Source: a virus (lineage: Duplodnaviria > Caudoviricetes). Taken from it: a stretch of 64,000 nt of DNA. The stretch is taken from IMG/VR virus record IMGVR_UViG_3300020011_000226, positions 32,001 through 96,000 of that record; one strand, written 5' to 3'. This document shows, one piece after another, positions 1 to 64,000 of the stretch. Each line of letters starts with the position of its first letter. Position 1 is the stretch's first letter. The notes under the pieces were generated by a model. It was not told the origin of the DNA. It searched no databases and saw nothing but the letters and a program-made list of their open reading frames with translations. A program made the position numbers and the translations under genes.

Positions 1-1830
1 TTTGAGGCATTGACTCCTGAGGAGCAGACTGCTGTCATGAAGAGGGCAGCACAGGAAGAGCAAATGGCTCAACAGGCTATGATGCAACAGCAAGGTGCTG
101 AAATGGCATCCCAGCCAACAGAAGAAGAGCTGGCAATGGCTGAGCAACAAGAGCAGGAGTATAACCTTGATCAGGAACCCCAGACTTTTGCCAAGGGTGG
201 TAAGCTCTATGAAAAGCTGTTTGATGCGGTGGGTGTACATACTGCCAAGGAGTTCAGAGACTGGGCAAAGGAAAACAATATAGTCTATTTTGCTGACCTT
301 GACAAAGATGATGTGGACTTGGACAAGCTGCCTTGGGAAGGGCTGCTTTCTACAGAGACCTTCCAGAATGCTTTGGCCAAGACAAATCCTGCATTGGCTG
401 ATGCTATGAGGAGAGGCTATGATTTCGGTATGTACTCTCCAGAGAATAGTGGTAAGGCAACTATCCAAAGTATTAGCAGAGGTAATTGGAAGACCACTGA
501 TGGTAAGGGTTGGAGAGGCTCAGAGGATTTAGCTTTCAAGCAGGCTACTGAAGGACTGTCTGATGCAGAGATAGATGCTTTGACCACTGAGCAGCTGGCT
601 GAAAAAATGAGAAATACTGAGGCTTATAAGAATACCAGCAAGTGGCTGGAAACTCCAGATAATGCATTGATGTACTTGAACACCCTTCTGAATGACCCTG
701 ATACTCCTCAGGTAGCAAAGGACTATGCTGCCAGGTTTGTGAAGGATGGCAGGTGGAAAGATGGGTTCAACTATGACTATGCTACAGTATTTGGCAGTAA
801 TGGTAAAGGGGTAAGGGAAACTAACCCAGGAACTTATTGGCATACAGCTATGGAAGCCAATAGAGGTAATCAGACAGGCAACTTTGTCATCAATGAGGAT
901 GGTACAATAGAGCCTATTATAGGTGCTGTACCTACAGATTGGACAGCAGCAGGTAATTATAACTGGGCTACTCCAGAGAATGGCATTGCCTATAACTATT
1001 ATAGAAGACCCACAGCTGCAACTACCGCAACTGCTATAACCGATCCTGAAGGAGAGAAGACTCCTGAGGAGAAGGCAAAGGATTATGTTCCTGATTTAAG
1101 GAAGGAGACATCATTTGGTATGTTTGGGCCTTTGCTGAACTTAGGACTTATGAGTGCTGGTGTAGGTAGGCCCAATACTTCAGGATTGTTTGCAGCAGCC
1201 AGCAGAGCAGGGGACTATAGGACAGCTGACTGGATGCCAAGAGGAGACTTTGCAGTCTACAAACCTGATGACTCCTGGTTCTATACATCACCTATCCTTG
1301 CTAATTCAAGAGCAGCAGACAGGAGCATACTGAACAGTGGAGGTAACCAAGGCAGTAAGATGGCAGGAATACTTGCCAATAACTACAATACCCAAGTAGC
1401 CTTAGGACAGGCTCAGAGGCAGCAGTTAGACCATAACTTTGATAAGTACATGAAGGTAAAGACATTCAACGGTGACATCTATAAGGATAACCAGAGAGAG
1501 TTTGGTCAGGACAGCAGGTTTGATGCCAGTGCCTACAATGAGGCATCCAGAGCCAATGCCCAGTTGAATATGCAGGCAGCAGCCCAGCAAATGGATGCTG
1601 ACAGATGGTGGGCAAGTAACCTCTATGGTAATATCAATGGTTTATTTGATAGGATTAACCAATGGGAGAAATGGAAGAGAGACCGCAATGCTGTGGCAAA
1701 GATGGCTGCAAATGGTATATTTGGTACTGGTACTGACAATACTCCCATCTTCAGTGGCTATGTGAAAGAAGATGCCAATGGAGGCAAGATTAAGAGAAAG
1801 AAGAACAAGAAACGTGGTTTAACATTCTAA
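1..1830 (+). CDS. Virion cargo/internal protein (5'-truncated by the window)
   Basis: Frame is open from base 1, so the TTG at 10 is not the real start. Q/A/N-rich and Cys-free, with FAKGGKL and DANGGKI motifs; lies upstream of other crAss-type cargo genes. Confidence 0.65.
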   Translation, partial: FEALTPEEQTAVMKRAAQEEQMAQQAMMQQQGAEMASQPTEEELAMAEQQEQEYNLDQEPQTFAKGGKLYEKLFDAVGVHTAKEFRDWAKENNIVYFADLDKDDVDLDKLPWEGLLSTETFQNALAKTNPALADAMRRGYDFGMYSPENSGKATIQSISRGNWKTTDGKGWRGSEDLAFKQATEGLSDAEIDALTTEQLAEKMRNTEAYKNTSKWLETPDNALMYLNTLLNDPDTPQVAKDYAARFVKDGRWKDGFNYDYATVFGSNGKGVRETNPGTYWHTAMEANRGNQTGNFVINEDGTIEPIIGAVPTDWTAAGNYNWATPENGIAYNYYRRPTAATTATAITDPEGEKTPEEKAKDYVPDLRKETSFGMFGPLLNLGLMSAGVGRPNTSGLFAAASRAGDYRTADWMPRGDFAVYKPDDSWFYTSPILANSRAADRSILNSGGNQGSKMAGILANNYNTQVALGQAQRQQLDHNFDKYMKVKTFNGDIYKDNQREFGQDSRFDASAYNEASRANAQLNMQAAAQQMDADRWWASNLYGNINGLFDRINQWEKWKRDRNAVAKMAANGIFGTGTDNTPIFSGYVKEDANGGKIKRKKNKKRGLTF

Positions 1831-1846
1831 ATATGGAGGAGTAGAG

Positions 1847-3193
1847 ATGCCAGGACACTATAATAATTATTCTCTAGTAGCTGATACATCAACATTCAAT
1901 CCCTATCAGAGTATGCAGGAAATGCTTACTCCCTTTGTGATGTATAAAGATGCTTTTGAGAAACAGGAAGCTGCCTATGATGAGTTGAACAGGAAGGCAG
2001 GGGGTTTTAAATACCTTGCTGACACACTGCCTGAAGGAAGTAGGGCAAGAGAGATCTATGAAGGGTATGCCAAAGACTTAGAGGCACAAGCCAAAGACTT
2101 CTCTTCCAATGGTCTCAATATGAGTAACAGAAGAGCTTTACTTGGTTTAAAGAGGAGGTATCAAGGAGAGATTGGCAGGTTAGAGAAGGCTGATGAAGCC
2201 CTGCAAGAGCAAAGAAAGTTGAGAAGTGCTGCAAGGGCAAATGGCCAAAACCTGTTATATGCAGAGGACAATCTAAGTATAGACCAGTTCCTCGACAATC
2301 AGAATCCAAACCTCTACAGTGTCAATGCTGATGAGCTGAGGAAAGAAGGTGCTCAGTATGCACAAGCAGCATCATCAAGAATTTATGGGGATACCAGAAT
2401 ACAGAATATCAATAAGTATTTTCAGGATATTATACAGACCCAAGGATACAGCCCTGAGGTGTTGGCAGCATGGAGACAAAACTTGGAGAGTATTCCAGAG
2501 TTTAACCAAGCAGTCAATGATATTCTTGAAGGTAGGCAGGTCAATGGTAATCTTACAGGTAGAAACCTTGAGATAGCCCGACAGAATGTTATCAATGGCA
2601 TCATGGAAGGAAGTGCTTATCAGGAAAGACGTAGTGTCCAACAGAATCCTGGTGTACTGACAGCTGCTCAGGCTGCCAGCAATGCTTTGGGCTGGGCTAA
2701 TCATAACTTAAGTGTGGCAGCACATGGTATGGTAAGAGATAAGAATGGCAAGTATGTCAGCCAAGATGAGTGGATGTACACTCATGATGAGAATGGCAGA
2801 AGAAATGGCTATTCCAATGAGTATATAGAGGCTGTCAAGAAGGGTCTTGTTCCAGGCAAGAATGTTAAGATGGGCAATGGTAATAACAGTACAGCAACCA
2901 CCACTAAAGCTACTAATAGGAAGCTAAAGGAGGCCCGTCAATATAATGGTAGCGGGGTAGTTAGTCCTGTTACCAAGAATCAGAAGACTACCTATGGCAA
3001 GAAAATATCTTACGCAGAGGCATTGACTCTTGATCCTAGTATTTCACAACATGATCCAGGGTATGAGGATTATTATGAGTACTTTAATAATGGGGGATTA
3101 GTTACTGTAGTACCTTTGGAAAGCAGTGTTAAGGAGACTCCTGATACAAACAGTAATACCAGCAATGCTAGTTCTGATGATAATCAAATTTAA
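1847..3193 (+). CDS. Putative virion cargo/ejection protein, 448 aa
   Basis: Long ORF with a helical/coiled-coil N-half, lying between two cargo genes; arrangement typical of crAss-like phages. Confidence 0.6.
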   Translation: MPGHYNNYSLVADTSTFNPYQSMQEMLTPFVMYKDAFEKQEAAYDELNRKAGGFKYLADTLPEGSRAREIYEGYAKDLEAQAKDFSSNGLNMSNRRALLGLKRRYQGEIGRLEKADEALQEQRKLRSAARANGQNLLYAEDNLSIDQFLDNQNPNLYSVNADELRKEGAQYAQAASSRIYGDTRIQNINKYFQDIIQTQGYSPEVLAAWRQNLESIPEFNQAVNDILEGRQVNGNLTGRNLEIARQNVINGIMEGSAYQERRSVQQNPGVLTAAQAASNALGWANHNLSVAAHGMVRDKNGKYVSQDEWMYTHDENGRRNGYSNEYIEAVKKGLVPGKNVKMGNGNNSTATTTKATNRKLKEARQYNGSGVVSPVTKNQKTTYGKKISYAEALTLDPSISQHDPGYEDYYEYFNNGGLVTVVPLESSVKETPDTNSNTSNASSDDNQI

Positions 3194-3207
3194 AGAGCAG
3201 AAGAGAT

Positions 3208-6200
3208 ATGGCAAACAATACAGGCTTAAGATTTAATCCGCTGACAGGCCTTGGTGGCTGGAGAGACAATCAACAGCAACAGAGCGTTCCTACAGTAGCA
3301 GAAGACTATATGAACCAATTCACCATGCCTATACCAGAATGGAAACCAGAGCGGCTACAAAAAGCAAGAACTTTTGTAGCAGATGTCAATAGTGGCAAGT
3401 TTGACAATTGGAATCCTATGGAAGATTATGACAGATGGCAAGGTGGTCTTAGAGGATTGTCCAATGATGAGCAGGCCATTTGGGAGTCACAGAACTATGC
3501 CAAGATACTTGATCAAAGCGAAGAATGGAGAGATAGGCTGTGGAGAAACCAGCAGTTTGTTAATACCTTTGGCATGGAAAGATTCCAGCAAACACCTGAC
3601 AAGAATGAAAGAGACAGAATGTATGAAGACTATCTGTTAGGTGATGCTATTGGTAAGAAGTATGGCTCTAACAGTAATCTTGAACAGCTAATGTCTCTCA
3701 CCCCTGAAGGTAAGAAAGAACTTCTGAACTCAGACTATAAAGCAAACTGGCAACTTAAACAAAGTGACCAAGCAGCAGAGAACAAGGATTGGGAAGACTA
3801 TACTTTAGGTGAAAGATGGAATGCTGTTAGTTCTGATGTGAGCAGCTATGGTATGGCAGGATTAGGTCTGGGTACTACCATTGGTGCAGCCTTTGAAGGT
3901 GTAGGAAGTATTCCTGGTGCAGCCATTGGTGGTCTGATTGGTGCAGGAACTGGCTTGGTTATGGGAGTTCTTAATCCAGAGGATGCAGCAAGTACTAATG
4001 CCATGCAAAGAAGGGCTGAGAATGATGATATTCTGAATAAGATAACTGTTGCTGATAATGAAAGAAAGAAGGTTGATAGTCAAGATTCCATCAATGATTT
4101 ATGGTCAGCTTACACCAAGGCATATAGTCAGGGACAGATTACCTCAGAACAGGTGGATGAGATGTTTGACAATCTGGCTCTAAGTGGTAAGAGGACTGCT
4201 ACTGATAAACTTGGGAATACCCAAGAATATGACTATCATGGCTCCAATTACTATACCATGTTCAAGGATGAAGATGAGTTTGAGCACTTTGGTACTGTAG
4301 ACAAGCTAAAGTATATTGCCCAGAGTCAAGTATTAGGACAGAAATATGGTCAGGGTACTGCTATCAATATATTGGAGCAGGACATGCAGAACTATGTGTC
4401 AGACAATCAAAGTAGCTGGCAATGGGCAGGTAATTCCTTGAAGAATGTATGGGTAGGCGGTGTAGCCAACCTTGCCAATAATGTGACAGCCCTTGGTGCA
4501 TTGAGTGCAAAAACTTTTTATGGAGAGGAAGGATTGGCTGAGTATCTGAAAGGTAAGGATGCATCTGGGGATGGTACAGACAACTGGTTTAACCCCCAAT
4601 ACTGGAACAAGGTGGATCAATACAACACTTTTGATACAGATGCTATTGCCAAAGCAGACCAGAATGGTGGTATCTCCATATATAATAATGTGGTTACCCC
4701 AGGTACTGAAGGAGACTTCTGGAGTTGGAATACTTTAAATGAAGCTGTGCGCATGAATAAATTCGCATGGTCAGACTTACTGAAGAACCTCTCATTGGGA
4801 AGAATGGTAAGAGGTGCTACCAGACTTGCGGGTGGTGTAGAACTTGCCCCTGGAGTATTAGCAACAGAATCTCCAACGGCGGCACAAGCTATCAACAAGG
4901 TAGGTGCTCTTGGTGTAATGAATGCCTCTTCATTAGGTATTGATGCAGCCTATGGTATGCAGACTTATGAAGAAGTACTCAGACAAAACAATGAGAAACT
5001 TGACCAGATTATAGACAAAGATACTGAAACAGAAGTACAAAGAAGGCTGCAAACCAAGGAGGCACAAGCTGACTTCCGTAGGTTTGTAGATACTGAGAAT
5101 GCCCGTAGGAAAGCAAGAGCAGGTGAAAGAGGCAGTTATATTGCTGTAGATGAAGATAAGGCCTTTGTAGATTATACTGAGTATCTGAGAAAGCAAGTTA
5201 GACAGGAACAAGAGGCCTTACATCAAGAAGACAGGCAACAGGCTGAGAATGATGCAGCAAATGCCTATGCTGTGGATGCTAGTATTGAACATTTAAGAAT
5301 GGCTACCACCAATGGAGTGTTCAAGAGCTATTTGTTTGACAAAGGCACATTAAATGCCATAAGGAAGAACAATCCTTATGTGGCCACTACTACTAAGAAT
5401 GGTCAGTATGCTCTGGCTAAGAATGCTACAAGAAATGCAGCACTTAAGCAAATGGGCGTACAGGTATGGGGTGGATTCCACTCTAACTACTTTGACGATG
5501 TAACAGTAGGTTTTGCGGAGGGCTTTGGACTACAGGACTATAATAACTACCTGCTACAGAAATACAATCCAGCAGCCTATGGAGCTGTTATTGACGATTA
5601 TGTGAATCCTTTTGTTGCTGGTATAGCTGGAGCTACCAATGCTATGACAGAGAAGAGAAGTTTCTTGGATGGTGGTATTGGAGCCTTAGGAAGCTTCATG
5701 ACTGTATCTCCAAATGTCAATGGTATGATTAGTCATAGGCAAAGAATGAAAGAGCTTGCAGAAGCTAATAAAAAGCAGGGAACTGAGAAGCAAGGTATCT
5801 CTACAGCAGAATGGATAAGTGACTTTGTGAACAATCCTGTATTGCAAGCAGTAGCAGATGCCAAGCAGAAAACCAGGATGACTGAGGCAGAAATAAAAAG
5901 AATTAATGATATAATAAAAGAGTCTGGCTATTCGTTGGATAATATAGTGGAAACTGCATCAGCACTGAATCAGAAAGTCATAGCAAGAGAAGGAACTTCC
6001 CTCATAGAAGCTGAGGATGCAAAGGATAGAGAAGCCTTTGCACTGGCAAGTACTTTACTCAGTCTAAGGAACTCAGGTGTAGTAGCTAATGCACAGGCAG
6101 AACCTAATAAAGCCAACTGGAGCAGGAAGAAGAGAGCTGCTGCTACTATAGGCAGAGGATTTAATATGCTGCTTGGTGTTCCTATGTTCAATGAGGCAGA

Positions 6201-9200
6201 ATCCAGCTATACCAATGCTATGCAGAGCCTGCAAGATGCTGCAAGTATTGGGGAAACCAGTGATGAAGCCACTGTTCAGAGACAGCAGGAATTAGTAAAT
6301 ACCTTCTTAGGTCTTGACCAAAACAAGAATGTACTGGCTGATATGTCTGAAGAAGAAAAGGCTGGGTTTGCTCAAGAGAGATTGAAGAAGAATGCCGCCA
6401 ATCTGTTGGACATAATGGATAGGACAGAGAAGCTTCAGAAGAAATTTGAAAATTCTATTCAGGCACAGCTCCATCCTGACTTGAAGCAGCAACTTATGTA
6501 CCAATATGTACTGGACAACAGATGGAAGATCAGATTATCAGAACTGGAAGAGCAGATTACTGGTGAACAAGGTACTCCTGAGTATGAGGGTAGTCATGCT
6601 GCTATTGCCAAATATGGAAGTATGCAAGGCCATGAGAGGACCAAGAAGGCACAGGAGAAGAGAGTGCAGGCAGCTCAAACAGCCTATGATAAAGCAGCAA
6701 AAGAAGCTGATAAAGAGAATGATCCTACTAAGAGTATTGTAGAGAATGCTCGTCAGAAGGCTGTCAGAATGTGGAAGAAAAAGACTGCTGCCATCAACCT
6801 CAAAAAAGAGCAGGATGCACTGTCCCAGATTAACAATGAAGAGGCTGAACTGAAGAGTGCCTTGGAAAGTGAAGCACCTGTTATCACAGCAGACCAAATA
6901 CTGAGACTGAATCCCAATGACAGATACAGGATGCTGGATGACTTCTACAGGAATGACTATTCAGAGGCACAGCAGAGGGAAATTGACTTAGCTAAGAACA
7001 AGTTGATAGAGGATGGTACTTCTATCAATGAGGCTATGGAGAAGGTCAAGGATGCTGCCATACTGAGTGACAGGATTCAGGACAATATGGAAGTTGCTAA
7101 GAGGATTATGCAGAATCCTGTAGAGGCCAATCAAATGCAGCAGGCTGTCATAGAGAACAGGAGAAGGGCTATAATAGACTATTTCAATGATAAGATTGTT
7201 GCAGAAGCTTTTAATGACTTTCAAGCTGATCCTGAAAGCACTTTATCCAAAGAGAAGATAGCTCAGAAGGCACATGGATATTCTACTGCTGTACTTAATG
7301 GTATGCTCAGAGCTATTGAGAAGGAATTGGCAAGAGCAAGAAAGGCGGATGAACCCTCAGATAAGACTTTATCCACTATGGAGGATGGTATCAAGGAAGT
7401 GCTTGGTCAGAGGGATGAGCAAATGAAGGAAACTGTTGATTTAGATAGCTATATCAGGAAGACAAAGAGTGTGCCTCATACAGAGGTAACAACATCTCCT
7501 GCTGGTGCTCACTATGAACAAAAGACAGGTGACTATGAGGTTACAACTGTTCCTACTCAGGTAACTACTGACAGAGATTTGTCAGAGAATGACAAGAAAC
7601 TGCTAGACTATGCTATTGACTATGCAGCAGAGAGAGGTATCCCTGTGGATGAACTGAGTCAGAGAGTACAGGATGAAGATTTCAATAATTATGTAGAGCA
7701 AAGGAATCATGCTTATGAGTTGGCTATAAATCCTATGACAGGAGAAGTTACTGAGACCAATGTCGCTACTGTTGATAATAGGGCTAATCAGGTTAGTCCT
7801 GAGTATATGTCTGGCTTGGTGAATGATGTGGTGGATGCTTTCAAGGCTAACAAGGATAAGGTAGCTCAAGCCAAAGCAGACAAGCCTACAGCAGCACAGC
7901 CTGAAAGTGTAGCTACTAATCCTGTAGAGACTAAAGGCAGTAAGGCAGAGGCTACAAGGGAAGAAGAGGTAAGACCTGATGAGGTAGACCCAAATGACCC
8001 ATTTGGATTAAAGAAAAAGAAGACTGCTTCTGTAACACAGCAGCCTACACCACGGCCTGCCAGTCCAACACCCGCCAATAGTAGGAATGCCCAGATTATG
8101 GAGGATGCATCTACTTTAAACAGTAAGATACTTGAAGATGTTGGAATATTATTGGATGAGGTTGATAAACTTCCTATGCAGGAACAGACTAGAGACAAGC
8201 TGAAGGATATTATTTCAGCTAATCTAAATAGCAGAACCTTTGGTAATATCCAAGAGCTACAGAACAGAATCATGGAAGATGCAATGGTAACCTCTCAGGC
8301 AGAAGCTCCTCAGATTGATGCCAAGGCTACTGCACTGGCAGGGCTGAACATTGGTGATATTAAGAGCAGAAGGGCTGGTCAGGCAGGAACTGAACAAGCA
8401 TCTGGCATACCTGCTGGGGAAATTAATAACAACCCCAACCCCCTCCCCCCAACTCCTCTTGTCCTGGAGTCCAGGGATTTGGATATGCTGATGAACTATC
8501 CTGTTTGGAAAAGCTATATTGAAAAGCATGGAGTCATCCCATTCCTTCAGAAACTCTCCGATGCATGGAATAAAGAGGCAGAGGCTTGGAGGCAGACTAA
8601 TAAGCAGGGATTACTGCATCAAAGTCAGGTAGTATTCCTTTATGACCCAGCATTGGCAGAAGCTGTAAAGAATAACATCGAGGAGAATGGCGGATTTTAT
8701 AATCCAGAAATCTCTTCTCCTATTCTTATGGCCTTAGAGGTTACTGATAAAAACAAGCATTTGGTAGATAGTGAGAGTCAGCTTATTAGCATCAAGGACA
8801 AGACTGATGGTAAGACCAAACAGTATCAGGTGATAGGAGTAATGCCCAGCAGTGAGATAAGTACAGGAGAAAGTGATGCTATGAAGGCTACAGCAGCCAG
8901 AATGTCTGCACTGAGGAATAGAATCAATTTTAATGATACTGATACCCATGTACTGAGATATGCTCCCCAAAATGATACTGGCAAATACAATGGTACTCCA
9001 ATACGCACTAATATAGAAAAGGTAAGTAGTCATACAGAGGAAGACAGAATTCCTCATGCTACTGAGGAGACACCAAGAACAGGTGTTCAGCAGCTGATGG
9101 ATGAAAATCTTAATTCTGCTACTGAGAGCTTCATCAGTGCTACTGAGGAAGAACAGCAGGCCTATGATGCTGCTAAACAAAGAGGCTTATCCGAAATCAG

Positions 9201-11415
9201 AAAGACCAACCTCTACAAGAAACTGCGCAAGGCATTTATTGATAGGCTCTTTAAGAGAGAAAGAAAGGCTCAGAATCCTGATGATCCCAATAGCAAGGAA
9301 CTGAACTTCAATCTTCAGAAGGGAACTAATGACACCTATCCTAAAATTGTACTGGTCAAGAAAGTCAGTGAGACACTAGATAAGAACACTGGCAGGCCTA
9401 TCATTGATATTCTGAGGGAAACAGATGGCACTGGTAGCAATGCTCAAGAGGTTATTGAAAGCAACTCGAGGTTTAGAAGGCTGTTCAATCAATTGAGCAA
9501 ATTGAAGTTGAGCAGCGGTCTGTTTAATGCACAAGGAGATGTGGTTAATAGGACTGCCTATGACAAGGCAGTAAGAGACTTTGAAGAGAGTGTTAGAAAG
9601 ACTATTGATAATAATCTGCATGTAGATGATATGACTGTCAGAGTGGATATTACTGAGGGAAGACCTGATGAAAAGACAGTCCATATCAATGTCTACTCAG
9701 GGGATGTCAACAATAATAACAACCTCCTCACCACCCTCACCACTTCATACACTGGTCAGGTAAGTCAAGCTGAATACGCTCCCTTCCTTAAAGACTTGAT
9801 ACTGGATAATGAAGGTAATACAAGATCAGGTCTTAACGATTCAAGGTATGAGAGAGTAAAGTGGCAAGTAAACTATGAGGATGCTGAGACAGCCCATGAC
9901 AGTACTAAGACTCCTGTAGAAAGGAAGGCAGCAACAGATAATCTGAATGACCTCTATGATGATGGTATCTTTGAGATGCAGGTTACTAAGCTTGCTTATC
10001 CCTCAAGAAGTATAACTGTCAGCATTAACCCTGCTATGAAAGCCAAACTGTATCCTGAGAGAACCAGGGAACCAGAAGCTCCTATTGGTAATCCTACAGG
10101 TATAGTGGCTAGCTTTGAAGCTGAGAGTGCTGCTGGTAAGGTGGATGGTGATACTGGAATGATGACTGAAGCTCCTACCAGAGAAGGTATTCTCAATGGT
10201 ATCCCAAGGGCTATCATGGATACTATCAATAGGATGTTGTCAGACTCTAAGAGCAGGCAACTGACTGATGATGGCAGACACTACAGCATTGGTGGTCAAT
10301 TGTGGTCAAGAGTCACCTCCATTAAGTATGCTCTTGAAAACATGGGTCAAAGATTTAATCCTGCTAATGGTTGGGCATTACCCTCATCCTTGTTAGGTAA
10401 TAGCCTTGATGAATTTGGTAGGGACGTGTTTACTGGGGCCTTTGACTCTATGGATGGAACCAAGAGAATGGCAGAATTTGAAGGGTATGATAACTCAACA
10501 GCAAAAAATTATGACCAAGTGTTCATGGCTCTCAAGGCATTTGAGTCAAGACTTGCTGGTAAAGGTCAGGTGGTTATTGCTACTGGTAACAGGGAGAATC
10601 CAGGTCACATTACAGCTAAAGGTACTTTGGATGTACAAGTTAAAGGAGAACAGGGCATAGAAACTAAGAAGGTCAGAGTAGCAGGAACACTTGATGTCTT
10701 AGCTATTGATGATAAAGGTAACCTGCATATTTATGACTTTAAAACCCATCGAGGGGCCTTTGATGCCGCCCATGCTGTAGAGAAAGGTTATGACAGGCAG
10801 CTCAGTATGTATGCCAAGTTCTTGGAAGATGAATATGGTTTGAAAGTAAAGAGCATCAATATTATTCCTATCAAGGTTGATTATCCTACACCTTCAGGCA
10901 GAGACAATGAAGGTAATGCTATTCAAGGTGCTCAGAAGACTTACAAACAGGCAAGGCCTGGCAGCAACCAGTTAGAGGTGAAAGAACCAACTGCTGATGA
11001 CAGTAAGTTTGAACCCTACAGGGGAGCTAACTTCCAAGTTGAAGCAGAGTTTCCACTTACCAGACTGGATAATGCAGCATTGGTAGCCAGCTTTGACAGG
11101 ATGAGTGATGCTGAGAAAGAAGCTATTGTAGAGGCTATTCAAGACCAAAGTGAAAGTCCTGCTACAACTGGAGAGGTAAAGGCTGGAGACATAGCCAGTG
11201 CCAAGCCAGACATTGTAGAGGAGACTGCTGAAGAAGAGGAAGAAGGTGGTTTCTCTCGTAGAGGCAGCAGGTTTGGTTTAGGCAGAAAGAAAGCCGCTAC
11301 TCCAGCACCATCCGCTGAGGAAACAGCCCAAGCCATCAATCCAGAAGACAAGGGAGGTCTACTCAACAGACTCAAGGATTTAGAAAATGCCTGTGGTGGC
11401 CCAAAGAAAAAGTAA
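3208..11415 (+). CDS. Giant virion/ejection protein (2735 aa) with a glycine-zipper membrane segment and C-terminal PD-(D/E)XK nuclease domain
   Basis: GMAGLGLGTTIGAAFEGVGSIPGAAIGGLIGAG segment at about 3850-3970; AGTLDVLAIDDKGNLHIYDFKT...QLSMY nuclease motif at about 10680-10825. Confidence 0.75.
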   Translation: MANNTGLRFNPLTGLGGWRDNQQQQSVPTVAEDYMNQFTMPIPEWKPERLQKARTFVADVNSGKFDNWNPMEDYDRWQGGLRGLSNDEQAIWESQNYAKILDQSEEWRDRLWRNQQFVNTFGMERFQQTPDKNERDRMYEDYLLGDAIGKKYGSNSNLEQLMSLTPEGKKELLNSDYKANWQLKQSDQAAENKDWEDYTLGERWNAVSSDVSSYGMAGLGLGTTIGAAFEGVGSIPGAAIGGLIGAGTGLVMGVLNPEDAASTNAMQRRAENDDILNKITVADNERKKVDSQDSINDLWSAYTKAYSQGQITSEQVDEMFDNLALSGKRTATDKLGNTQEYDYHGSNYYTMFKDEDEFEHFGTVDKLKYIAQSQVLGQKYGQGTAINILEQDMQNYVSDNQSSWQWAGNSLKNVWVGGVANLANNVTALGALSAKTFYGEEGLAEYLKGKDASGDGTDNWFNPQYWNKVDQYNTFDTDAIAKADQNGGISIYNNVVTPGTEGDFWSWNTLNEAVRMNKFAWSDLLKNLSLGRMVRGATRLAGGVELAPGVLATESPTAAQAINKVGALGVMNASSLGIDAAYGMQTYEEVLRQNNEKLDQIIDKDTETEVQRRLQTKEAQADFRRFVDTENARRKARAGERGSYIAVDEDKAFVDYTEYLRKQVRQEQEALHQEDRQQAENDAANAYAVDASIEHLRMATTNGVFKSYLFDKGTLNAIRKNNPYVATTTKNGQYALAKNATRNAALKQMGVQVWGGFHSNYFDDVTVGFAEGFGLQDYNNYLLQKYNPAAYGAVIDDYVNPFVAGIAGATNAMTEKRSFLDGGIGALGSFMTVSPNVNGMISHRQRMKELAEANKKQGTEKQGISTAEWISDFVNNPVLQAVADAKQKTRMTEAEIKRINDIIKESGYSLDNIVETASALNQKVIAREGTSLIEAEDAKDREAFALASTLLSLRNSGVVANAQAEPNKANWSRKKRAAATIGRGFNMLLGVPMFNEAESSYTNAMQSLQDAASIGETSDEATVQRQQELVNTFLGLDQNKNVLADMSEEEKAGFAQERLKKNAANLLDIMDRTEKLQKKFENSIQAQLHPDLKQQLMYQYVLDNRWKIRLSELEEQITGEQGTPEYEGSHAAIAKYGSMQGHERTKKAQEKRVQAAQTAYDKAAKEADKENDPTKSIVENARQKAVRMWKKKTAAINLKKEQDALSQINNEEAELKSALESEAPVITADQILRLNPNDRYRMLDDFYRNDYSEAQQREIDLAKNKLIEDGTSINEAMEKVKDAAILSDRIQDNMEVAKRIMQNPVEANQMQQAVIENRRRAIIDYFNDKIVAEAFNDFQADPESTLSKEKIAQKAHGYSTAVLNGMLRAIEKELARARKADEPSDKTLSTMEDGIKEVLGQRDEQMKETVDLDSYIRKTKSVPHTEVTTSPAGAHYEQKTGDYEVTTVPTQVTTDRDLSENDKKLLDYAIDYAAERGIPVDELSQRVQDEDFNNYVEQRNHAYELAINPMTGEVTETNVATVDNRANQVSPEYMSGLVNDVVDAFKANKDKVAQAKADKPTAAQPESVATNPVETKGSKAEATREEEVRPDEVDPNDPFGLKKKKTASVTQQPTPRPASPTPANSRNAQIMEDASTLNSKILEDVGILLDEVDKLPMQEQTRDKLKDIISANLNSRTFGNIQELQNRIMEDAMVTSQAEAPQIDAKATALAGLNIGDIKSRRAGQAGTEQASGIPAGEINNNPNPLPPTPLVLESRDLDMLMNYPVWKSYIEKHGVIPFLQKLSDAWNKEAEAWRQTNKQGLLHQSQVVFLYDPALAEAVKNNIEENGGFYNPEISSPILMALEVTDKNKHLVDSESQLISIKDKTDGKTKQYQVIGVMPSSEISTGESDAMKATAARMSALRNRINFNDTDTHVLRYAPQNDTGKYNGTPIRTNIEKVSSHTEEDRIPHATEETPRTGVQQLMDENLNSATESFISATEEEQQAYDAAKQRGLSEIRKTNLYKKLRKAFIDRLFKRERKAQNPDDPNSKELNFNLQKGTNDTYPKIVLVKKVSETLDKNTGRPIIDILRETDGTGSNAQEVIESNSRFRRLFNQLSKLKLSSGLFNAQGDVVNRTAYDKAVRDFEESVRKTIDNNLHVDDMTVRVDITEGRPDEKTVHINVYSGDVNNNNNLLTTLTTSYTGQVSQAEYAPFLKDLILDNEGNTRSGLNDSRYERVKWQVNYEDAETAHDSTKTPVERKAATDNLNDLYDDGIFEMQVTKLAYPSRSITVSINPAMKAKLYPERTREPEAPIGNPTGIVASFEAESAAGKVDGDTGMMTEAPTREGILNGIPRAIMDTINRMLSDSKSRQLTDDGRHYSIGGQLWSRVTSIKYALENMGQRFNPANGWALPSSLLGNSLDEFGRDVFTGAFDSMDGTKRMAEFEGYDNSTAKNYDQVFMALKAFESRLAGKGQVVIATGNRENPGHITAKGTLDVQVKGEQGIETKKVRVAGTLDVLAIDDKGNLHIYDFKTHRGAFDAAHAVEKGYDRQLSMYAKFLEDEYGLKVKSINIIPIKVDYPTPSGRDNEGNAIQGAQKTYKQARPGSNQLEVKEPTADDSKFEPYRGANFQVEAEFPLTRLDNAALVASFDRMSDAEKEAIVEAIQDQSESPATTGEVKAGDIASAKPDIVEETAEEEEEGGFSRRGSRFGLGRKKAATPAPSAEETAQAINPEDKGGLLNRLKDLENACGGPKKK

Positions 11416-11433
11416 ACCACTTAACATCAAAAG

Positions 11434-11464
11434 AAAGGGTGAGTCTCAAGGCTCGCCTTTTTTA
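11434..11464. terminator. Bidirectional intrinsic terminator between convergent genes
   Basis: AAAGGGTGAGTC-TCAA-GGCTCGCCTTTTTT hairpin flanked by A- and T-runs. Confidence 0.7.
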
Positions 11465-11637
11465 TTATAAGAAACAAGCTGTGCGCGGATTCTTTCTCTT
11501 TCCTGTTCTGCTTGTAGTTGTTTTAGTTCATCCTCTGACAATAAAGACAAATCAATCTCTTTTGTTCGAATAGTCTCAGGGTTTTCTTTAATGTAATCTC
11601 TGAGTATTTGTACTGATTCTTTAAGTTCTTTATTCAT
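11446..11637 (-). CDS. Hypothetical protein, 63 aa
   Basis: ATG-initiated ORF, last in a chain of minus-strand small genes. Confidence 0.5.
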   Translation of the reverse strand: MNKELKESVQILRDYIKENPETIRTKEIDLSLLSEDELKQLQAEQERERIRAQLVSYNKKGEP

Positions 11638-11698
11638 TGTTTCCTGTTGCTAAAATAATATATCCATTATTTATTTTTCTTTGATCTATCTGTTAATC

Positions 11699-11878
11699 TC
11701 ATTCTTTTTGTTGTTTATTTGCAAATTTACCTTGCTCATCTTTTTCTTTCCATTTGCTAAGAATCTTCGGATCTTCTCTATTTTCAAATCCTTTATCGAG
11801 AATTTTTCCCATTAGCATGACTAACAGTATAAAACCAACTATTAGAGCGAGTACAATATATACTATAATCTGTATCAT
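11699..11878 (-). CDS. Small membrane protein (MIQIIVYIVLALIVGFILLVMLMGK...), not in the ORF track
   Basis: Hand-translated 59-aa ORF with one N-terminal hydrophobic helix. Confidence 0.5.
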   Translation of the reverse strand: MIQIIVYIVLALIVGFILLVMLMGKILDKGFENREDPKILSKWKEKDEQGKFANKQQKE

Positions 11879-11887
11879 AACTATTTT

Positions 11888-12112
11888 CTATTTCTTTTTA
11901 TAAATGTTTGAACGTTTTTCCAAACTATCAAGAGTGGCCTCTATAGAAGGCCTATAACAAGGAGGATATTCTAATTCTTCAATCTTAAGCTCACTTTTAG
12001 ATTTGGAAATAGACTTTCTATTCTGAACATAGTTATAAATATATAATGCTGTATACATTACATAAAACAAAGTCAGTACAATGATTATAACTATTCCTGC
12101 TTTTGATTTCAT
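11888..12112 (-). CDS. Small membrane protein, 74 aa
   Basis: N-terminal TM helix; abuts the upstream stop codon. Confidence 0.55.
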   Translation of the reverse strand: MKSKAGIVIIIVLTLFYVMYTALYIYNYVQNRKSISKSKSELKIEELEYPPCYRPSIEATLDSLEKRSNIYKKK

Positions 12113-13999
12113 TTAAGTAAAAAATATGTTAATGTTCTTTTGTGATTTACCTATCTGTGCAACTTCATTTAATGCTTTTGTGAGAGATTCAACATCATAT
12201 CTTTGTAAATCAGAATTATAGTCTTTTCCTTCTTTATCGAGCATCTTCTGAATCTCTTTACTGGTGTACTTCTTTTTAGGACTAAGTCCATGATTATATC
12301 TAAATTCCATCATTCTCGCATATATTTCAGCAGGAGCATCTATGTAACTGTGCTGAGGAATTCCCGCTTTATTCTTTATAATTCTTTTCACAGCAGCTGT
12401 TTGGGCATTATATCCTACAAGAGCATCTTCTCTTCCTGGTTTTCCACTGGCATGAGTTCTTTCGTGTATATGTATTCCATTTTGTGAATACCCTACATTA
12501 CCATTATTTAAAACATCTACAAATTCCATATAGGGCTCATTGTAATAAATAGTACCTTGTTGTGATGTATACGCAGCAGTATTATCATCAATATTATTAT
12601 ATACATCAGGTTCATCCTTTTGTAGCTCATCAAATGTAGAGGTTCTGTAGTTAGCCATATTATTGAGCTTTTCATAATATTCCCTATCAGCTGTAGACTT
12701 TCCAACAGGCAATCCAAACCTTTTATCTTTTGCATTGTCTACAATTGTTAAGAGTCTGTTGTAACTTCTAGCATTGTTGTATAGTTGCTCTCTTCTATTA
12801 TTGTACCAGTTTGCTATCCAATTAACAGATGCTTGATCTTCTGGTACTTTTGGGATTATAGGATTGGCTATAGGAGTAAATGCTGCCGTTTCATCTCCTC
12901 CATCACCAAACAGATTACCCCCATCTCCATGCCACTTAGCTGCGTTTAATTCAAAAGTTGCCATCTTCTTCTGAGCAGGTGTCCCATGCTCTTTAAACCA
13001 TGTAGCAGAATGGCCTGTCCTTTCTTTTAAAGCTGTGAATTTACCGCGATTTTCTGGCTTGATATAAATCTTGCCACCTTCCGCAAACTCATTATACCTT
13101 TTCTTTATCTCTTGGAGGTCTGTGATACCATGCTTGACTGCTACCTTCATCATTTCAGATTTGGCAGTTAGTGAGAGCCTATCCCATGCATCTCTGTAGG
13201 TAGGCTTCCAGATAGGGCCACCAGTATCTTTCTTATTTACAGGCTTCCCATTTTTATCATAGTACTGCTTGCCATATATTTCAAAGGGCTCACCAAACGG
13301 CAGTACATCTCCTATTTTATCTAACCCGACGGTTTTACCAGTCTCAATAAACCCTTTCCATGAGGGGTCATCTTCTGAACTTTTACCTCTGAAGGGGTTT
13401 ATATCCCAAGTATCTTCATAGGAGATATATGTACCATTTTCATCCTGCCCCTTCGTCTGATGGAAAGTCCCAAGCTGATGACTGTGCATCCACCTATCTC
13501 CATCCAGCTCATTTGAATTTTGTGGCAAGTGAAAGATATTCCCTTCTTGATTAGGATATGCAAGCTCATAAGCTCCAGGCTTACTTTTGCTGGGTACTAC
13601 AATGTCTTTTACAGCGTATTTTGCAAGTCCTCCATCCTTATTTTCTCCAAAAGGAAAGCCAAGCTCTTGAACTTCCTTGCTTGTTAAATGCCTACCATCG
13701 GGCAAACCTTTTGGAGCTTGAGAGTAGGAGGCAATGATAGAATCCTGTCCTGTATATTTGCCAAATAGTCCTTCAGTATTAGGGTCAGAATAGCTTCTTC
13801 TATCGCCCTTTATGAAATTCATCATATTATCATAAGTGTATCCTGTAGGCTCTACAGTTCGATACATCCTATCTCTTAACCTTTGACTGTTTTTTATTTT
13901 ATGCCTTACGGCTTTTGCTCCTCTATAAGCTGCTGGCAACCAATAAAGAAGCCCACCCAAAGGAAATAGGTTTGTGTCCTGTTCTGGAAAATTACTCAT
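12113..13999 (-). CDS. Modular cargo-like protein with GG-motif linkers and a C-terminal zincin-like (HExxH) domain
   Basis: HIHERTH plus downstream EIYARMME; FPLGG, DTGG, FAEGGKI and HGDGGNLFGDGG motifs. Confidence 0.6.
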   Translation of the reverse strand: MSNFPEQDTNLFPLGGLLYWLPAAYRGAKAVRHKIKNSQRLRDRMYRTVEPTGYTYDNMMNFIKGDRRSYSDPNTEGLFGKYTGQDSIIASYSQAPKGLPDGRHLTSKEVQELGFPFGENKDGGLAKYAVKDIVVPSKSKPGAYELAYPNQEGNIFHLPQNSNELDGDRWMHSHQLGTFHQTKGQDENGTYISYEDTWDINPFRGKSSEDDPSWKGFIETGKTVGLDKIGDVLPFGEPFEIYGKQYYDKNGKPVNKKDTGGPIWKPTYRDAWDRLSLTAKSEMMKVAVKHGITDLQEIKKRYNEFAEGGKIYIKPENRGKFTALKERTGHSATWFKEHGTPAQKKMATFELNAAKWHGDGGNLFGDGGDETAAFTPIANPIIPKVPEDQASVNWIANWYNNRREQLYNNARSYNRLLTIVDNAKDKRFGLPVGKSTADREYYEKLNNMANYRTSTFDELQKDEPDVYNNIDDNTAAYTSQQGTIYYNEPYMEFVDVLNNGNVGYSQNGIHIHERTHASGKPGREDALVGYNAQTAAVKRIIKNKAGIPQHSYIDAPAEIYARMMEFRYNHGLSPKKKYTSKEIQKMLDKEGKDYNSDLQRYDVESLTKALNEVAQIGKSQKNINIFFT

Positions 14000-14001
14000 A
14001 T

Positions 14002-14439
14002 CTATTTTACAAATATGTATTTCTGATTAAACTGCGTTGTAACATTAGGCCAAGATACATTGGAGTACTTATCCCATTTCCAGACCTCATAACTGCCCAG
14101 ACTGTCTTGCCTTATCATATAGTACTTGATTGTGTGTGGCGTAAAACAATACCAGACAGTGTCACCTGCTCTCACCTTTAGCATGCTATCTGCCTTCTGC
14201 ACAATCTCTTTATGTATTAAGTAGCTAATATGAGGAGGCCTGTCTGTCCCATCTATCATGGCCACCTCTGCTGTATCTATATCAATCTTACCAAAGGGAG
14301 TGTTGTACACTGATTCTGAAGCCTCAAAATGATTCAGGTAAACCGTGTACAGTATAAAAGACAGTACTAAAATAAGTACTATTGAAGAAGATACCCAGAA
14401 CCCTGCGGATATTATATTTTCTATTTTAGATAGCTTCAT
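14002..14439 (-). CDS. Membrane-anchored hypothetical protein
   Basis: N-terminal TM helix; promoter directly upstream. Confidence 0.6.
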   Translation of the reverse strand: MKLSKIENIISAGFWVSSSIVLILVLSFILYTVYLNHFEASESVYNTPFGKIDIDTAEVAMIDGTDRPPHISYLIHKEIVQKADSMLKVRAGDTVWYCFTPHTIKYYMIRQDSLGSYEVWKWDKYSNVSWPNVTTQFNQKYIFVK

Positions 14440-14455
14440 ACTCTTTTAATTTTTC

Positions 14456-14465
14456 CGCAAAGATA
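14456..14465 (-). promoter_or_regulatory. Bacteroidota sigma-type -7 box TATCTTTGCG
   Basis: Matches the TAnnTTTG consensus; intergenic, upstream of the ATG at 14439. Confidence 0.7.
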
Positions 14466-14569
14466 AGTAAAAAATGAATGATGACCAAATTATTAGGAGT
14501 TTTCTTAATCATCTGAATAAAAGATATTAGAGATTCCTTTAACAATCATAAAGTCTGTTGGATAGTTTT

Positions 14570-14579
14570 TATCTTTGCA
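14570..14579 (+). promoter_or_regulatory. Bacteroidota -7 box TATCTTTGCA (divergent promoter for the lysis-like cassette)
   Basis: Matches TAnnTTTG; divergent from the box at 14456. Confidence 0.7.
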
Positions 14580-14597
14580 ATGGTAAAAAGAAATAGT

Positions 14598-14792
14598 ATG
14601 ACGTTGCTTGTAGGATTCATAGTATGGATGATTGGAGCAGTAGTTGCTTGGTTCCAGATAAGACACTGGAATAGAGGGCAGTCTTTTGATTGTCCAAGAG
14701 ACTATATCATCCTATCACTACTGAGTATTCTCTCATGGGCTATCTATCCTATTTATGCATTGGAATGGATTAGTAATGAATTAGAAAAGTAA
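14598..14792 (+). CDS. Small two-TM membrane protein
   Basis: Two hydrophobic helices. Start moved to ATG 14598 because 14580 abuts the promoter box. Confidence 0.55.
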   Translation: MTLLVGFIVWMIGAVVAWFQIRHWNRGQSFDCPRDYIILSLLSILSWAIYPIYALEWISNELEK

Positions 14793-14796
14793 AGAT

Positions 14797-15123
14797 ATGG
14801 CAAGTGAGATTGTAATGGCTATTGTTGGAGTGGTCTGCACTGGATTGTCCAGTCTGATAACATTCCTGTTAACCCGAAGGAAATACAACACTGAGGTTGA
14901 TTCCCAGCAGATAGAGAACATGGAAAAGTCCTTTAATGCATATAAGAAGATGATGGAGGAGACTCTTGAGGCCCAGAAAAGACTGATGGAGACAACAGTT
15001 AACGGTCTCAATGCCAAGGTTGATACCTTGGAAGGAGAGAATAAATTCTTGAGAAAGCAGGTTGATGAACTAAGGAGCCAGCTGATACAATATCTCGGTA
15101 TGAAATTCAAAGCCACTGAATAA
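14797..15123 (+). CDS. Putative holin/lysis accessory protein (N-terminal TM plus coiled coil)
   Basis: TM helix then heptad repeats; TAATG coupling to the DUF5675 gene. Confidence 0.55.
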   Translation: MASEIVMAIVGVVCTGLSSLITFLLTRRKYNTEVDSQQIENMEKSFNAYKKMMEETLEAQKRLMETTVNGLNAKVDTLEGENKFLRKQVDELRSQLIQYLGMKFKATE

Positions 15124-15584
15124 TGAAGATAGTAATAGACAGGAAGTGGAAGAAGTCAGCCTATACCATTGGTGTGATGACCATTGATGGTGAGAGGTTC
15201 TCAGAGACACTGGAAGACCCAGACAGGGGGCTGACCAGCAAAATGACAGAGGCTGAGATAAAAACCAAGAAGATATATGGCATTACAGCTATCCCGACTG
15301 GAACCTATGAGATAAAGATGACTTACTCTCCCAAGTTTGCCACAAGAGTATGGGGCAAGAGATACCAAGGACAGGTTCCAGAGATAATGAATGTAAGGGG
15401 ATTTTTGGGGGTGAGAGTGCATCCATTGAACACAGCAGCTGATTCACTCGGATGTATTGGTGTTGGAAGAAACCTTGAAAAAGGTAAAATTCTCCAGTCA
15501 ACAGAATACTATTACAAGCTATTAGATAAATACATTCTTCCTGCCATCAAGAAAGGGGAGAAGGTGACATTGACAATAAAATAA
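15123..15584 (+). CDS. DUF5675 family protein (YkuD/L,D-peptidase-like, candidate endolysin)
   Basis: YTIG...TLED...TAIPTGTY...GVRVHPLNTAADSLGCIGVG, an H...SxGC catalytic-like motif. Confidence 0.8.
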   Translation: MKIVIDRKWKKSAYTIGVMTIDGERFSETLEDPDRGLTSKMTEAEIKTKKIYGITAIPTGTYEIKMTYSPKFATRVWGKRYQGQVPEIMNVRGFLGVRVHPLNTAADSLGCIGVGRNLEKGKILQSTEYYYKLLDKYILPAIKKGEKVTLTIK

Positions 15585-15684
15585 CTTTTTCATAAATAAA
15601 GCTTTTTTAGGGTTAGTGGTTTTTCATAGTGTTGTTAAAATTAAATTAATTGAAATTTGTTTGTTTTTAGTTTTGACAAAAGAG

Positions 15685-15714
15685 AGAAGGAGGCTGGGAA
15701 GTTTCCTTCTTTTT
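15685..15714 (+). terminator. Intrinsic terminator
   Basis: AGAAGGAGGCT-GGGA-AGTTTCCTTCT followed by a T-run. Confidence 0.6.
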
Positions 15715-15797
15715 GGAAAGAGAGTAGGATAGGACTGCCAATGCAGGAATGTGCTATATAATAAATATTAATGTTTAACGTTTAAATTAATAGAGGT

Positions 15798-15932
15798 ATG
15801 ACATGTAAAGTGAACAAACTGGCTTCAGGTGGTAGAAAAGTGGGAAGAGTAAAGCCTACTATTGCTAAGGCTGGAGCTACTAAAAACAGAGCAAGAAGGT
15901 ATGGATGTGGTGGAAAACTCAAAACTAAGTAG
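15798..15932 (+). CDS. 44-aa basic microprotein with two GG motifs (not in the ORF track)
   Basis: MTCKVNKLASGGRKVGRVKPTIAKAGATKNRARRYGCGGKLKTK*, preceded by an AT-rich leader. Confidence 0.7.
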   Translation: MTCKVNKLASGGRKVGRVKPTIAKAGATKNRARRYGCGGKLKTK

Positions 15933-16293
15933 CTACCATTGGAGTAAGCTGTTCGTAGGCTACCTAAGGATACTTCCTATGCTTATAGCAGGACTGTATA
16001 TTTTAAATACGGCCCTGTCTTACTTTGACATAGATTGGCCTGTTATTTCTTATGTAGCCAATTTCTTCTTATGGCTGTTTGTGATGATTGCTTCATATAG
16101 GCTTCATTTCTGTGAGTATCATAGGATGTTTCTATGGTACATATTTACTAATAACATTATCTGCATCACAGATACAGAAATTGGTTTGCCTATATCTAAT
16201 TGGAACTACTTTGTGCTGCATGTCATCATAGCAGGGATATTCCTTTTCTTGGTATTATACTTCCACCAGAAGTGCAGGAAGAAGCCAGAGTAG
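15901..16293 (+). CDS. Multi-pass membrane protein
   Basis: Three to four hydrophobic helices; ATG 15901 is more plausible than TTG 15862. Confidence 0.65.
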   Translation: MDVVENSKLSSYHWSKLFVGYLRILPMLIAGLYILNTALSYFDIDWPVISYVANFFLWLFVMIASYRLHFCEYHRMFLWYIFTNNIICITDTEIGLPISNWNYFVLHVIIAGIFLFLVLYFHQKCRKKPE

Positions 16294-16447
16294 TGGAGAC
16301 CAGATAAACAAGAATACAGTTTTTTCTGTTACTGTATAATTTTGCCAGTCTTCGATGACTATAAGACACAGGAAAGAAAGAAGAGGAAGCATCTCCTTCA
16401 TGGGTATTGCCTCATCTTCATTTATTCTGGCCAGCTCTTCAATGGTG

Positions 16448-17290
16448 TCAAGCTGTTGCTGAGAGATTGTACCTTCTGTCATAGAGCTGTTCAAACTGTT
16501 CCTTATTATCAGATATTGACATTATCGCAGTAACTTCACTGATAATTCTTCTGAGGTCTTGCCTGCCAACACTTTCAGTTAGATTTCTGTGGAGCTGGTA
16601 CTTCCAGTTGCCACTGTCATTCTTACCAGTCTTCTCCTTCATGGCTTGAAATACCCCGTCAGGAAGCCTGTCATAGATAAGGTGGGCTGTCAGATAGCCT
16701 ACTCTCAGAGGCTTGGAATGGCCTTCTCTAGGCTGAATATTGTATATGCGGTACAATTCCCTGTAGAATTCATCGCTGAATGTCAGCTGCCATTTGGCTA
16801 CCTCATCGGAAATATACGCTGATAGAATCTTCTGAAGTTCCCCCTTGTCCCTATCCTCCTGATAGCCTGTGGCTTCATCAATGAGTGCTACCAGTCCAAG
16901 CTTGGCAAAAGATCGCATCAATATCTCACACTGGTCTGCCACCAATTGTTGTTTTGGTTTCAGCGTAAAATTCTTCCTGATTTCCAGCATAGCATCACAG
17001 ATGTCCGTCAGGGCTTCTGCCTTGTAGCAATATACTTTTCTGTCTCCTTGCCAGCATACTATAGGAACCAATGCTCCTGATGGAATTTGTGTGGCGGCAT
17101 TGCCCAGTGCCTTTTGCTTGAAGAACTGGTTGATCTTGGTTCCAGCCCTGTTACCTTTGGTAATCTTTAGGGCCTCCTGCATTTTACTTCCTGAGAGAAG
17201 TCTTGTACCATCTTCTGTTACATAACATGGAATGACATTACCTGCCAGATTGAGTTCGCCACTGTTTTTAATTCGATTGAAATTTTCCAT
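16448..17290 (-). CDS. P63C domain protein (phage regulatory/antirepressor-like)
   Basis: IPCYVTEDGTRLLS...GLVALIDEATGYQEDR..ELQKIL..YI...W..TF..EFYRELYR signature. Confidence 0.85.
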   Translation of the reverse strand: MENFNRIKNSGELNLAGNVIPCYVTEDGTRLLSGSKMQEALKITKGNRAGTKINQFFKQKALGNAATQIPSGALVPIVCWQGDRKVYCYKAEALTDICDAMLEIRKNFTLKPKQQLVADQCEILMRSFAKLGLVALIDEATGYQEDRDKGELQKILSAYISDEVAKWQLTFSDEFYRELYRIYNIQPREGHSKPLRVGYLTAHLIYDRLPDGVFQAMKEKTGKNDSGNWKYQLHRNLTESVGRQDLRRIISEVTAIMSISDNKEQFEQLYDRRYNLSATA

Positions 17291-17465
17291 AATTTTAAAT
17301 GTTTAATTATTGAGTTATGTAAAAAATGTCGCATGCCTAACTATCAGAGGTTTAGATAGTTACGTTGGAATTTATAGTAAAAATACCTCAAAAACACCCT
17401 AAAACTGGTAATTTTTGTCGCACATTTGCTAACTGATTGATTACCAGATATTTATATAAAAAGTA

Positions 17466-17485
17466 AAAGAGGCTACATAGCCTCC
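17466..17485 (-). terminator. Hairpin terminator after the RNase H gene
   Basis: GAGGCTA-CA-TAGCCTC with an adjacent A-run (U-run on the minus strand). Confidence 0.55.
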
Positions 17486-18061
17486 CTATTTCTTCATCTT
17501 TTTCCTTCTGCCCTTTGTTGTTATTTGGTTGTAGTATTGTTCTTCTAGCTCATTAGTCCATGTTGAAGGAGATTTCTTTTTAGTCTTTGGTTTGGGTTTT
17601 GGTAATTCTTTCTTCCTCTTTTTATATTCACTTCTGGCCATCTTGTCACAGATTTCATTCCAGACATTTCCATCATGACCCTTAACCCACTCAAAACTGA
17701 CTTGAATGTTCTTGGTGTTACATATGTCCCAGTACCTTCTTATTTGGTCAAGGTTCTCAGTTGCTGTCCATCTTCCCGTAAGTACATTAATGCTATACTG
17801 GGAGTCCGAATAGATTCTAACAGATGAGTCCTGAGGAAGAGAGTTTACTATACTCATGATTGCCAACAATTCCATTCTGTTATTGGAAGTTCCAACAAAG
17901 CCTTTAGAAGCTCTTTTCACTTCTTGGTTATTGGAGTCAAAGATAATATAAGCTGCTCCTCCTGGTCTTTGGGGATTGAGGTTGTCACAGCTTCCATCAG
18001 AGAAAGCTATGAACTTTTGGGTTTCTTTCATAGGTTGTTTTTGGGTTTTACTTTTTACCAT
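17486..18061 (-). CDS. rnhA: Ribonuclease HI
   Basis: FSDGSC, TSNNRMELLAI, IYSDSQY and WVKGHDGNVWNEICD motifs (D-E-D-D catalytic residues). Confidence 0.92.
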   Translation of the reverse strand: MVKSKTQKQPMKETQKFIAFSDGSCDNLNPQRPGGAAYIIFDSNNQEVKRASKGFVGTSNNRMELLAIMSIVNSLPQDSSVRIYSDSQYSINVLTGRWTATENLDQIRRYWDICNTKNIQVSFEWVKGHDGNVWNEICDKMARSEYKKRKKELPKPKPKTKKKSPSTWTNELEEQYYNQITTKGRRKKMKK

Positions 18062-18076
18062 TTAAATCATACCATG

Positions 18077-18823
18077 TTAGTATGAGATAGCCTGAGAGAT
18101 AGAAGATGAGAGGGTGTAGGTGTTTGGATGTACTATACAGAGCTTGTGGTTAGTGGTAAATGTGAAGCCTGGGATGTCCCTGTGATTGACATGGGGAGCA
18201 TAGAACCATTCAAAATGCTGTTCTTTTTCTACCCAAGCTTTAGTTACTGCAAATTCTACCACCCGTTGCACTGTTCTGATACAGCACCCAACCTCTTTTG
18301 CTATCTTCTCCAAACTTAATCCCAGCTCTTTATACTGTTGATCTGCACTTTTCAGTCTACCCTGTTCAACTAAATCCTTCACTTTCCGTCGCACAGTCCT
18401 AAACTCCTTGGGAGAATTTGGATTGTGTCTGGCCTGAAGCAAGTGTTTTAGGTAATCTTTATTGTGCTGTATTCTCATGAATATAAATGACTGTACTGAC
18501 CTGTACGCTGAGAAAAATGTACTGAAATCCATCTCATCTATTCTGATATTCCGATTAGTAGTATGAGATGATACCTTATTAATAATAAGCACTCTGTCCT
18601 TAGGTGCTCCCTCAAAGTGGGCGAACCCATATTTCAGCAGCCAGTCCTCATATCTCTGAGCTGTCTTGTGTGATATTCCAGTTATCTGACACAGTTTGTT
18701 TGTACTGTAGTGATGAATCCTTGAGGATTTCAGTTTGTCTTTTAGCATGAGAGTCAGCGCAAGGCACTTTTGAAGCACCCTGTCCTGCCTAATCTGCGTT
18801 ATATACCTTCTCCTCAAATTCAT
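18077..18823 (-). CDS. Basic DNA-binding protein with two HTH-like segments; putative replication initiator (Rep-like)
   Basis: STNKLCQITGISHKTAQRY and SLEKIAKEVGCCIRTVQRVV HTH-like motifs; direct repeats beside the start codon. Confidence 0.5.
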   Translation of the reverse strand: MNLRRRYITQIRQDRVLQKCLALTLMLKDKLKSSRIHHYSTNKLCQITGISHKTAQRYEDWLLKYGFAHFEGAPKDRVLIINKVSSHTTNRNIRIDEMDFSTFFSAYRSVQSFIFMRIQHNKDYLKHLLQARHNPNSPKEFRTVRRKVKDLVEQGRLKSADQQYKELGLSLEKIAKEVGCCIRTVQRVVEFAVTKAWVEKEQHFEWFYAPHVNHRDIPGFTFTTNHKLCIVHPNTYTLSSSISQAISY

Positions 18824-18871
18824 AGTACAAAATGTTATCCTGATAATTGTTATCCTGTCAAAAGTACTGGC

Positions 18872-19010
18872 AATAAAAAGCCAGTAGAGGGAAAAATCCC
18901 TGTAACCATATTGTGAGACTGGGCTACAGGGCTATCCTTCTACTGGACTATATTGTTGGAATTTCTTCCTTCAACTTCTATGTCTGTGCAATCAGTCTCA
19001 CCTGGATTAC
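18872..19010 (-). ncRNA. Structured 5' leader: terminator hairpin with a potential pseudoknot
   Basis: Stems 18881-92/18935-46 and 18898-907/18922-31 with a U-run; loop 18913-21 is complementary to 18993-19001. Confidence 0.65.
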
Positions 19011-19013
19011 TGA

Positions 19014-19023
19014 TGCAAAGGTA
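19014..19023 (-). promoter_or_regulatory. -7 box TACCTTTGCA
   Basis: TAnnTTTG consensus upstream of the structured leader. Confidence 0.75.
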
Positions 19024-19158
19024 CACATTTATATCTAATTGACAAACAAAATTTTGGAATATTTTGCTCGAGGAAAAGTTAAAGTTTGTTTATATATTGA
19101 TAACTGTTTTGTTTTCAAAAAGTTATGGTTTTTCTTTGGTAGACTGAAAAGTTTTCAA

Positions 19159-19168
19159 TACCTTTGCA
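19159..19168 (+). promoter_or_regulatory. -7 box TACCTTTGCA (divergent)
   Basis: TAnnTTTG consensus upstream of the second structured leader. Confidence 0.75.
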
Positions 19169-19174
19169 GGTGAA

Positions 19175-19383
19175 TTGGAAAGCGTTTAGCTCTATCCTGC
19201 ATTGATGAATCTGGACAATCCATCTACTTGCACAGGGTATTGAGGGACGCTCTCCTCTTGGTAGGACTATACTTTGGTATAAGAATATCAGGAGAGTGAG
19301 CTATACTTTTACCTGAAAGCAAGTGGCAGTCCAGAGCCAAATCAATGGCAGGTAAAAGCGGAAAAAGACTCACTCTCTTTTTG
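19175..19383 (+). ncRNA. Attenuator-like leader with two mutually exclusive folds
   Basis: Long rod (19196-19352) versus terminator (19292-19377 plus T-run). Confidence 0.65.
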
Positions 19384-19424
19384 TGTGTCTATGCTTCCTG
19401 AAGTAATAACTAAAAACTAAAACA

Positions 19425-20252
19425 ATGAAAACAATTAAAGAATGGGCCGAGTACTATAAGTGTAAAGGAATATGGGTATTCCCATTTAATCAAAGTAGTT
19501 TCAGTTGGAATGATTGGCGGGGCAAATCACAGGAAACGTATCAAAAGGAGTTTGATTCCTACAATTGGAAAGATGCCGAAAAGTTGTTAATGGTAGCTGG
19601 GGGTACTAAAAGAAAGGCTGTATTTGTCATTAACAACCTGAAAGACAAGAATATAAACTATGTCTATCGGCTTCTAAAGGCCGCATTATCTGAACTTGGA
19701 TTACCTTCTGGCTATCCTTGGGTTGTTTGGGATAAAAGTATTTTAGGCATTATTGTAGACATATTCCCCGATGTTCAAGGAAAAGCTTTTGAGATTCATG
19801 CCAAAAGAGTGTCTATCATCTGGGAGAAATCTTTTACTGTACCATCCCCTAACTCTAAAATAGATTTCTGGAGTGGCCGTAGGCCTGAAACTAGACCAGA
19901 GCAGGTTGATAGTGGCAGACTAATAGAGGTTGCTAAGAGTTTTCACGAAAAGTATATTGAAGCGAAAGTACATAAGAAAGAAAACATGGCAGAAGTTTCT
20001 GACAAGATAAATAAAGGAGGTGAGTCGTATTTTGAGAAGACTTCATACTGGTATCTAAATAAACTCTTAGGCTTGGTTGGTTTAATAGGGATAATATGCT
20101 ACCTATTCTCCTATTACTATGGCATGACAGATATATTTAACATGGCAACTGTAGGATATTTTATAGGTCTAATACTTATAGTTGTCTTTGTAGTTATGGG
20201 AATAATAAAGATGGTAAGAGGCATAATCAACAAAAAGAATGGTCATATTTAA
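19425..20252 (+). CDS. Hypothetical protein: degenerate Prim-Pol-like N-terminus plus two C-terminal TM helices
   Basis: WAEYYKCKGIWVFP resembles the start of bifunctional primase/polymerase domains; hydrophobic C-terminus; AT-rich. Confidence 0.45.
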   Translation: MKTIKEWAEYYKCKGIWVFPFNQSSFSWNDWRGKSQETYQKEFDSYNWKDAEKLLMVAGGTKRKAVFVINNLKDKNINYVYRLLKAALSELGLPSGYPWVVWDKSILGIIVDIFPDVQGKAFEIHAKRVSIIWEKSFTVPSPNSKIDFWSGRRPETRPEQVDSGRLIEVAKSFHEKYIEAKVHKKENMAEVSDKINKGGESYFEKTSYWYLNKLLGLVGLIGIICYLFSYYYGMTDIFNMATVGYFIGLILIVVFVVMGIIKMVRGIINKKNGHI

Positions 20253-20574
20253 AGAATTACGTAGGTACGAAAAGCGTATAGAAGAAAAGAATAAAAATCG
20301 TAATTGGAGTAATAGAGATTATTTTGCCCGCCAAGAATTGTCAGAAGAAGAGAAAAGCAGATATGTAGAAAGACAGAGCAATATATCTGTTCCTAAAAAA
20401 TCAACAGCAATACAATTACTGTGGCAGAACATGTTATACACAGTAGGGTGCATGGGGCAAGTTGCATTTGTTCTTACTTCCATCGTTTTAATTGTATTGG
20501 TAGGTAGTTATCTGACAAAAGGATGTAGTTCTTATACTGATACTGACCATGTCCATTTTGAAAGATACAAGTAG
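20239..20574 (+). CDS. Membrane hypothetical protein
   Basis: Overlaps the upstream stop; one TM helix. Confidence 0.55.
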   Translation: MVIFKELRRYEKRIEEKNKNRNWSNRDYFARQELSEEEKSRYVERQSNISVPKKSTAIQLLWQNMLYTVGCMGQVAFVLTSIVLIVLVGSYLTKGCSSYTDTDHVHFERYK

Positions 20575-20607
20575 AAAAAAGGGAGAAGGTTTAGTACCCT
20601 CTCCCTC
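20575..20607. terminator. Hairpin terminator between convergent units
   Basis: AAAAAAGGGAGAAGGT-TTAGT-ACCCTCTCCCT. Confidence 0.6.
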
Positions 20608-20661
20608 AACAAACAACAACACTTGCAGGTTATCAAGACAGCAAAACTGCCTTGCACAATA

Positions 20662-23600
20662 TTATTTACCTCTAATTCTCCTGCCATACTCAAAGCCTGA
20701 AGCAGCATCATAAGGATGAGTGAAAGTGTACCATGACCTAAGATAAGGACATAGCCTCATGAACTGGACTTTCCATTTTGGATCACCCTCTTCATACTTA
20801 CCTTCCTTGGACTGCTGATAGTAAAGGTCAGCATTGCTTAAATCTGGATTACCTCCAATAGCATCAATTTGAGTGTCTACAAACAGCTTGGCAATATCCC
20901 AGATGGCTTTAGCTCCAGAGAGTCCTACAGGCACATAGTCAAGCAGAGAAGAAGCCTCATTCCACATACCTCTTGGAGTGTTGAAAGCTTCCTGCTCTCT
21001 ATCCCACCTGTTAGTGAAATAGTAGATAATACCAGCAAGAAGGTTACCAGAAGTATCATTACCAGCATCCCCATCCTCATCTTTGTCACCAAGACCAAAG
21101 TGTCTTCCTGGGGCAGACAGGAATTTCATCAGCATCAGAGCCTGAATAATTAGGAAGTCTGCACCAGTTCTACGCATATTATAGTACTGGTTCTCAGAGA
21201 ATCCTGCCTTCAGCATATCAGCTTTCAGCTTCTCTCCATAGTTCTTATTGAAGAGCATAGGGGGAATAGCTGCCAGCATAAAGGCTTCACCCACAGCTTT
21301 CCAGTTATCCATGTTGTTAATATCATAGAAGGCAGACATCAAGACTTTAAATGCTGTATCATAGTTTCCTTCCACTACCTTGCCCTGAGGAACATTAAAC
21401 TTACTGCCAGCATATCTTCGGTTAATCATACCTAAGGCATACCCACGCATGGATGTTACAAGGCTACCATAGAAGTTCTGTTGGAAAGTAACTTTGTCTT
21501 CTGAGTTATAGATACCATGCAGTCTGTTACAGATATTACGGCATTTATCCATAAACTCTGACTCATCATCGGCATTAAACACATACTCTCCAGATTTTAG
21601 CTGCAAGGCACTCTTCAAAGTCTCCAACTGCTTGACTGTCGTAGGAACAGCAAAACCTTCATCAGCCAAGCACTCTCTTTCTGCATCAGAGAACATATTA
21701 AGAGCTACAGGATTACTTCCTCTTGCACCAGGGTTATTCAGATAGAATCTCTCAACTCTTTCCAGCATACCTTGTACAGTATCATACTTATCTATGTCAG
21801 CGGCATTGCGGAAGATGCCATCCTTCAGCTTTAGTTTTTTGGGTGTCCTGCCTAACATATCTCCAGAAGCATTGTCTATTGCAAACACCTCATCACCATC
21901 CACTATCTCATAGGCATCAATCAGTTTCATGGAATTACCTTCATGGTCATATACCCTCATCTTATTGCCCATTGCATAGTAAGGGATAGTTTGCATATAG
22001 TGATCTCCACTTGAATAAGGAAGCATCATGGTATGGGAGAACCAACTCCATAGTCTGTTGTCCAAGACACTCATAGCTTTGGTGTCATACTTCTGGTCAT
22101 GCAGGAAGCTCCTATTTTCACTAAGGATGTTCCAGTGCCTGATCCATAAAGAGTTTTTGTCATCTGGTCTTTGTACATTGGCAAGGCTTAATCCCATTGT
22201 CTTCATAAGGCCATCAAAATACATCTGATGGGCAACATTCACATCAGCCATAGAGAAGTTCTCCCCTGCTACTGCCTCCTTGAATATCTCAAACATACCA
22301 GTGCCAGTATTGACAATTCCACCGTGGAGATTGCCGTAAAGTAAAATTCTACCACCAATAGAGGAAAGATTATTGGCAAGCTTTCTCCACATGCCTTTTC
22401 TGTCCCAAGAAGGAGGGTCTACATTAATACCATATATTTGCTTCTCCAAGAATTTGACATACCTACTGTAGGCTCTCGACTCTTCTTCTCTATTAGCCTC
22501 AATCTTATTACCCACCTTACGCTGCTTCAACACATCTCTTCCTAACTCAAAGATGTCTACTACCTGCTCCATAGCTTTATAGGTTGCAGCCATAGAGCCA
22601 TAGGAAAGCATAGTACCAAAGAGGTCAGTAGACAAATCCTCCATGTTTTTCAGCTTATTGATGCCATAAAGAGGAAGCCTGTTTACCTTCTCCCTCTCAA
22701 AGAACATAGGATTCTCCAGAGGGTCTTCCGTAATCTCATTGAACTCATTGTTAGAACCAAAGAGATAGGCTTCATCAGGACGTACTGCCCAGAAGTCTTG
22801 GGCTTTCCTTCTCATAGCATGACCAAAAGCAGGTAAGCTATTGCCCATTTGTGCTCTCAGATTCCTAAACCTATGTGAGAACCTGCCAGTCATTTGAGGT
22901 GCTCTCCAACGTACAGTAGCATTCTGAGGAAGCAGGCTGTCCATTTCATCCTTTAATTCCATAAAGGCATTATACCATTTAAGCCTTTTAGTCCTCTCAG
23001 CTACTTCTTGAGCAGTTAGGCTAGGATTGGTAGTGTCAAACAAGGCATCCCATTGGCTATTATGATACTTTACGTGGTTAGGAACCATTCTCTTCTTTCC
23101 TAAGGCAGACTTATCCTCTTCAGAGTTTTCTTCATGCCACCTCTGCCATTGAGGATCTACAAAGTTATGATAGAAGATAGCTCTCTGTTGGTCAGTTAGG
23201 CTAAAGGTGTACCCAAGAACTCCTTTGTTGGCCTCATAGGCTTTTCTTTTCAGTTCAGCAAGATACTCATTGAAATCTCTTTTTAGCTGTTGAGCAAACT
23301 CATGGCGAGCCTTCTCCCATTCTCCATAGTTTACTCGAGACACAAGGTTGCCTGTCTTAGTTCTATGACCTTCAGTATCTACTGTTTCTTCAAAGAGCAT
23401 GGTACAATCAGTACTGCCAAAAGCCTCCTGCATCTGAAGCCTTAAAGCTTCTACCTGATCCCAGAACCTTGAAGCAATTCTGTCAGCCTGCATATTAGCA
23501 TTCTTAGTTACTTTATTGCCTACTGCTGTTACAAAGTCTCCACAGTCAGCAGCTGAACTAAGATACCTGTCAAGCCATGATATATCCTCATCCATAGAGT

Positions 23601-25452
23601 CTATCATGTCTTGAATTTCTATATGCCTGTTACCACTCTTGACCAGTTTGAATTTCCACCCTTTTTGCTGCCAGACCTTACCAGCATTCATCTCGATAAA
23701 GTCCTTACCGTAGAAATTACTGATGGCATCAATGAAAATCTGCCTTCTCTTTAGTTCCATTACCTTCTGAATACCATTCACCTGCTGCTCTGCACCTTGA
23801 GTATCTGTATAGGTTTCATCAGTACCAACTAATACATCTCCTAACCTCTTGACAGCTTCACGCAGGTTAGTTACCACCTGATTACCATCTGCATCAGGGA
23901 ATTGTACAACATCATTAGCATTCAAAGTGTCAAGCTTGCTGGAGATAGCCAGATAGAGTTCAGCAATATTCTTGATTGCAGTATTGACAGTTCTCATATT
24001 TCTGGCATTCGTAGAGATGCTGGCATAAGACTGTGCTCTATCAGCAGGCTGAATCTGATCAAGCAGGCTTCTGATGTCAGTATCAAGAATTTGGGTAATA
24101 CCCTCCAAGGCAACCACCATACCCTCTATTGAAGCCCCTTTGGCAAACAAATCCAGTGACATCTGGGAACCATAATTAGCCTGAATGCCTTTAGTCAAGG
24201 TCTTCAGCTTGTTAAGAATATCTCTATTGGTTGGACTTTCTGCCCTTCCTATAGAGGTTCTTAGTCTTGAAATCATGTCCTTCAAGCTACCAACAGTATC
24301 ATAGTAAGCTCCGACATTCCTTCTGACATCATCAGACAGTCTTTTGCTAACACTTCCCCCTACAAAAGTTTCCTGAGTATTTAAGGCCTCTGCTACATCA
24401 GCATCATCAGGATTAGTAATAAATCCTTGAGCGGCCGTAGAAGCAGCTTCTCTTGCCCTCTCTACCATTCTTTGAACCTCATCAGGCTTGTACATGCCAA
24501 AGATTCTCTTTACAAGATTAGACAGCTTTTTCAACAGCCATTTTACTGTCTGGGGAATAGAGTTACCTACAGCAGCACTTTTGGTTTTTTGTGCATCACG
24601 GAAGGGCTGCAACAACTGCCTACCGATCAGAATACCAGCAGCCTCTCTTGCAGATGCCTCAGATACAATAAAGTCATCCCTCATCATGTCAGAGTCTACA
24701 TTGCGGAAAATAGCTGTCTGTACCTCAGGAGTGAGCATGTTTATCAGTCTTTGTACCATAGGGCTATCCTGCATAGCAGCTACTATAAAGTGTCCAGCTG
24801 CCTCTGCTGTCTCCAAGGCACTGCTTTGTCCGTCCAGAATACTTGCTACAGCCATAAGGCCGTCAGTATCAAGATGGGCATTGTGCGTAGAATACCGTAC
24901 TGCATAACTTGGATTATTCAGGAACTCTATAGAAAGTCCTTTGTCTTGTAGTACCAGTCTAAGTGCATCAGTCAGAATCTTGTTTTGCACATGGTCAGCC
25001 AGTTCATACTCTGTGGTTGGATTTCTCTCTACCACCTTAACAGAATACTTACCATCCTCTTCCTGTTTCAGTGTGGCCAGGAAGTCTTGGTTAAACTGAT
25101 TCTGCTTGTTGAATTTCAGCACATTGTCAAGAGCCTCAGAGTAGTCATACTTACCAGCAATCTCCCTGTTCAAGTGCTCCAAAGTTCTTGCATTAGATAA
25201 ATCACTGTATTCCCCATCTCTCTCCAAAGCCTTTTTCAATGAGGCAATAGTAACTTCCCCATCAGCATCAAACTCCAGTATATCACTGTTCTCACGCAGG
25301 AAGTTACTATCCTTAGTGAGAAAATAATGGGTAACAGCAGCACGTCTGTCACCTTTAAAGAACTTAGAGAGTTCATTCCAAAGGGCAGACACTTTAATCT
25401 GCCCCCTGGAATCCCTCACATTACATGTCAATGAACATTTTTCACCTGCCAT
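20662..25452 (-). CDS. Large virion RNAP-associated protein, 1596 aa
   Basis: Directly downstream of the RNAP gene; MAGEKCSL...SALWNEL N-terminus; degenerate zincin-like ETAEAAGHF segment as in crAss giant proteins. Confidence 0.7.
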   Translation of the reverse strand: MAGEKCSLTCNVRDSRGQIKVSALWNELSKFFKGDRRAAVTHYFLTKDSNFLRENSDILEFDADGEVTIASLKKALERDGEYSDLSNARTLEHLNREIAGKYDYSEALDNVLKFNKQNQFNQDFLATLKQEEDGKYSVKVVERNPTTEYELADHVQNKILTDALRLVLQDKGLSIEFLNNPSYAVRYSTHNAHLDTDGLMAVASILDGQSSALETAEAAGHFIVAAMQDSPMVQRLINMLTPEVQTAIFRNVDSDMMRDDFIVSEASAREAAGILIGRQLLQPFRDAQKTKSAAVGNSIPQTVKWLLKKLSNLVKRIFGMYKPDEVQRMVERAREAASTAAQGFITNPDDADVAEALNTQETFVGGSVSKRLSDDVRRNVGAYYDTVGSLKDMISRLRTSIGRAESPTNRDILNKLKTLTKGIQANYGSQMSLDLFAKGASIEGMVVALEGITQILDTDIRSLLDQIQPADRAQSYASISTNARNMRTVNTAIKNIAELYLAISSKLDTLNANDVVQFPDADGNQVVTNLREAVKRLGDVLVGTDETYTDTQGAEQQVNGIQKVMELKRRQIFIDAISNFYGKDFIEMNAGKVWQQKGWKFKLVKSGNRHIEIQDMIDSMDEDISWLDRYLSSAADCGDFVTAVGNKVTKNANMQADRIASRFWDQVEALRLQMQEAFGSTDCTMLFEETVDTEGHRTKTGNLVSRVNYGEWEKARHEFAQQLKRDFNEYLAELKRKAYEANKGVLGYTFSLTDQQRAIFYHNFVDPQWQRWHEENSEEDKSALGKKRMVPNHVKYHNSQWDALFDTTNPSLTAQEVAERTKRLKWYNAFMELKDEMDSLLPQNATVRWRAPQMTGRFSHRFRNLRAQMGNSLPAFGHAMRRKAQDFWAVRPDEAYLFGSNNEFNEITEDPLENPMFFEREKVNRLPLYGINKLKNMEDLSTDLFGTMLSYGSMAATYKAMEQVVDIFELGRDVLKQRKVGNKIEANREEESRAYSRYVKFLEKQIYGINVDPPSWDRKGMWRKLANNLSSIGGRILLYGNLHGGIVNTGTGMFEIFKEAVAGENFSMADVNVAHQMYFDGLMKTMGLSLANVQRPDDKNSLWIRHWNILSENRSFLHDQKYDTKAMSVLDNRLWSWFSHTMMLPYSSGDHYMQTIPYYAMGNKMRVYDHEGNSMKLIDAYEIVDGDEVFAIDNASGDMLGRTPKKLKLKDGIFRNAADIDKYDTVQGMLERVERFYLNNPGARGSNPVALNMFSDAERECLADEGFAVPTTVKQLETLKSALQLKSGEYVFNADDESEFMDKCRNICNRLHGIYNSEDKVTFQQNFYGSLVTSMRGYALGMINRRYAGSKFNVPQGKVVEGNYDTAFKVLMSAFYDINNMDNWKAVGEAFMLAAIPPMLFNKNYGEKLKADMLKAGFSENQYYNMRRTGADFLIIQALMLMKFLSAPGRHFGLGDKDEDGDAGNDTSGNLLAGIIYYFTNRWDREQEAFNTPRGMWNEASSLLDYVPVGLSGAKAIWDIAKLFVDTQIDAIGGNPDLSNADLYYQQSKEGKYEEGDPKWKVQFMRLCPYLRSWYTFTHPYDAASGFEYGRRIRGK

Positions 25453-25480
25453 ATTGTTATCCTCTTAATCATTTTATACC

Positions 25481-28400
25481 TTAACATACATCTACTACCT
25501 CGCCTTTATCATCCAATGTCTGCATTCTTTCTCCTCTACCAATTCTTTTTGCAAGATCATTGAGAATATCTACATTTTGACTATCAGAAGTGTCTTGCAT
25601 CAGGGATTTAAAGTCCTGAGCACTAAAGCCCTGCATATCATCCCGTGCAAAAACTTTCTCATTATCTTTTCGGAATTGCTTAAACATTCTTTCCCATTCT
25701 GTGTCAGTAAACATCTGAGATACATCAGTACCTATCTCAATATGGGCTCCTTCAGGAGTGGCAGGGGCTTCGCCCTCAACAGCTTCATTGTTGGCAATGG
25801 AGTTATCAGTTACAGTTTCTTCTACTGAACGGAAGTTATTAAGACTGCCAGACCTCTGATAAGCTTCAAAGGCTGCATTACCAAAGTACTGGATATGCTG
25901 GCCCTTGATACCTTGTGCATGTACCAGTTTATAGGTCATAGTACCATCAGCAGAAGAAGTGACATTGAACCTGTCACCCCTTGAGTTAGCCATGTAGTAG
26001 ACAGTGCTTCCATCCCTTTCCAATGCAATTACAGGTCTGAACGCATTTTCACCCTTTGCCAAGGTGTCATCATAGATGGTAAAGAGGCTTGCCACATCTT
26101 TGCCTACAGACTTAAGGGAAATGGAGAATTCATTGTTCCAGTACTTTCCCTGCTCATTATAAGCCAGATTATTGACAGTGCTTCTTGCATTACCTTTGGG
26201 AGTAAATACAAATTTCTTATTATCCAGATGATTCAGAATATACTGCTTGGCAAAGCTTATCAGGTCATTGCTATCCATGCTAACATTGCCATCAATCACA
26301 TCGTTGATGAAATCTATATAACCTTCTTCAGTAGAGTTGTTATTAACTCTAAGACCAAGCTTCAATAAAGTAGGAGCAAGACTCATGGAAGATGTAGGAT
26401 GGAAATTATAGCCAAGCTTATAGAAATTGTAGAAATACAAATCTTCAGCCAGCTGTTTGACAGGAATATCAACCTGAAGGAAGTTACTATGAACTATCTC
26501 ATCAGAATTATAAGCCTGCGCCCATGCTTCAGTAATTAGGTTGGATGTCCTTGTTTGAAGGCCTCCCATACCTTGTACTGAAATCTGTAGAGGATTAGTC
26601 TCTGCATCAGCATCTGCATCTCCTGTGATAGTCAGTGCATCAAAGAAAGGTATGTGCGAAAGTACCCCCTCTGCCTTGAGAGCATGGAGTAGCATAGGAT
26701 AGTGTTGGGTATAATACTGGCGGTTAGTGATATTACCAGTCGGATCTACAAATAGATTGGCAGTCTCACCATCAAATGAACTTCCCCGTTGTTTTGATAA
26801 CAAATAAAGAATGAACTCCCTATGTAGAGAATTGACTGTATCAGCATCCAAGCCACCATACTTAGTCAGCCTACGCATAATATTTCTCATGTTGCTGTAC
26901 AACTGGGTATAGTAGGGGAAATGCTTCTTAAAGAGGCTCCTTGTGGTCTTTCTTGACAAGTCCATCATACATTGCTCAAAAGCCAGAGGATTCCTTGACA
27001 TCTGAGACATATATTCCTCAGGAGTCAAGTCTAATAGCTCCTCGTCAATATTAAGAATGCCTTGATTATTCTCAGATACTGCCTCTTCTCCTGCATGAAG
27101 AACTCTGTTGCTTCTTGCTTCAGAAGGGTCAAAGAGCTGAAAGGCAAGTCTTCTTGGATCTACAGGCCCTGTAGGCTCTTTCATGTATTTCTCAATAAAA
27201 GTCCTTACTCTCTCTTCTTGTGCCAGCTGTTCTCCCCATGTAGAGCCTACAGAATTGGCAGCAGTAAATCTGGTACACTGCACAAAGCTGTTCACATCAG
27301 CAGTATCTGCCATCAACTCATTGAAAAGCCACAACACCTGAAGCTGTCCTTGCTTAAACTCTTGAGGCATATTACTCTTATCGATGGTTCTGTCAGTAAG
27401 GATGTTATCTGCCAGCTTATCAGAGGTGGCATTGATAGCATCATACTTAATGTTCTCCAACTGCATTCTGCTGCCTCCATACCTTTTCAGCATTTCAGCT
27501 ATGGCCACATCGGTAGAAACACTCTCATTGGCTATATAGTTACACAGTTCCTTGATGATAGGCTGATTGAACAGTAGGCCAATCTCTTGGGGAGTATATC
27601 CTATTCTTGCCAACAGTGCTCCTGCATCAGCAGTTGTCAAGTTGAGGTTTAGGAAGTTCAGCACAGGGTCTTTCACAGCATCTACAGAAGCAGCCAAGTA
27701 TTCAGCTACATTAGTATCTACATCTATACCCTCAGGAGCATGAAGCATATCAAACAAGCCTCTTGCACTATGGTTACCAAACTTAATAGGATCTCTCAAT
27801 GATAACTCATGGAGAGTAGAAGCATACACGTGGTTGGTGTTTTGGTTGGCAAAGATACCAATCAACTTACCTGCCACCTGATTCTGCTGATTATACACCA
27901 AGATGGCAGTTGGGTCAGAGACATCATACTCAGGCTCAGGGTCTTTCCTTTCACCTCTGTTAATGCTCTCCACATAACTGTCTACCTTTGACCAGTCAAT
28001 CTTACCATTGGTAGTGATGTCTTCTTTGTCAGCAAACTGAAGGACTCTCATTCTCAAGGCTGCATCCCTGTTAGATTCAAATCCACCAGGAGTATAGCGA
28101 GCTTTCAAGGTTTCCTTATCCATCAATCTTTGTCTGATAAGGTCTATCAGCATATTGTTTCTGGCTACACGGGAGTTACCTTTAGTAACCACCTCACCAT
28201 TTTTCCCTATCACAGGGTTCAGTGGTGAAGCCTCTGGGTTATAGGTGTCAAATACAGGATACTTATCTCTATGGTCTTCCAGATATTTGGTAAATGCCTC
28301 TTCTGGAGTTCCTTCAAGACCTGCTGATTCCCAGTAATAGTACAACCTGTCCTTATGCTTGGTCTGCTTATTCAGCTCACCCAGTCCAGAGAAGTCATCC

Positions 28401-31400
28401 TTGAATCCTGTTGCCAAGACATCCATTAGCTTTAAACCTAACTGATCATTGTCTCTTGCCTCGCGCAAAGCCTCTTTCCATTGTGGATGCATCTCATAGA
28501 TACTATTCCAGATATTCTCAATATCCTTGTCTGACAAATGAGTCTGAGCAAACTCCCTCATGAAGAAGTAGAGCTTATCAATATCAAAGTCAAAGCCAGC
28601 AGTGGTAGTTCTGGAAGAAGGAACCTTCAGAGTACCGCCAGCCAGAGGATTAGAGAACCTGAATACCTTGGCGTTTACCATAGAGTAGTCACGCTCTGTG
28701 GGAATACGGTAGGCTATAATATCAAGAATACCTTTGTACTTAGTCTCAATCAGAGGTACATAGTAGCCTTGCTCAGGGTCAATAGCTCTACCATACTTGT
28801 CTCTACCACTTACAGGCCAAGACAGATACTCTTTTGCGTCATCACCATATACTATTTGGTCAGACATCTTCAGTGTACCATCTGGATTACACCAGTCCTC
28901 AAATCTTAAACCTACATTCTTGCCAGTAGCAGAAGTATAGCTTAGATTCCAAGGCATCTCTATCTCGTCATAGAGTACATTGTCACCTTCAGGACTGACT
29001 ACCTCAAACAAATCACCTGACTCCTCATAACCAGAAAGACCTAAGGCAGAAGCCTGAACAGCAGAACCACCCTTAATCTTCTGCTTGTTGACACCCTTCT
29101 TGAAGAGTGAAAATAGTAGAGCTGTAGCATCATGTTCAAGACCAGGTTCACCAAGAGGCACTACAAACTGTCCCTTGTTTTCACCATCCTCAATGATAGA
29201 GAATCCAAAAGCATTATCCTCAGACTGATTGGCATTAGATACAATGTTCTGAATCATCTTATCAGAGAGTTTCTGATTAGTAGCAGTCTCAGTAGCAAAC
29301 CTATTGTAACTGTCAAACAGGTTACCCATCACCAGACAGTTATAGAGGCTCACCAAGTTCCTACCACTAAGATGCACCTTACCCATACCAGGCAGATAGA
29401 CTGTAGGGCCTAGAGCATCCTCAGACTTACCCAATATATTAGAAAGGTAGTCATAGTTGTGACTCTTATTGATACCAGCAAGAATCAGTTTTCTTATCTG
29501 AGTACCAAACAGCTGTGCATGGTTTAGATGTTCAGGAACACCAGACTGAATCCTATAGTCACTCCAAGGCAGATTATGCACATAAGCCTTATCAAGAGCT
29601 GCATTGATAGTTTCAGTGGTGTTAGCTCCTTTTAAGTCAGAAGAACCAAAAGCACCCACCTTGACACACTTGGTAGAAGCTACAAGGTCAATATCATTGT
29701 TCTCCATCCAAACAGCCATATCCTTCAGCTTGCCTTCCATCATCAATTCAGGAATCAGGACAACTTCTGCATATTTGTGCTGTACAGGAATTAAAGCCAT
29801 ATCACCCTCATCATTAATCTTCAGCTTCTCAAGACTATAAAGATAAGGTTTAATAGGTTGAAAGATGACTGCCAACTGAGCAATCTCTTGAATGTCTGCT
29901 TCAGTAAGAGGCTGTCCATTATTCCTAATGTTCATGATTCTCTTGTAAGCCTCTTCCATAGGTCTTGTCCATTCGCCAGCCATACCTTTTACAGCACGGT
30001 AGGAAGAAAGAGATCTATAGCCCTGACCATCAGTGAGAGTATTCTCTTTGTAGGCTTTTACCACAGGGCTATTATCTCCAAAAGTCTTTTGGAGTAACTG
30101 GAAGAAGAGAGGATTGACATCCTCTGAACTGACTGCAATATCATCAAAGTAAACAACCTTCTCATAGCTTCTATTACTGTAGAGATTTCCATCAAAATCT
30201 CTTGCTTCAGCACTCACACCTTTACCAGGAGCATAGATTTCCTTGTATCTCTTCTGCAAGTCCTTAACAGGATACCTATGGTCATAGAAGGCAGGGTCAA
30301 CAGTAAACAACTGAAGTTGCTGAATAGTAGCATACTTGGTATTCCAGAAGAAATCATCAACCAGACTGTCAATACTGTTATTGAACCACTTGACATTCTG
30401 ACCAAAGTAGCCCTTGGGGTCAGTATAAGTAATAACTCCACCTTCCCCCTTAACCCTCTCTATGACTCCTGCATTAGCCAACTTCTCCATAAAGTCAGCT
30501 TTAGAATCATCCATATAGGTCTGAATAGCATCAGTCAAAGCATCAGTTCCAAGAGCATCCCTGGCAGCATCAATAGCTTCCTCACGGGACATAACCTTCA
30601 TCTCAGCATCAGTCATCTGCTGGTTGCCAGTCAAAATTTTCCAATACTTACCATCGACAAAGTTAGGATTAAGGAACTTCATCATAGTGAATTCATCGGC
30701 AGTTTGAGAGAAGTTGTCAATAGTCTTAAAGCCGCCTTTCTCCAATACCTCATTGGTAGCCTTGACATACTTCATTCTCTCGATCTCCTGACGGAATACA
30801 TCCTTCATACCTTCCATAATCTCAGCCTTAGAATATCTCTTGGCAGTAAAGAACATCTGAGCACCTGAGTCACCTAAGATAAAGCAAGGATACTTAGCCA
30901 GCCTGCTCTTACCATGACTTTGGTCAAGCAGCTGAACAAACTGCTTCATCATTGCTTCTGCATGCTGCTTCTCAGTGAAATTCTCAAAGATAGCCACCTG
31001 CTTATCTATGTTAGAGCCAAGGAACTCATCAAACTCAAAGACCTTAGCCAAAGCATCGAAATCAATGATAACATTGCCCTTGCTATCAGTTCTGATAGAA
31101 TCATACATCTCCTGAAGCCACTTATTAAGAAACCTTCCTTCAGCCTTATCATAGAAGAAAGAGGACTGTCCCCACTTATCCATGATGAATGACTTCAGTC
31201 CCTCAGCATCCCCCTCATTGACAAACTCATGGATTTTATCTACCATATCACCCATATAAGAGGGAGTCCTGTCTGAGTATCTGGAGTTAGCCTTACCCTT
31301 TCTGTCAAACCAAGAGACCCTGCGTTCTGTCTTTAATCTGCTGTCTACACTGGCTAAAGCATCCAGCATTTTGATAATGCGGTCATTACCAGCACCTCTG

Positions 31401-33205
31401 GATTTATCTTGATTCTTACCATACTTTTTAGCACGGAAATTTTCATAGCTAACATCTTTGCTTCTTAAAGACTCAAGAGCATTATCATATTCCTCTCTGG
31501 CTTCTACTGTAAAACCAGCATTGACAGAGGGCCTGATGCCCTGATATTTTTCAATAACTTCCAAAGCATTTCTAATATCTCCTTTATATGCATTTCTTGT
31601 TTCAGTCCTAAACTCCTGTAAAGCTGTCAGGTAAGCTTTCCTCAAGCTGGCATTATTGTAGATCCTGCGAGCAGCCTTGTCAGTCATAGGAATGCCTAAG
31701 GCTCTGGCAGACCTCTTCATGAAGTCTATACGCTGAGGAAAAGACACTTGATAAAAACCTGCAAATTGCTGGTTATTGAACAAGTTGTTTCTGTTCTCTT
31801 CATTAGGAACAGTTAACAGACCCTTATTTTCAACATTCCATTGAGCCAGTTTCTCCCAATCGACTTTTCCTTGCTCATCATAGATAGAACTACTTCTATC
31901 AAGAGCCTGATGCAGCTGCATCCTCAATACAAACTCATCATGCAAAGGGTTGGCCTGTCTATTGAGTATCTTAGCATATATATTACCTGCCTTAGTCTTA
32001 AGCAATGCAGAATAAGGAACCATGTTCTTATGCATGTCAATAAGCAGCTGAGTCAAGATAACAGGGTTCTTAGGCTTGTTGCTATTATCTATAGACTTAC
32101 TTAAATCTGCCTGAGAAGCTTTTGCTAATGCATCAAACACAGCTTTTACCTTAGGGTCAGAGTCTGACAAACTCTTTAGTTTTCTGACCATACTGCTCTC
32201 AGAGGTAATACCACGCAGAATATCAGATAGATACTGATGAGTTTCTACTGGATCCATCTTAATAAGATAGCCTAAGTCATCAGTCATCCTCTCTCCAGCT
32301 TCATCTACATCTGTAATAGTAGAAAGAAATCTCCTGACCTCAGAACCCAAGGAACCAAAAGCTGAGGTTTCTGACTGATGGGTCATCCAAGCCTCACGGA
32401 CTGACTCTTCCAGATTGTAGGTATCCTCCAAGGGAGAGTCCATAGAGAAGTTATCGGGGGAAGTAGGAGCAGCATACTCCAAAGTATTAACCCCCAACTT
32501 CACACTCTCCACATCCCGTAAAGACATTCTGGCGAAAGTACACAAAGCAGACCAGTTCTGAAGAATCTTAGGATACTCCCGAACAATCATCCTTGCCCTT
32601 TCTACATCAGCCTTATCAGCTTCATCAAGACCATTTAGCTCATCTTCGGAAAGTCCTTCTACCTCTTCCATAATAGCTCTTGCCTCATTGAATCTGCCTA
32701 CAAACTTGTCAAAGATAGACTCAAAGATACTAAGCTGACCTTCATGGTACTGTCCATTTCGCTTATAGCCATTAACTACCTGTTCTCTTGTCAAAGAGAT
32801 ACCAGCTTTCTTAGCAGCTGCCATTCTACGGCTTACCTCATTGGTAAATTCAGAGGCAACCATATTGATTCTATTTCTACGAGTAGTCTCATTCCATCCT
32901 GGAACATGGTATAACTGATTAAAAGTGCCTGCCATATGATTGGTAGAGCTTCTCATTTCCTGAAGATGCCTTTCAGCCTGCTTATGCTTATAGTCCATCA
33001 GTTGAGTAGCTACATTGGCAAGTTCAAGTCCTTGGATAGTCTTATCATCTACAAGAGGATCAATAAGAGGTTTTGCATTATCCATGTCATAAAGACCTCT
33101 TAGAGTGCCAATATCTTCTTTGGTAAGACCTTCTCCAAGAAACTGTGCAATCCTATCATCAATGCCTCCAGCTGGAGATATGTGGCATATAATCTGCTTG
33201 CTCAT
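25481..33205 (-). CDS. Virion DNA-dependent RNA polymerase (single-subunit double-psi-beta-barrel, crAss/phi14:2 type)
   Basis: Catalytic AGFDFDIDKLY motif preceded by AYRIPT; also TDGQGYRS, QKRYK, FGTQIRKLI and LAASVDAVKDPVL motifs; 2574 aa. Confidence 0.92.
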   Translation of the reverse strand: MSKQIICHISPAGGIDDRIAQFLGEGLTKEDIGTLRGLYDMDNAKPLIDPLVDDKTIQGLELANVATQLMDYKHKQAERHLQEMRSSTNHMAGTFNQLYHVPGWNETTRRNRINMVASEFTNEVSRRMAAAKKAGISLTREQVVNGYKRNGQYHEGQLSIFESIFDKFVGRFNEARAIMEEVEGLSEDELNGLDEADKADVERARMIVREYPKILQNWSALCTFARMSLRDVESVKLGVNTLEYAAPTSPDNFSMDSPLEDTYNLEESVREAWMTHQSETSAFGSLGSEVRRFLSTITDVDEAGERMTDDLGYLIKMDPVETHQYLSDILRGITSESSMVRKLKSLSDSDPKVKAVFDALAKASQADLSKSIDNSNKPKNPVILTQLLIDMHKNMVPYSALLKTKAGNIYAKILNRQANPLHDEFVLRMQLHQALDRSSSIYDEQGKVDWEKLAQWNVENKGLLTVPNEENRNNLFNNQQFAGFYQVSFPQRIDFMKRSARALGIPMTDKAARRIYNNASLRKAYLTALQEFRTETRNAYKGDIRNALEVIEKYQGIRPSVNAGFTVEAREEYDNALESLRSKDVSYENFRAKKYGKNQDKSRGAGNDRIIKMLDALASVDSRLKTERRVSWFDRKGKANSRYSDRTPSYMGDMVDKIHEFVNEGDAEGLKSFIMDKWGQSSFFYDKAEGRFLNKWLQEMYDSIRTDSKGNVIIDFDALAKVFEFDEFLGSNIDKQVAIFENFTEKQHAEAMMKQFVQLLDQSHGKSRLAKYPCFILGDSGAQMFFTAKRYSKAEIMEGMKDVFRQEIERMKYVKATNEVLEKGGFKTIDNFSQTADEFTMMKFLNPNFVDGKYWKILTGNQQMTDAEMKVMSREEAIDAARDALGTDALTDAIQTYMDDSKADFMEKLANAGVIERVKGEGGVITYTDPKGYFGQNVKWFNNSIDSLVDDFFWNTKYATIQQLQLFTVDPAFYDHRYPVKDLQKRYKEIYAPGKGVSAEARDFDGNLYSNRSYEKVVYFDDIAVSSEDVNPLFFQLLQKTFGDNSPVVKAYKENTLTDGQGYRSLSSYRAVKGMAGEWTRPMEEAYKRIMNIRNNGQPLTEADIQEIAQLAVIFQPIKPYLYSLEKLKINDEGDMALIPVQHKYAEVVLIPELMMEGKLKDMAVWMENNDIDLVASTKCVKVGAFGSSDLKGANTTETINAALDKAYVHNLPWSDYRIQSGVPEHLNHAQLFGTQIRKLILAGINKSHNYDYLSNILGKSEDALGPTVYLPGMGKVHLSGRNLVSLYNCLVMGNLFDSYNRFATETATNQKLSDKMIQNIVSNANQSEDNAFGFSIIEDGENKGQFVVPLGEPGLEHDATALLFSLFKKGVNKQKIKGGSAVQASALGLSGYEESGDLFEVVSPEGDNVLYDEIEMPWNLSYTSATGKNVGLRFEDWCNPDGTLKMSDQIVYGDDAKEYLSWPVSGRDKYGRAIDPEQGYYVPLIETKYKGILDIIAYRIPTERDYSMVNAKVFRFSNPLAGGTLKVPSSRTTTAGFDFDIDKLYFFMREFAQTHLSDKDIENIWNSIYEMHPQWKEALREARDNDQLGLKLMDVLATGFKDDFSGLGELNKQTKHKDRLYYYWESAGLEGTPEEAFTKYLEDHRDKYPVFDTYNPEASPLNPVIGKNGEVVTKGNSRVARNNMLIDLIRQRLMDKETLKARYTPGGFESNRDAALRMRVLQFADKEDITTNGKIDWSKVDSYVESINRGERKDPEPEYDVSDPTAILVYNQQNQVAGKLIGIFANQNTNHVYASTLHELSLRDPIKFGNHSARGLFDMLHAPEGIDVDTNVAEYLAASVDAVKDPVLNFLNLNLTTADAGALLARIGYTPQEIGLLFNQPIIKELCNYIANESVSTDVAIAEMLKRYGGSRMQLENIKYDAINATSDKLADNILTDRTIDKSNMPQEFKQGQLQVLWLFNELMADTADVNSFVQCTRFTAANSVGSTWGEQLAQEERVRTFIEKYMKEPTGPVDPRRLAFQLFDPSEARSNRVLHAGEEAVSENNQGILNIDEELLDLTPEEYMSQMSRNPLAFEQCMMDLSRKTTRSLFKKHFPYYTQLYSNMRNIMRRLTKYGGLDADTVNSLHREFILYLLSKQRGSSFDGETANLFVDPTGNITNRQYYTQHYPMLLHALKAEGVLSHIPFFDALTITGDADADAETNPLQISVQGMGGLQTRTSNLITEAWAQAYNSDEIVHSNFLQVDIPVKQLAEDLYFYNFYKLGYNFHPTSSMSLAPTLLKLGLRVNNNSTEEGYIDFINDVIDGNVSMDSNDLISFAKQYILNHLDNKKFVFTPKGNARSTVNNLAYNEQGKYWNNEFSISLKSVGKDVASLFTIYDDTLAKGENAFRPVIALERDGSTVYYMANSRGDRFNVTSSADGTMTYKLVHAQGIKGQHIQYFGNAAFEAYQRSGSLNNFRSVEETVTDNSIANNEAVEGEAPATPEGAHIEIGTDVSQMFTDTEWERMFKQFRKDNEKVFARDDMQGFSAQDFKSLMQDTSDSQNVDILNDLAKRIGRGERMQTLDDKGEVVDVC

Positions 33206-33228
33206 TATATCACTTATTAAAATTCTTA

Positions 33229-33238
33229 GGCAAAGGTA
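33229..33238 (-). promoter_or_regulatory. -7 box TACCTTTGCC driving the vRNAP gene
   Basis: TAnnTTTG box about 24 nt upstream of the ATG at 33205. Confidence 0.7.
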
Positions 33239-33301
33239 CTATAATTACTTGGGAGTTATGCAAGTTTAAATAAAACCTTAACCTACTTTAAAGGGTTGTT
33301 A

Positions 33302-33336
33302 AGAAAAGAAAAGGGAAACAGCATTGCCATTCCCTC
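33302..33336 (-). terminator. Terminator ending the upstream small-gene operon
   Basis: AGGGAA...TTCCCT stem with an A-rich flank (U-run on the minus strand). Confidence 0.5.
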
Positions 33337-33358
33337 TTGATAGCTTTTTGATGTTTGT

Positions 33359-33631
33359 TTACCTGTCTGTGGTTGCTTCATTATGTTTATCTGGGACTTG
33401 TATTTTGGTAATATCCCAATGACCCCCTCCACCTCTAAATGATGTGTCATGTACACTGAAAAATATATTTTCTTCTGGACAATAAACAAACCAAGTTTCA
33501 TCTCTACAGTAATCGGTATCACCTCTGGCAAGAATATAATCTAATTCAACACAATTATAGCGTTTTCCTTCGTATATAACATCCATCTTATTCTCACCCA
33601 ATCGAAAAAAATCATTTTTTGGTTTTTCCAT
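33359..33631 (-). CDS. Hypothetical protein
   Basis: ORF abutting the upstream gene. Confidence 0.55.
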   Translation of the reverse strand: MEKPKNDFFRLGENKMDVIYEGKRYNCVELDYILARGDTDYCRDETWFVYCPEENIFFSVHDTSFRGGGGHWDITKIQVPDKHNEATTDR

Positions 33632-34204
33632 TTATTCTTCTATCTCAAATTCATGGACATAAATAAAGTTTTCATCATCAGTACCAGAGTCTTCATAGTC
33701 AGAGTTGAACTTCTCCACATCCTCCTTAGACTTCACTCTGCCATAAGTCAGTTTGGCAAGCCACTCATAGACCTGTTCTTCAGTTTTAAAGTATTCAGAG
33801 TTGTAGATGTCATCAATAGCAGTATCTACCCAGTATCTATCATGGAAGTATTTTCCTTCCTTGTCATTAGTACAGTAGATTTCCATATCAGACTCCTCTA
33901 CAACCCAATATACCTTGATGTCAAGGAACTGTTTCTCCAGAAGCTCCGCAAAGTCCTGTAAGCCCCATCTTTCCTCAGACCAGAACCTTAAAGCCCCAGT
34001 CTTCTCATCCCATGTAGGCTCTTCCTCTATTTCACCTCCAAGCCTTGTGCCATCAGTGATAGGGAGTTTCAGATACTCTGCTGCCTGATACATCTCATAC
34101 CTTTTATCATCGCTGTTGACTGCTACTATAAGGGCTTCTGCTATCTTCTTCAGGGATTCCTCAGAGCCTTCAATGGCATAAGCCACACTTGCCATATTTG
34201 CCAT
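33632..34204 (-). CDS. Acidic hypothetical protein
   Basis: 190-aa ORF in a tightly packed operon. Confidence 0.65.
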   Translation of the reverse strand: MANMASVAYAIEGSEESLKKIAEALIVAVNSDDKRYEMYQAAEYLKLPITDGTRLGGEIEEEPTWDEKTGALRFWSEERWGLQDFAELLEKQFLDIKVYWVVEESDMEIYCTNDKEGKYFHDRYWVDTAIDDIYNSEYFKTEEQVYEWLAKLTYGRVKSKEDVEKFNSDYEDSGTDDENFIYVHEFEIEE

Positions 34205-34205
34205 A

Positions 34206-34388
34206 CTATTTCTTTGGTTTTGGTAATTGTTTGTCTATCCATCGAATAGTCTTCTCAAGATAGCCTTGCAGTTTCTCTCTTTCAGCTGTTGTCAGGCATG
34301 AGCCTTCAATAGCTGCACAGGAATCACACTCTCCATACAGATTGGATAGTTGATTCCTTAATCCTATAATCCACTTATGCCTAATCAT
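34206..34388 (-). CDS. Hypothetical protein
   Basis: Coupled small ORF. Confidence 0.5.
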   Translation of the reverse strand: MIRHKWIIGLRNQLSNLYGECDSCAAIEGSCLTTAEREKLQGYLEKTIRWIDKQLPKPKK

Positions 34389-34511
34389 GATTATTCTCCT
34401 TTTTCATATAAATCTTCTGGTACAAACACAGCTCCATCTATCTCTGTACAGATGTAGCAGTTTTCTCTTCCTATAAACTCTTGGCTCTCAGGCCACTCTA
34501 CTAAATAATAT

Positions 34512-34850
34512 TTATCCATGTTGATCTCTTTTAGGGTTAGGGTATGCTTTCAGGAAATCATCAACTGTCTCAAAGAACTCTCTTTCCTTGGAGAAATAGT
34601 CGTCCCAGGTTAGCCACACTTTGATTCTCTCTTCTGGACTGAGCTTATTTATCTCTTCTCCATCAGTTTTATCAGTACCCCCCACACCATGAATATCTCT
34701 ATAGAAATGCTCATCGGGGTGATAGACAAGCCATACAGAGTCTTTAAACTTAGCACATGCACAGACATAGTATCCTGCATCCTCCAGTTTCTTTCTAATT
34801 TCTGGAGAGTTCTGTTTGATAAATACTGTCTTGCTCATGGTTGTGTGCAA
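34512..34850 (-). CDS. Hypothetical protein
   Basis: ORF in operon; start is probably MSKTVF (34838). Confidence 0.6.
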   Translation of the reverse strand: MHTTMSKTVFIKQNSPEIRKKLEDAGYYVCACAKFKDSVWLVYHPDEHFYRDIHGVGGTDKTDGEEINKLSPEERIKVWLTWDDYFSKEREFFETVDDFLKAYPNPKRDQHG

Positions 34851-35197
34851 TACTGGCCAAACATAGAACTGAACATAGACTGCTCCATATAGCAGACAGG
34901 ACTATTGATGTCTTTGAACATTCTCTCCTTGGCATCCTTAGTTATTCCTATTAACCTGCCTGTGCGATAGGGATTCTTTCCTGATTCTCCATCTCTCACC
35001 TCAATAATCATCAGACCTTTAGCATCAATGACTTTCTTGCAGTCATCACAGAGTCCCATAGCTACATCACGGGGAGCTTCTGCATCTGCCTTAAGCCTGC
35101 CAAATAAGGCAAGACCAATCTCTTTTCCACAGCACTCACAATGGTTTATTGATGAATTTAACCCATGTTTAGAGGATAAAATAATGCTTTTTCCCAT
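34835..35197 (-). CDS. Zn-finger protein
   Basis: CECCG...CDDC motifs. Confidence 0.65.
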   Translation of the reverse strand: MGKSIILSSKHGLNSSINHCECCGKEIGLALFGRLKADAEAPRDVAMGLCDDCKKVIDAKGLMIIEVRDGESGKNPYRTGRLIGITKDAKERMFKDINSPVCYMEQSMFSSMFGQYCTQP

Positions 35198-35201
35198 GGT
35201 T

Positions 35202-35447
35202 TTACTCTATTAGTTCATTTATAATTGTTTTAACTTTACCCACATAGCCATTAGTCATCTCAATAATATGGACATACTCCATGTTAGAGAGGCTGTAGAT
35301 AAGAAGAGGATTATGGATGACTGCTATCAGCTGCACCTGAGGGTGCTCATAGGAAAGCATACCCTTGATGTGCTGAAAGTTCTCTAAGTCAGGAAGATAG
35401 CTGCTAGCAGCCCTTTGATTGTCTTTGATTACTAACTTATGAATCAT
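35202..35447 (-). pseudogene. Probable internally deleted ABC/AAA-type ATPase remnant
   Basis: N-terminal beta strand (MIHKLVIKDN) joined directly to an H-loop-like QLIAVIHNPLLI tail; no Walker A or B. Confidence 0.45.
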
Positions 35448-35727
35448 ACTCTTTCCAGTATAGCTTATTCATTAGAAATATTTTAGGAATTAATATGAGT
35501 GTGATTTGGTCTTTACACTGATTGGAGTATATCACGTACTTGAAAGGATTAAAGTTATCCCTCATGTCGATGTGCTCATTAGAGACTGCTTCATCATCTT
35601 CATAGAAGGTAAATTCAAGCTTATGCTCCCCATATTCAATCTTGAAATCAACCCATTTGTCTGTGGTGTTTATGAGGATCTTGATAATACCAGTGTAGTG
35701 AACACTCTTATAAACTGATTTTATCAT
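35437..35727 (-). CDS. Hypothetical protein
   Basis: ORF in operon. Confidence 0.5.
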   Translation of the reverse strand: MIKSVYKSVHYTGIIKILINTTDKWVDFKIEYGEHKLEFTFYEDDEAVSNEHIDMRDNFNPFKYVIYSNQCKDQITLILIPKIFLMNKLYWKEYDS

Positions 35728-35799
35728 AGCATTATTTCTTTAGTTATGCCAATCTCCTATTTGAATATCTTTTGTGTCCATAACAAATACTGTTTACTC

Positions 35800-36411
35800 T
35801 TAGCTAAACTCTGTATAACCTGCAAATCTTAAACCATCTGAATAGAAGTCAAAATTATTATGGGAGGTAAACTCATAGCCTTCAGCTTTGAGAAGGTCTG
35901 TCAGTTCTCCTGTGATTGGGTAAAGGTGACCAGGATGCTCATCTTCATAGGCAGCTCCATCCCAACCCTCATCTTTCTTGTCATGGCCCCACTCAAGAGC
36001 CATCTTCCAGAACTCTTCCTTGTCCAGAAGCTCATCATACTCATCATAAATAAGTACATCTTCACGGAAGATAAAGTCATGGAGCCCCTTCTTGGTCAGA
36101 GGATAGGTGTAGAGAGCTGTAGATGGTTCTTCCTTCCAACCTCTCATACCATTCTCATCCACCAGATGCCCATGCCTGATGACAAAGACGTTTGGATTCC
36201 ACAGGAATTTCCAGCTACAGCTCCTTTTACCAAGATGTACTCTTCCACCTAAAATACAATTAGTATCACTGTCCCACTGCTTGTATATGTCCCCATATAG
36301 CTCTGAAATCAGCCTCTCTATCAGGCCGAAATCATTTGCTTCTATGGCATCATGCAGTTTCTGCCTTTTCTCCTTTGAGGGGATTATATGTGCATAATAG
36401 TTTGTACTCAT
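35800..36411 (-). CDS. Hypothetical phage protein
   Basis: MSTNYY...VHLGKRSCSWKFLW pattern common in phage hypotheticals. Confidence 0.65.
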   Translation of the reverse strand: MSTNYYAHIIPSKEKRQKLHDAIEANDFGLIERLISELYGDIYKQWDSDTNCILGGRVHLGKRSCSWKFLWNPNVFVIRHGHLVDENGMRGWKEEPSTALYTYPLTKKGLHDFIFREDVLIYDEYDELLDKEEFWKMALEWGHDKKDEGWDGAAYEDEHPGHLYPITGELTDLLKAEGYEFTSHNNFDFYSDGLRFAGYTEFS

Positions 36412-36572
36412 ATTTCCTAAGTATTAATGTTACGCTTGTCTTTGAATGATGTTCTCATCCCATTTGGCAGCTCTCTCAGCTTCAGCAATGTATCTTTTTG
36501 CCTGTACTTTGGTTCTGCCTCCTTTGTTCCAGTACCATTCCTTCCAGTAACCTGGCTTATGGTAGTCTTTCT

Positions 36573-36776
36573 TCATACTCTTTGATTGCTGGGTAATACC
36601 TCAAAAGGCTTGCCTTTGAGGGAAGGTCTTTGCTCCTCCACATATTTTACAAGTTCATCATAGTCATAGCCCTCAACCCATTCACCATTGACTAAGGTAG
36701 GAAAGCCACGCTTAGTGTATTTCAATTGGCCTTTATAGACACCATTGAGCATAATGTCAAGGAAGATTGGTTTCAT
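36573..36776 (-). CDS. Hypothetical protein
   Basis: ATGA-coupled small ORF; further ORFs under 60 aa flank it (36430-36576, 36773-36949, 36951-37118). Confidence 0.55.
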   Translation of the reverse strand: MKPIFLDIMLNGVYKGQLKYTKRGFPTLVNGEWVEGYDYDELVKYVEEQRPSLKGKPFEVLPSNQRV

Positions 36777-37117
36777 GTGAGAATGCCTTTATGACTGATT
36801 ATCTCTATATCCTCACCAAACATCCAGCTACAGTTGCTGCAATGGTAGCCAATCTTCTCCAAGTATTCCTCATCAATATTGGCTTCGGTATCTACATTGT
36901 GGATATGCACAGTAGAAGTACTGTAATCCAGAATAACTAATTTCTCCATATTACTTTAGCTTTTTTAATATTTGCTCACTTGCTTCTGTAAGCTGCTTAC
37001 AGTAGCTTTTATGCCACTGCATGTCATAGTCATCTCCTTCTGACTTGATGCTAGAAGCTATAGATTTTACCCTCATTGCAAATACTATTGCCTCATGAAT
37101 TTTATCTTTTTGGGTCA

Positions 37118-37558
37118 TTACTTTTTCTTTTTAGTTGTTTTTATTTTCTTCTTATCAAGATAGTCTTTCCACTCATAGGAAGCACCATTAAGTAGTCTGA
37201 ATACAGTACCTAACAAATAGCAGAAGGGCTCTTGGTCAGCATAGTTTACATGAGCACCAATATAATTGAATATCTCTAAGACAACATGACCACACTCATG
37301 GCAGAAATAAGAACCCTTTGAGTTCTCCATATCAGGAATCCAGACAAGCAGGCAGAACTGCTGGGATTCTTTGTTTCTTACATGATAGGTAGTAGCCCCA
37401 TAGTCTTCCTTAGGCTTTCCTATCTTAGTGTAACCCTTATCCAGAGGCTCATAGTATTTATTAACCTCCTCCTCCACATCCCCAAACACTGCTACAAATG
37501 GTACAGGGTAGACTACCAAATCAAACTCCTTGATTATTCCCTTCTCGCTCAGTATCAT
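37118..37558 (-). CDS. Small zincin-like (HExxH) protein
   Basis: FCHECGH...EPFCYL. Confidence 0.6.
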   Translation of the reverse strand: MILSEKGIIKEFDLVVYPVPFVAVFGDVEEEVNKYYEPLDKGYTKIGKPKEDYGATTYHVRNKESQQFCLLVWIPDMENSKGSYFCHECGHVVLEIFNYIGAHVNYADQEPFCYLLGTVFRLLNGASYEWKDYLDKKKIKTTKKKK

Positions 37559-37781
37559 TGTTTACTCCAATTAAAGTGTCCTCAGGGACTTCATCCCATG
37601 CCCCACACTTAGAACAGTGAAAGACATGAAAGAATCCCTTCTCATTCTCTTTGGTATAGACATGAAGCATTCTATGCCCACAATAAGGACATCTATGCAA
37701 ATGGTATGCTATGAATAAGTCAATACCAATAAACAGTGCCATACCTGATATAAAGATACATATTCCTATAAGAATGCTCAT
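37521..37781 (-). CDS. Membrane-anchored Zn-ribbon protein
   Basis: TM helix plus CPYCG...CSKCG. Confidence 0.6.
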   Translation of the reverse strand: MSILIGICIFISGMALFIGIDLFIAYHLHRCPYCGHRMLHVYTKENEKGFFHVFHCSKCGAWDEVPEDTLIGVNNDTEREGNNQGV

Positions 37782-37875
37782 TGTATTAATTCCTTGTTTT
37801 TGTTAGCCATAGTAAAGTAGTGCAAATAATCACTGCTACCACTAATCTTAATGCGATTTCTTGTCCTGTCATACC

Positions 37876-38295
37876 TTAATTCTCCATAAATACAGTTTCA
37901 TCCTCTACCCAGCCTTCACACTCTTTGATTAAGCCCTCTGTAAATCCTGGACTCTTAAATACCAGTCCATTTCTTAAATTCTCTTCAAGACATTGCTTAA
38001 AGAGCCCTAATAATTGTAAGGGAGTATGATTGCCCCCATCATGGTATTCATCCGCCCAATTAGTGTCAGAGGTGTCTGGGTTATCATGATAGGGTATTGC
38101 CATAGTACCACCCTCATCATCCATCTCATAGTCCACTCCAGAAGCTCCTGGAATATAGTTGTTGGTGGTCACTGTGACAGTTTTACTGAGGGACTGGGAA
38201 CAGGTTATCTCAAAGTCCTCATCGGGTACTACTTCTTGGTTCCAAGGCGCGTCTGCTGTATCAGCCCCTAGGGGGTAGTGGTTGTTGTCGTACAT
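37876..38295 (-). CDS. Acidic hypothetical protein
   Basis: YPLGADTADAPWN N-terminal motif; coupled start/stop. Confidence 0.6.
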   Translation of the reverse strand: MYDNNHYPLGADTADAPWNQEVVPDEDFEITCSQSLSKTVTVTTNNYIPGASGVDYEMDDEGGTMAIPYHDNPDTSDTNWADEYHDGGNHTPLQLLGLFKQCLEENLRNGLVFKSPGFTEGLIKECEGWVEDETVFMEN

Positions 38296-38744
38296 TACTT
38301 CTCCTCCTTCAGGTCTAACTTGTTAAGTCTGTCGATGATGTTGTTGCGAGTATCAATAAGATACAAATTATCAACACAGTTCAAACCAAAGAGAATAACA
38401 TCCTGCTCCTTATAAGCCTGTTCAACACGTTTCTCCAGTTTTTCCTTATGGGGGCTGTCCTCCTTCAGAATCCAAGGATTGTCAAAATAATAATTCTGAA
38501 GCACAGTTTCCTTATTTTCCTCAGTCTCCATCTTGACAGCAAGAATCTTGTTGCCCTCATTACCCCCCATCAGTTCCCAACCATCATACTGGTCATTGAC
38601 TATCAGCTTCTTGAGTTTAGCTCTGAGGATTCCCCGAGCACTCTCCTCATACTTTACACACTCTTCCTGTGACCTGAATGTGGTTCCATCTACAGCCTCA
38701 TACATAATGTCATAGACTGTCCTCTTTTCTTCTATAGTTTTCAT
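38295..38744 (-). CDS. Hypothetical protein
   Basis: YEAVDGTTFRSQEECVKYE motif common in phage small proteins. Confidence 0.65.
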   Translation of the reverse strand: MKTIEEKRTVYDIMYEAVDGTTFRSQEECVKYEESARGILRAKLKKLIVNDQYDGWELMGGNEGNKILAVKMETEENKETVLQNYYFDNPWILKEDSPHKEKLEKRVEQAYKEQDVILFGLNCVDNLYLIDTRNNIIDRLNKLDLKEEK

Positions 38745-39352
38745 GATTGTTTCCTTCCTGTTAATTCTAAAAATTTATTTTGCAGATATATCTCCGTCGC
38801 TTCTTTACCTTTACGATAGTATCTGTTCATAAGGGTCTTATATGGTATATGAACTAAGTCAGCACATTCTTTTGCAGTCTTAGAAGTTCCTTCAAGTAAG
38901 AATCGTATAGTAGTAGTTCTATTCTGATTTTGTTGCAGGTATGTTGCCCATCTACAATTATCAGGAGAATAATCTTTGCTATTGTCAATTCTATCAATAG
39001 TTAGGGTGTCATTATAACCATTACTAATAGCCCATTTCTCAAAAACTTTATATGAATTTGCCCACTCATCACAGACTTCAATCCCCTTACTCCCATAAAT
39101 ATAATTGTAGCTGGGATTATTTGCATTAAAGCATCTGGTTTTCATATTAGTCCATATCCTATAAAGTCTTTCACTGACAGGATGAATACAACTACAACCA
39201 TTACTGCCCCTGTAGAAATGACTTCTCCACATGGTGAATGTGTTGCTACATAAAGGACACTTGCATAGAAGTAGAACATTAGCTTCTTTCCTCTCTAATT
39301 CTTGAAGTTTTTCTACTCCAGCTTTATTTTTGCTAACCTTACTTCTTCTCAT
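38741..39352 (-). CDS. Free-standing HNH-type homing endonuclease
   Basis: RLYRIWTNMKTRC...YGSKGIEVCDEW...TIDRIDNSKDYSPDNCRWAT; more AT-rich than its neighbours. Confidence 0.85.
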   Translation of the reverse strand: MRRSKVSKNKAGVEKLQELERKEANVLLLCKCPLCSNTFTMWRSHFYRGSNGCSCIHPVSERLYRIWTNMKTRCFNANNPSYNYIYGSKGIEVCDEWANSYKVFEKWAISNGYNDTLTIDRIDNSKDYSPDNCRWATYLQQNQNRTTTIRFLLEGTSKTAKECADLVHIPYKTLMNRYYRKGKEATEIYLQNKFLELTGRKQS

Positions 39353-39798
39353 TCATTTAGCTCTAAATATTTATTTAAGTACCATACTGCTTTGAGTACA
39401 TCAGTCTTACCATTCTTGAACTGATGTCTAAAGATGTATTTAAGAGCATTGCAGATACAGAAACTTGCTGCTTCTTCATTACCAAAAGCTGCCCTCATGC
39501 AAGATATAGCATCTATGTTTAAATCAGGAACCTTCGACTGGTAGTGGCTTGGGTTATTCACTTGGTCATCATCGGGATCAGGTTCTACATTAGTTTCTTT
39601 CTCAGTATCCTTATATTCAGAAGGGGCATTTTTTGCAATTATTACTGCCTTGTTGAAGTCAAAATCATCCTTAAGATCCTCTGCTGTAAGTGATTTACCT
39701 ACATTCATTATCGTTTTTTCCATACTAGGATCTTTCATTCCCTTGGCAATCAGATAGATAATGGCTTTTGTGCTTTCTAAATTATACTTAGTTGTCAT
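39349..39798 (-). CDS. DUF3310 domain protein
   Basis: VNNPSHY...FCICNALKYIFRHQFKNGKTDVLKAVWYL. Confidence 0.85.
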   Translation of the reverse strand: MTTKYNLESTKAIIYLIAKGMKDPSMEKTIMNVGKSLTAEDLKDDFDFNKAVIIAKNAPSEYKDTEKETNVEPDPDDDQVNNPSHYQSKVPDLNIDAISCMRAAFGNEEAASFCICNALKYIFRHQFKNGKTDVLKAVWYLNKYLELNE

Positions 39799-40252
39799 TC
39801 TGTGGCTCATCCTCGGTGTTAGTTGTTTCAGATAATTCATTCAGGTACTCATAGTCAACCTGTTTGATTCCTTCTATTTGCATGTCATAGCCTTGACGGG
39901 CAAGCTGAGAGGCGTTGGCATTAGCTTCTGTGAGAGAGTTAGCCCATAAGAGGACTTTGTATTTCAGCTTCTTCTCAGTACCATCATTATCCAACCAGAT
40001 GTCAATAAGAGTAGCTAAATAAGAATAGTCCCCACTAATAAACTGTGTAGCTACTTCCTTGATGGGAGACTGTCTTAAAGATAAAATCTCTGAACTTTCT
40101 ATCAAGCCTTCCTGCTGTTCTGTGGTAAGTTTGGAAAGGACAGCATACTCTGCTTCTGAGAAGAGTTCTCTGTCAAGAACAAAGCTTTCAACTTTCTTTC
40201 TTGTCTTGCCATCAATGACTCTGGCAACTTTTGCTTTTACTTCTATTAACAT
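39788..40252 (-). CDS. DUF4494-like protein (Bacteroidota family)
   Basis: EVKAKV..IDGKTRKKVESFVLD..LFSEAE duplicated fold pattern. Confidence 0.7.
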   Translation of the reverse strand: MLIEVKAKVARVIDGKTRKKVESFVLDRELFSEAEYAVLSKLTTEQQEGLIESSEILSLRQSPIKEVATQFISGDYSYLATLIDIWLDNDGTEKKLKYKVLLWANSLTEANANASQLARQGYDMQIEGIKQVDYEYLNELSETTNTEDEPQNDN

Positions 40253-40280
40253 GTTACATCTTTTTAAATCAGTTTGTACA

Positions 40281-40538
40281 CTATAAAGCTGCTGCTATAC
40301 GGGATATTCCACATTCCTTCATCTTGGAATTGATGTAGTTGTTGCGGAATATAGAGAGCTGCTGGATTATCTCTTTGGTAGTCCATGAGGAATCTATAGG
40401 GGCAAGAGGAGTACCATTATAGGCTATGTACAGGTTATTGTCAAAGTCTTGTATGGTGATACTATCCTCTGCCTGTCTTGCAATCTCAGCCTGTCTGGCT
40501 GTCTGATGCTTTTCTTTGAGTGTTCTTATTAGTTCCAT
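40281..40538 (-). CDS. Hypothetical protein
   Basis: ORF downstream of polA. Confidence 0.55.
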   Translation of the reverse strand: MELIRTLKEKHQTARQAEIARQAEDSITIQDFDNNLYIAYNGTPLAPIDSSWTTKEIIQQLSIFRNNYINSKMKECGISRIAAAL

Positions 40539-40564
40539 ACTATAAATAAGTTCTATCTGTTATG

Positions 40565-42634
40565 TCAGTGTTTCCAGAATTTTCCAACTTCTTCTTGGGC
40601 AGGAAGGGGCAGTTTATGACAGTAAAGAGCTCCAATAGATTCCATGAAATGCTTAGTTGCAGTTACAACTTCATCAGTCAGTTCTTCTGGTGCCTCAAGA
40701 CAAATCTCATCATGAACAGGAACACAGAAGAGAACTTTATTGAAATATCCTTTCTCTATAATCCACTTGTATAGCTCATAATTGAATTGCTTGAATATAA
40801 CAGCACCCAGTCCTTGAGTAGTTGAGTTGACGGAGTTCTTGTCCCACTTGCTCCAAGCAGCAAAATGTTCCTCATATATAGAAGGAATTGGCTCCTTAAG
40901 CTCTTCAAATCTTCTCTTGGCCTCTTTGTAACCCTCCCAAAACTCTGTAGAATGTTGTCTTTTATACCACTTATCCCAATCCCACCATTTAGCTATATGA
41001 CCTGTTTCCTTGCAGATATAGATAATGCCTGACTTCTCAGTTCTTTGCTTACACATTTCTTGATACTTAGTAGCCCCTGCAAAACCCTTCTTGTAGTTGT
41101 CTTCGATGGTTTGGGCTTCTTCTTTTGGCATACCATAGTTCGCTACAAGAGTTGCCCAATTCCCCAAAAAAGCGAATGTAAACTCTGGACCTTTGGCTTT
41201 TTGTCTGAGGTCATGAAAATCCTTTTTTATTTTTCTGATGTCTATATCTCTTGGAATTAATTCTGGATAAATAAGATAGGCCACATAACTATGCATATCA
41301 TAGCCTTTTTCAAAAACTTCAAGCATTCCTTTATCTCCAGATAGACTGGCCAACAGCCTTGACTCTTCACTGTTATAATCAATGCTGATGAAGTTATTGC
41401 CTTCTTCGGCAATAAAGCAAGCTCTTACTTCATCTGTATTAGGGAGATTTTGAACTTGGGGATATGCACATTTTAGTTTTGGATCATTGGTTTTTAGTGG
41501 AAGTTTTTTCAGTTTAGCCAAATCTTCATTGGTCTTTTTGCTGCCACATGCAAGTCTTCCTGTATCAGTACCAAGTGCTCTAAACTCTGTATGTATTCTG
41601 CCTGTTATAGGGTTTATCGCATTAATATATTGCATTCCATAGGTAGAGCACAATTTCTGAAGTCGTGAATACTCTGCAAATAGCTCGACAAATTCAGGAT
41701 TTATCTTTTTCTGCTTCTTGATAAGTTTCAGTTCTTTGCTCTCAGTGTCTTCCTTTTTCTCCTTGTTATAGCCTTTAGTGCTGAACCCAAGAGCTTTAAG
41801 CAGGGGAACCACATCATCAGTACTATTCCAATTGATATTGCACTTAGGTGTTAAATCCCACCCATCAAAAAGATCTCCCTGAGTGTTAATATAAACAAAC
41901 TTTGGATTGTTAAGAGCCACTACAAAGTCATCAAGAGCTTTCTTAGCATTCTTGAAGTCCTGAAGATTCTTTTTATAGAGAGCAATCCATGCTTTCTCAT
42001 TAAGCTTTACTCCGCAGAACTCATAATAGGCACAGGGGATAGTGAAAAGGCATTCGATTTTAAGAGCCTTTATAGCGTCGATAGATTTGAAATAAGCCAC
42101 CTGCTGATTCATAATGTCTATAAGATCTACCACATCATTAGCAGCATAGACTATCACTTCTGTCACTAAACCAAGCTGGTTAATTTTTCCTCTAATAGAC
42201 TTATCTATATCTTTACCAAGATACCTAAGAGCAACCTCCTTTAGGGACATTCTATACATTCCCTGAGGATAGGCCAAATATCTAAGCATCTCTGCCACCA
42301 TAGTATCATAGCATCTCATCGGGCATATCCCAACAGCAAATAGCATCTTAATATCATATTTCAGGTTATGTCCAATGAGAAAGCCGTTCTCTATTACCTT
42401 TTTATATAATAGAGGGTCAATAGTCATCAAGTCTACTACAATCTGAATACTTTTATCAATACTTCCAAATTGCATAGTCAGCATCCTTGCTATATGGCAA
42501 TCAAGTCCTGTGCCTTCAGTATCAAATTGAATCATTCGCCAAGAAGCAATCTCTTTGAGAGAATCCTCAACAGACATTATCTGATAATGGGGATTCTCAA
42601 AGAGTTCTTTTTGTTGGGTAACCAAAAATATCAT
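40565..42634 (-). CDS. polA: Family A DNA polymerase with 3'-5' exonuclease
   Basis: FDTEGTG, GHNLKYD, YAANDV, TGRLAC, QNLP, DYNSEESR, RQKAK and VHDE motifs. Confidence 0.95.
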   Translation of the reverse strand: MIFLVTQQKELFENPHYQIMSVEDSLKEIASWRMIQFDTEGTGLDCHIARMLTMQFGSIDKSIQIVVDLMTIDPLLYKKVIENGFLIGHNLKYDIKMLFAVGICPMRCYDTMVAEMLRYLAYPQGMYRMSLKEVALRYLGKDIDKSIRGKINQLGLVTEVIVYAANDVVDLIDIMNQQVAYFKSIDAIKALKIECLFTIPCAYYEFCGVKLNEKAWIALYKKNLQDFKNAKKALDDFVVALNNPKFVYINTQGDLFDGWDLTPKCNINWNSTDDVVPLLKALGFSTKGYNKEKKEDTESKELKLIKKQKKINPEFVELFAEYSRLQKLCSTYGMQYINAINPITGRIHTEFRALGTDTGRLACGSKKTNEDLAKLKKLPLKTNDPKLKCAYPQVQNLPNTDEVRACFIAEEGNNFISIDYNSEESRLLASLSGDKGMLEVFEKGYDMHSYVAYLIYPELIPRDIDIRKIKKDFHDLRQKAKGPEFTFAFLGNWATLVANYGMPKEEAQTIEDNYKKGFAGATKYQEMCKQRTEKSGIIYICKETGHIAKWWDWDKWYKRQHSTEFWEGYKEAKRRFEELKEPIPSIYEEHFAAWSKWDKNSVNSTTQGLGAVIFKQFNYELYKWIIEKGYFNKVLFCVPVHDEICLEAPEELTDEVVTATKHFMESIGALYCHKLPLPAQEEVGKFWKH

Positions 42635-43068
42635 TTCTTACTGTAGGCTGTTAGGTTCTGATAGTCTAAGATTACTTGATGCTCACGGAGGAATCTGGAG
42701 CCAATAATGCCATGCATAATGACTCCTGTCTCCCTCTTCAGCAGCTTGAGGGCTTCCTGCATATCATTGACAATGAACTTGTCAGTATATTCCTCATCAC
42801 CACACTTGAATGTAATGCTGCATGCAGATACATTTGAGACTCCTCCTACACCAGACAGGGTGTTTGGCATGGATGGGTCATCTAGGACAGTATGAGTAAT
42901 GGTTGATAATACAGATTTATCTATAATATTATGTTCTGAGCCAGAATCTAGTAGGAAAATCAGTTCTTTATCTCCTTGATGGAATGTAGCCAAAGGAACA
43001 TTAGGACTGATAAAACCTTGTCTGAAGGACACAGAGAAGAAAGAGGAAGTGTTTTCTTTATTGTTCAT
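42631..43068 (-). CDS. Retropepsin-like (clan AA) aspartyl protease
   Basis: FLLDSGSEHNII and GIIGSRFL motifs. Confidence 0.85.
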   Translation of the reverse strand: MNNKENTSSFFSVSFRQGFISPNVPLATFHQGDKELIFLLDSGSEHNIIDKSVLSTITHTVLDDPSMPNTLSGVGGVSNVSACSITFKCGDEEYTDKFIVNDMQEALKLLKRETGVIMHGIIGSRFLREHQVILDYQNLTAYSKK

Positions 43069-43072
43069 ACCT

Positions 43073-43639
43073 TTAACAAAAATAATTGTTAGATTGGTTC
43101 TTATTGCCAGTGCCTTCTCCAATACCGCCTCTTGAAGGATTGCCGAGGTTATTAACTTTTTTGAGTTTTACCTTCGAGGAGAAAAGCCAATGAAGTTTTT
43201 GCCAAATGGTGGCCTGCTGTTTTAGTTGAATTCTGAACTGTGCTATTCTTGTACCTTTAGGAATAGTAAGAGTTCTTGTTGCTATGACAGGGAGCTTCCA
43301 TTCATCATTGTTTCCACAAAAACTACAGTCAATAATACCTTCAGAATTGGTTTGGATGATGCCCCAGTTCTTAAAAGTAGAGCTACGAGGAACCAAGATG
43401 GCCTCATATCCCGCAGGAATTTTCATTGCCACTCCCAAAGGAATCAAACAAGAAAAGAACTCCACGTCTCTTGTTCTAACTTCATGGCTTGGGTTCTTAC
43501 CTGTACTCCTAACGTGCATCTTATGTGCCTGAGGAGCTTTGAGGACTATATCATCCGCTGTAGATAGATCAATATAGTCGCCTATTTTAAATTCTTGCGG
43601 AAAGCATCCTTCTGTTTTTTCTAAAACTTTAATTGTCAT
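43073..43639 (-). CDS. dut: dUTPase
   Basis: IDL, LVPRSST, NSEGIIDCSF, RIAQF and RGGIGEGTG motifs. Confidence 0.9.
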   Translation of the reverse strand: MTIKVLEKTEGCFPQEFKIGDYIDLSTADDIVLKAPQAHKMHVRSTGKNPSHEVRTRDVEFFSCLIPLGVAMKIPAGYEAILVPRSSTFKNWGIIQTNSEGIIDCSFCGNNDEWKLPVIATRTLTIPKGTRIAQFRIQLKQQATIWQKLHWLFSSKVKLKKVNNLGNPSRGGIGEGTGNKNQSNNYFC

Positions 43640-43826
43640 GTATTTTTTCTAATTCTTTTAATTGGGATTTAAAACTTTTGATTGCTGTGTTGATGTTCAC
43701 ATTGTTACCTGGGAATTCATTGGCTATCTCTTCCAGCCAATCTACCCAGCTTTTCAGTTTGTGATACCTGCTTATAGATTCCATTGTCATTTCTTCCAAA
43801 AGAGGTCTGTAATATTGTTGTGCCAT
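43629..43826 (-). CDS. Hypothetical protein
   Basis: Overlapping small ORF in operon. Confidence 0.5.
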   Translation of the reverse strand: MAQQYYRPLLEEMTMESISRYHKLKSWVDWLEEIANEFPGNNVNINTAIKSFKSQLKELEKIHDN

Positions 43827-44260
43827 GATGTCCCATCACCAAGATGGCTTATTTTATATAGTCTTTGGTTGGTAGTAGGGGAGTCAAGACCCCCAAGTTC
43901 CATGTCATAATGTCCAGTCTTAAGAAAATCCAAGTACTGACAAATGCCTACTTTATCCTTAGGAATCCTGTCTAAGCCACAATACCATGCTGTCTTGATT
44001 TTCTTATGGAAATGCATGAAGATTTCTATGAGGGCATCAATATCTCTTTCTCCTCCCATAAGAAGCAGGCATGTGATGCCTTGGTGCTGGTCAAGGAGCT
44101 TGTCAAGTCCTTCAATAGAAAGAAGAGGGCCTTTGTCTTCCCACAATTCCCTGCTATGACAGCCTGGACAATGTATTTGGCATCCTGAGATAGCTATGGC
44201 AAGGGACATCTCATTGGGTATTTCCTGAAAGACCTCCTTTTGATACAGATATTTAAGCAT
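43787..44260 (-). CDS. nrdG: Anaerobic ribonucleotide reductase activating protein (radical SAM)
   Basis: MLKY...FQEIPNE.SLAIAISGCQIHCPGCHS (CxxxCxxC)...GGE...TTNQRLY. Confidence 0.85.
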   Translation of the reverse strand: MLKYLYQKEVFQEIPNEMSLAIAISGCQIHCPGCHSRELWEDKGPLLSIEGLDKLLDQHQGITCLLLMGGERDIDALIEIFMHFHKKIKTAWYCGLDRIPKDKVGICQYLDFLKTGHYDMELGGLDSPTTNQRLYKISHLGDGTSWHNNITDLFWKK

Positions 44261-44558
44261 AGAGTTTAGATATGTTTTTGAATTTATACTTCTTGGTAAC
44301 TTCATCAATGGTTTCCTGCACAACAGTTTCCACCTTACTGTCTATCACATCAGGATTAGGATGCCATGACTTCAATATAACAGTGAATCTTGCCGTGGAA
44401 GATGACCTGAACTTCTTGACAGAGACAGTGGTAGGAACCTTAAACAGGTTCTCTATCTTGTCTGTAAACATTTGGGTAAGCTCCTCAAAATGTTCAGACA
44501 AGACAGACCACTTGATTGTGGTTTTGATAGAGAACTGTTTTTGGTTTTTTGTGTACAT
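44253..44558 (-). CDS. Hypothetical protein
   Basis: Coupled on both sides. Confidence 0.55.
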   Translation of the reverse strand: MYTKNQKQFSIKTTIKWSVLSEHFEELTQMFTDKIENLFKVPTTVSVKKFRSSSTARFTVILKSWHPNPDVIDSKVETVVQETIDEVTKKYKFKNISKLYA

Positions 44559-45604
44559 CAGACATCCTTCAGCTTTAAGCAGTTAATGATGTTGACTCCA
44601 TGCTGATTAATACCATTGGGGACAGGAGGCCTGCAATCAAGATAGCCCTGAAGCTCCTTGCCTATCTCAAAGGGGTCTCTGTACTCATTACCCTCATCAT
44701 CTATAAGAGTGCCAGGGAATTTTGTCAATGGAAACTCCCAGACAAGAGGGGTCAAAGTATGCTTATTAACTACAATGAATCTGTAAGGCATGAGTTCAAA
44801 GTTTTTAAAGTACTCATCCCTCTCTATGTTAGCCTTAATACATCTCCAATACAAGCGGGCTTGGATCATATAAGACCACTGCATGAAACTATGCTCAAAG
44901 TTCCATTCACTCATTCCAGATGTCTTAAGGTCGCAGGGATAGATGACTTTTTTCTCATAATTCACGGCTATCATGTCTGCCATGCATCTGTAAGTCACAC
45001 TCCCAAACTTTGCTCTGAATTTGAGCTGATAGTACCTTCTTACAGGAGACAGCTCATCATTGTCAGCAAAATATCCAGCAGTAGCAGGGCTTTCCCTTAG
45101 TGCTCTGACCATAGCTTGAACCTGTTCAAAGGTTTTAGTATCAAGAATAGTCTTGTCACTGTGTTTTAAGGCATTATAGTATTCTGCTATGTTACCAGTT
45201 TCCAAAACCTTCTTGTACCTTACCTTATCCCACTTGTCTGCTTGCCAGAATCCTGCTGCCTTGGCTGCTTGGGAAACTATGGATTCAGGGATTTCCTCAA
45301 AAGAACCAAAGGGCAATCCCATATTAACCAACTGGCTGCAAGTATCTTTACCTCCATCAGTGATGTTAATGTCAAGTACTATGAAATTAGCATTGAACTC
45401 ATCAGCACCTCCTGTAATTATTGCATCAACTGCCGATCCTTCTGTGAGTGAGGGAGTGCTGATGTGCTCAAACAGCTTATCCAGCTTATCGAACCCTTCT
45501 CTCTCATATTTAGCCAAAGTAGAATAGCTTAAAGCTGGATCAGCTCTATAAGTTGGCTCATCTACTTGCCAGCTAATATCCTTTAACTCTTTCAGTATTT
45601 CCAT
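44558..45604 (-). CDS. PD-(D/E)XK exonuclease (RecE/exoVIII-like)
   Basis: YRADPALSYSTL, EGSAVD, RCMAD...DLKT and YMIQARLY motifs. Confidence 0.8.
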   Translation of the reverse strand: MEILKELKDISWQVDEPTYRADPALSYSTLAKYEREGFDKLDKLFEHISTPSLTEGSAVDAIITGGADEFNANFIVLDINITDGGKDTCSQLVNMGLPFGSFEEIPESIVSQAAKAAGFWQADKWDKVRYKKVLETGNIAEYYNALKHSDKTILDTKTFEQVQAMVRALRESPATAGYFADNDELSPVRRYYQLKFRAKFGSVTYRCMADMIAVNYEKKVIYPCDLKTSGMSEWNFEHSFMQWSYMIQARLYWRCIKANIERDEYFKNFELMPYRFIVVNKHTLTPLVWEFPLTKFPGTLIDDEGNEYRDPFEIGKELQGYLDCRPPVPNGINQHGVNIINCLKLKDV

Positions 45605-45858
45605 TAGTTACCTTTGTTAAAGTGATAGGTTTCATGCAGTTTCTCGATGCATTCACCCAGACTAATAAGCTGATTGACCTTGTTGCTAAAGATAGCAGGA
45701 GCATTACCTCTGTCAATCTTCTCCTGAAGAGAGTGAATTTCCTTCTCGATAAGGTCAAGACCCTTGTCAAAGTTCCAATTAATAAAGCTGTTGATGTTGG
45801 CAATATGATCTGATACTGTTTTGCCATTACTCTTGTATTTACTAAAACGACTTTCCAT
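45604..45858 (-). CDS. Hypothetical protein
   Basis: TAATG-coupled ORF. Confidence 0.55.
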   Translation of the reverse strand: MESRFSKYKSNGKTVSDHIANINSFINWNFDKGLDLIEKEIHSLQEKIDRGNAPAIFSNKVNQLISLGECIEKLHETYHFNKGN

Positions 45859-45863
45859 AATTT

Positions 45864-46445
45864 TTACAATACTATTTTCTTAAGTTTCCAATTGTAGTTA
45901 TAAGCATACTCTGTATGTCCTGTGAGAGAGCGGAGAATAGAAGCCATGGACTTGCCTTTAAGACCAAGCTCTTCCATTGCCTGACTAATAGAGTCATACA
46001 AAGTGACTGCATCACTTTGCACACTATCTTTTGTTTTCTTGGGTTTAGGTCTGACTTCTATGCAATAACCAAGATATTGCCAATGGTTATCCAGAACCTC
46101 AAGAAGCTGCTTGTTGTTCTTGACCATATAGAAGATGGCATTAGGGTCATTCTCCTTGAGATATTTATACAACAGCTTCTTCTTGATTTTCCAGTCAGGA
46201 GTCTCAAAGCCTTTGGTCTCTATCATGATAGGGCCTATAATGAAATCTGGGATGTAGTTAATTGCCTTTACTTTGTCTTTTTGGTATTGACAATAGAAGC
46301 CTTCCTGGAGAGTAATCTTTTTAGTTTCATACTCCCAGGACAGCCCCATTTCATCTAGTGTTTTAGCCGTATTGGCTTCAAGGGTACTACGGTATTTCCT
46401 GCCATTGTAGACTTTAGGCTCTACTCCAACAATATGCTCGCTCAT
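45864..46445 (-). CDS. Endonuclease I-like PD-(D/E)XK nuclease/resolvase with a C-terminal NUMOD1-like HTH
   Basis: YRSTLE...WEYE...YIPDF...IETKG; YDSISQAMEELG. Confidence 0.75.
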   Translation of the reverse strand: MSEHIVGVEPKVYNGRKYRSTLEANTAKTLDEMGLSWEYETKKITLQEGFYCQYQKDKVKAINYIPDFIIGPIMIETKGFETPDWKIKKKLLYKYLKENDPNAIFYMVKNNKQLLEVLDNHWQYLGYCIEVRPKPKKTKDSVQSDAVTLYDSISQAMEELGLKGKSMASILRSLTGHTEYAYNYNWKLKKIVL

Positions 46446-46798
46446 TACTTCTTCTTCAAAGCTTTCTGGATGTTGAGCACAGTGGCATGAATAGTCTTTA
46501 CCAGACTTTCCATAGACTCCAGTTTCTCTATTCTCTCTTCCAGCTCTCCAACCTTGTCTACCAAGCCTTCAAGGGCTTTGCAGGGAGCACTGTCATCAAA
46601 GTCAAGGAGATTATCCTCATTAGCTTCACGCTCTTCTACATATCCCATCTCAACAAGCCATCCTTGTGTCTGCTCATTGAACGCAATATCCTTCTCTACG
46701 GTTACTGTGCCTCCCTCAATTTCCTTGAAGAGGCTTACTGTGATAGAATCACCATACTCTACAGGCTCATCAGTCTCTACTACAAAATACTTTTTCAT
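46445..46798 (-). CDS. Hypothetical protein
   Basis: Coupled ORF with a C-terminal coiled coil. Confidence 0.6.
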   Translation of the reverse strand: MKKYFVVETDEPVEYGDSITVSLFKEIEGGTVTVEKDIAFNEQTQGWLVEMGYVEEREANEDNLLDFDDSAPCKALEGLVDKVGELEERIEKLESMESLVKTIHATVLNIQKALKKK

Positions 46799-46819
46799 CT
46801 TTTTAAATCCTTTAATATG

Positions 46820-47527
46820 TTAATACTCTTGATACCACTCTATGCCATAACCGTTCTGGCTGATTAGAATATCATTTATCCGTTTCCATAAGTCAGAAGG
46901 CATCTTGGCTTTAGTCCTTGCATAGTATGAGGGGTGTCTGATGCGAATTACATAGTTGAACTGCTTATTGATGTACATATCGAAACTCTGTGCAGCAGTC
47001 CCCATGAGAACATAGACAATACCACATGTATGCTTGGACAAGTTAGTGAGCAAGGACTTGATGAAAGGTCTCCACAAAAGGCTGTGTGAGCCTACTCTTC
47101 CTACTTCACAGGAAAGTGCTGAATTCAACATCAGCACCCCCTGTGCTTCCCACTTCTCCAAACTTGGGTCAAAGTTAACATATCCATGTGGGACAGTGTA
47201 GTCTATTACAGATTCCCTTAGGACTTCTAAGGATGGAGAATAAGAAGGCTCTGGAGTATCAGGAGAGTTAGCAAAAGCTATTCCTGTGGCTACTGGGACT
47301 GTGGTAATACCATTGCCAATAGAAGAAGGCTTAAGAGTTGGATAGGGGTCTAAACCTAAGAGTACCACACGAAGGTTACTGAGGGGACAGAGAGTGAATG
47401 CTTTGAAGATGTCTTTCAGTTGAGGGCATATCACACAATGAGAGGCTGACAGTTTCCTTAGGATTCTATCAGCCTCATTTAGGTCTACCGCTTTAGACCA
47501 GTCACCAAAATACTCTTGTACGGTCAT
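46820..47527 (-). CDS. ung: Uracil-DNA glycosylase family 1
   Basis: LLGLDPYP, ATGIAF, SPSL, WEAQGVLMLNSALS and HPS motifs. Confidence 0.9.
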   Translation of the reverse strand: MTVQEYFGDWSKAVDLNEADRILRKLSASHCVICPQLKDIFKAFTLCPLSNLRVVLLGLDPYPTLKPSSIGNGITTVPVATGIAFANSPDTPEPSYSPSLEVLRESVIDYTVPHGYVNFDPSLEKWEAQGVLMLNSALSCEVGRVGSHSLLWRPFIKSLLTNLSKHTCGIVYVLMGTAAQSFDMYINKQFNYVIRIRHPSYYARTKAKMPSDLWKRINDILISQNGYGIEWYQEY

Positions 47528-48273
47528 CAGATTATCTCCTCTATATGGTCTCTAGCCACTTGCAACAGGTCTTGATTGGAGATGGTAACAGGAGGAGGAA
47601 TGACTTTTGTAATGGCAAAAGGACTTGCGCCTATTTCTACTACTGGATATGCTCTTGTTCTTTCAGTGATGGTAAACAGCTCATTTTTAATAGGAACATC
47701 ATTCACTAAAGTGGTTAGAGCAGTATTAATAAACTTTTTTGCAAGAAACTTTTCCATGCTGTTATGCTGGTTCAAGAAACAGTCAGGATGAATCCTTATG
47801 ATGGGACGAAGGTAGCTAAAAACAGTATTTCCATCTACTTGTAGCCTCTCCATTTCCCAACTGCACATCATCAGAGGTTCGAAATTAGTGTCAAAGACAG
47901 CTCCGTAAGTACCATAGTATTTTATGGTATCTTCCCCTTGCTTTACCTCCAAATCAATAAAACGCATTGATGGATAATGTGTTATCAGAACATCACACAT
48001 AAAACGGCTTACTGTTTTATGGCTTGGTTTACGTCCTTTTGTGTATAGTTCTGCAACCAAAGTACTTACTTTGGGATTGTTACTGAGAGAGGAGAAAGCC
48101 TTGTTAAATAGGAATAAAGGAATCTCAAAGACTGGCTTGCCGACAGGTATCTCCATTTGCGCACCATCTTTTCTATGGAGCTGGTCTTTATGCATATAGA
48201 CAAGTCCATCATCTGATGCATTGACACGACATTCAAAGATTCTCTCTGTTATGCTATTCAGTGTCTGTGTCAT
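47527..48273 (-). CDS. Unknown protein translationally coupled to the E1 gene
   Basis: 248-aa ORF; TAATG overlap with E1 and TGATG overlap with ung. Confidence 0.7.
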   Translation of the reverse strand: MTQTLNSITERIFECRVNASDDGLVYMHKDQLHRKDGAQMEIPVGKPVFEIPLFLFNKAFSSLSNNPKVSTLVAELYTKGRKPSHKTVSRFMCDVLITHYPSMRFIDLEVKQGEDTIKYYGTYGAVFDTNFEPLMMCSWEMERLQVDGNTVFSYLRPIIRIHPDCFLNQHNSMEKFLAKKFINTALTTLVNDVPIKNELFTITERTRAYPVVEIGASPFAITKVIPPPVTISNQDLLQVARDHIEEII

Positions 48274-49424
48274 TAGTTCTCAGTTTTAAATAACATGTTC
48301 TGCGCATCATACTCAGTAAAGAAGGGCAAATCATAGGGGATTACAGGATCAAGGTTGCTAGCCACAAAGTTCACAAAGAGATTGGTCATCAATGCTCCTA
48401 TCATACAAGCCATATAGGTGGTCTGTTTCATAGAGCATACAGTAGCATCTGCATCCTCATCAGAGAAGAGGAACTCCTGCTCATATCTATCCATGTTATA
48501 GAGGTCATCTCCTTTGATGCATAGAATTTGAAGGGTATCGACTGATAGTCTGCCATCAAGATAGAGGCAGTTCTTTCTGTTTTCTTCATCTAAGCACTCA
48601 ACACGACGAAGCCAGCTGTTAAAGAATGCTCTTCTGGCTTTCATATTATCAAAGCCACATATCATGATGTCAGTAGGAGTACAGTCAGTCGTAAATCTCC
48701 TTGTATAGCAGTAGATGTTGGAAGTATTGGTACCCCTTTGGACTATGTTAGCTATAGCATTTACTTTGTACTCTCCTACATCATTGAGGCTAAAGAGCTG
48801 ACCAGACAGATTGGCTCTCTCCACTCTATCATCATCATACAGGTATATACACATTGGATGCATTCTTCCTATTTGAAAGGCAACGTGACTACCAATGCCA
48901 CCGCATCCAGCAATGGTTAGGTATTGTCGTTTGATAGCCTCATACCATTCTGCTCCAGAAAACCTTGAAGTGGCTTCCTCTAAGAGTAGGGTAGGGGAGT
49001 TTGGGGGTAATAGAGGTTCCTGGGAGGGAGGAACAGCAGTATCATTGCTGCCAATTGAAGAAGGTGCTGACCATGCCTGTACTGGAGCTATATTGCCTGT
49101 TGCCTCCTGTGTGTCCCAATCAGCATCCTCTTCAGCATCAAGGTCTCTGCCTTCTCCTATATTCTCATCATAGATTTCCTCTTCCCCATCAGTAACTTCT
49201 TCTGCATCGGCTGCATGAACTTCCTGAAAGCCGTTCTCAGAAAGAATATCATCAACATCATCACCTGAAAGGACTTGGGGTTGAGATTCTACTACTTCTG
49301 GGATAGAAGGATAGGCTGCTTCAAGTGCTGATGGAGAAGCAGTCCCTGAGGCAGGTAGTGTAGCATCTGAGTCATCATCCACTCCAAGGGAATTCAACCA
49401 GTCATCAATATTTATATTATTCAT
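48273..49424 (-). CDS. E1/ThiF-family activating enzyme with a long acidic N-terminal extension
   Basis: IAGCGGIGS, YDDDRVERANLSGQ, GEYKV, CGFDNMKARR and DGRL motifs; candidate catalytic Cys in TVCSMKQT. Confidence 0.9.
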   Translation of the reverse strand: MNNINIDDWLNSLGVDDDSDATLPASGTASPSALEAAYPSIPEVVESQPQVLSGDDVDDILSENGFQEVHAADAEEVTDGEEEIYDENIGEGRDLDAEEDADWDTQEATGNIAPVQAWSAPSSIGSNDTAVPPSQEPLLPPNSPTLLLEEATSRFSGAEWYEAIKRQYLTIAGCGGIGSHVAFQIGRMHPMCIYLYDDDRVERANLSGQLFSLNDVGEYKVNAIANIVQRGTNTSNIYCYTRRFTTDCTPTDIMICGFDNMKARRAFFNSWLRRVECLDEENRKNCLYLDGRLSVDTLQILCIKGDDLYNMDRYEQEFLFSDEDADATVCSMKQTTYMACMIGALMTNLFVNFVASNLDPVIPYDLPFFTEYDAQNMLFKTEN

Positions 49425-50616
49425 AGATATAGCGGTTTAATACTTCAATATATTCCTGAATGAAGGGATTTTCTGAATATTGATAAAGCTCTGCCTTCAT
49501 TGCCTTAGCAATCTTGGACTGATATAATTCCCAGTCATTATAGAGACCCTCAGGAGGATTTGCTTCCACATGTCTGTTAATGCAGAATTCTACAACAAAC
49601 TCTTTCCACTCATCAAAGTTGTCTGAATCGGGGAATATCTCTTCATACTTTTTATTCATGTGACGAGTGACCCACTGCTTCAGATCGAGGTCTTTGTTGA
49701 CAATGAAAGAACAGGTAATCATCTGGCATATTAAATGGTGAATCTGCTCAGCATCAGGCTTCCACTCGGATAAATCAGTTATTTCCTCCACTTCTTTCTC
49801 TGCGAAGAGTATCTGCTCTTCTGCTTCAGCCTTCTGGGCATTTCTCCATGTATTAAAGGAGAAATCATTGTCCCCCTTGATAGCAGATGGGACTGTAGCT
49901 AATGGGAATTTATCAAGCTCTTGTTTCTTCTGAGCTTCAATTTCCTCAAACCTCTTATCAAGGAAGTCATAGGGATTGTCTACTACCTCTCGACGCACAT
50001 CCAGTATGAAATACTCAATGGTAGTATTGTCTGTAGTAACCTCAGTGACTTCACCTCCCAGATTAAGTTGCTTTTCACCCTCACCAAAGAACTCATAGGA
50101 ATCACCAAGGTTTATAGTAGTTACTTTCTGCTTTGTTTTTACTTTTCTGGTAATAGCAGCCTGATATGTGCCTTTAGTATCTACAATCAGAGAGATAAAA
50201 CAGTTGGTGTCATTACCTTCTGACCAAAGGGTCTTTAAGTCTTGGCCACTGAAAAACGCACCCATGGTGTGGTGTGAATGCACCAATGACAAATCACAGT
50301 CAAATAATTCTATGTTTTTTGCCATATATGCAGAGACATCAGGAGTCATTTTGAACTCTGTCCATCCATTTGTACCTATGTCCATAGGAAACAAGTCTAC
50401 ACAATAGATTTCCAAGTCTCCATTTTCAAAAGTTCCAGAATGGGTAGTAAAGAGTACTCCAGACCACTCAGTATGAGGAAACTTTCTGATGAGATACCTG
50501 ATTTTCCCTTCTACCTCGCGTGGTACAAAGAGCTTATATGTAGCAGATTGTTTGATCAGTCTGGGCAGGATTTTGATTTCCTCCTGCTTCTGGTAATTGT
50601 TTGGGTTTATTTCCAT
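49417..50616 (-). CDS. JAB/MPN+ metallo-isopeptidase
   Basis: EWSGVL ... HSHHTMGAFFSGQD matches E-xn-HxH-x7-S-x2-D. Confidence 0.88.
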   Translation of the reverse strand: MEINPNNYQKQEEIKILPRLIKQSATYKLFVPREVEGKIRYLIRKFPHTEWSGVLFTTHSGTFENGDLEIYCVDLFPMDIGTNGWTEFKMTPDVSAYMAKNIELFDCDLSLVHSHHTMGAFFSGQDLKTLWSEGNDTNCFISLIVDTKGTYQAAITRKVKTKQKVTTINLGDSYEFFGEGEKQLNLGGEVTEVTTDNTTIEYFILDVRREVVDNPYDFLDKRFEEIEAQKKQELDKFPLATVPSAIKGDNDFSFNTWRNAQKAEAEEQILFAEKEVEEITDLSEWKPDAEQIHHLICQMITCSFIVNKDLDLKQWVTRHMNKKYEEIFPDSDNFDEWKEFVVEFCINRHVEANPPEGLYNDWELYQSKIAKAMKAELYQYSENPFIQEYIEVLNRYIYE

Positions 50617-51754
50617 AATGATAGTCAATGATTCTTAGAATGTTGTTTAGGATGGACAATGCCAGTACCTTGTTCAGTATAAGGGTTGCTCCCTCTTCGT
50701 TATTGCTTGAAGTACTGAAAATTTTCAGTTTGATGTCTTCTCCTTTAAACCAGAGGACATGCCTGCCTTCATACTGTTGGAGATTGGTAGAATCCAGATT
50801 ATTGTATGAATAGAACTTACCATCTACAACAAATGTCTTGATAAGCCATTTGTTAGTGAAAAGAGGTTCTACATCTTCTTTGCTGAAAGACTGGTTGAAC
50901 CAGCTGATAAAGGCATTGGAAATATCAATCATAAAGTCGAAGAAATGCATACCACACTGGTATCTTCCGTTAATAAAACAAAGTTGCAGAGTTCCCAAAG
51001 ACAAGTAATAGTCTGTGAAAGTCCTAATATGACGTTCAAATACTCCTGTATGCGTTTTATCAAAGAAGAGAAGAGCCTTAGGGTCAACATCCTCAAACTG
51101 GGTGTATTCTTTCATTGGCGCTTTTCTTCCAATCTCCTCTAGCTTTCTATATGGGCCACCAGTAAGAGACTCAACAGTAACATATCTTGACAGTTCCTCA
51201 CAGAAAAGCATCCATGCGATTTCATCACAATCGTTCTTCAAGTCAGCAATAGTATTGCCGATAGGCCCTGTTCCCAGACAAGGATCCTGGAAACCAACCT
51301 CTTCATCCATGCGATACCTTCCTGGTACATGAGAATGTATATACCCTGATACAAACTGAATATCTGAGAAAGTGCTTCTTTCTAATTGGAATCCGTAGTT
51401 TTCATAGGGTATTCGACCTTCCATAGTCAGTTTAATCTTTGCATAGAGGTCTTGGATTTCCACAGATTTATTATGTTCATTGGTGACAGTCACCTTAGGC
51501 CACCATACATAAATGTATGGTTGGATGGATGCAAATGATTCCTTAATATCATCCAGCTGAATGTCAGGAATGTCATACCTTCCGTCAGGTTCTGCTGCTA
51601 TTCCTAAATTTCGGACAGCATGTACTATCATAGAGTCACCAGCAATGCCTTGTATATCCACATACTCCTCCTTGAAGAAGTCTACAAAAATCTGATAAAC
51701 TAAGTGGACTTGGGAAAATATAGTATCCCGAAGCTCATTGATTGTGTACAACAT
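50534..51754 (-). CDS. Prokaryotic E2-like (UBC-fold) protein
   Basis: YIHSHV...QDPCLGTG resembles the E2 HPN...CL/CxG active site; lies between the Ubl and JAB genes. Confidence 0.6.
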   Translation of the reverse strand: MLYTINELRDTIFSQVHLVYQIFVDFFKEEYVDIQGIAGDSMIVHAVRNLGIAAEPDGRYDIPDIQLDDIKESFASIQPYIYVWWPKVTVTNEHNKSVEIQDLYAKIKLTMEGRIPYENYGFQLERSTFSDIQFVSGYIHSHVPGRYRMDEEVGFQDPCLGTGPIGNTIADLKNDCDEIAWMLFCEELSRYVTVESLTGGPYRKLEEIGRKAPMKEYTQFEDVDPKALLFFDKTHTGVFERHIRTFTDYYLSLGTLQLCFINGRYQCGMHFFDFMIDISNAFISWFNQSFSKEDVEPLFTNKWLIKTFVVDGKFYSYNNLDSTNLQQYEGRHVLWFKGEDIKLKIFSTSSNNEEGATLILNKVLALSILNNILRIIDYHYGNKPKQLPEAGGNQNPAQTDQTICYI

Positions 51755-51771
51755 AAGAATGATTTAAATTA

Positions 51772-51808
51772 GAATAAAAGAGGCAGGATAACTTAACACC
51801 CTGCCTCT
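51772..51808 (-). terminator. Intra-operon terminator between the Ubl and E2 genes
   Basis: AGAGGCAGG...CCTGCCTCT 9-bp stem followed by UUUUAUU on the minus strand. Confidence 0.7.
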
Positions 51809-51834
51809 ATAGACACAACCAAATACAGTCAGAC

Positions 51835-52512
51835 TTAGAGGTCTGCTATCATTTTGTCAACAACATCATCAGACACCTTAGGCTCAGCCTCTTTCAGACG
51901 GCCAGCCAGCTCTGTGACAAGCTCTGCAAGCACCACTACATCATCAGCATAAAGCAGGCGGTCATTAACCATAGCCTTGATACCATCATAGAACCAGTCA
52001 ACTGTATTGGCATGGGGAGCTGTTACAGCAGGAGTTGGAGTATTAACTTTCTCTTCCTTCTTACTGCCAAAGTTGTCAAGCTCCTCGCGGGTTTCCTCCA
52101 AAACATCTGCACCTCTACGGTTGATGTCAATATACTGCTCAAGTACATCAGTCTTCACGCGGGTGTAGTTCTGACCCTCCCCCTCAAGAATAGCACCCAT
52201 AAGTTTCATTTCCTTCACCAAACGGTAAGCTTCCTTTCTATCCATAGCACCAGAGGCAATCTGCTTGTTGGGATTGGTCAGCAGGATTACCAGGTCATTG
52301 GTAGGCTGTCCCTTGTACATAATGTTAGAGGGCAGCTGAGTATCTCGACTCAACAACTGGGTCTTGGTAATACCCTCAGTGAATGACATACCAGAGAAAT
52401 CAATACCTTGGGCAATCATCTGATCTTGGAGTTCACCCAACGTGGTGGCTGAAGTCTGAATAGTGTGACGCTGTTGAGTCTTAGTGTTGGCAATTCTAAT
52501 TGTTCTTTCCAT
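51835..52512 (-). CDS. Ubiquitin-like (beta-grasp) precursor with a C-terminal extension
   Basis: About 88-aa N-domain with a beta-beta-alpha-beta pattern (RTIRI..RHTIQT.ATTLGELQ...DTQLP...LVILLT) ending KQIASG-A; first gene upstream of E2/JAB/E1. Confidence 0.65.
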   Translation of the reverse strand: MERTIRIANTKTQQRHTIQTSATTLGELQDQMIAQGIDFSGMSFTEGITKTQLLSRDTQLPSNIMYKGQPTNDLVILLTNPNKQIASGAMDRKEAYRLVKEMKLMGAILEGEGQNYTRVKTDVLEQYIDINRRGADVLEETREELDNFGSKKEEKVNTPTPAVTAPHANTVDWFYDGIKAMVNDRLLYADDVVVLAELVTELAGRLKEAEPKVSDDVVDKMIADL

Positions 52513-52529
52513 AATATAAAACGTTTTAA

Positions 52530-53543
52530 TTAATGAAATAATGTTTCTAGTTTTTTAAAATCTTCTTTATTGGCAAGGGACTTATAGTGATCGCTCAAAT
52601 CTTTCTCCTTGCCTAAGTCAGGCACAATATTAGTAAATCCTGTAGCCTGCGAGAGTTTAATGGCATCCTGTCTACCTGCCTCATCGGTATCATAGCAGAT
52701 AAACACTTTCTTGTATCTTCTTCTGAGTTCCTTTACAGCGGTGTCTGAAAGATTGTAGGCTTCTCCCTGAGGAGCAATAGCTGGAATGTGTAATTGGCAG
52801 GACAGACAAAGGCTATCCTTAAGGCTGCTACATATGACAATCCTATCACCATACTCAGGAACTTTAGTCCAAAGTGAGATGACTGAGGAATCCATGCAGC
52901 TGCACCATTTAAATCCTTTAGTATCGAATGGGCTATAAATCTTCAGCTGTAGGTTGCCTTCCTTTCTTTCTACATAGCAGTAGCAATACTTTGGGGATGG
53001 GAAAATGTATGTCCTGGTTTTACCAGTATCCTTGTCCTTCTTAGTGATAATCTTATGTGAAACAGCATACACCTCCCCATACTTCAACCATTGTTTCTCT
53101 ATACCATAAGAAGCCCAGTAGTCATAGTCATATTGCTGCCAAGGCCTCACCTTGACCTGTATCTTTGTAAGCTCTGAGAACTCCTTGCGTGTGAGGGTCT
53201 TGATAGGCTTCATCTTGACAGAAGGGGAGACCCCTTTTGCACTGTCCTGCATGACTTGAAGGATTCTGTCAAAGACCTGATTAAAGGTACATTTCCACTT
53301 CTTGCATAGCAAGTCAAGCAAACTGCCTCTACAGCCTGGGTCACCAAAGTCCTTGAACTTAACATGGTGGTCATCGTCCAGATAGATACTGAAGGAGGGG
53401 TTGGCATCAATCCTGAAAGGAGAGTTGATTATACATGGGATACTGGTTACCTCTGGAAATACTGTGGTCAAGATATTAACCTCAGGATACTTCTCAAAGA
53501 GTTCTAGGATGGAGATACTGGTGGATGTCTTGCCTACTATCAT
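52530..53543 (-). CDS. DNA primase (DnaG-like TOPRIM)
   Basis: SPFRIDANPSF..FKDFG N-domain; SSLKD, PQGE, CYDTDEAG and KDLSD motifs. Confidence 0.85.
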   Translation of the reverse strand: MIVGKTSTSISILELFEKYPEVNILTTVFPEVTSIPCIINSPFRIDANPSFSIYLDDDHHVKFKDFGDPGCRGSLLDLLCKKWKCTFNQVFDRILQVMQDSAKGVSPSVKMKPIKTLTRKEFSELTKIQVKVRPWQQYDYDYWASYGIEKQWLKYGEVYAVSHKIITKKDKDTGKTRTYIFPSPKYCYCYVERKEGNLQLKIYSPFDTKGFKWCSCMDSSVISLWTKVPEYGDRIVICSSLKDSLCLSCQLHIPAIAPQGEAYNLSDTAVKELRRRYKKVFICYDTDEAGRQDAIKLSQATGFTNIVPDLGKEKDLSDHYKSLANKEDFKKLETLFH

Positions 53544-53579
53544 AAGATTATCACTGAAGAAAGATTAGAAAATGGGATT

Positions 53580-53614
53580 GGGAGGAAGATTGAAACCATA
53601 AGAACTTCCTCCCT
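53580..53614 (-). terminator. Intergenic hairpin
   Basis: GGGAGGAAG...CTTCCTCCC inverted repeat. Confidence 0.5.
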
Positions 53615-53634
53615 TGGCTATCTGCCACTAACCA

Positions 53635-54585
53635 TTAGCCATCCCAAGGCATCTTATCGCTGTTGTCACTGCCTGAATCAGCAGGAGCCTGCTCCAGATT
53701 GGTAGCTTCTACTGTGTACTCCTGAAGCTCCTGTACACGGAACTCTGTAGTAGTGAAAGCACCATTCTGCTTAGCCTGTGCAAGAACCTTCTCCAGTCTC
53801 TCATAAGCCTTGCTGCCTGCACTGTTGCGGAGAATCATATCCCCACGGGAAGCAATGGTCTGATACTGCTTGCCCTCCTCAGTAGTACGGACACCATAGA
53901 GCAACTTCACCTTATTGTTAGCACGAATGCCAATGGCTTCAGAAAGCTCAGAGAAATTGCCAGTAAAGTAATCCTTGATGTGCTCCAGCTTGAACACATA
54001 CTCCTGTGCATTCTCCTTCTTGACCCACACACCATTAACATAGTTGAAAACATCTTCTGCACAGAGATAGGCCTTAAGGAAATCAACTAGGTCACACTCT
54101 CCTACACATGCCATACGATACTTTGTATCAATCTTCTGAGGATTGCCATCATCCTTCATAATGGGCTTGTTGGCCTTGGCATCTTCCTCATTGACCCATG
54201 TATGGTTGCCATAGTCATCAATAACCTGTACCTTGGTCTTGTCACGGTTATAAGCAGGCTCTAAGCGAAGGGTAAACATCAGGCGATTGGTTACCTCTAT
54301 GCCATTGTTAGCCTCTGGGTCTGTGCGCACAATAAAGTTGATATGAGCCTCCTTGCCATTCTCACCTTCCTTGATATATTCAGGATCACTCTGGCTCTCA
54401 TAGCCCATCAGCTCATCCAGCTTGCCCTTCTTAGGATTGACAGCCAGTACAAAGCTACTGCCTACACCAACATAACGTGCAAAACTTTCACCAGTCTCTT
54501 TACTCTCCTGAGTCTTGCCAATAGCAAGGAAGCTGACAGTGGCCTTCTTGCGGTCTGAATAATTGTTGTTTAAATTCTCTTTCAT
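53635..54585 (-). CDS. Putative single-stranded DNA-binding protein
   Basis: Located between primase and AAA ATPase; acidic tail ending DKMPWDG. Confidence 0.55.
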   Translation of the reverse strand: MKENLNNNYSDRKKATVSFLAIGKTQESKETGESFARYVGVGSSFVLAVNPKKGKLDELMGYESQSDPEYIKEGENGKEAHINFIVRTDPEANNGIEVTNRLMFTLRLEPAYNRDKTKVQVIDDYGNHTWVNEEDAKANKPIMKDDGNPQKIDTKYRMACVGECDLVDFLKAYLCAEDVFNYVNGVWVKKENAQEYVFKLEHIKDYFTGNFSELSEAIGIRANNKVKLLYGVRTTEEGKQYQTIASRGDMILRNSAGSKAYERLEKVLAQAKQNGAFTTTEFRVQELQEYTVEATNLEQAPADSGSDNSDKMPWDG

Positions 54586-54620
54586 ATTATTATTCTGTTA
54601 TTAGTTATGTTAATAATCCA

Positions 54621-55175
54621 TCATTGGTTCTCCCAGGGCATCTTGTTCTCTGACTCTTGCTCATTGGCAGGCTCAGCACCAACTCCTGCTCCTCCACGCT
54701 CATCTTCTGCATTATCTGCCTCAGGCTGAAACTCAGGCTCTTCAACAGGGTTCTCTACAGTGTCAGCCTGCTCATCAGGAACAGTGATGACATACTCCTT
54801 GGTAGTAGTGTCGTAGGAGACAATATCAGTAGGGATATACTTAGTAACCTTGTTACCTTTAGAGTCAGTCTCAATAACCTTCTTCACAAGGTCGGTAGCC
54901 TTGAAGCCAATAATCTGCACAATGCCTGCCTCTATGCCATCAATCTGGGAGTTCTTGTCTGCTACCTCAGCTTCCAAAGCTGTCTTCTTGGTCTCTAGCT
55001 CAGTCTTGATTCTATCCTTAAGCTTAGCAAGAGCCTGCTCTGCCTTTGCTTTGAACTCCTCATCCAGACCATCAATCTGGGCTTGGATTCTGTTTCTCTG
55101 ACGGATAATGGGGTCAATAGCCTTGGCCACACTTTTTGCACTTTGAAATTGTACAAATGAAATTCTTTTTTCCAT
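54621..55175 (-). CDS. Coiled-coil protein with an acidic tail ending NKMPWENQ
   Basis: Heptad region and SSB-like tail. Confidence 0.65.
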   Translation of the reverse strand: MEKRISFVQFQSAKSVAKAIDPIIRQRNRIQAQIDGLDEEFKAKAEQALAKLKDRIKTELETKKTALEAEVADKNSQIDGIEAGIVQIIGFKATDLVKKVIETDSKGNKVTKYIPTDIVSYDTTTKEYVITVPDEQADTVENPVEEPEFQPEADNAEDERGGAGVGAEPANEQESENKMPWENQ

Positions 55176-55238
55176 TGTTTTGTTATGAATTAAATTAATT
55201 AATATTTCTTAGACAGACTGGCAGAACCAGCCTGCACA

Positions 55239-55940
55239 CTATACCATTTTGTAGTACTCACGGATTCTGTCATCTACCAGTTTTAGGCTGTTGGGAATCT
55301 CAAACTCAGAGAATAAGCCCAGCGGAGTTTTGGCTGAAGAGTGATTGGCCTTAGTCTGAAAGAAGTGCTTATTATCTCCATTGTCTCCGTAGTCTACTCT
55401 AGTCATCAAGACAATAGGATAGAACCCCTCTGGCTGAGTCTTGGTAAGCTTCTTGCCAATCACTGAGAACACCATCTTCTCTGTACCATCCTGCTGTGTC
55501 TGGAGCATGGTATGACCAAAGATATAGACTATCTGGTCATCACGTAGTGTTGAATTACACAGGTCATTGAGTTCAATAACATCGTTTGCAAGATCCCTCC
55601 ACTGATCGAAGGACATCTTCTTGCGGTCATTGAATTCCTTCATGGCCAGCCAGATGTTAATTGTATCAATAGACACAGACTTAATTGCGCGGTTGTCTTT
55701 ACAATACTTTAAGGCTTTTCGGATGTCCTCAAAGTTAGCAGGTTCCATATAATTGTGTTGTTCAGTTCCCCACATGCCTGCTGGGAAAGGAAGAGTCTTT
55801 CTATCCAAATTAATAATGAAATGACTCTTTGGATTCATACCCTGATAGTTCTTTAGGTCAAAGTTACCATCAGGATTAATGATGGTTGAAGTTGTTTTGC
55901 CATCGCCTGATGGACCTAAAATTGCAACTGTTACTGCCAT
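55239..55940 (-). CDS. AAA/P-loop ATPase (Sak4/AAA_24-like)
   Basis: GPSGDGKTT Walker A, VSIDT Walker B, SAKTPLG. Confidence 0.85.
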   Translation of the reverse strand: MAVTVAILGPSGDGKTTSTIINPDGNFDLKNYQGMNPKSHFIINLDRKTLPFPAGMWGTEQHNYMEPANFEDIRKALKYCKDNRAIKSVSIDTINIWLAMKEFNDRKKMSFDQWRDLANDVIELNDLCNSTLRDDQIVYIFGHTMLQTQQDGTEKMVFSVIGKKLTKTQPEGFYPIVLMTRVDYGDNGDNKHFFQTKANHSSAKTPLGLFSEFEIPNSLKLVDDRIREYYKMV

Positions 55941-55972
55941 TTTTTCTTCTACTCTTTTAAATTGTTAGTGAC

Positions 55973-55982
55973 TGCAAAGTTA
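55973..55982 (-). promoter_or_regulatory. -7 box TAACTTTGCA
   Basis: TAnnTTTG box, intergenic upstream of the ATPase gene. Confidence 0.65.
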
Positions 55983-56040
55983 TTCTTCTCGAAGAAGAAG
56001 AAAGCCTTGCTAAAAATTATAATATGAAAATTGAAGGGAA

Positions 56041-57192
56041 TTACTTAGGATGAGTTAATTCAAGAGGTTGAACTTCTGCCTCTGACTGCCATTGTTTAAT
56101 GAGGCTATAGTACCTGTTAAGTCTTTCTGTCTCTGTAGACTTAGGAAGCTCTTTAAAGGTACTGGTAGCACCATCAAAGAAGAGAGGGCACTCAAACCCA
56201 TTAGCACCATAATCTCTATCCTCAAGTATTTCAAGAAACCTGCAATAACCTTCTAACTTGGCTATGTCATAGTTGTTGTGTTCCTTTTTCTTGAATTTAT
56301 AGGGACTATATAGCCCAATAATACAGTTAGCATCTCTTGAAGTGGTTTTACAATCCCCCAATCCATCTGTTGTTGGGTGGACTCTATCCATTTTAAGGTT
56401 CTCAATGCCTTCCTGAGACTGGGCTTGATGCTGGATGAATACTACAACATAGTTGAGCTGTTTTCTTAAGGTTATATTGTACTTACTCATCTTCTCAATA
56501 GCCTCTCTTTGGTCTTTACATCCTTTTTCTACTGTGAGATTGGCAGCATTATCCAGTATAATGATTCTGTACTCATCCTCATCATCCTGAGTGTATGGCT
56601 TGATGGGGTCAACAACCCTTTTATCCTCCAAGTCACCTGTAAGCTCGTTGGTTACTTTGATGGTGGTGTAGTTCATGTGGCCATGCTCCATAGCATAATC
56701 CCTGCATTTTTTATTGATGCCTGTAGGGTTTTTATCAGTATCATTGAAGATAACCATGTTTTCATAAGCTTGTATATACCTCTGATACCTTTCAGACTCC
56801 AATAGTTCAAAGATGCGAGGATCACAAGGATTATCCACACTCCTTAACCTACGAGTATCAATATGAATATTATCCAGCCTGAAAAGCAGATGACACAAAA
56901 ATTCATTGTACTTTTCTTTTGCCCCCATCTCTAATGAGAAATAAAGCACCTTTACTTTCAATTCCGGGTGCTCCATCATATAAAATAAAGGCTCATAAAT
57001 AAAGAGGTAGTCTGCAAGCTTTGATTTACCTACCTTCTGATTTGCAGTTATTATTAAATACTTACCTTGCTCTACTCCTGGATAAATTCTTCTAAACCTT
57101 TCAAATGGAAACGGAAGACAATTGTACTTACCCTCAATAACTCTTTCTCTTCTTTGTCTATTTTCTGCTTGAACCTCTTGGAATTTGCTCAT
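56041..57192 (-). CDS. dnaB: Replicative helicase (DnaB-like)
   Basis: ANQKVGKS, YFSLEM, IILDN, IQHQ and DGLGDCKTTSRDAN motifs. Confidence 0.85.
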   Translation of the reverse strand: MSKFQEVQAENRQRRERVIEGKYNCLPFPFERFRRIYPGVEQGKYLIITANQKVGKSKLADYLFIYEPLFYMMEHPELKVKVLYFSLEMGAKEKYNEFLCHLLFRLDNIHIDTRRLRSVDNPCDPRIFELLESERYQRYIQAYENMVIFNDTDKNPTGINKKCRDYAMEHGHMNYTTIKVTNELTGDLEDKRVVDPIKPYTQDDEDEYRIIILDNAANLTVEKGCKDQREAIEKMSKYNITLRKQLNYVVVFIQHQAQSQEGIENLKMDRVHPTTDGLGDCKTTSRDANCIIGLYSPYKFKKKEHNNYDIAKLEGYCRFLEILEDRDYGANGFECPLFFDGATSTFKELPKSTETERLNRYYSLIKQWQSEAEVQPLELTHPK

Positions 57193-57677
57193 AGCTCCTC
57201 TAATAGGTCATTAAGATGCTGGTGCTCTATGGATAGGAGTTCCTTGTATTTCTTATAGGTAAGAGACACACAATCTTTCTGAGGAAAATTTTGAGGACTT
57301 GTAGCTGTAATAGCTGTGCCTCCATTGCCATACAGCATAGCATAGTAGTGATGGAGAATCTTGGAGCAAAGAGTACACATGAACTTATAGAGCTTAATCT
57401 TAGCTCTTGACTCCGCAATTCTCTCTCCAACCACAGCATCAAAGGCTTCCCCTTCTGCACATTTGGACTTGCCTGTGACAATGATAAGGTTCCTACTACC
57501 AGCAAGGATGCCCTTAAACTCTACAGACGGATGATAGCTTATCCAGACAAAGATGTGATCTGGTACAAAATGCCACCACTCAGGAAGACTTACTCTGCCA
57601 GTCAATGTTACCTCAGTCACTCGATTGTTGGAGGTCTGCACCTTCTTGAAATTGTTTTTAAAACTTACTTTAAACAT
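57189..57677 (-). CDS. Hypothetical protein
   Basis: GKSKCAEGEAFDAVVGERIAESRA motif typical of a phage small-protein family. Confidence 0.6.
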   Translation of the reverse strand: MFKVSFKNNFKKVQTSNNRVTEVTLTGRVSLPEWWHFVPDHIFVWISYHPSVEFKGILAGSRNLIIVTGKSKCAEGEAFDAVVGERIAESRAKIKLYKFMCTLCSKILHHYYAMLYGNGGTAITATSPQNFPQKDCVSLTYKKYKELLSIEHQHLNDLLEEL

Positions 57678-57680
57678 ATT

Positions 57681-58310
57681 CTATACAATTTTTGTAGTCC
57701 AGTCATCATTATTAACCTCACCAACCTCCCCCTCACTCTCCTTATTTTCAAGGAATGTCTCAAGATCAGATACTTGATTAACCTTTACATTACCCTCATC
57801 ATCCTCCTTCTTCTCATCTTTGAGGATAAAGTACTTGATAAGCCTCATGCTGGAATAGTTAGTGCGACTGTGAGCAGCAACATATCTACGGGTAGCATCC
57901 AATATCTCATCATCAGAATAGTTGCCACGCTGAGTGATGAATCTCTTCAGGGCCTTTACCACCTCGGAGTTGTTACAGCGAAAGTAATAGGGAGTCTCAC
58001 GGCCAAACCTGTCTTTCATCTTGCCCTTGGGATAGAGTTCCCTCATCTGCTGGGCAAGATTCAGCAGTCTTCCATCATCAATACCTTCTACCTTTAGGGA
58101 GTCAGCAAGAATTTCATCCAGCACGTCAGACCAATGCTGAGTAACCAGCAGGTCGTTGTTAGGCCCCCTGTTGACTATCACCTCTCTGTTCTTGAGGTTT
58201 TCCTTTACCTCCCTGATAGATTTGACAGTCCTAATAGTCAATGTCACAAGAAACTCCTCTATTGAGAGCTTATGCTTATGGCATTGTTTTTCATCAATTG
58301 TTATCTTCAT
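57681..58310 (-). CDS. Hypothetical replication-associated protein
   Basis: ELYPKG helical domain upstream of the helicase gene. Confidence 0.55.
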   Translation of the reverse strand: MKITIDEKQCHKHKLSIEEFLVTLTIRTVKSIREVKENLKNREVIVNRGPNNDLLVTQHWSDVLDEILADSLKVEGIDDGRLLNLAQQMRELYPKGKMKDRFGRETPYYFRCNNSEVVKALKRFITQRGNYSDDEILDATRRYVAAHSRTNYSSMRLIKYFILKDEKKEDDEGNVKVNQVSDLETFLENKESEGEVGEVNNDDWTTKIV

Positions 58311-58707
58311 CTTCTGTTGTTTCTGATTTTGGTTTTGGTGTATAAAAGTCTAACCAATAGGCTACATCAGGTTGATTCCATCCACCCTTATCATAAGCAA
58401 GGGGATGCATAGTGAGGGACTCACCATCTATACAGGTATTAATCTCTTCATTCTCATTTACTCTATGAGCATAGACTACCTTGAATCCACTTGCACAAGG
58501 TACAAGGGCTATGACCTCTCTGTGTACCTCTGGCAAATCCTCACCTTGGGCATCTTTCCACAAGCTCTTTAGGACATCAGAAGCTCCTTGGATGTAGGCT
58601 TTTCTCCTTGGAAGGTTAGAGTCATACTCTCCAGTAGCTTTCTTGTTCTGCTTGTGCTTAATAGGAAACAGCTCCAAGGCTTTTTCCATAATTTGTTTTC
58701 TTGTCAT
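58294..58707 (-). CDS. Hypothetical protein
   Basis: ORF in operon. Confidence 0.6.
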   Translation of the reverse strand: MTRKQIMEKALELFPIKHKQNKKATGEYDSNLPRRKAYIQGASDVLKSLWKDAQGEDLPEVHREVIALVPCASGFKVVYAHRVNENEEINTCIDGESLTMHPLAYDKGGWNQPDVAYWLDFYTPKPKSETTEDEDNN

Positions 58708-58709
58708 TG

Positions 58710-58913
58710 TTATTTCAGTTTAATTGTTACTTTACCCATATTGAATACAATAGAAGCCTCTTCTCCTCCTATACACTTCTCAGCAAGGTCATTGACTATT
58801 GCCTCCAGTTGGCCATAGTGCTTCATAACCAAGTCCTTGAGAGCAAAAGTACCTTTACTCTGGCTTCTATGAGGAGTAGGGTCTATAATTTTGTCTTTTC
58901 TTAAATCTATCAT
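58710..58913 (-). CDS. Hypothetical protein
   Basis: ATGA-coupled to the SF2 helicase gene. Confidence 0.5.
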   Translation of the reverse strand: MIDLRKDKIIDPTPHRSQSKGTFALKDLVMKHYGQLEAIVNDLAEKCIGGEEASIVFNMGKVTIKLK

Positions 58914-60094
58914 ATCTCATTTACTGAATAAATGGTTTTAACTTTACTGAAGCCTTCAATAGCTTTTAGCACCAACTCTTCCTCACGGGTTCCTTTATAA
59001 TATGGAAAGATGATAACTGGGTCTTTGTGACGAAGACTACGGCCTATCCTCTGAGGCACTACAACATCGGAGGAAGAAAGATTGCAGAATACTGCATACT
59101 TACAATCTACAAGATTGGCATTCTCATTGAGGATATTCACTGCTGTGATATGGTCAATCTTCTTGGCATTGAAATCTTCATATACCTTTGTAGCCAACTT
59201 GTTCTGAGAATGGATACAGTTCTTGCCAAGCTGTTCAGTCTGGGCAATAGTCTTACAGAAAGTAATAGTACGCTCCTTGTCAAGATGGTGGAGGATAAGC
59301 TTCACCCATTGCAGCTTACAGTCAGCAAGGAATTCCAATCTCTTGCCACACATATAGAGCCAAGTCTGCTTCATAGCAGGATTACCTGTCATGGTTTTCT
59401 TCTTATACCACTCTATCATCTGGTCAAGTTCCATCAGCTTTTGCTTCTGAGTGCAACGGAGGATGGCATGGACTTTCTGTTTCTTGTATTTCCAGTAGTC
59501 TTTGTACTCTCCCCGCACAGTAGGGCCTTTTGCCTTTGGATTCAGCTCAATGGTCTCACTCAGACGGGTGTTCTCTACTTGAAGGGGGAAGAGCAGAATA
59601 GTAGGTTCTGGCAGCACTTCATCTTCAATAGCCTCTATGATGTCACAGGAGACCACCTGAGAGTGATACCTATACTTGAAGAATTGCTTTACTGTGCGGG
59701 GAATAGTGGCACTGAGACCAATCATGTAGTCATACTTGATAGTCTTAAGAGCCTCTAAACGCATCTCACTACCTACATGGTGGACTTCATCAAGAATGAT
59801 TATATTCCACTTCTCATTACAGTGCTTGTGAAGAGACTCATAGCACTCCATAGTAACATCACATTGAATGCCTCCCCATTTCTCTATCTCTTCTTTCCAA
59901 GTCTGCTTATGCACCCTTTTAGCTACCAACAACAACACTTTAGGTCTGTAGGACTGCCAGACAGACTCAGCTAACCAATTAGCCAATTTAAGACTAACAG
60001 CTGTTTTACCCATTCCAGTTGCAGCCTCTAAGAGTAGTACATTGGTTTTAGTAAGGGCTCTCTGACATGCCCCATAGATTTCATCTCTTGTCAT
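58910..60094 (-). CDS. Superfamily 2 helicase (DExH)
   Basis: ATGMGKT, ILDEVHH, GLSAT and QRIGRSLR motifs. Confidence 0.92.
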   Translation of the reverse strand: MTRDEIYGACQRALTKTNVLLLEAATGMGKTAVSLKLANWLAESVWQSYRPKVLLLVAKRVHKQTWKEEIEKWGGIQCDVTMECYESLHKHCNEKWNIIILDEVHHVGSEMRLEALKTIKYDYMIGLSATIPRTVKQFFKYRYHSQVVSCDIIEAIEDEVLPEPTILLFPLQVENTRLSETIELNPKAKGPTVRGEYKDYWKYKKQKVHAILRCTQKQKLMELDQMIEWYKKKTMTGNPAMKQTWLYMCGKRLEFLADCKLQWVKLILHHLDKERTITFCKTIAQTEQLGKNCIHSQNKLATKVYEDFNAKKIDHITAVNILNENANLVDCKYAVFCNLSSSDVVVPQRIGRSLRHKDPVIIFPYYKGTREEELVLKAIEGFSKVKTIYSVNEI

Positions 60095-60130
60095 AATTAA
60101 CTATACCAAATTTCTGGAATACCTGTTATA

Positions 60131-60352
60131 TCATGCTGCTTCATGTGCTTCAATGCTTGAGAGATAGCTGTCAGCCTCACTGTCAAGGAATTCATTGTAG
60201 GCAATTTCCTCATCAATGGACTTGCTGATTAGCTGATTGAGTTCATAGATGCAATCCATTACACCGTCTTTATAGGAAGAAGGGTAGATTGAGGAATCTA
60301 CCCTTCCTTGCCAGCTATTGACAAGCTGCTGTAAGTCACTAATGTAAATCAT
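60131..60352 (-). CDS. Hypothetical protein
   Basis: ATGA overlap with the upstream gene suggests the start MIYISDL. Confidence 0.55.
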   Translation of the reverse strand: MIYISDLQQLVNSWQGRVDSSIYPSSYKDGVMDCIYELNQLISKSIDEEIAYNEFLDSEADSYLSSIEAHEAA

Positions 60353-60663
60353 AAGCCACAGATAATATTCACCAGTCTGCGCCAAATAGATGGAGGAGTT
60401 TCTACACCCATACCATTCTTACGGTTCTTAGAGACATGGCAGGTACTGGCTGTAAAGAAGCATAGTGCTTCTGGTTTCTTAGAGAGTACTGTGTACCAAT
60501 GAGACTGCACAGCTGCTGGGGTACGCCCAATCTCCTCTGCTACAATGAAGAAGCACCGAGTGAGGTTCTGTGGACGAGCCTTGATCTGTCTTAACAGGCG
60601 GTCATCTTCTGTAATTGTCCACTTCTTGTTAGCATTCTCAACTGTTGAATTGTTGTTTGACAT
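60349..60663 (-). CDS. Myb/SANT-like HTH DNA-binding protein
   Basis: KKWTITEDDRLL...VAEEIGRTPAAVQSHWY. Confidence 0.7.
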   Translation of the reverse strand: MSNNNSTVENANKKWTITEDDRLLRQIKARPQNLTRCFFIVAEEIGRTPAAVQSHWYTVLSKKPEALCFFTASTCHVSKNRKNGMGVETPPSIWRRLVNIICGL

Positions 60664-61156
60664 AAATTTAAAGAATTAATTATTAATAATGATGCTGCCG
60701 TAGATAGCAGCATGATGAACTGTTACAAAAACACATCCTACCTTCACAGGCAAGATGTGATCACTAATAACTGAAAACTCGAAATACATAAAATTTAATA
60801 ACAATAAAAAGTACAATACCACCGTATTGAAAAATGAACGTAATAGTATTATGAAATACGGGAATTAGCAAAAGAAAGCAGTCTGGTCTGTCTCAGATAA
60901 GACTGCTGGTGTCCTATGGTACTGATTTTTATGTATAAACAACCCATAGGACTGAGAATTAAAAACCTAAAACTTAAACATTACTACTAAAACAAATCTA
61001 TGAAAACACCGCTGTGTTAAACTTTAAATATAAGACACATGAAGAAATTTGTCTTTGAAAAAGCTGTCTTATGTCTTCACAGATTGAGACAGCCGTATCA
61101 TCCTAAAACAATCTTATTACCGAAATGACTAAAATATTTTATTAACTTAACTTATG

Positions 61157-61245
61157 TGGTACTGACAGGATTCCAACCTGCAACACTCTTTTGAGTGACC
61201 TCTTTAGGAGAGAGGGGCGGTCATGCAGTTACGCTTTACAGTACC
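61157..61245 (-). tRNA. Atypical tRNA, anticodon CCU (Arg), long variable arm
   Basis: Acceptor GGTACTG/CAGTACC-A; anticodon arm CCTCT-CTCCTAA-AGAGG; variable arm CACTC-AAAA-GAGTG; T arm GCAGG-TTGGAAT-CCTGT. Confidence 0.75.
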
Positions 61246-61252
61246 TTATAGA

Positions 61253-61372
61253 CTATGCTCTTCTATAGTATTGACTTTTACCATTTGGAGCATTCTTGTT
61301 TCTACTACCAAAGTTTTCTGTTAGAGCATGACAATTAGAACAAAGAACTTGAAGATTACTTTCTTCATTATT
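61253..61372 (-). pseudogene. C-terminal fragment of an HNH endonuclease
   Basis: NNEESNLQVLCSNCHALTENFGSR with no start codon and an in-frame stop just upstream. Confidence 0.7.
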
Positions 61373-61392
61373 ACGGAACAGTTGTTTTTAAT

Positions 61393-61424
61393 GATGCCGC
61401 TACTATCCGCTGAGCTACAGGGCC
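61393..61424 (-). pseudogene. 5' half of a tRNA gene
   Basis: GGCCCTGTAGCTCAGCGGATAGTAGCGGCATC gives an acceptor 5' strand and D arm; no anticodon or T arm follows. Confidence 0.65.
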
Positions 61425-61438
61425 TTGATTAAACATGG

Positions 61439-61448
61439 TGCAAAGATA
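61439..61448 (-). promoter_or_regulatory. -7 box TATCTTTGCA for the tRNA locus
   Basis: TAnnTTTG box about 15 nt upstream of the tRNA fragment. Confidence 0.7.
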
Positions 61449-61633
61449 CTATCCTCGCACCATTTATGGAAGAACCTTAATTTCTCATTTAGGAATTAGG
61501 TGTCAAAGTATAGAGGCGGTGATGTGTGGCTTGACTGCTTGCCTGATCACTGCTCAGGAGGATTCAGATACAAGGAAGGTGTAATTAACAAGTATTCCTC
61601 TATGCGGCTATACCTAATATTAATAACCTCCAC

Positions 61634-62059
61634 CTACACCCTCACCCCTTCTCTTTCAGCTTCTAATGCAAGTCCTTTCTCTATCAGTCCTCTATAATCA
61701 ATATGATGTTCATTAAGCCAATCCAGTAATTTGGAACAACTTTCTTCTCCAACAAAGACCGATTCATTTTTATCCCATTTTCTACTATCGGATATTATAC
61801 CACCGTTGAAAATCTGAAAAAATCCTTCAAATTTATTTTCAAAATCTTTTTTCTCTTCTTCAGTAATGGAATCTATAGAGCGAAGGTATGGGACGGCACG
61901 ATACTTTATGATACTATAAATTATACTCTGCGTCAAAGTCATAGAGGTTCTACCATCTAATTCAAAATCATTTCCTACCTCTTGATTTTTCATTACTACT
62001 CCGTAAGGCAATCTAGCACAAAGATCCCTTAATAGAAGTTCCTTATCTTCTTGTGTCAT
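61634..62059 (-). CDS. Hypothetical protein (Bacteroidota phage family, LLLRDLCARLPYGV)
   Basis: DLCARLPYG...PYLR...DWLNEHHIDYRGLIEKGLALEA pattern. Confidence 0.7.
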   Translation of the reverse strand: MTQEDKELLLRDLCARLPYGVVMKNQEVGNDFELDGRTSMTLTQSIIYSIIKYRAVPYLRSIDSITEEEKKDFENKFEGFFQIFNGGIISDSRKWDKNESVFVGEESCSKLLDWLNEHHIDYRGLIEKGLALEAEREGVRV

Positions 62060-62400
62060 AACTTTCTAATATCTTTTTTATTGTTTTTATAATATTCAAT
62101 TAACCAATCAAGGTAATCAAGTCTTCCTGTAGACCAATCACCTACTGGCCACCAATAACAAGATTCGTGATTATTATACGCTCCAAAATCAAAGACTTTT
62201 CTTCCACCAAATAATGGAAAATAATACTGAATAAATTCAATAGAAGGATAAAGACCAGTCAATGGGCGTAAAGTACAAGCAATAGCATTACATAGACACT
62301 TATATCTACTATGATTTTCCCTTACAGCCATAAGTACATCAACCCTATAAATAGGTCGATGGAAAAGCTTCTTGAGTTTTAATTTTGTTGTTGCTTTCAT
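62056..62400 (-). CDS. Hypothetical protein
   Basis: Coupled ORF, AT-rich. Confidence 0.55.
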   Translation of the reverse strand: MKATTKLKLKKLFHRPIYRVDVLMAVRENHSRYKCLCNAIACTLRPLTGLYPSIEFIQYYFPLFGGRKVFDFGAYNNHESCYWWPVGDWSTGRLDYLDWLIEYYKNNKKDIRKL

Positions 62401-62402
62401 AA

Positions 62403-62597
62403 CTATTTCCTATACTTTTTATGATAATAACAATCAATCATAATAAATGCAATCAAGAGTCCCCAATTAAACACTGGAGAAAAGAGTAAAAACAAGAAAA
62501 GCCAATCAGTAAAATCTATTCTATTACCTTTATAATAAGTCCACACTATAATAATTACAGTAGGCAATAACAATAATATTAACCATAATATTGTCAT
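62403..62597 (-). CDS. Small membrane protein
   Basis: Two hydrophobic helices. Confidence 0.55.
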   Translation of the reverse strand: MTILWLILLLLPTVIIIVWTYYKGNRIDFTDWLFLFLLFSPVFNWGLLIAFIMIDCYYHKKYRK

Positions 62598-62724
62598 AAC
62601 TATTCTTTTTATAGTCTATCAAAATCTTCTATTGTTGGTATTTCTGGACGTTTCATTTCATCTACAAAGAAAAGAATTATTCCACAAATAAATGTTACCA
62701 TTATAATAATAAATGTTTTCATAA

Positions 62725-62913
62725 CTATTTCTTTTTAAATATTACTACTGAATCAACTGGAACATTACCCTCATAGGTAATTTTTAGTTCTGTCTTGCCT
62801 TGATATACATCAAGAGCTGTAGGAGTGGTTATAACTGTATATAATAACCACATCGACAATATAAATATGCCGATAAATATACTATTGAGTATTTTTATAG
62901 CCTTTTTTCCCAT
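62725..62913 (-). CDS. Small membrane protein
   Basis: TM helix plus PTALDVYQGKTELKITY motif. Confidence 0.6.
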   Translation of the reverse strand: MGKKAIKILNSIFIGIFILSMWLLYTVITTPTALDVYQGKTELKITYEGNVPVDSVVIFKKK

Positions 62914-62917
62914 AATC

Positions 62918-63199
62918 TTATTCTCCTTTCATTTCTTTACGATAATATTCTATAATTTCATCAACTTTAACTGTAAATTGCATTCCTGCTTTATCAGTAT
63001 AAGTCTTAGCAGTACAAATGTTTTCTTTTAGCCACTTACAAGTTTCTTCAATCACTTCTTCTTTTACAATCTTAGCAACTTCTCTTACGTTATCAGGAGT
63101 GAGCCAAGGTTCAAAACCATAAATGTTCGCAGTAAGTGATTTTGAGAGGTTACTACCACTCTTTGCATGTTGCTTAATAAATTCTTCTGCTTTGCTCAT
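62918..63199 (-). CDS. Hypothetical protein
   Basis: Likely start MSKAEEF. Confidence 0.55.
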   Translation of the reverse strand: MSKAEEFIKQHAKSGSNLSKSLTANIYGFEPWLTPDNVREVAKIVKEEVIEETCKWLKENICTAKTYTDKAGMQFTVKVDEIIEYYRKEMKGE

Positions 63200-63370
63200 A
63201 GTTGTATTATTTACCCTCTTCTTTAGTACCGTATATTGTGAAACGAAGCTTATACCTACAGTCTGGGCAAATACACCGTCCACCAAGATTATAAGATTCT
63301 CTACTGTTAAAAGGCTTATTGCATTGATGGCAAATTATTCTATATTTAAGTGGTATTTTTTTATTCATAA

Positions 63371-63754
63371 CTATTTTTTCTTAATATAGTTGTTTTTTAA
63401 CAACCAAATAACCATTTCATAAGCTGCCTCTATGAGATTATCGTAGTATTGTGTAGCATGAGCATACGTGTCAAATTGATAACCATCCCAATGTCTTAAT
63501 ATAGGATATTCTTTTGGATAATCTTTATATTTAATCATAGGCATAGCATCAATAAGAGCTCCGACAGACCAACAAGGGAGATAATCAAACACACGTTCCT
63601 CACCTCTTTCTGCTAAATCATCTTTAATAAAAGGAGACCCCAGAACAGTACTTCCATCATCCCTATGTAACAAATATTCCATATCAGCAGTATTAGGGTC
63701 AAGACCCAACTCTAATAATTTCTTGGACTGTTCTATAGACGTATAATATTTCAT
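63371..63754 (-). CDS. Hypothetical protein
   Basis: TSIEQSKKLLELGLDPNTADM...PCWSVGAL...AAYEMVIWLL pattern of Bacteroidota phage proteins. Confidence 0.7.
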   Translation of the reverse strand: MKYYTSIEQSKKLLELGLDPNTADMEYLLHRDDGSTVLGSPFIKDDLAERGEERVFDYLPCWSVGALIDAMPMIKYKDYPKEYPILRHWDGYQFDTYAHATQYYDNLIEAAYEMVIWLLKNNYIKKK

Positions 63755-63936
63755 AATGATTCTCCTTTTAATTCTCTAACTTTAGCTTCAAATAGTGCTC
63801 TTACAATAGTTCCCTTTCCCAGTGCTGCTATAAGAGGTTCAAACTCTTTAAGCATAGCATAAGCACCATCTTCAAAATTTGTTTGTAATCTACATGCTTT
63901 AGCGGCATTAATTGCTGCCATTTCTTTTATAGTCAT
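63751..63936 (-). CDS. Hypothetical protein
   Basis: ATGA-coupled small ORF. Confidence 0.5.
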   Translation of the reverse strand: MTIKEMAAINAAKACRLQTNFEDGAYAMLKEFEPLIAALGKGTIVRALFEAKVRELKGESL

Positions 63937-64000
63937 AGTTACTCTCCTTTAAGTTGTTGTTCTTTCTGCCACCGAGCACCTGCCTTGAAAGCAATAGCAA

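Follow-up and report, generated by a model that had tools for sequence, protein, structure and literature searches.

Does the ubiquitin-like protein encoded next to the primase gene of a crAss-like phage work as the single chain in which it is made, or is it the precursor of a smaller modifier that a neighbouring JAB protease sets free? The question is raised by an open reading frame at positions 51835-52512 (minus strand) of the window, by which we mean the whole 64,000-nucleotide stretch analysed here (positions 32,001 to 96,000 of IMG/VR record IMGVR_UViG_3300020011_000226). The window comes from a crAss-like phage of the crAss001 group (Steigviridae); at both the DNA and the protein level it is matched best by Kolpuevirus, Kehishuvirus/crAss001, the PhiCrAssBcn phages and uncultured cr1xx phages. 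The reading frame encodes 225 amino acids and is the counterpart of crAss001 gp79, which carries the label 'hypothetical protein' in GenBank. Judging from conservation among homologues, structure models and analogy with known precursors, we consider it fairly likely that this protein is the pro-form of a phage ubiquitin-like modifier (Ubl), cut by the neighbouring JAB at the G88-A89 bond so that the Gly is freed for the E1.

Residues 77-88 of the translated protein read LLTNPNKQIASG and are followed by AMDRKEAY. The codon of Gly88 lies at 52249-52251, and 137 residues extend beyond it. The first-pass annotation had described a Ubl-like domain that ends in SG instead of GG and continues as A-MDRKEAY into a helical part of 137 residues, and both the translation and the AlphaFold2 (AF2) model bear out this description. 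The protein can be divided into the following parts:

52249 to 52512, minus strand: Ubl (beta-grasp) domain and tail, residues 1-88 (AF2 model; VIA-align Z 7-9 over 1-84)
52249 to 52266, minus strand: conserved tail K83-Q-I85-A-S87-G88, proposed P6-P1 (column entropy; pLDDT below 50 at 84-88; JAMM interface 83-90 in the complex model)
52240 to 52248, minus strand: variable junction A89-M90-D91, P1'-P3' (entropy 2.57 bits)
52126 to 52239, minus strand: conserved three-helix passenger domain, residues 92-129 (column conservation; AF2 helices)
52021 to 52125, minus strand: variable acidic low-confidence linker, residues 130-164 (entropy 3.36 bits, occupancy 0.69; low pLDDT)
51838 to 52020, minus strand: C-terminal helical region, residues 165-225 (AF2 helices; body variable, end motif conserved)
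51850 to 51873, minus strand: acidic end motif S214-DDVVDKM221 (conserved, 2.00 bits)

The AF2 model of the 225-aa protein, which was built on 22 homologues, has a mean pLDDT of 78 and a pTM of 0.37; so low a pTM agrees with separate domains joined by flexible linkers. Residues 3-79 fold into a compact unit of strands and one helix, pLDDT falls below 50 at residues 84-88 and also at 137-142 and 147-159, and helices are modelled in the passenger (residues 89-225) at 92-101, 105-112, 121-148, 168-183, 189-209 and 215-224. A VIA-align search of ~48,000 PDB representatives matched residues 1-84 almost exclusively to ubiquitin-fold structures, i.e., TINCR Ubl, DIX, UBX, MoaD (Z 8.0), FAT10, ubiquitin, SUMO and ISG15, with Z 7-9 and an rmsd of 2.1-2.9 Å over 69-76 aligned residues; since a Z below 8 alone can reflect a common arrangement, the weight here lies on the uniformity of the match list. 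The best Foldseek matches of the model were also ubiquitin-like, at a weak E of about 4e-3. As modelled, residues 1-84 adopt a beta-grasp (ubiquitin-like) fold.

We then compared the columns around Gly88 across the family, which comprises 1064 cluster representatives at 90% identity and 796 at 50%; residues were counted in 154 of the 796. Both G88 and R92 are present in 154/154, S87 in 151/154, K83 in 143/154 and I85 in 142/154, and the pattern of G88, S87 and R92 in this alignment is not one of chance. The tail (residues 83-88) is the most conserved segment with a mean column entropy of 0.91 bits, compared with 1.48 bits for the Ubl core (1-82), 2.57 bits for the junction (89-91), 2.01 bits for the first helical domain (92-129), 3.36 bits for the linker (130-164; occupancy 0.69), 3.18 bits for the C-terminal helices (165-213) and 2.00 bits for the last motif (214-222). 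The P1' residue is A in 195 of 270 sequences and otherwise V, C, M, I, S, G or T, and the spacing from G88 to R92 ranges from 2 to 9 residues among homologues. A conserved P side followed by a loose P' side of variable length is the pattern of a deubiquitinase-type site, as expected if the protease recognises the Ubl together with its tail. The earlier prediction of an invariant Gly followed by variable tails was thus correct for the Gly and too simple for the tail, which is modular: residues 89-91 and 130-213 vary, while 92-129 and the last ~10 residues are conserved.

The tail motif is retained at a considerable distance. In Flavobacterium phage FpV4, the counterpart gp53 (289 aa) carries KQVKSG, then GRGDG and then a similar helical stretch, and BLASTP aligns its SG with S87-G88; the FpV4 E1 is only 34% identical, yet K-x-[IV]-x-S-G is kept in gp53. 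At the other end of the precursor, the true C-terminus is not Gly, and its length varies among homologues beyond the acidic motif. With neither a Gly nor a fixed length at its C-terminus, the uncut precursor would be a poor E1 substrate.

A natural 90-aa form of the Ubl (P0274) has no passenger and ends ...NTNKQISSG-DK-stop, so that its stop falls two residues past the conserved Gly. The gene is internal to three contigs from three samples (L083 2927-3199; also L084 and L085), with the primase gene before it and a hairpin with a T-run, then the E2-like gene, after it; this form is known from metagenome contigs alone, which end inside the E2-like gene, before the JAB gene. Its position beside primase and the E2-like gene indicates that the domain ending at SG is the unit that accompanies the enzymes. 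Variants of 142 and 150 aa, seen on one short contig each, end behind the first helical domain. As the passenger is missing wholly or partly in these natural forms, the Ubl does not depend on it. Further short matches were excluded from the evidence: P0269-P0271 resemble reads with a frameshift, P0272 (89 aa), on a contig of 544 bp, may be truncated, and the genes downstream of P0273 on its contig are unrelated.

The Ubl gene belongs to a cassette of fixed order, i.e., primase, Ubl, 406-aa E2-like protein, JAB, E1, 248-aa protein and UDG, which was seen in crAss001 and at every IMG/VR locus long enough to show it (about 70). Downstream of the Ubl gene, the window contains:

51779 to 51808, minus strand: terminator-like hairpin with a 12-bp stem, then TTTATTCT (MFE -23.2 kcal/mol, z = -3.95)
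50534 to 51754, minus strand: 406-aa protein, candidate diverged E2/UBC-like N-terminal domain (homologue alignment; AF2 pLDDT 82.5; VIA-align list)
49417 to 50616, minus strand: JAB/JAMM metalloprotease, proposed processing enzyme (E50, H113-S-H115, S123, D126; Pfam Prok-JAB)
48273 to 49424, minus strand: E1/ThiF-type adenylating enzyme (single adenylation domain, residues ~150-383; Pfam ThiF 8e-17)

The hairpin starts 27 nt past the Ubl stop codon and separates the Ubl gene from the E2-like, JAB and E1 genes. In L083, too, the short Ubl gene is followed by a hairpin of this kind with a T-run, at about 3255-3295. Going by its sequence, such an element would give more Ubl transcript than enzyme transcript. 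The E2-like and JAB genes overlap by ~80 nt (50534-50616) in different frames, and similarly in most related loci; the overlap may partly come from choosing the first start codon. In the crAss001 group, the 248-aa protein (47527-48273, minus strand), which is of no known family, always follows E1 and its gene abuts that of UDG. FpV4 has the UDG gene placed between the primase and Ubl genes.

The JAB protein matches Pfam Prok-JAB with an E of 3.5e-4, its 20.8 bits lying below the family cut-off of 25. It has the JAMM zinc site E...HxH-x7-S-xx-D, formed by E50, H113, H115, S123 and D126, all of which are invariant in 19 diverse homologues. To see where such an enzyme would contact the precursor, a complex of JAB residues 1-215, Zn and residues 1-135 of the Ubl precursor was modelled. 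It scored an ipSAE of 0.69 (three runs: 0.71, 0.69, 0.61) versus 0.01 for the best of 3 controls, the mark for ipSAE being one that, in the calibration of the method, 58 of 80 solved complexes and 2 of 110 mismatched pairs reach; the score is the model's own confidence, obtained with author-built alignments and a riding zinc, and it may partly reflect likeness to, or memory of, JAB-ubiquitin complexes that have been solved. At least 82% of the contacts are common to the runs, with a partner pLDDT of 83 or more. In the confident interface, JAB residues 50, 52, 113, 115, 123 and 125-126 meet Ubl residues 83-90 and a beta-grasp surface; the helical passenger stays outside it. The predicted complex supports binding of the Ubl tail by JAB. 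A cut at the G88-Ala junction is hence favoured by three lines of evidence, namely the conserved tail with its variable junction, the natural 90-aa form and the complex model.

The conservation of the passenger allows a different reading. As the first helical domain is conserved nearly as well as the Ubl and R92 is invariant, both could work as one uncut protein, judged from the alignment. The protein would then be a two-part adaptor similar to UBL-UBA shuttle proteins, whose Ubl docks on E1, E2, JAB or a host factor and whose Gly is a hinge to a helical effector or targeting domain, with JAB acting elsewhere. This would agree with the joint conservation of the Ubl, the helical domain 92-129 and the C-terminal motif over hundreds of clusters, and also with the independent, flexibly linked domains to which the pTM of 0.37 points. 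A plain hinge does, however, not explain the invariant S-G, the conserved K-x-I-x before it and the stretch of variable length behind it, nor the natural form that stops two residues past the Gly. Nor does it account for why the gene is so strictly linked to that of an E1, which requires a free carboxylate, although the real C-terminus is unconserved, and the complex model sets residues 83-90 on the JAMM residues. We therefore regard an adaptor that is never cut as unlikely, and keep the JAB-processed precursor as the preferred reading.

The E1 has a disordered acidic N-terminal extension followed by one ThiF domain of about 230 residues. Its best NCBIfam match is ThiF (4e-17), and MccB and UBA5 are its closest PDB relatives by sequence; membership in NCBIfam PRTRC-ThiF was rejected as too weak (42 bits vs a cut-off of 145). 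Residues conserved to at least 95% in 67 homologues are GxGGxG 173-178, D197/D199, N205, Q209, K220, D259, C256, C286 and C330. The extension (residues 1-150; 48975-49424, minus strand) is long, acidic and of low complexity, varies in length among relatives, whose E1 genes encode about 228 to 430 aa, and is absent in FpV4. The 406-aa protein had no family match in PADLOC or NCBIfam, which likewise returned none for the Ubl and JAB proteins, and Foldseek found nothing with its model. Residues ~5-200 of the model nevertheless gave a VIA-align list of mostly E2, UEV, RWD and Cap2 folds, at weak Z of 4.5-5.5. Its residues H140, H142 and C159 are invariant in the homologue alignment and lie between the beta-meander and the next helix of the AF2 model. 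Based on this model, the 406-aa protein is probably an E2. Going by the gene linkage and the intact E1 motifs, the E1 would activate the Ubl, which may then be attached to targets.

Alternatively, the Ubl could be cut and then serve as a sulfur carrier, bearing a ThiS/MoaD/CysO-like thiocarboxylate for nucleotide or cofactor modification, in which case the 406-aa protein would not be an E2. An E1 of the single-domain ThiF type with MccB and UBA5 as relatives is in line with this idea, as are the presence of MoaD (Z 8.0) among the fold matches of the Ubl, the weak fold matches behind the E2 assignment and the sulfur chemistry carried out by Ubl-JAB-E1 sets that lack an E2 (PMC1779556). However, the cassette showed no sign of a rhodanese, a cysteine desulfurase or a sulfur-acceptor enzyme, and the 406-aa protein keeps an invariant H-x-H...C on a UBC-like scaffold. 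Moreover, the gene order Ubl, E2, JAB, E1 is that of Bil operons (PMC11601596). A sulfur carrier thus appears quite improbable to us; as it departs from our reading only after cleavage, it is compatible with a precursor. That the passenger arises by translation from an internal start near Met90, and not by proteolysis, is very improbable, for a Met does often stand two residues before R92 (AMDR, AMSR, MDR, AVAMSR), but many members have L, I, G or another residue there (VLSR, ALSR, AINR, AGDR), which marks the site as a hydrophobic helix-cap position instead of a conserved start codon, and the Gly of the Ubl would still be blocked.

Processing by JAB could proceed as follows. The JAMM protease would bind the beta-grasp domain, thread the K-x-I-x-S-G tail through its zinc site and cut the G88-A89 bond. 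This would yield two products. One would be a Ubl of 88 residues whose C-terminal Gly is free, for the ThiF-type E1 to adenylate and probably hand on to the E2-like protein; the other would be the acidic helical remainder of 137 residues. Cleavage, E1 activation and any conjugation are steps that we infer in this scheme. Direct support exists for the beta-grasp fold, the way the residues are conserved, the constant gene set, the complete catalytic motifs and the short form found in nature.

What might the second product do? The consensus of the passenger domain 92-129 is R.EAY..IK..LQ..IK..FG.N[FY]T.V.T..L..[FI]I, with Y96 in 140/154, N115 in 140/153, T117 in 148/153 and L124 in 151/153 of the 50% representatives, and the last ~10 residues of homologues follow the consensus S-D-x-D-I-D-x-M. 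The conservation of R92, Y96, N115, T117, L124 and the end motif suggests that the passenger has some role, and a function of its own, as the first-pass annotation had supposed, is plausible from these columns. The helical domain may resemble SAP/HeH motifs. Searches for relatives gave neither an E2-like feature nor a family or fold match (Pfam, PDB profiles, ESM Atlas, tblastn): Pfam scans of 26 passenger sequences returned scattered single matches and no family, ESM Atlas features yielded nothing usable and structure matches of TM below 0.4, and tblastn against phage genomes matched the same locus in relatives only. A PDB profile match to SipD (E about 1e-3) lay in low-complexity helical stretches and was judged spurious.

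As natural forms exist without it, the passenger is best seen as an optional accessory. It probably serves as a tether or a regulator, masking the Gly ahead of cleavage by JAB, and may also play a separate part in the replication module. A more far-reaching reading, which we consider doubtful, is that the passenger is a second functional product of this module: its three-helix domain and acidic motif would tether the pro-Ubl to DNA or a replisome protein, and JAB cleavage would be a timed local switch that releases the active tag and the free passenger equally at the replication site. If so, the precursor would parallel, in a phage, the fusions of ubiquitin to ribosomal proteins. Two proteins encoded just upstream of primase (53635-54585 and 54621-55175, both minus strand) have an acidic stretch and then K-M-P-W at their ends (...SDNSDKMPWDG and ...ESENKMPWENQ), and the Ubl passenger also ends acidic-hydrophobic. 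In the manner of SSB tails, the ends of several replication-module proteins may dock on a common partner.

crAss-like phages are among the most abundant human gut viruses, and cultured carriers of the Ubl gene are crAss001, DAC15/17, PhiCrAssBcn and FpV4. Should the protein be a JAB-processed precursor, crAss-like phages would run their own ubiquitin-type activation pathway with a built-in maturation step, whereas such pathways in bacteria have so far been studied only as anti-phage defence. In our literature search, no paper turned up that mentions crAss001 along with ThiF or ubiquitin, nor any that mentions crAss-like phages along with ThiF.

The proposed processing mechanism is of a known kind, being preceded by Bub, Bil and lambda gpI. 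In Type I Bub, Edman sequencing placed the cut that the JAB domain of BubCD makes in the Ubl-E2 fusion BubAB directly behind G229 (Ye et al. 2024, PMC11601596). Both systems share a large C-terminal passenger on the Ubl, an E1 of the single adenylation domain type and a same-operon JAB/JAMM that cuts after a conserved Gly and thereby frees the C-terminal Gly of the Ubl, this cut being proposed for the phage. They differ in that the Bub passenger is the E2 itself and its JAB is fused to the E1, and in that Bub includes BubE (DUF6527), forms oxyesters and is bacterial; in the phage, the E2-like protein, JAB and E1 are separate, the passenger is acidic and helical, and the carrier is a phage replication module. 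With separate genes, a passenger that is not E2-like and no DUF6527 match, the phage set does not classify as Type I Bub, and PADLOC gave no Bub, Bil or CBASS profile match for the Ubl or JAB.

Bil (bacterial ISG15-like) operons are ordered BilA-BilB-BilC-BilD (Chambers et al., 10.1101/2023.09.26.559546; Hor et al., 10.1101/2023.09.04.556158), and in BilA, Gly97 is followed by Ala98 and processing by the JAB BilC is needed to expose the Gly (Chambers et al.). Part for part and in gene order (Ubl, E2, JAB, E1), the phage set agrees with Bil, and it shares the G-then-A junction. However, BilA carries one extra residue compared with 137 in the phage precursor, and Bil is a host anti-phage defence. 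Among the Bil profiles of PADLOC, BilD matched the Rossmann part of the E1 alone (1e-7), a partial match, and BilA, BilB and BilC gave none; with its one ThiF domain and acidic extension, the phage E1 is not built like a Bil E1.

Within phages, the tail protein TAPI (gpI) of lambda and T1 lies beside the JAB protein gpK, and release of its Ub-like domain at a Gly has been predicted (Iyer, Burroughs and Aravind 2006, PMC1779556). It resembles our precursor in having a phage Ub-like domain, a conserved terminal Gly, a linker, a small C-terminal domain and an adjoining JAB gene; it differs in lacking an E1 or E2 and in being part of a tail module, and its cleavage is itself a prediction. Sequence searches revealed no relation between the two sets.

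The eukaryotic fusions Ub-RPL40, Ub-RPS27A and FUBI-RPS30 place a modifier ahead of an unrelated functional protein, and both are freed by cleavage after the terminal Gly. In these fusions the proteases are mostly Cys deubiquitinases, the site is GG and the passengers are ribosomal proteins, which are not known to be homologous to the phage passenger. TUG is likewise a precursor cleaved after the terminal Gly of its modifier part (PMC9556833). What sets the crAss-like phage system apart from Bil, Bub and lambda gpI is the combination of a phage replication module with a full set of E1, E2-like protein and JAB, an acidic helical passenger and the modular loss of that passenger.
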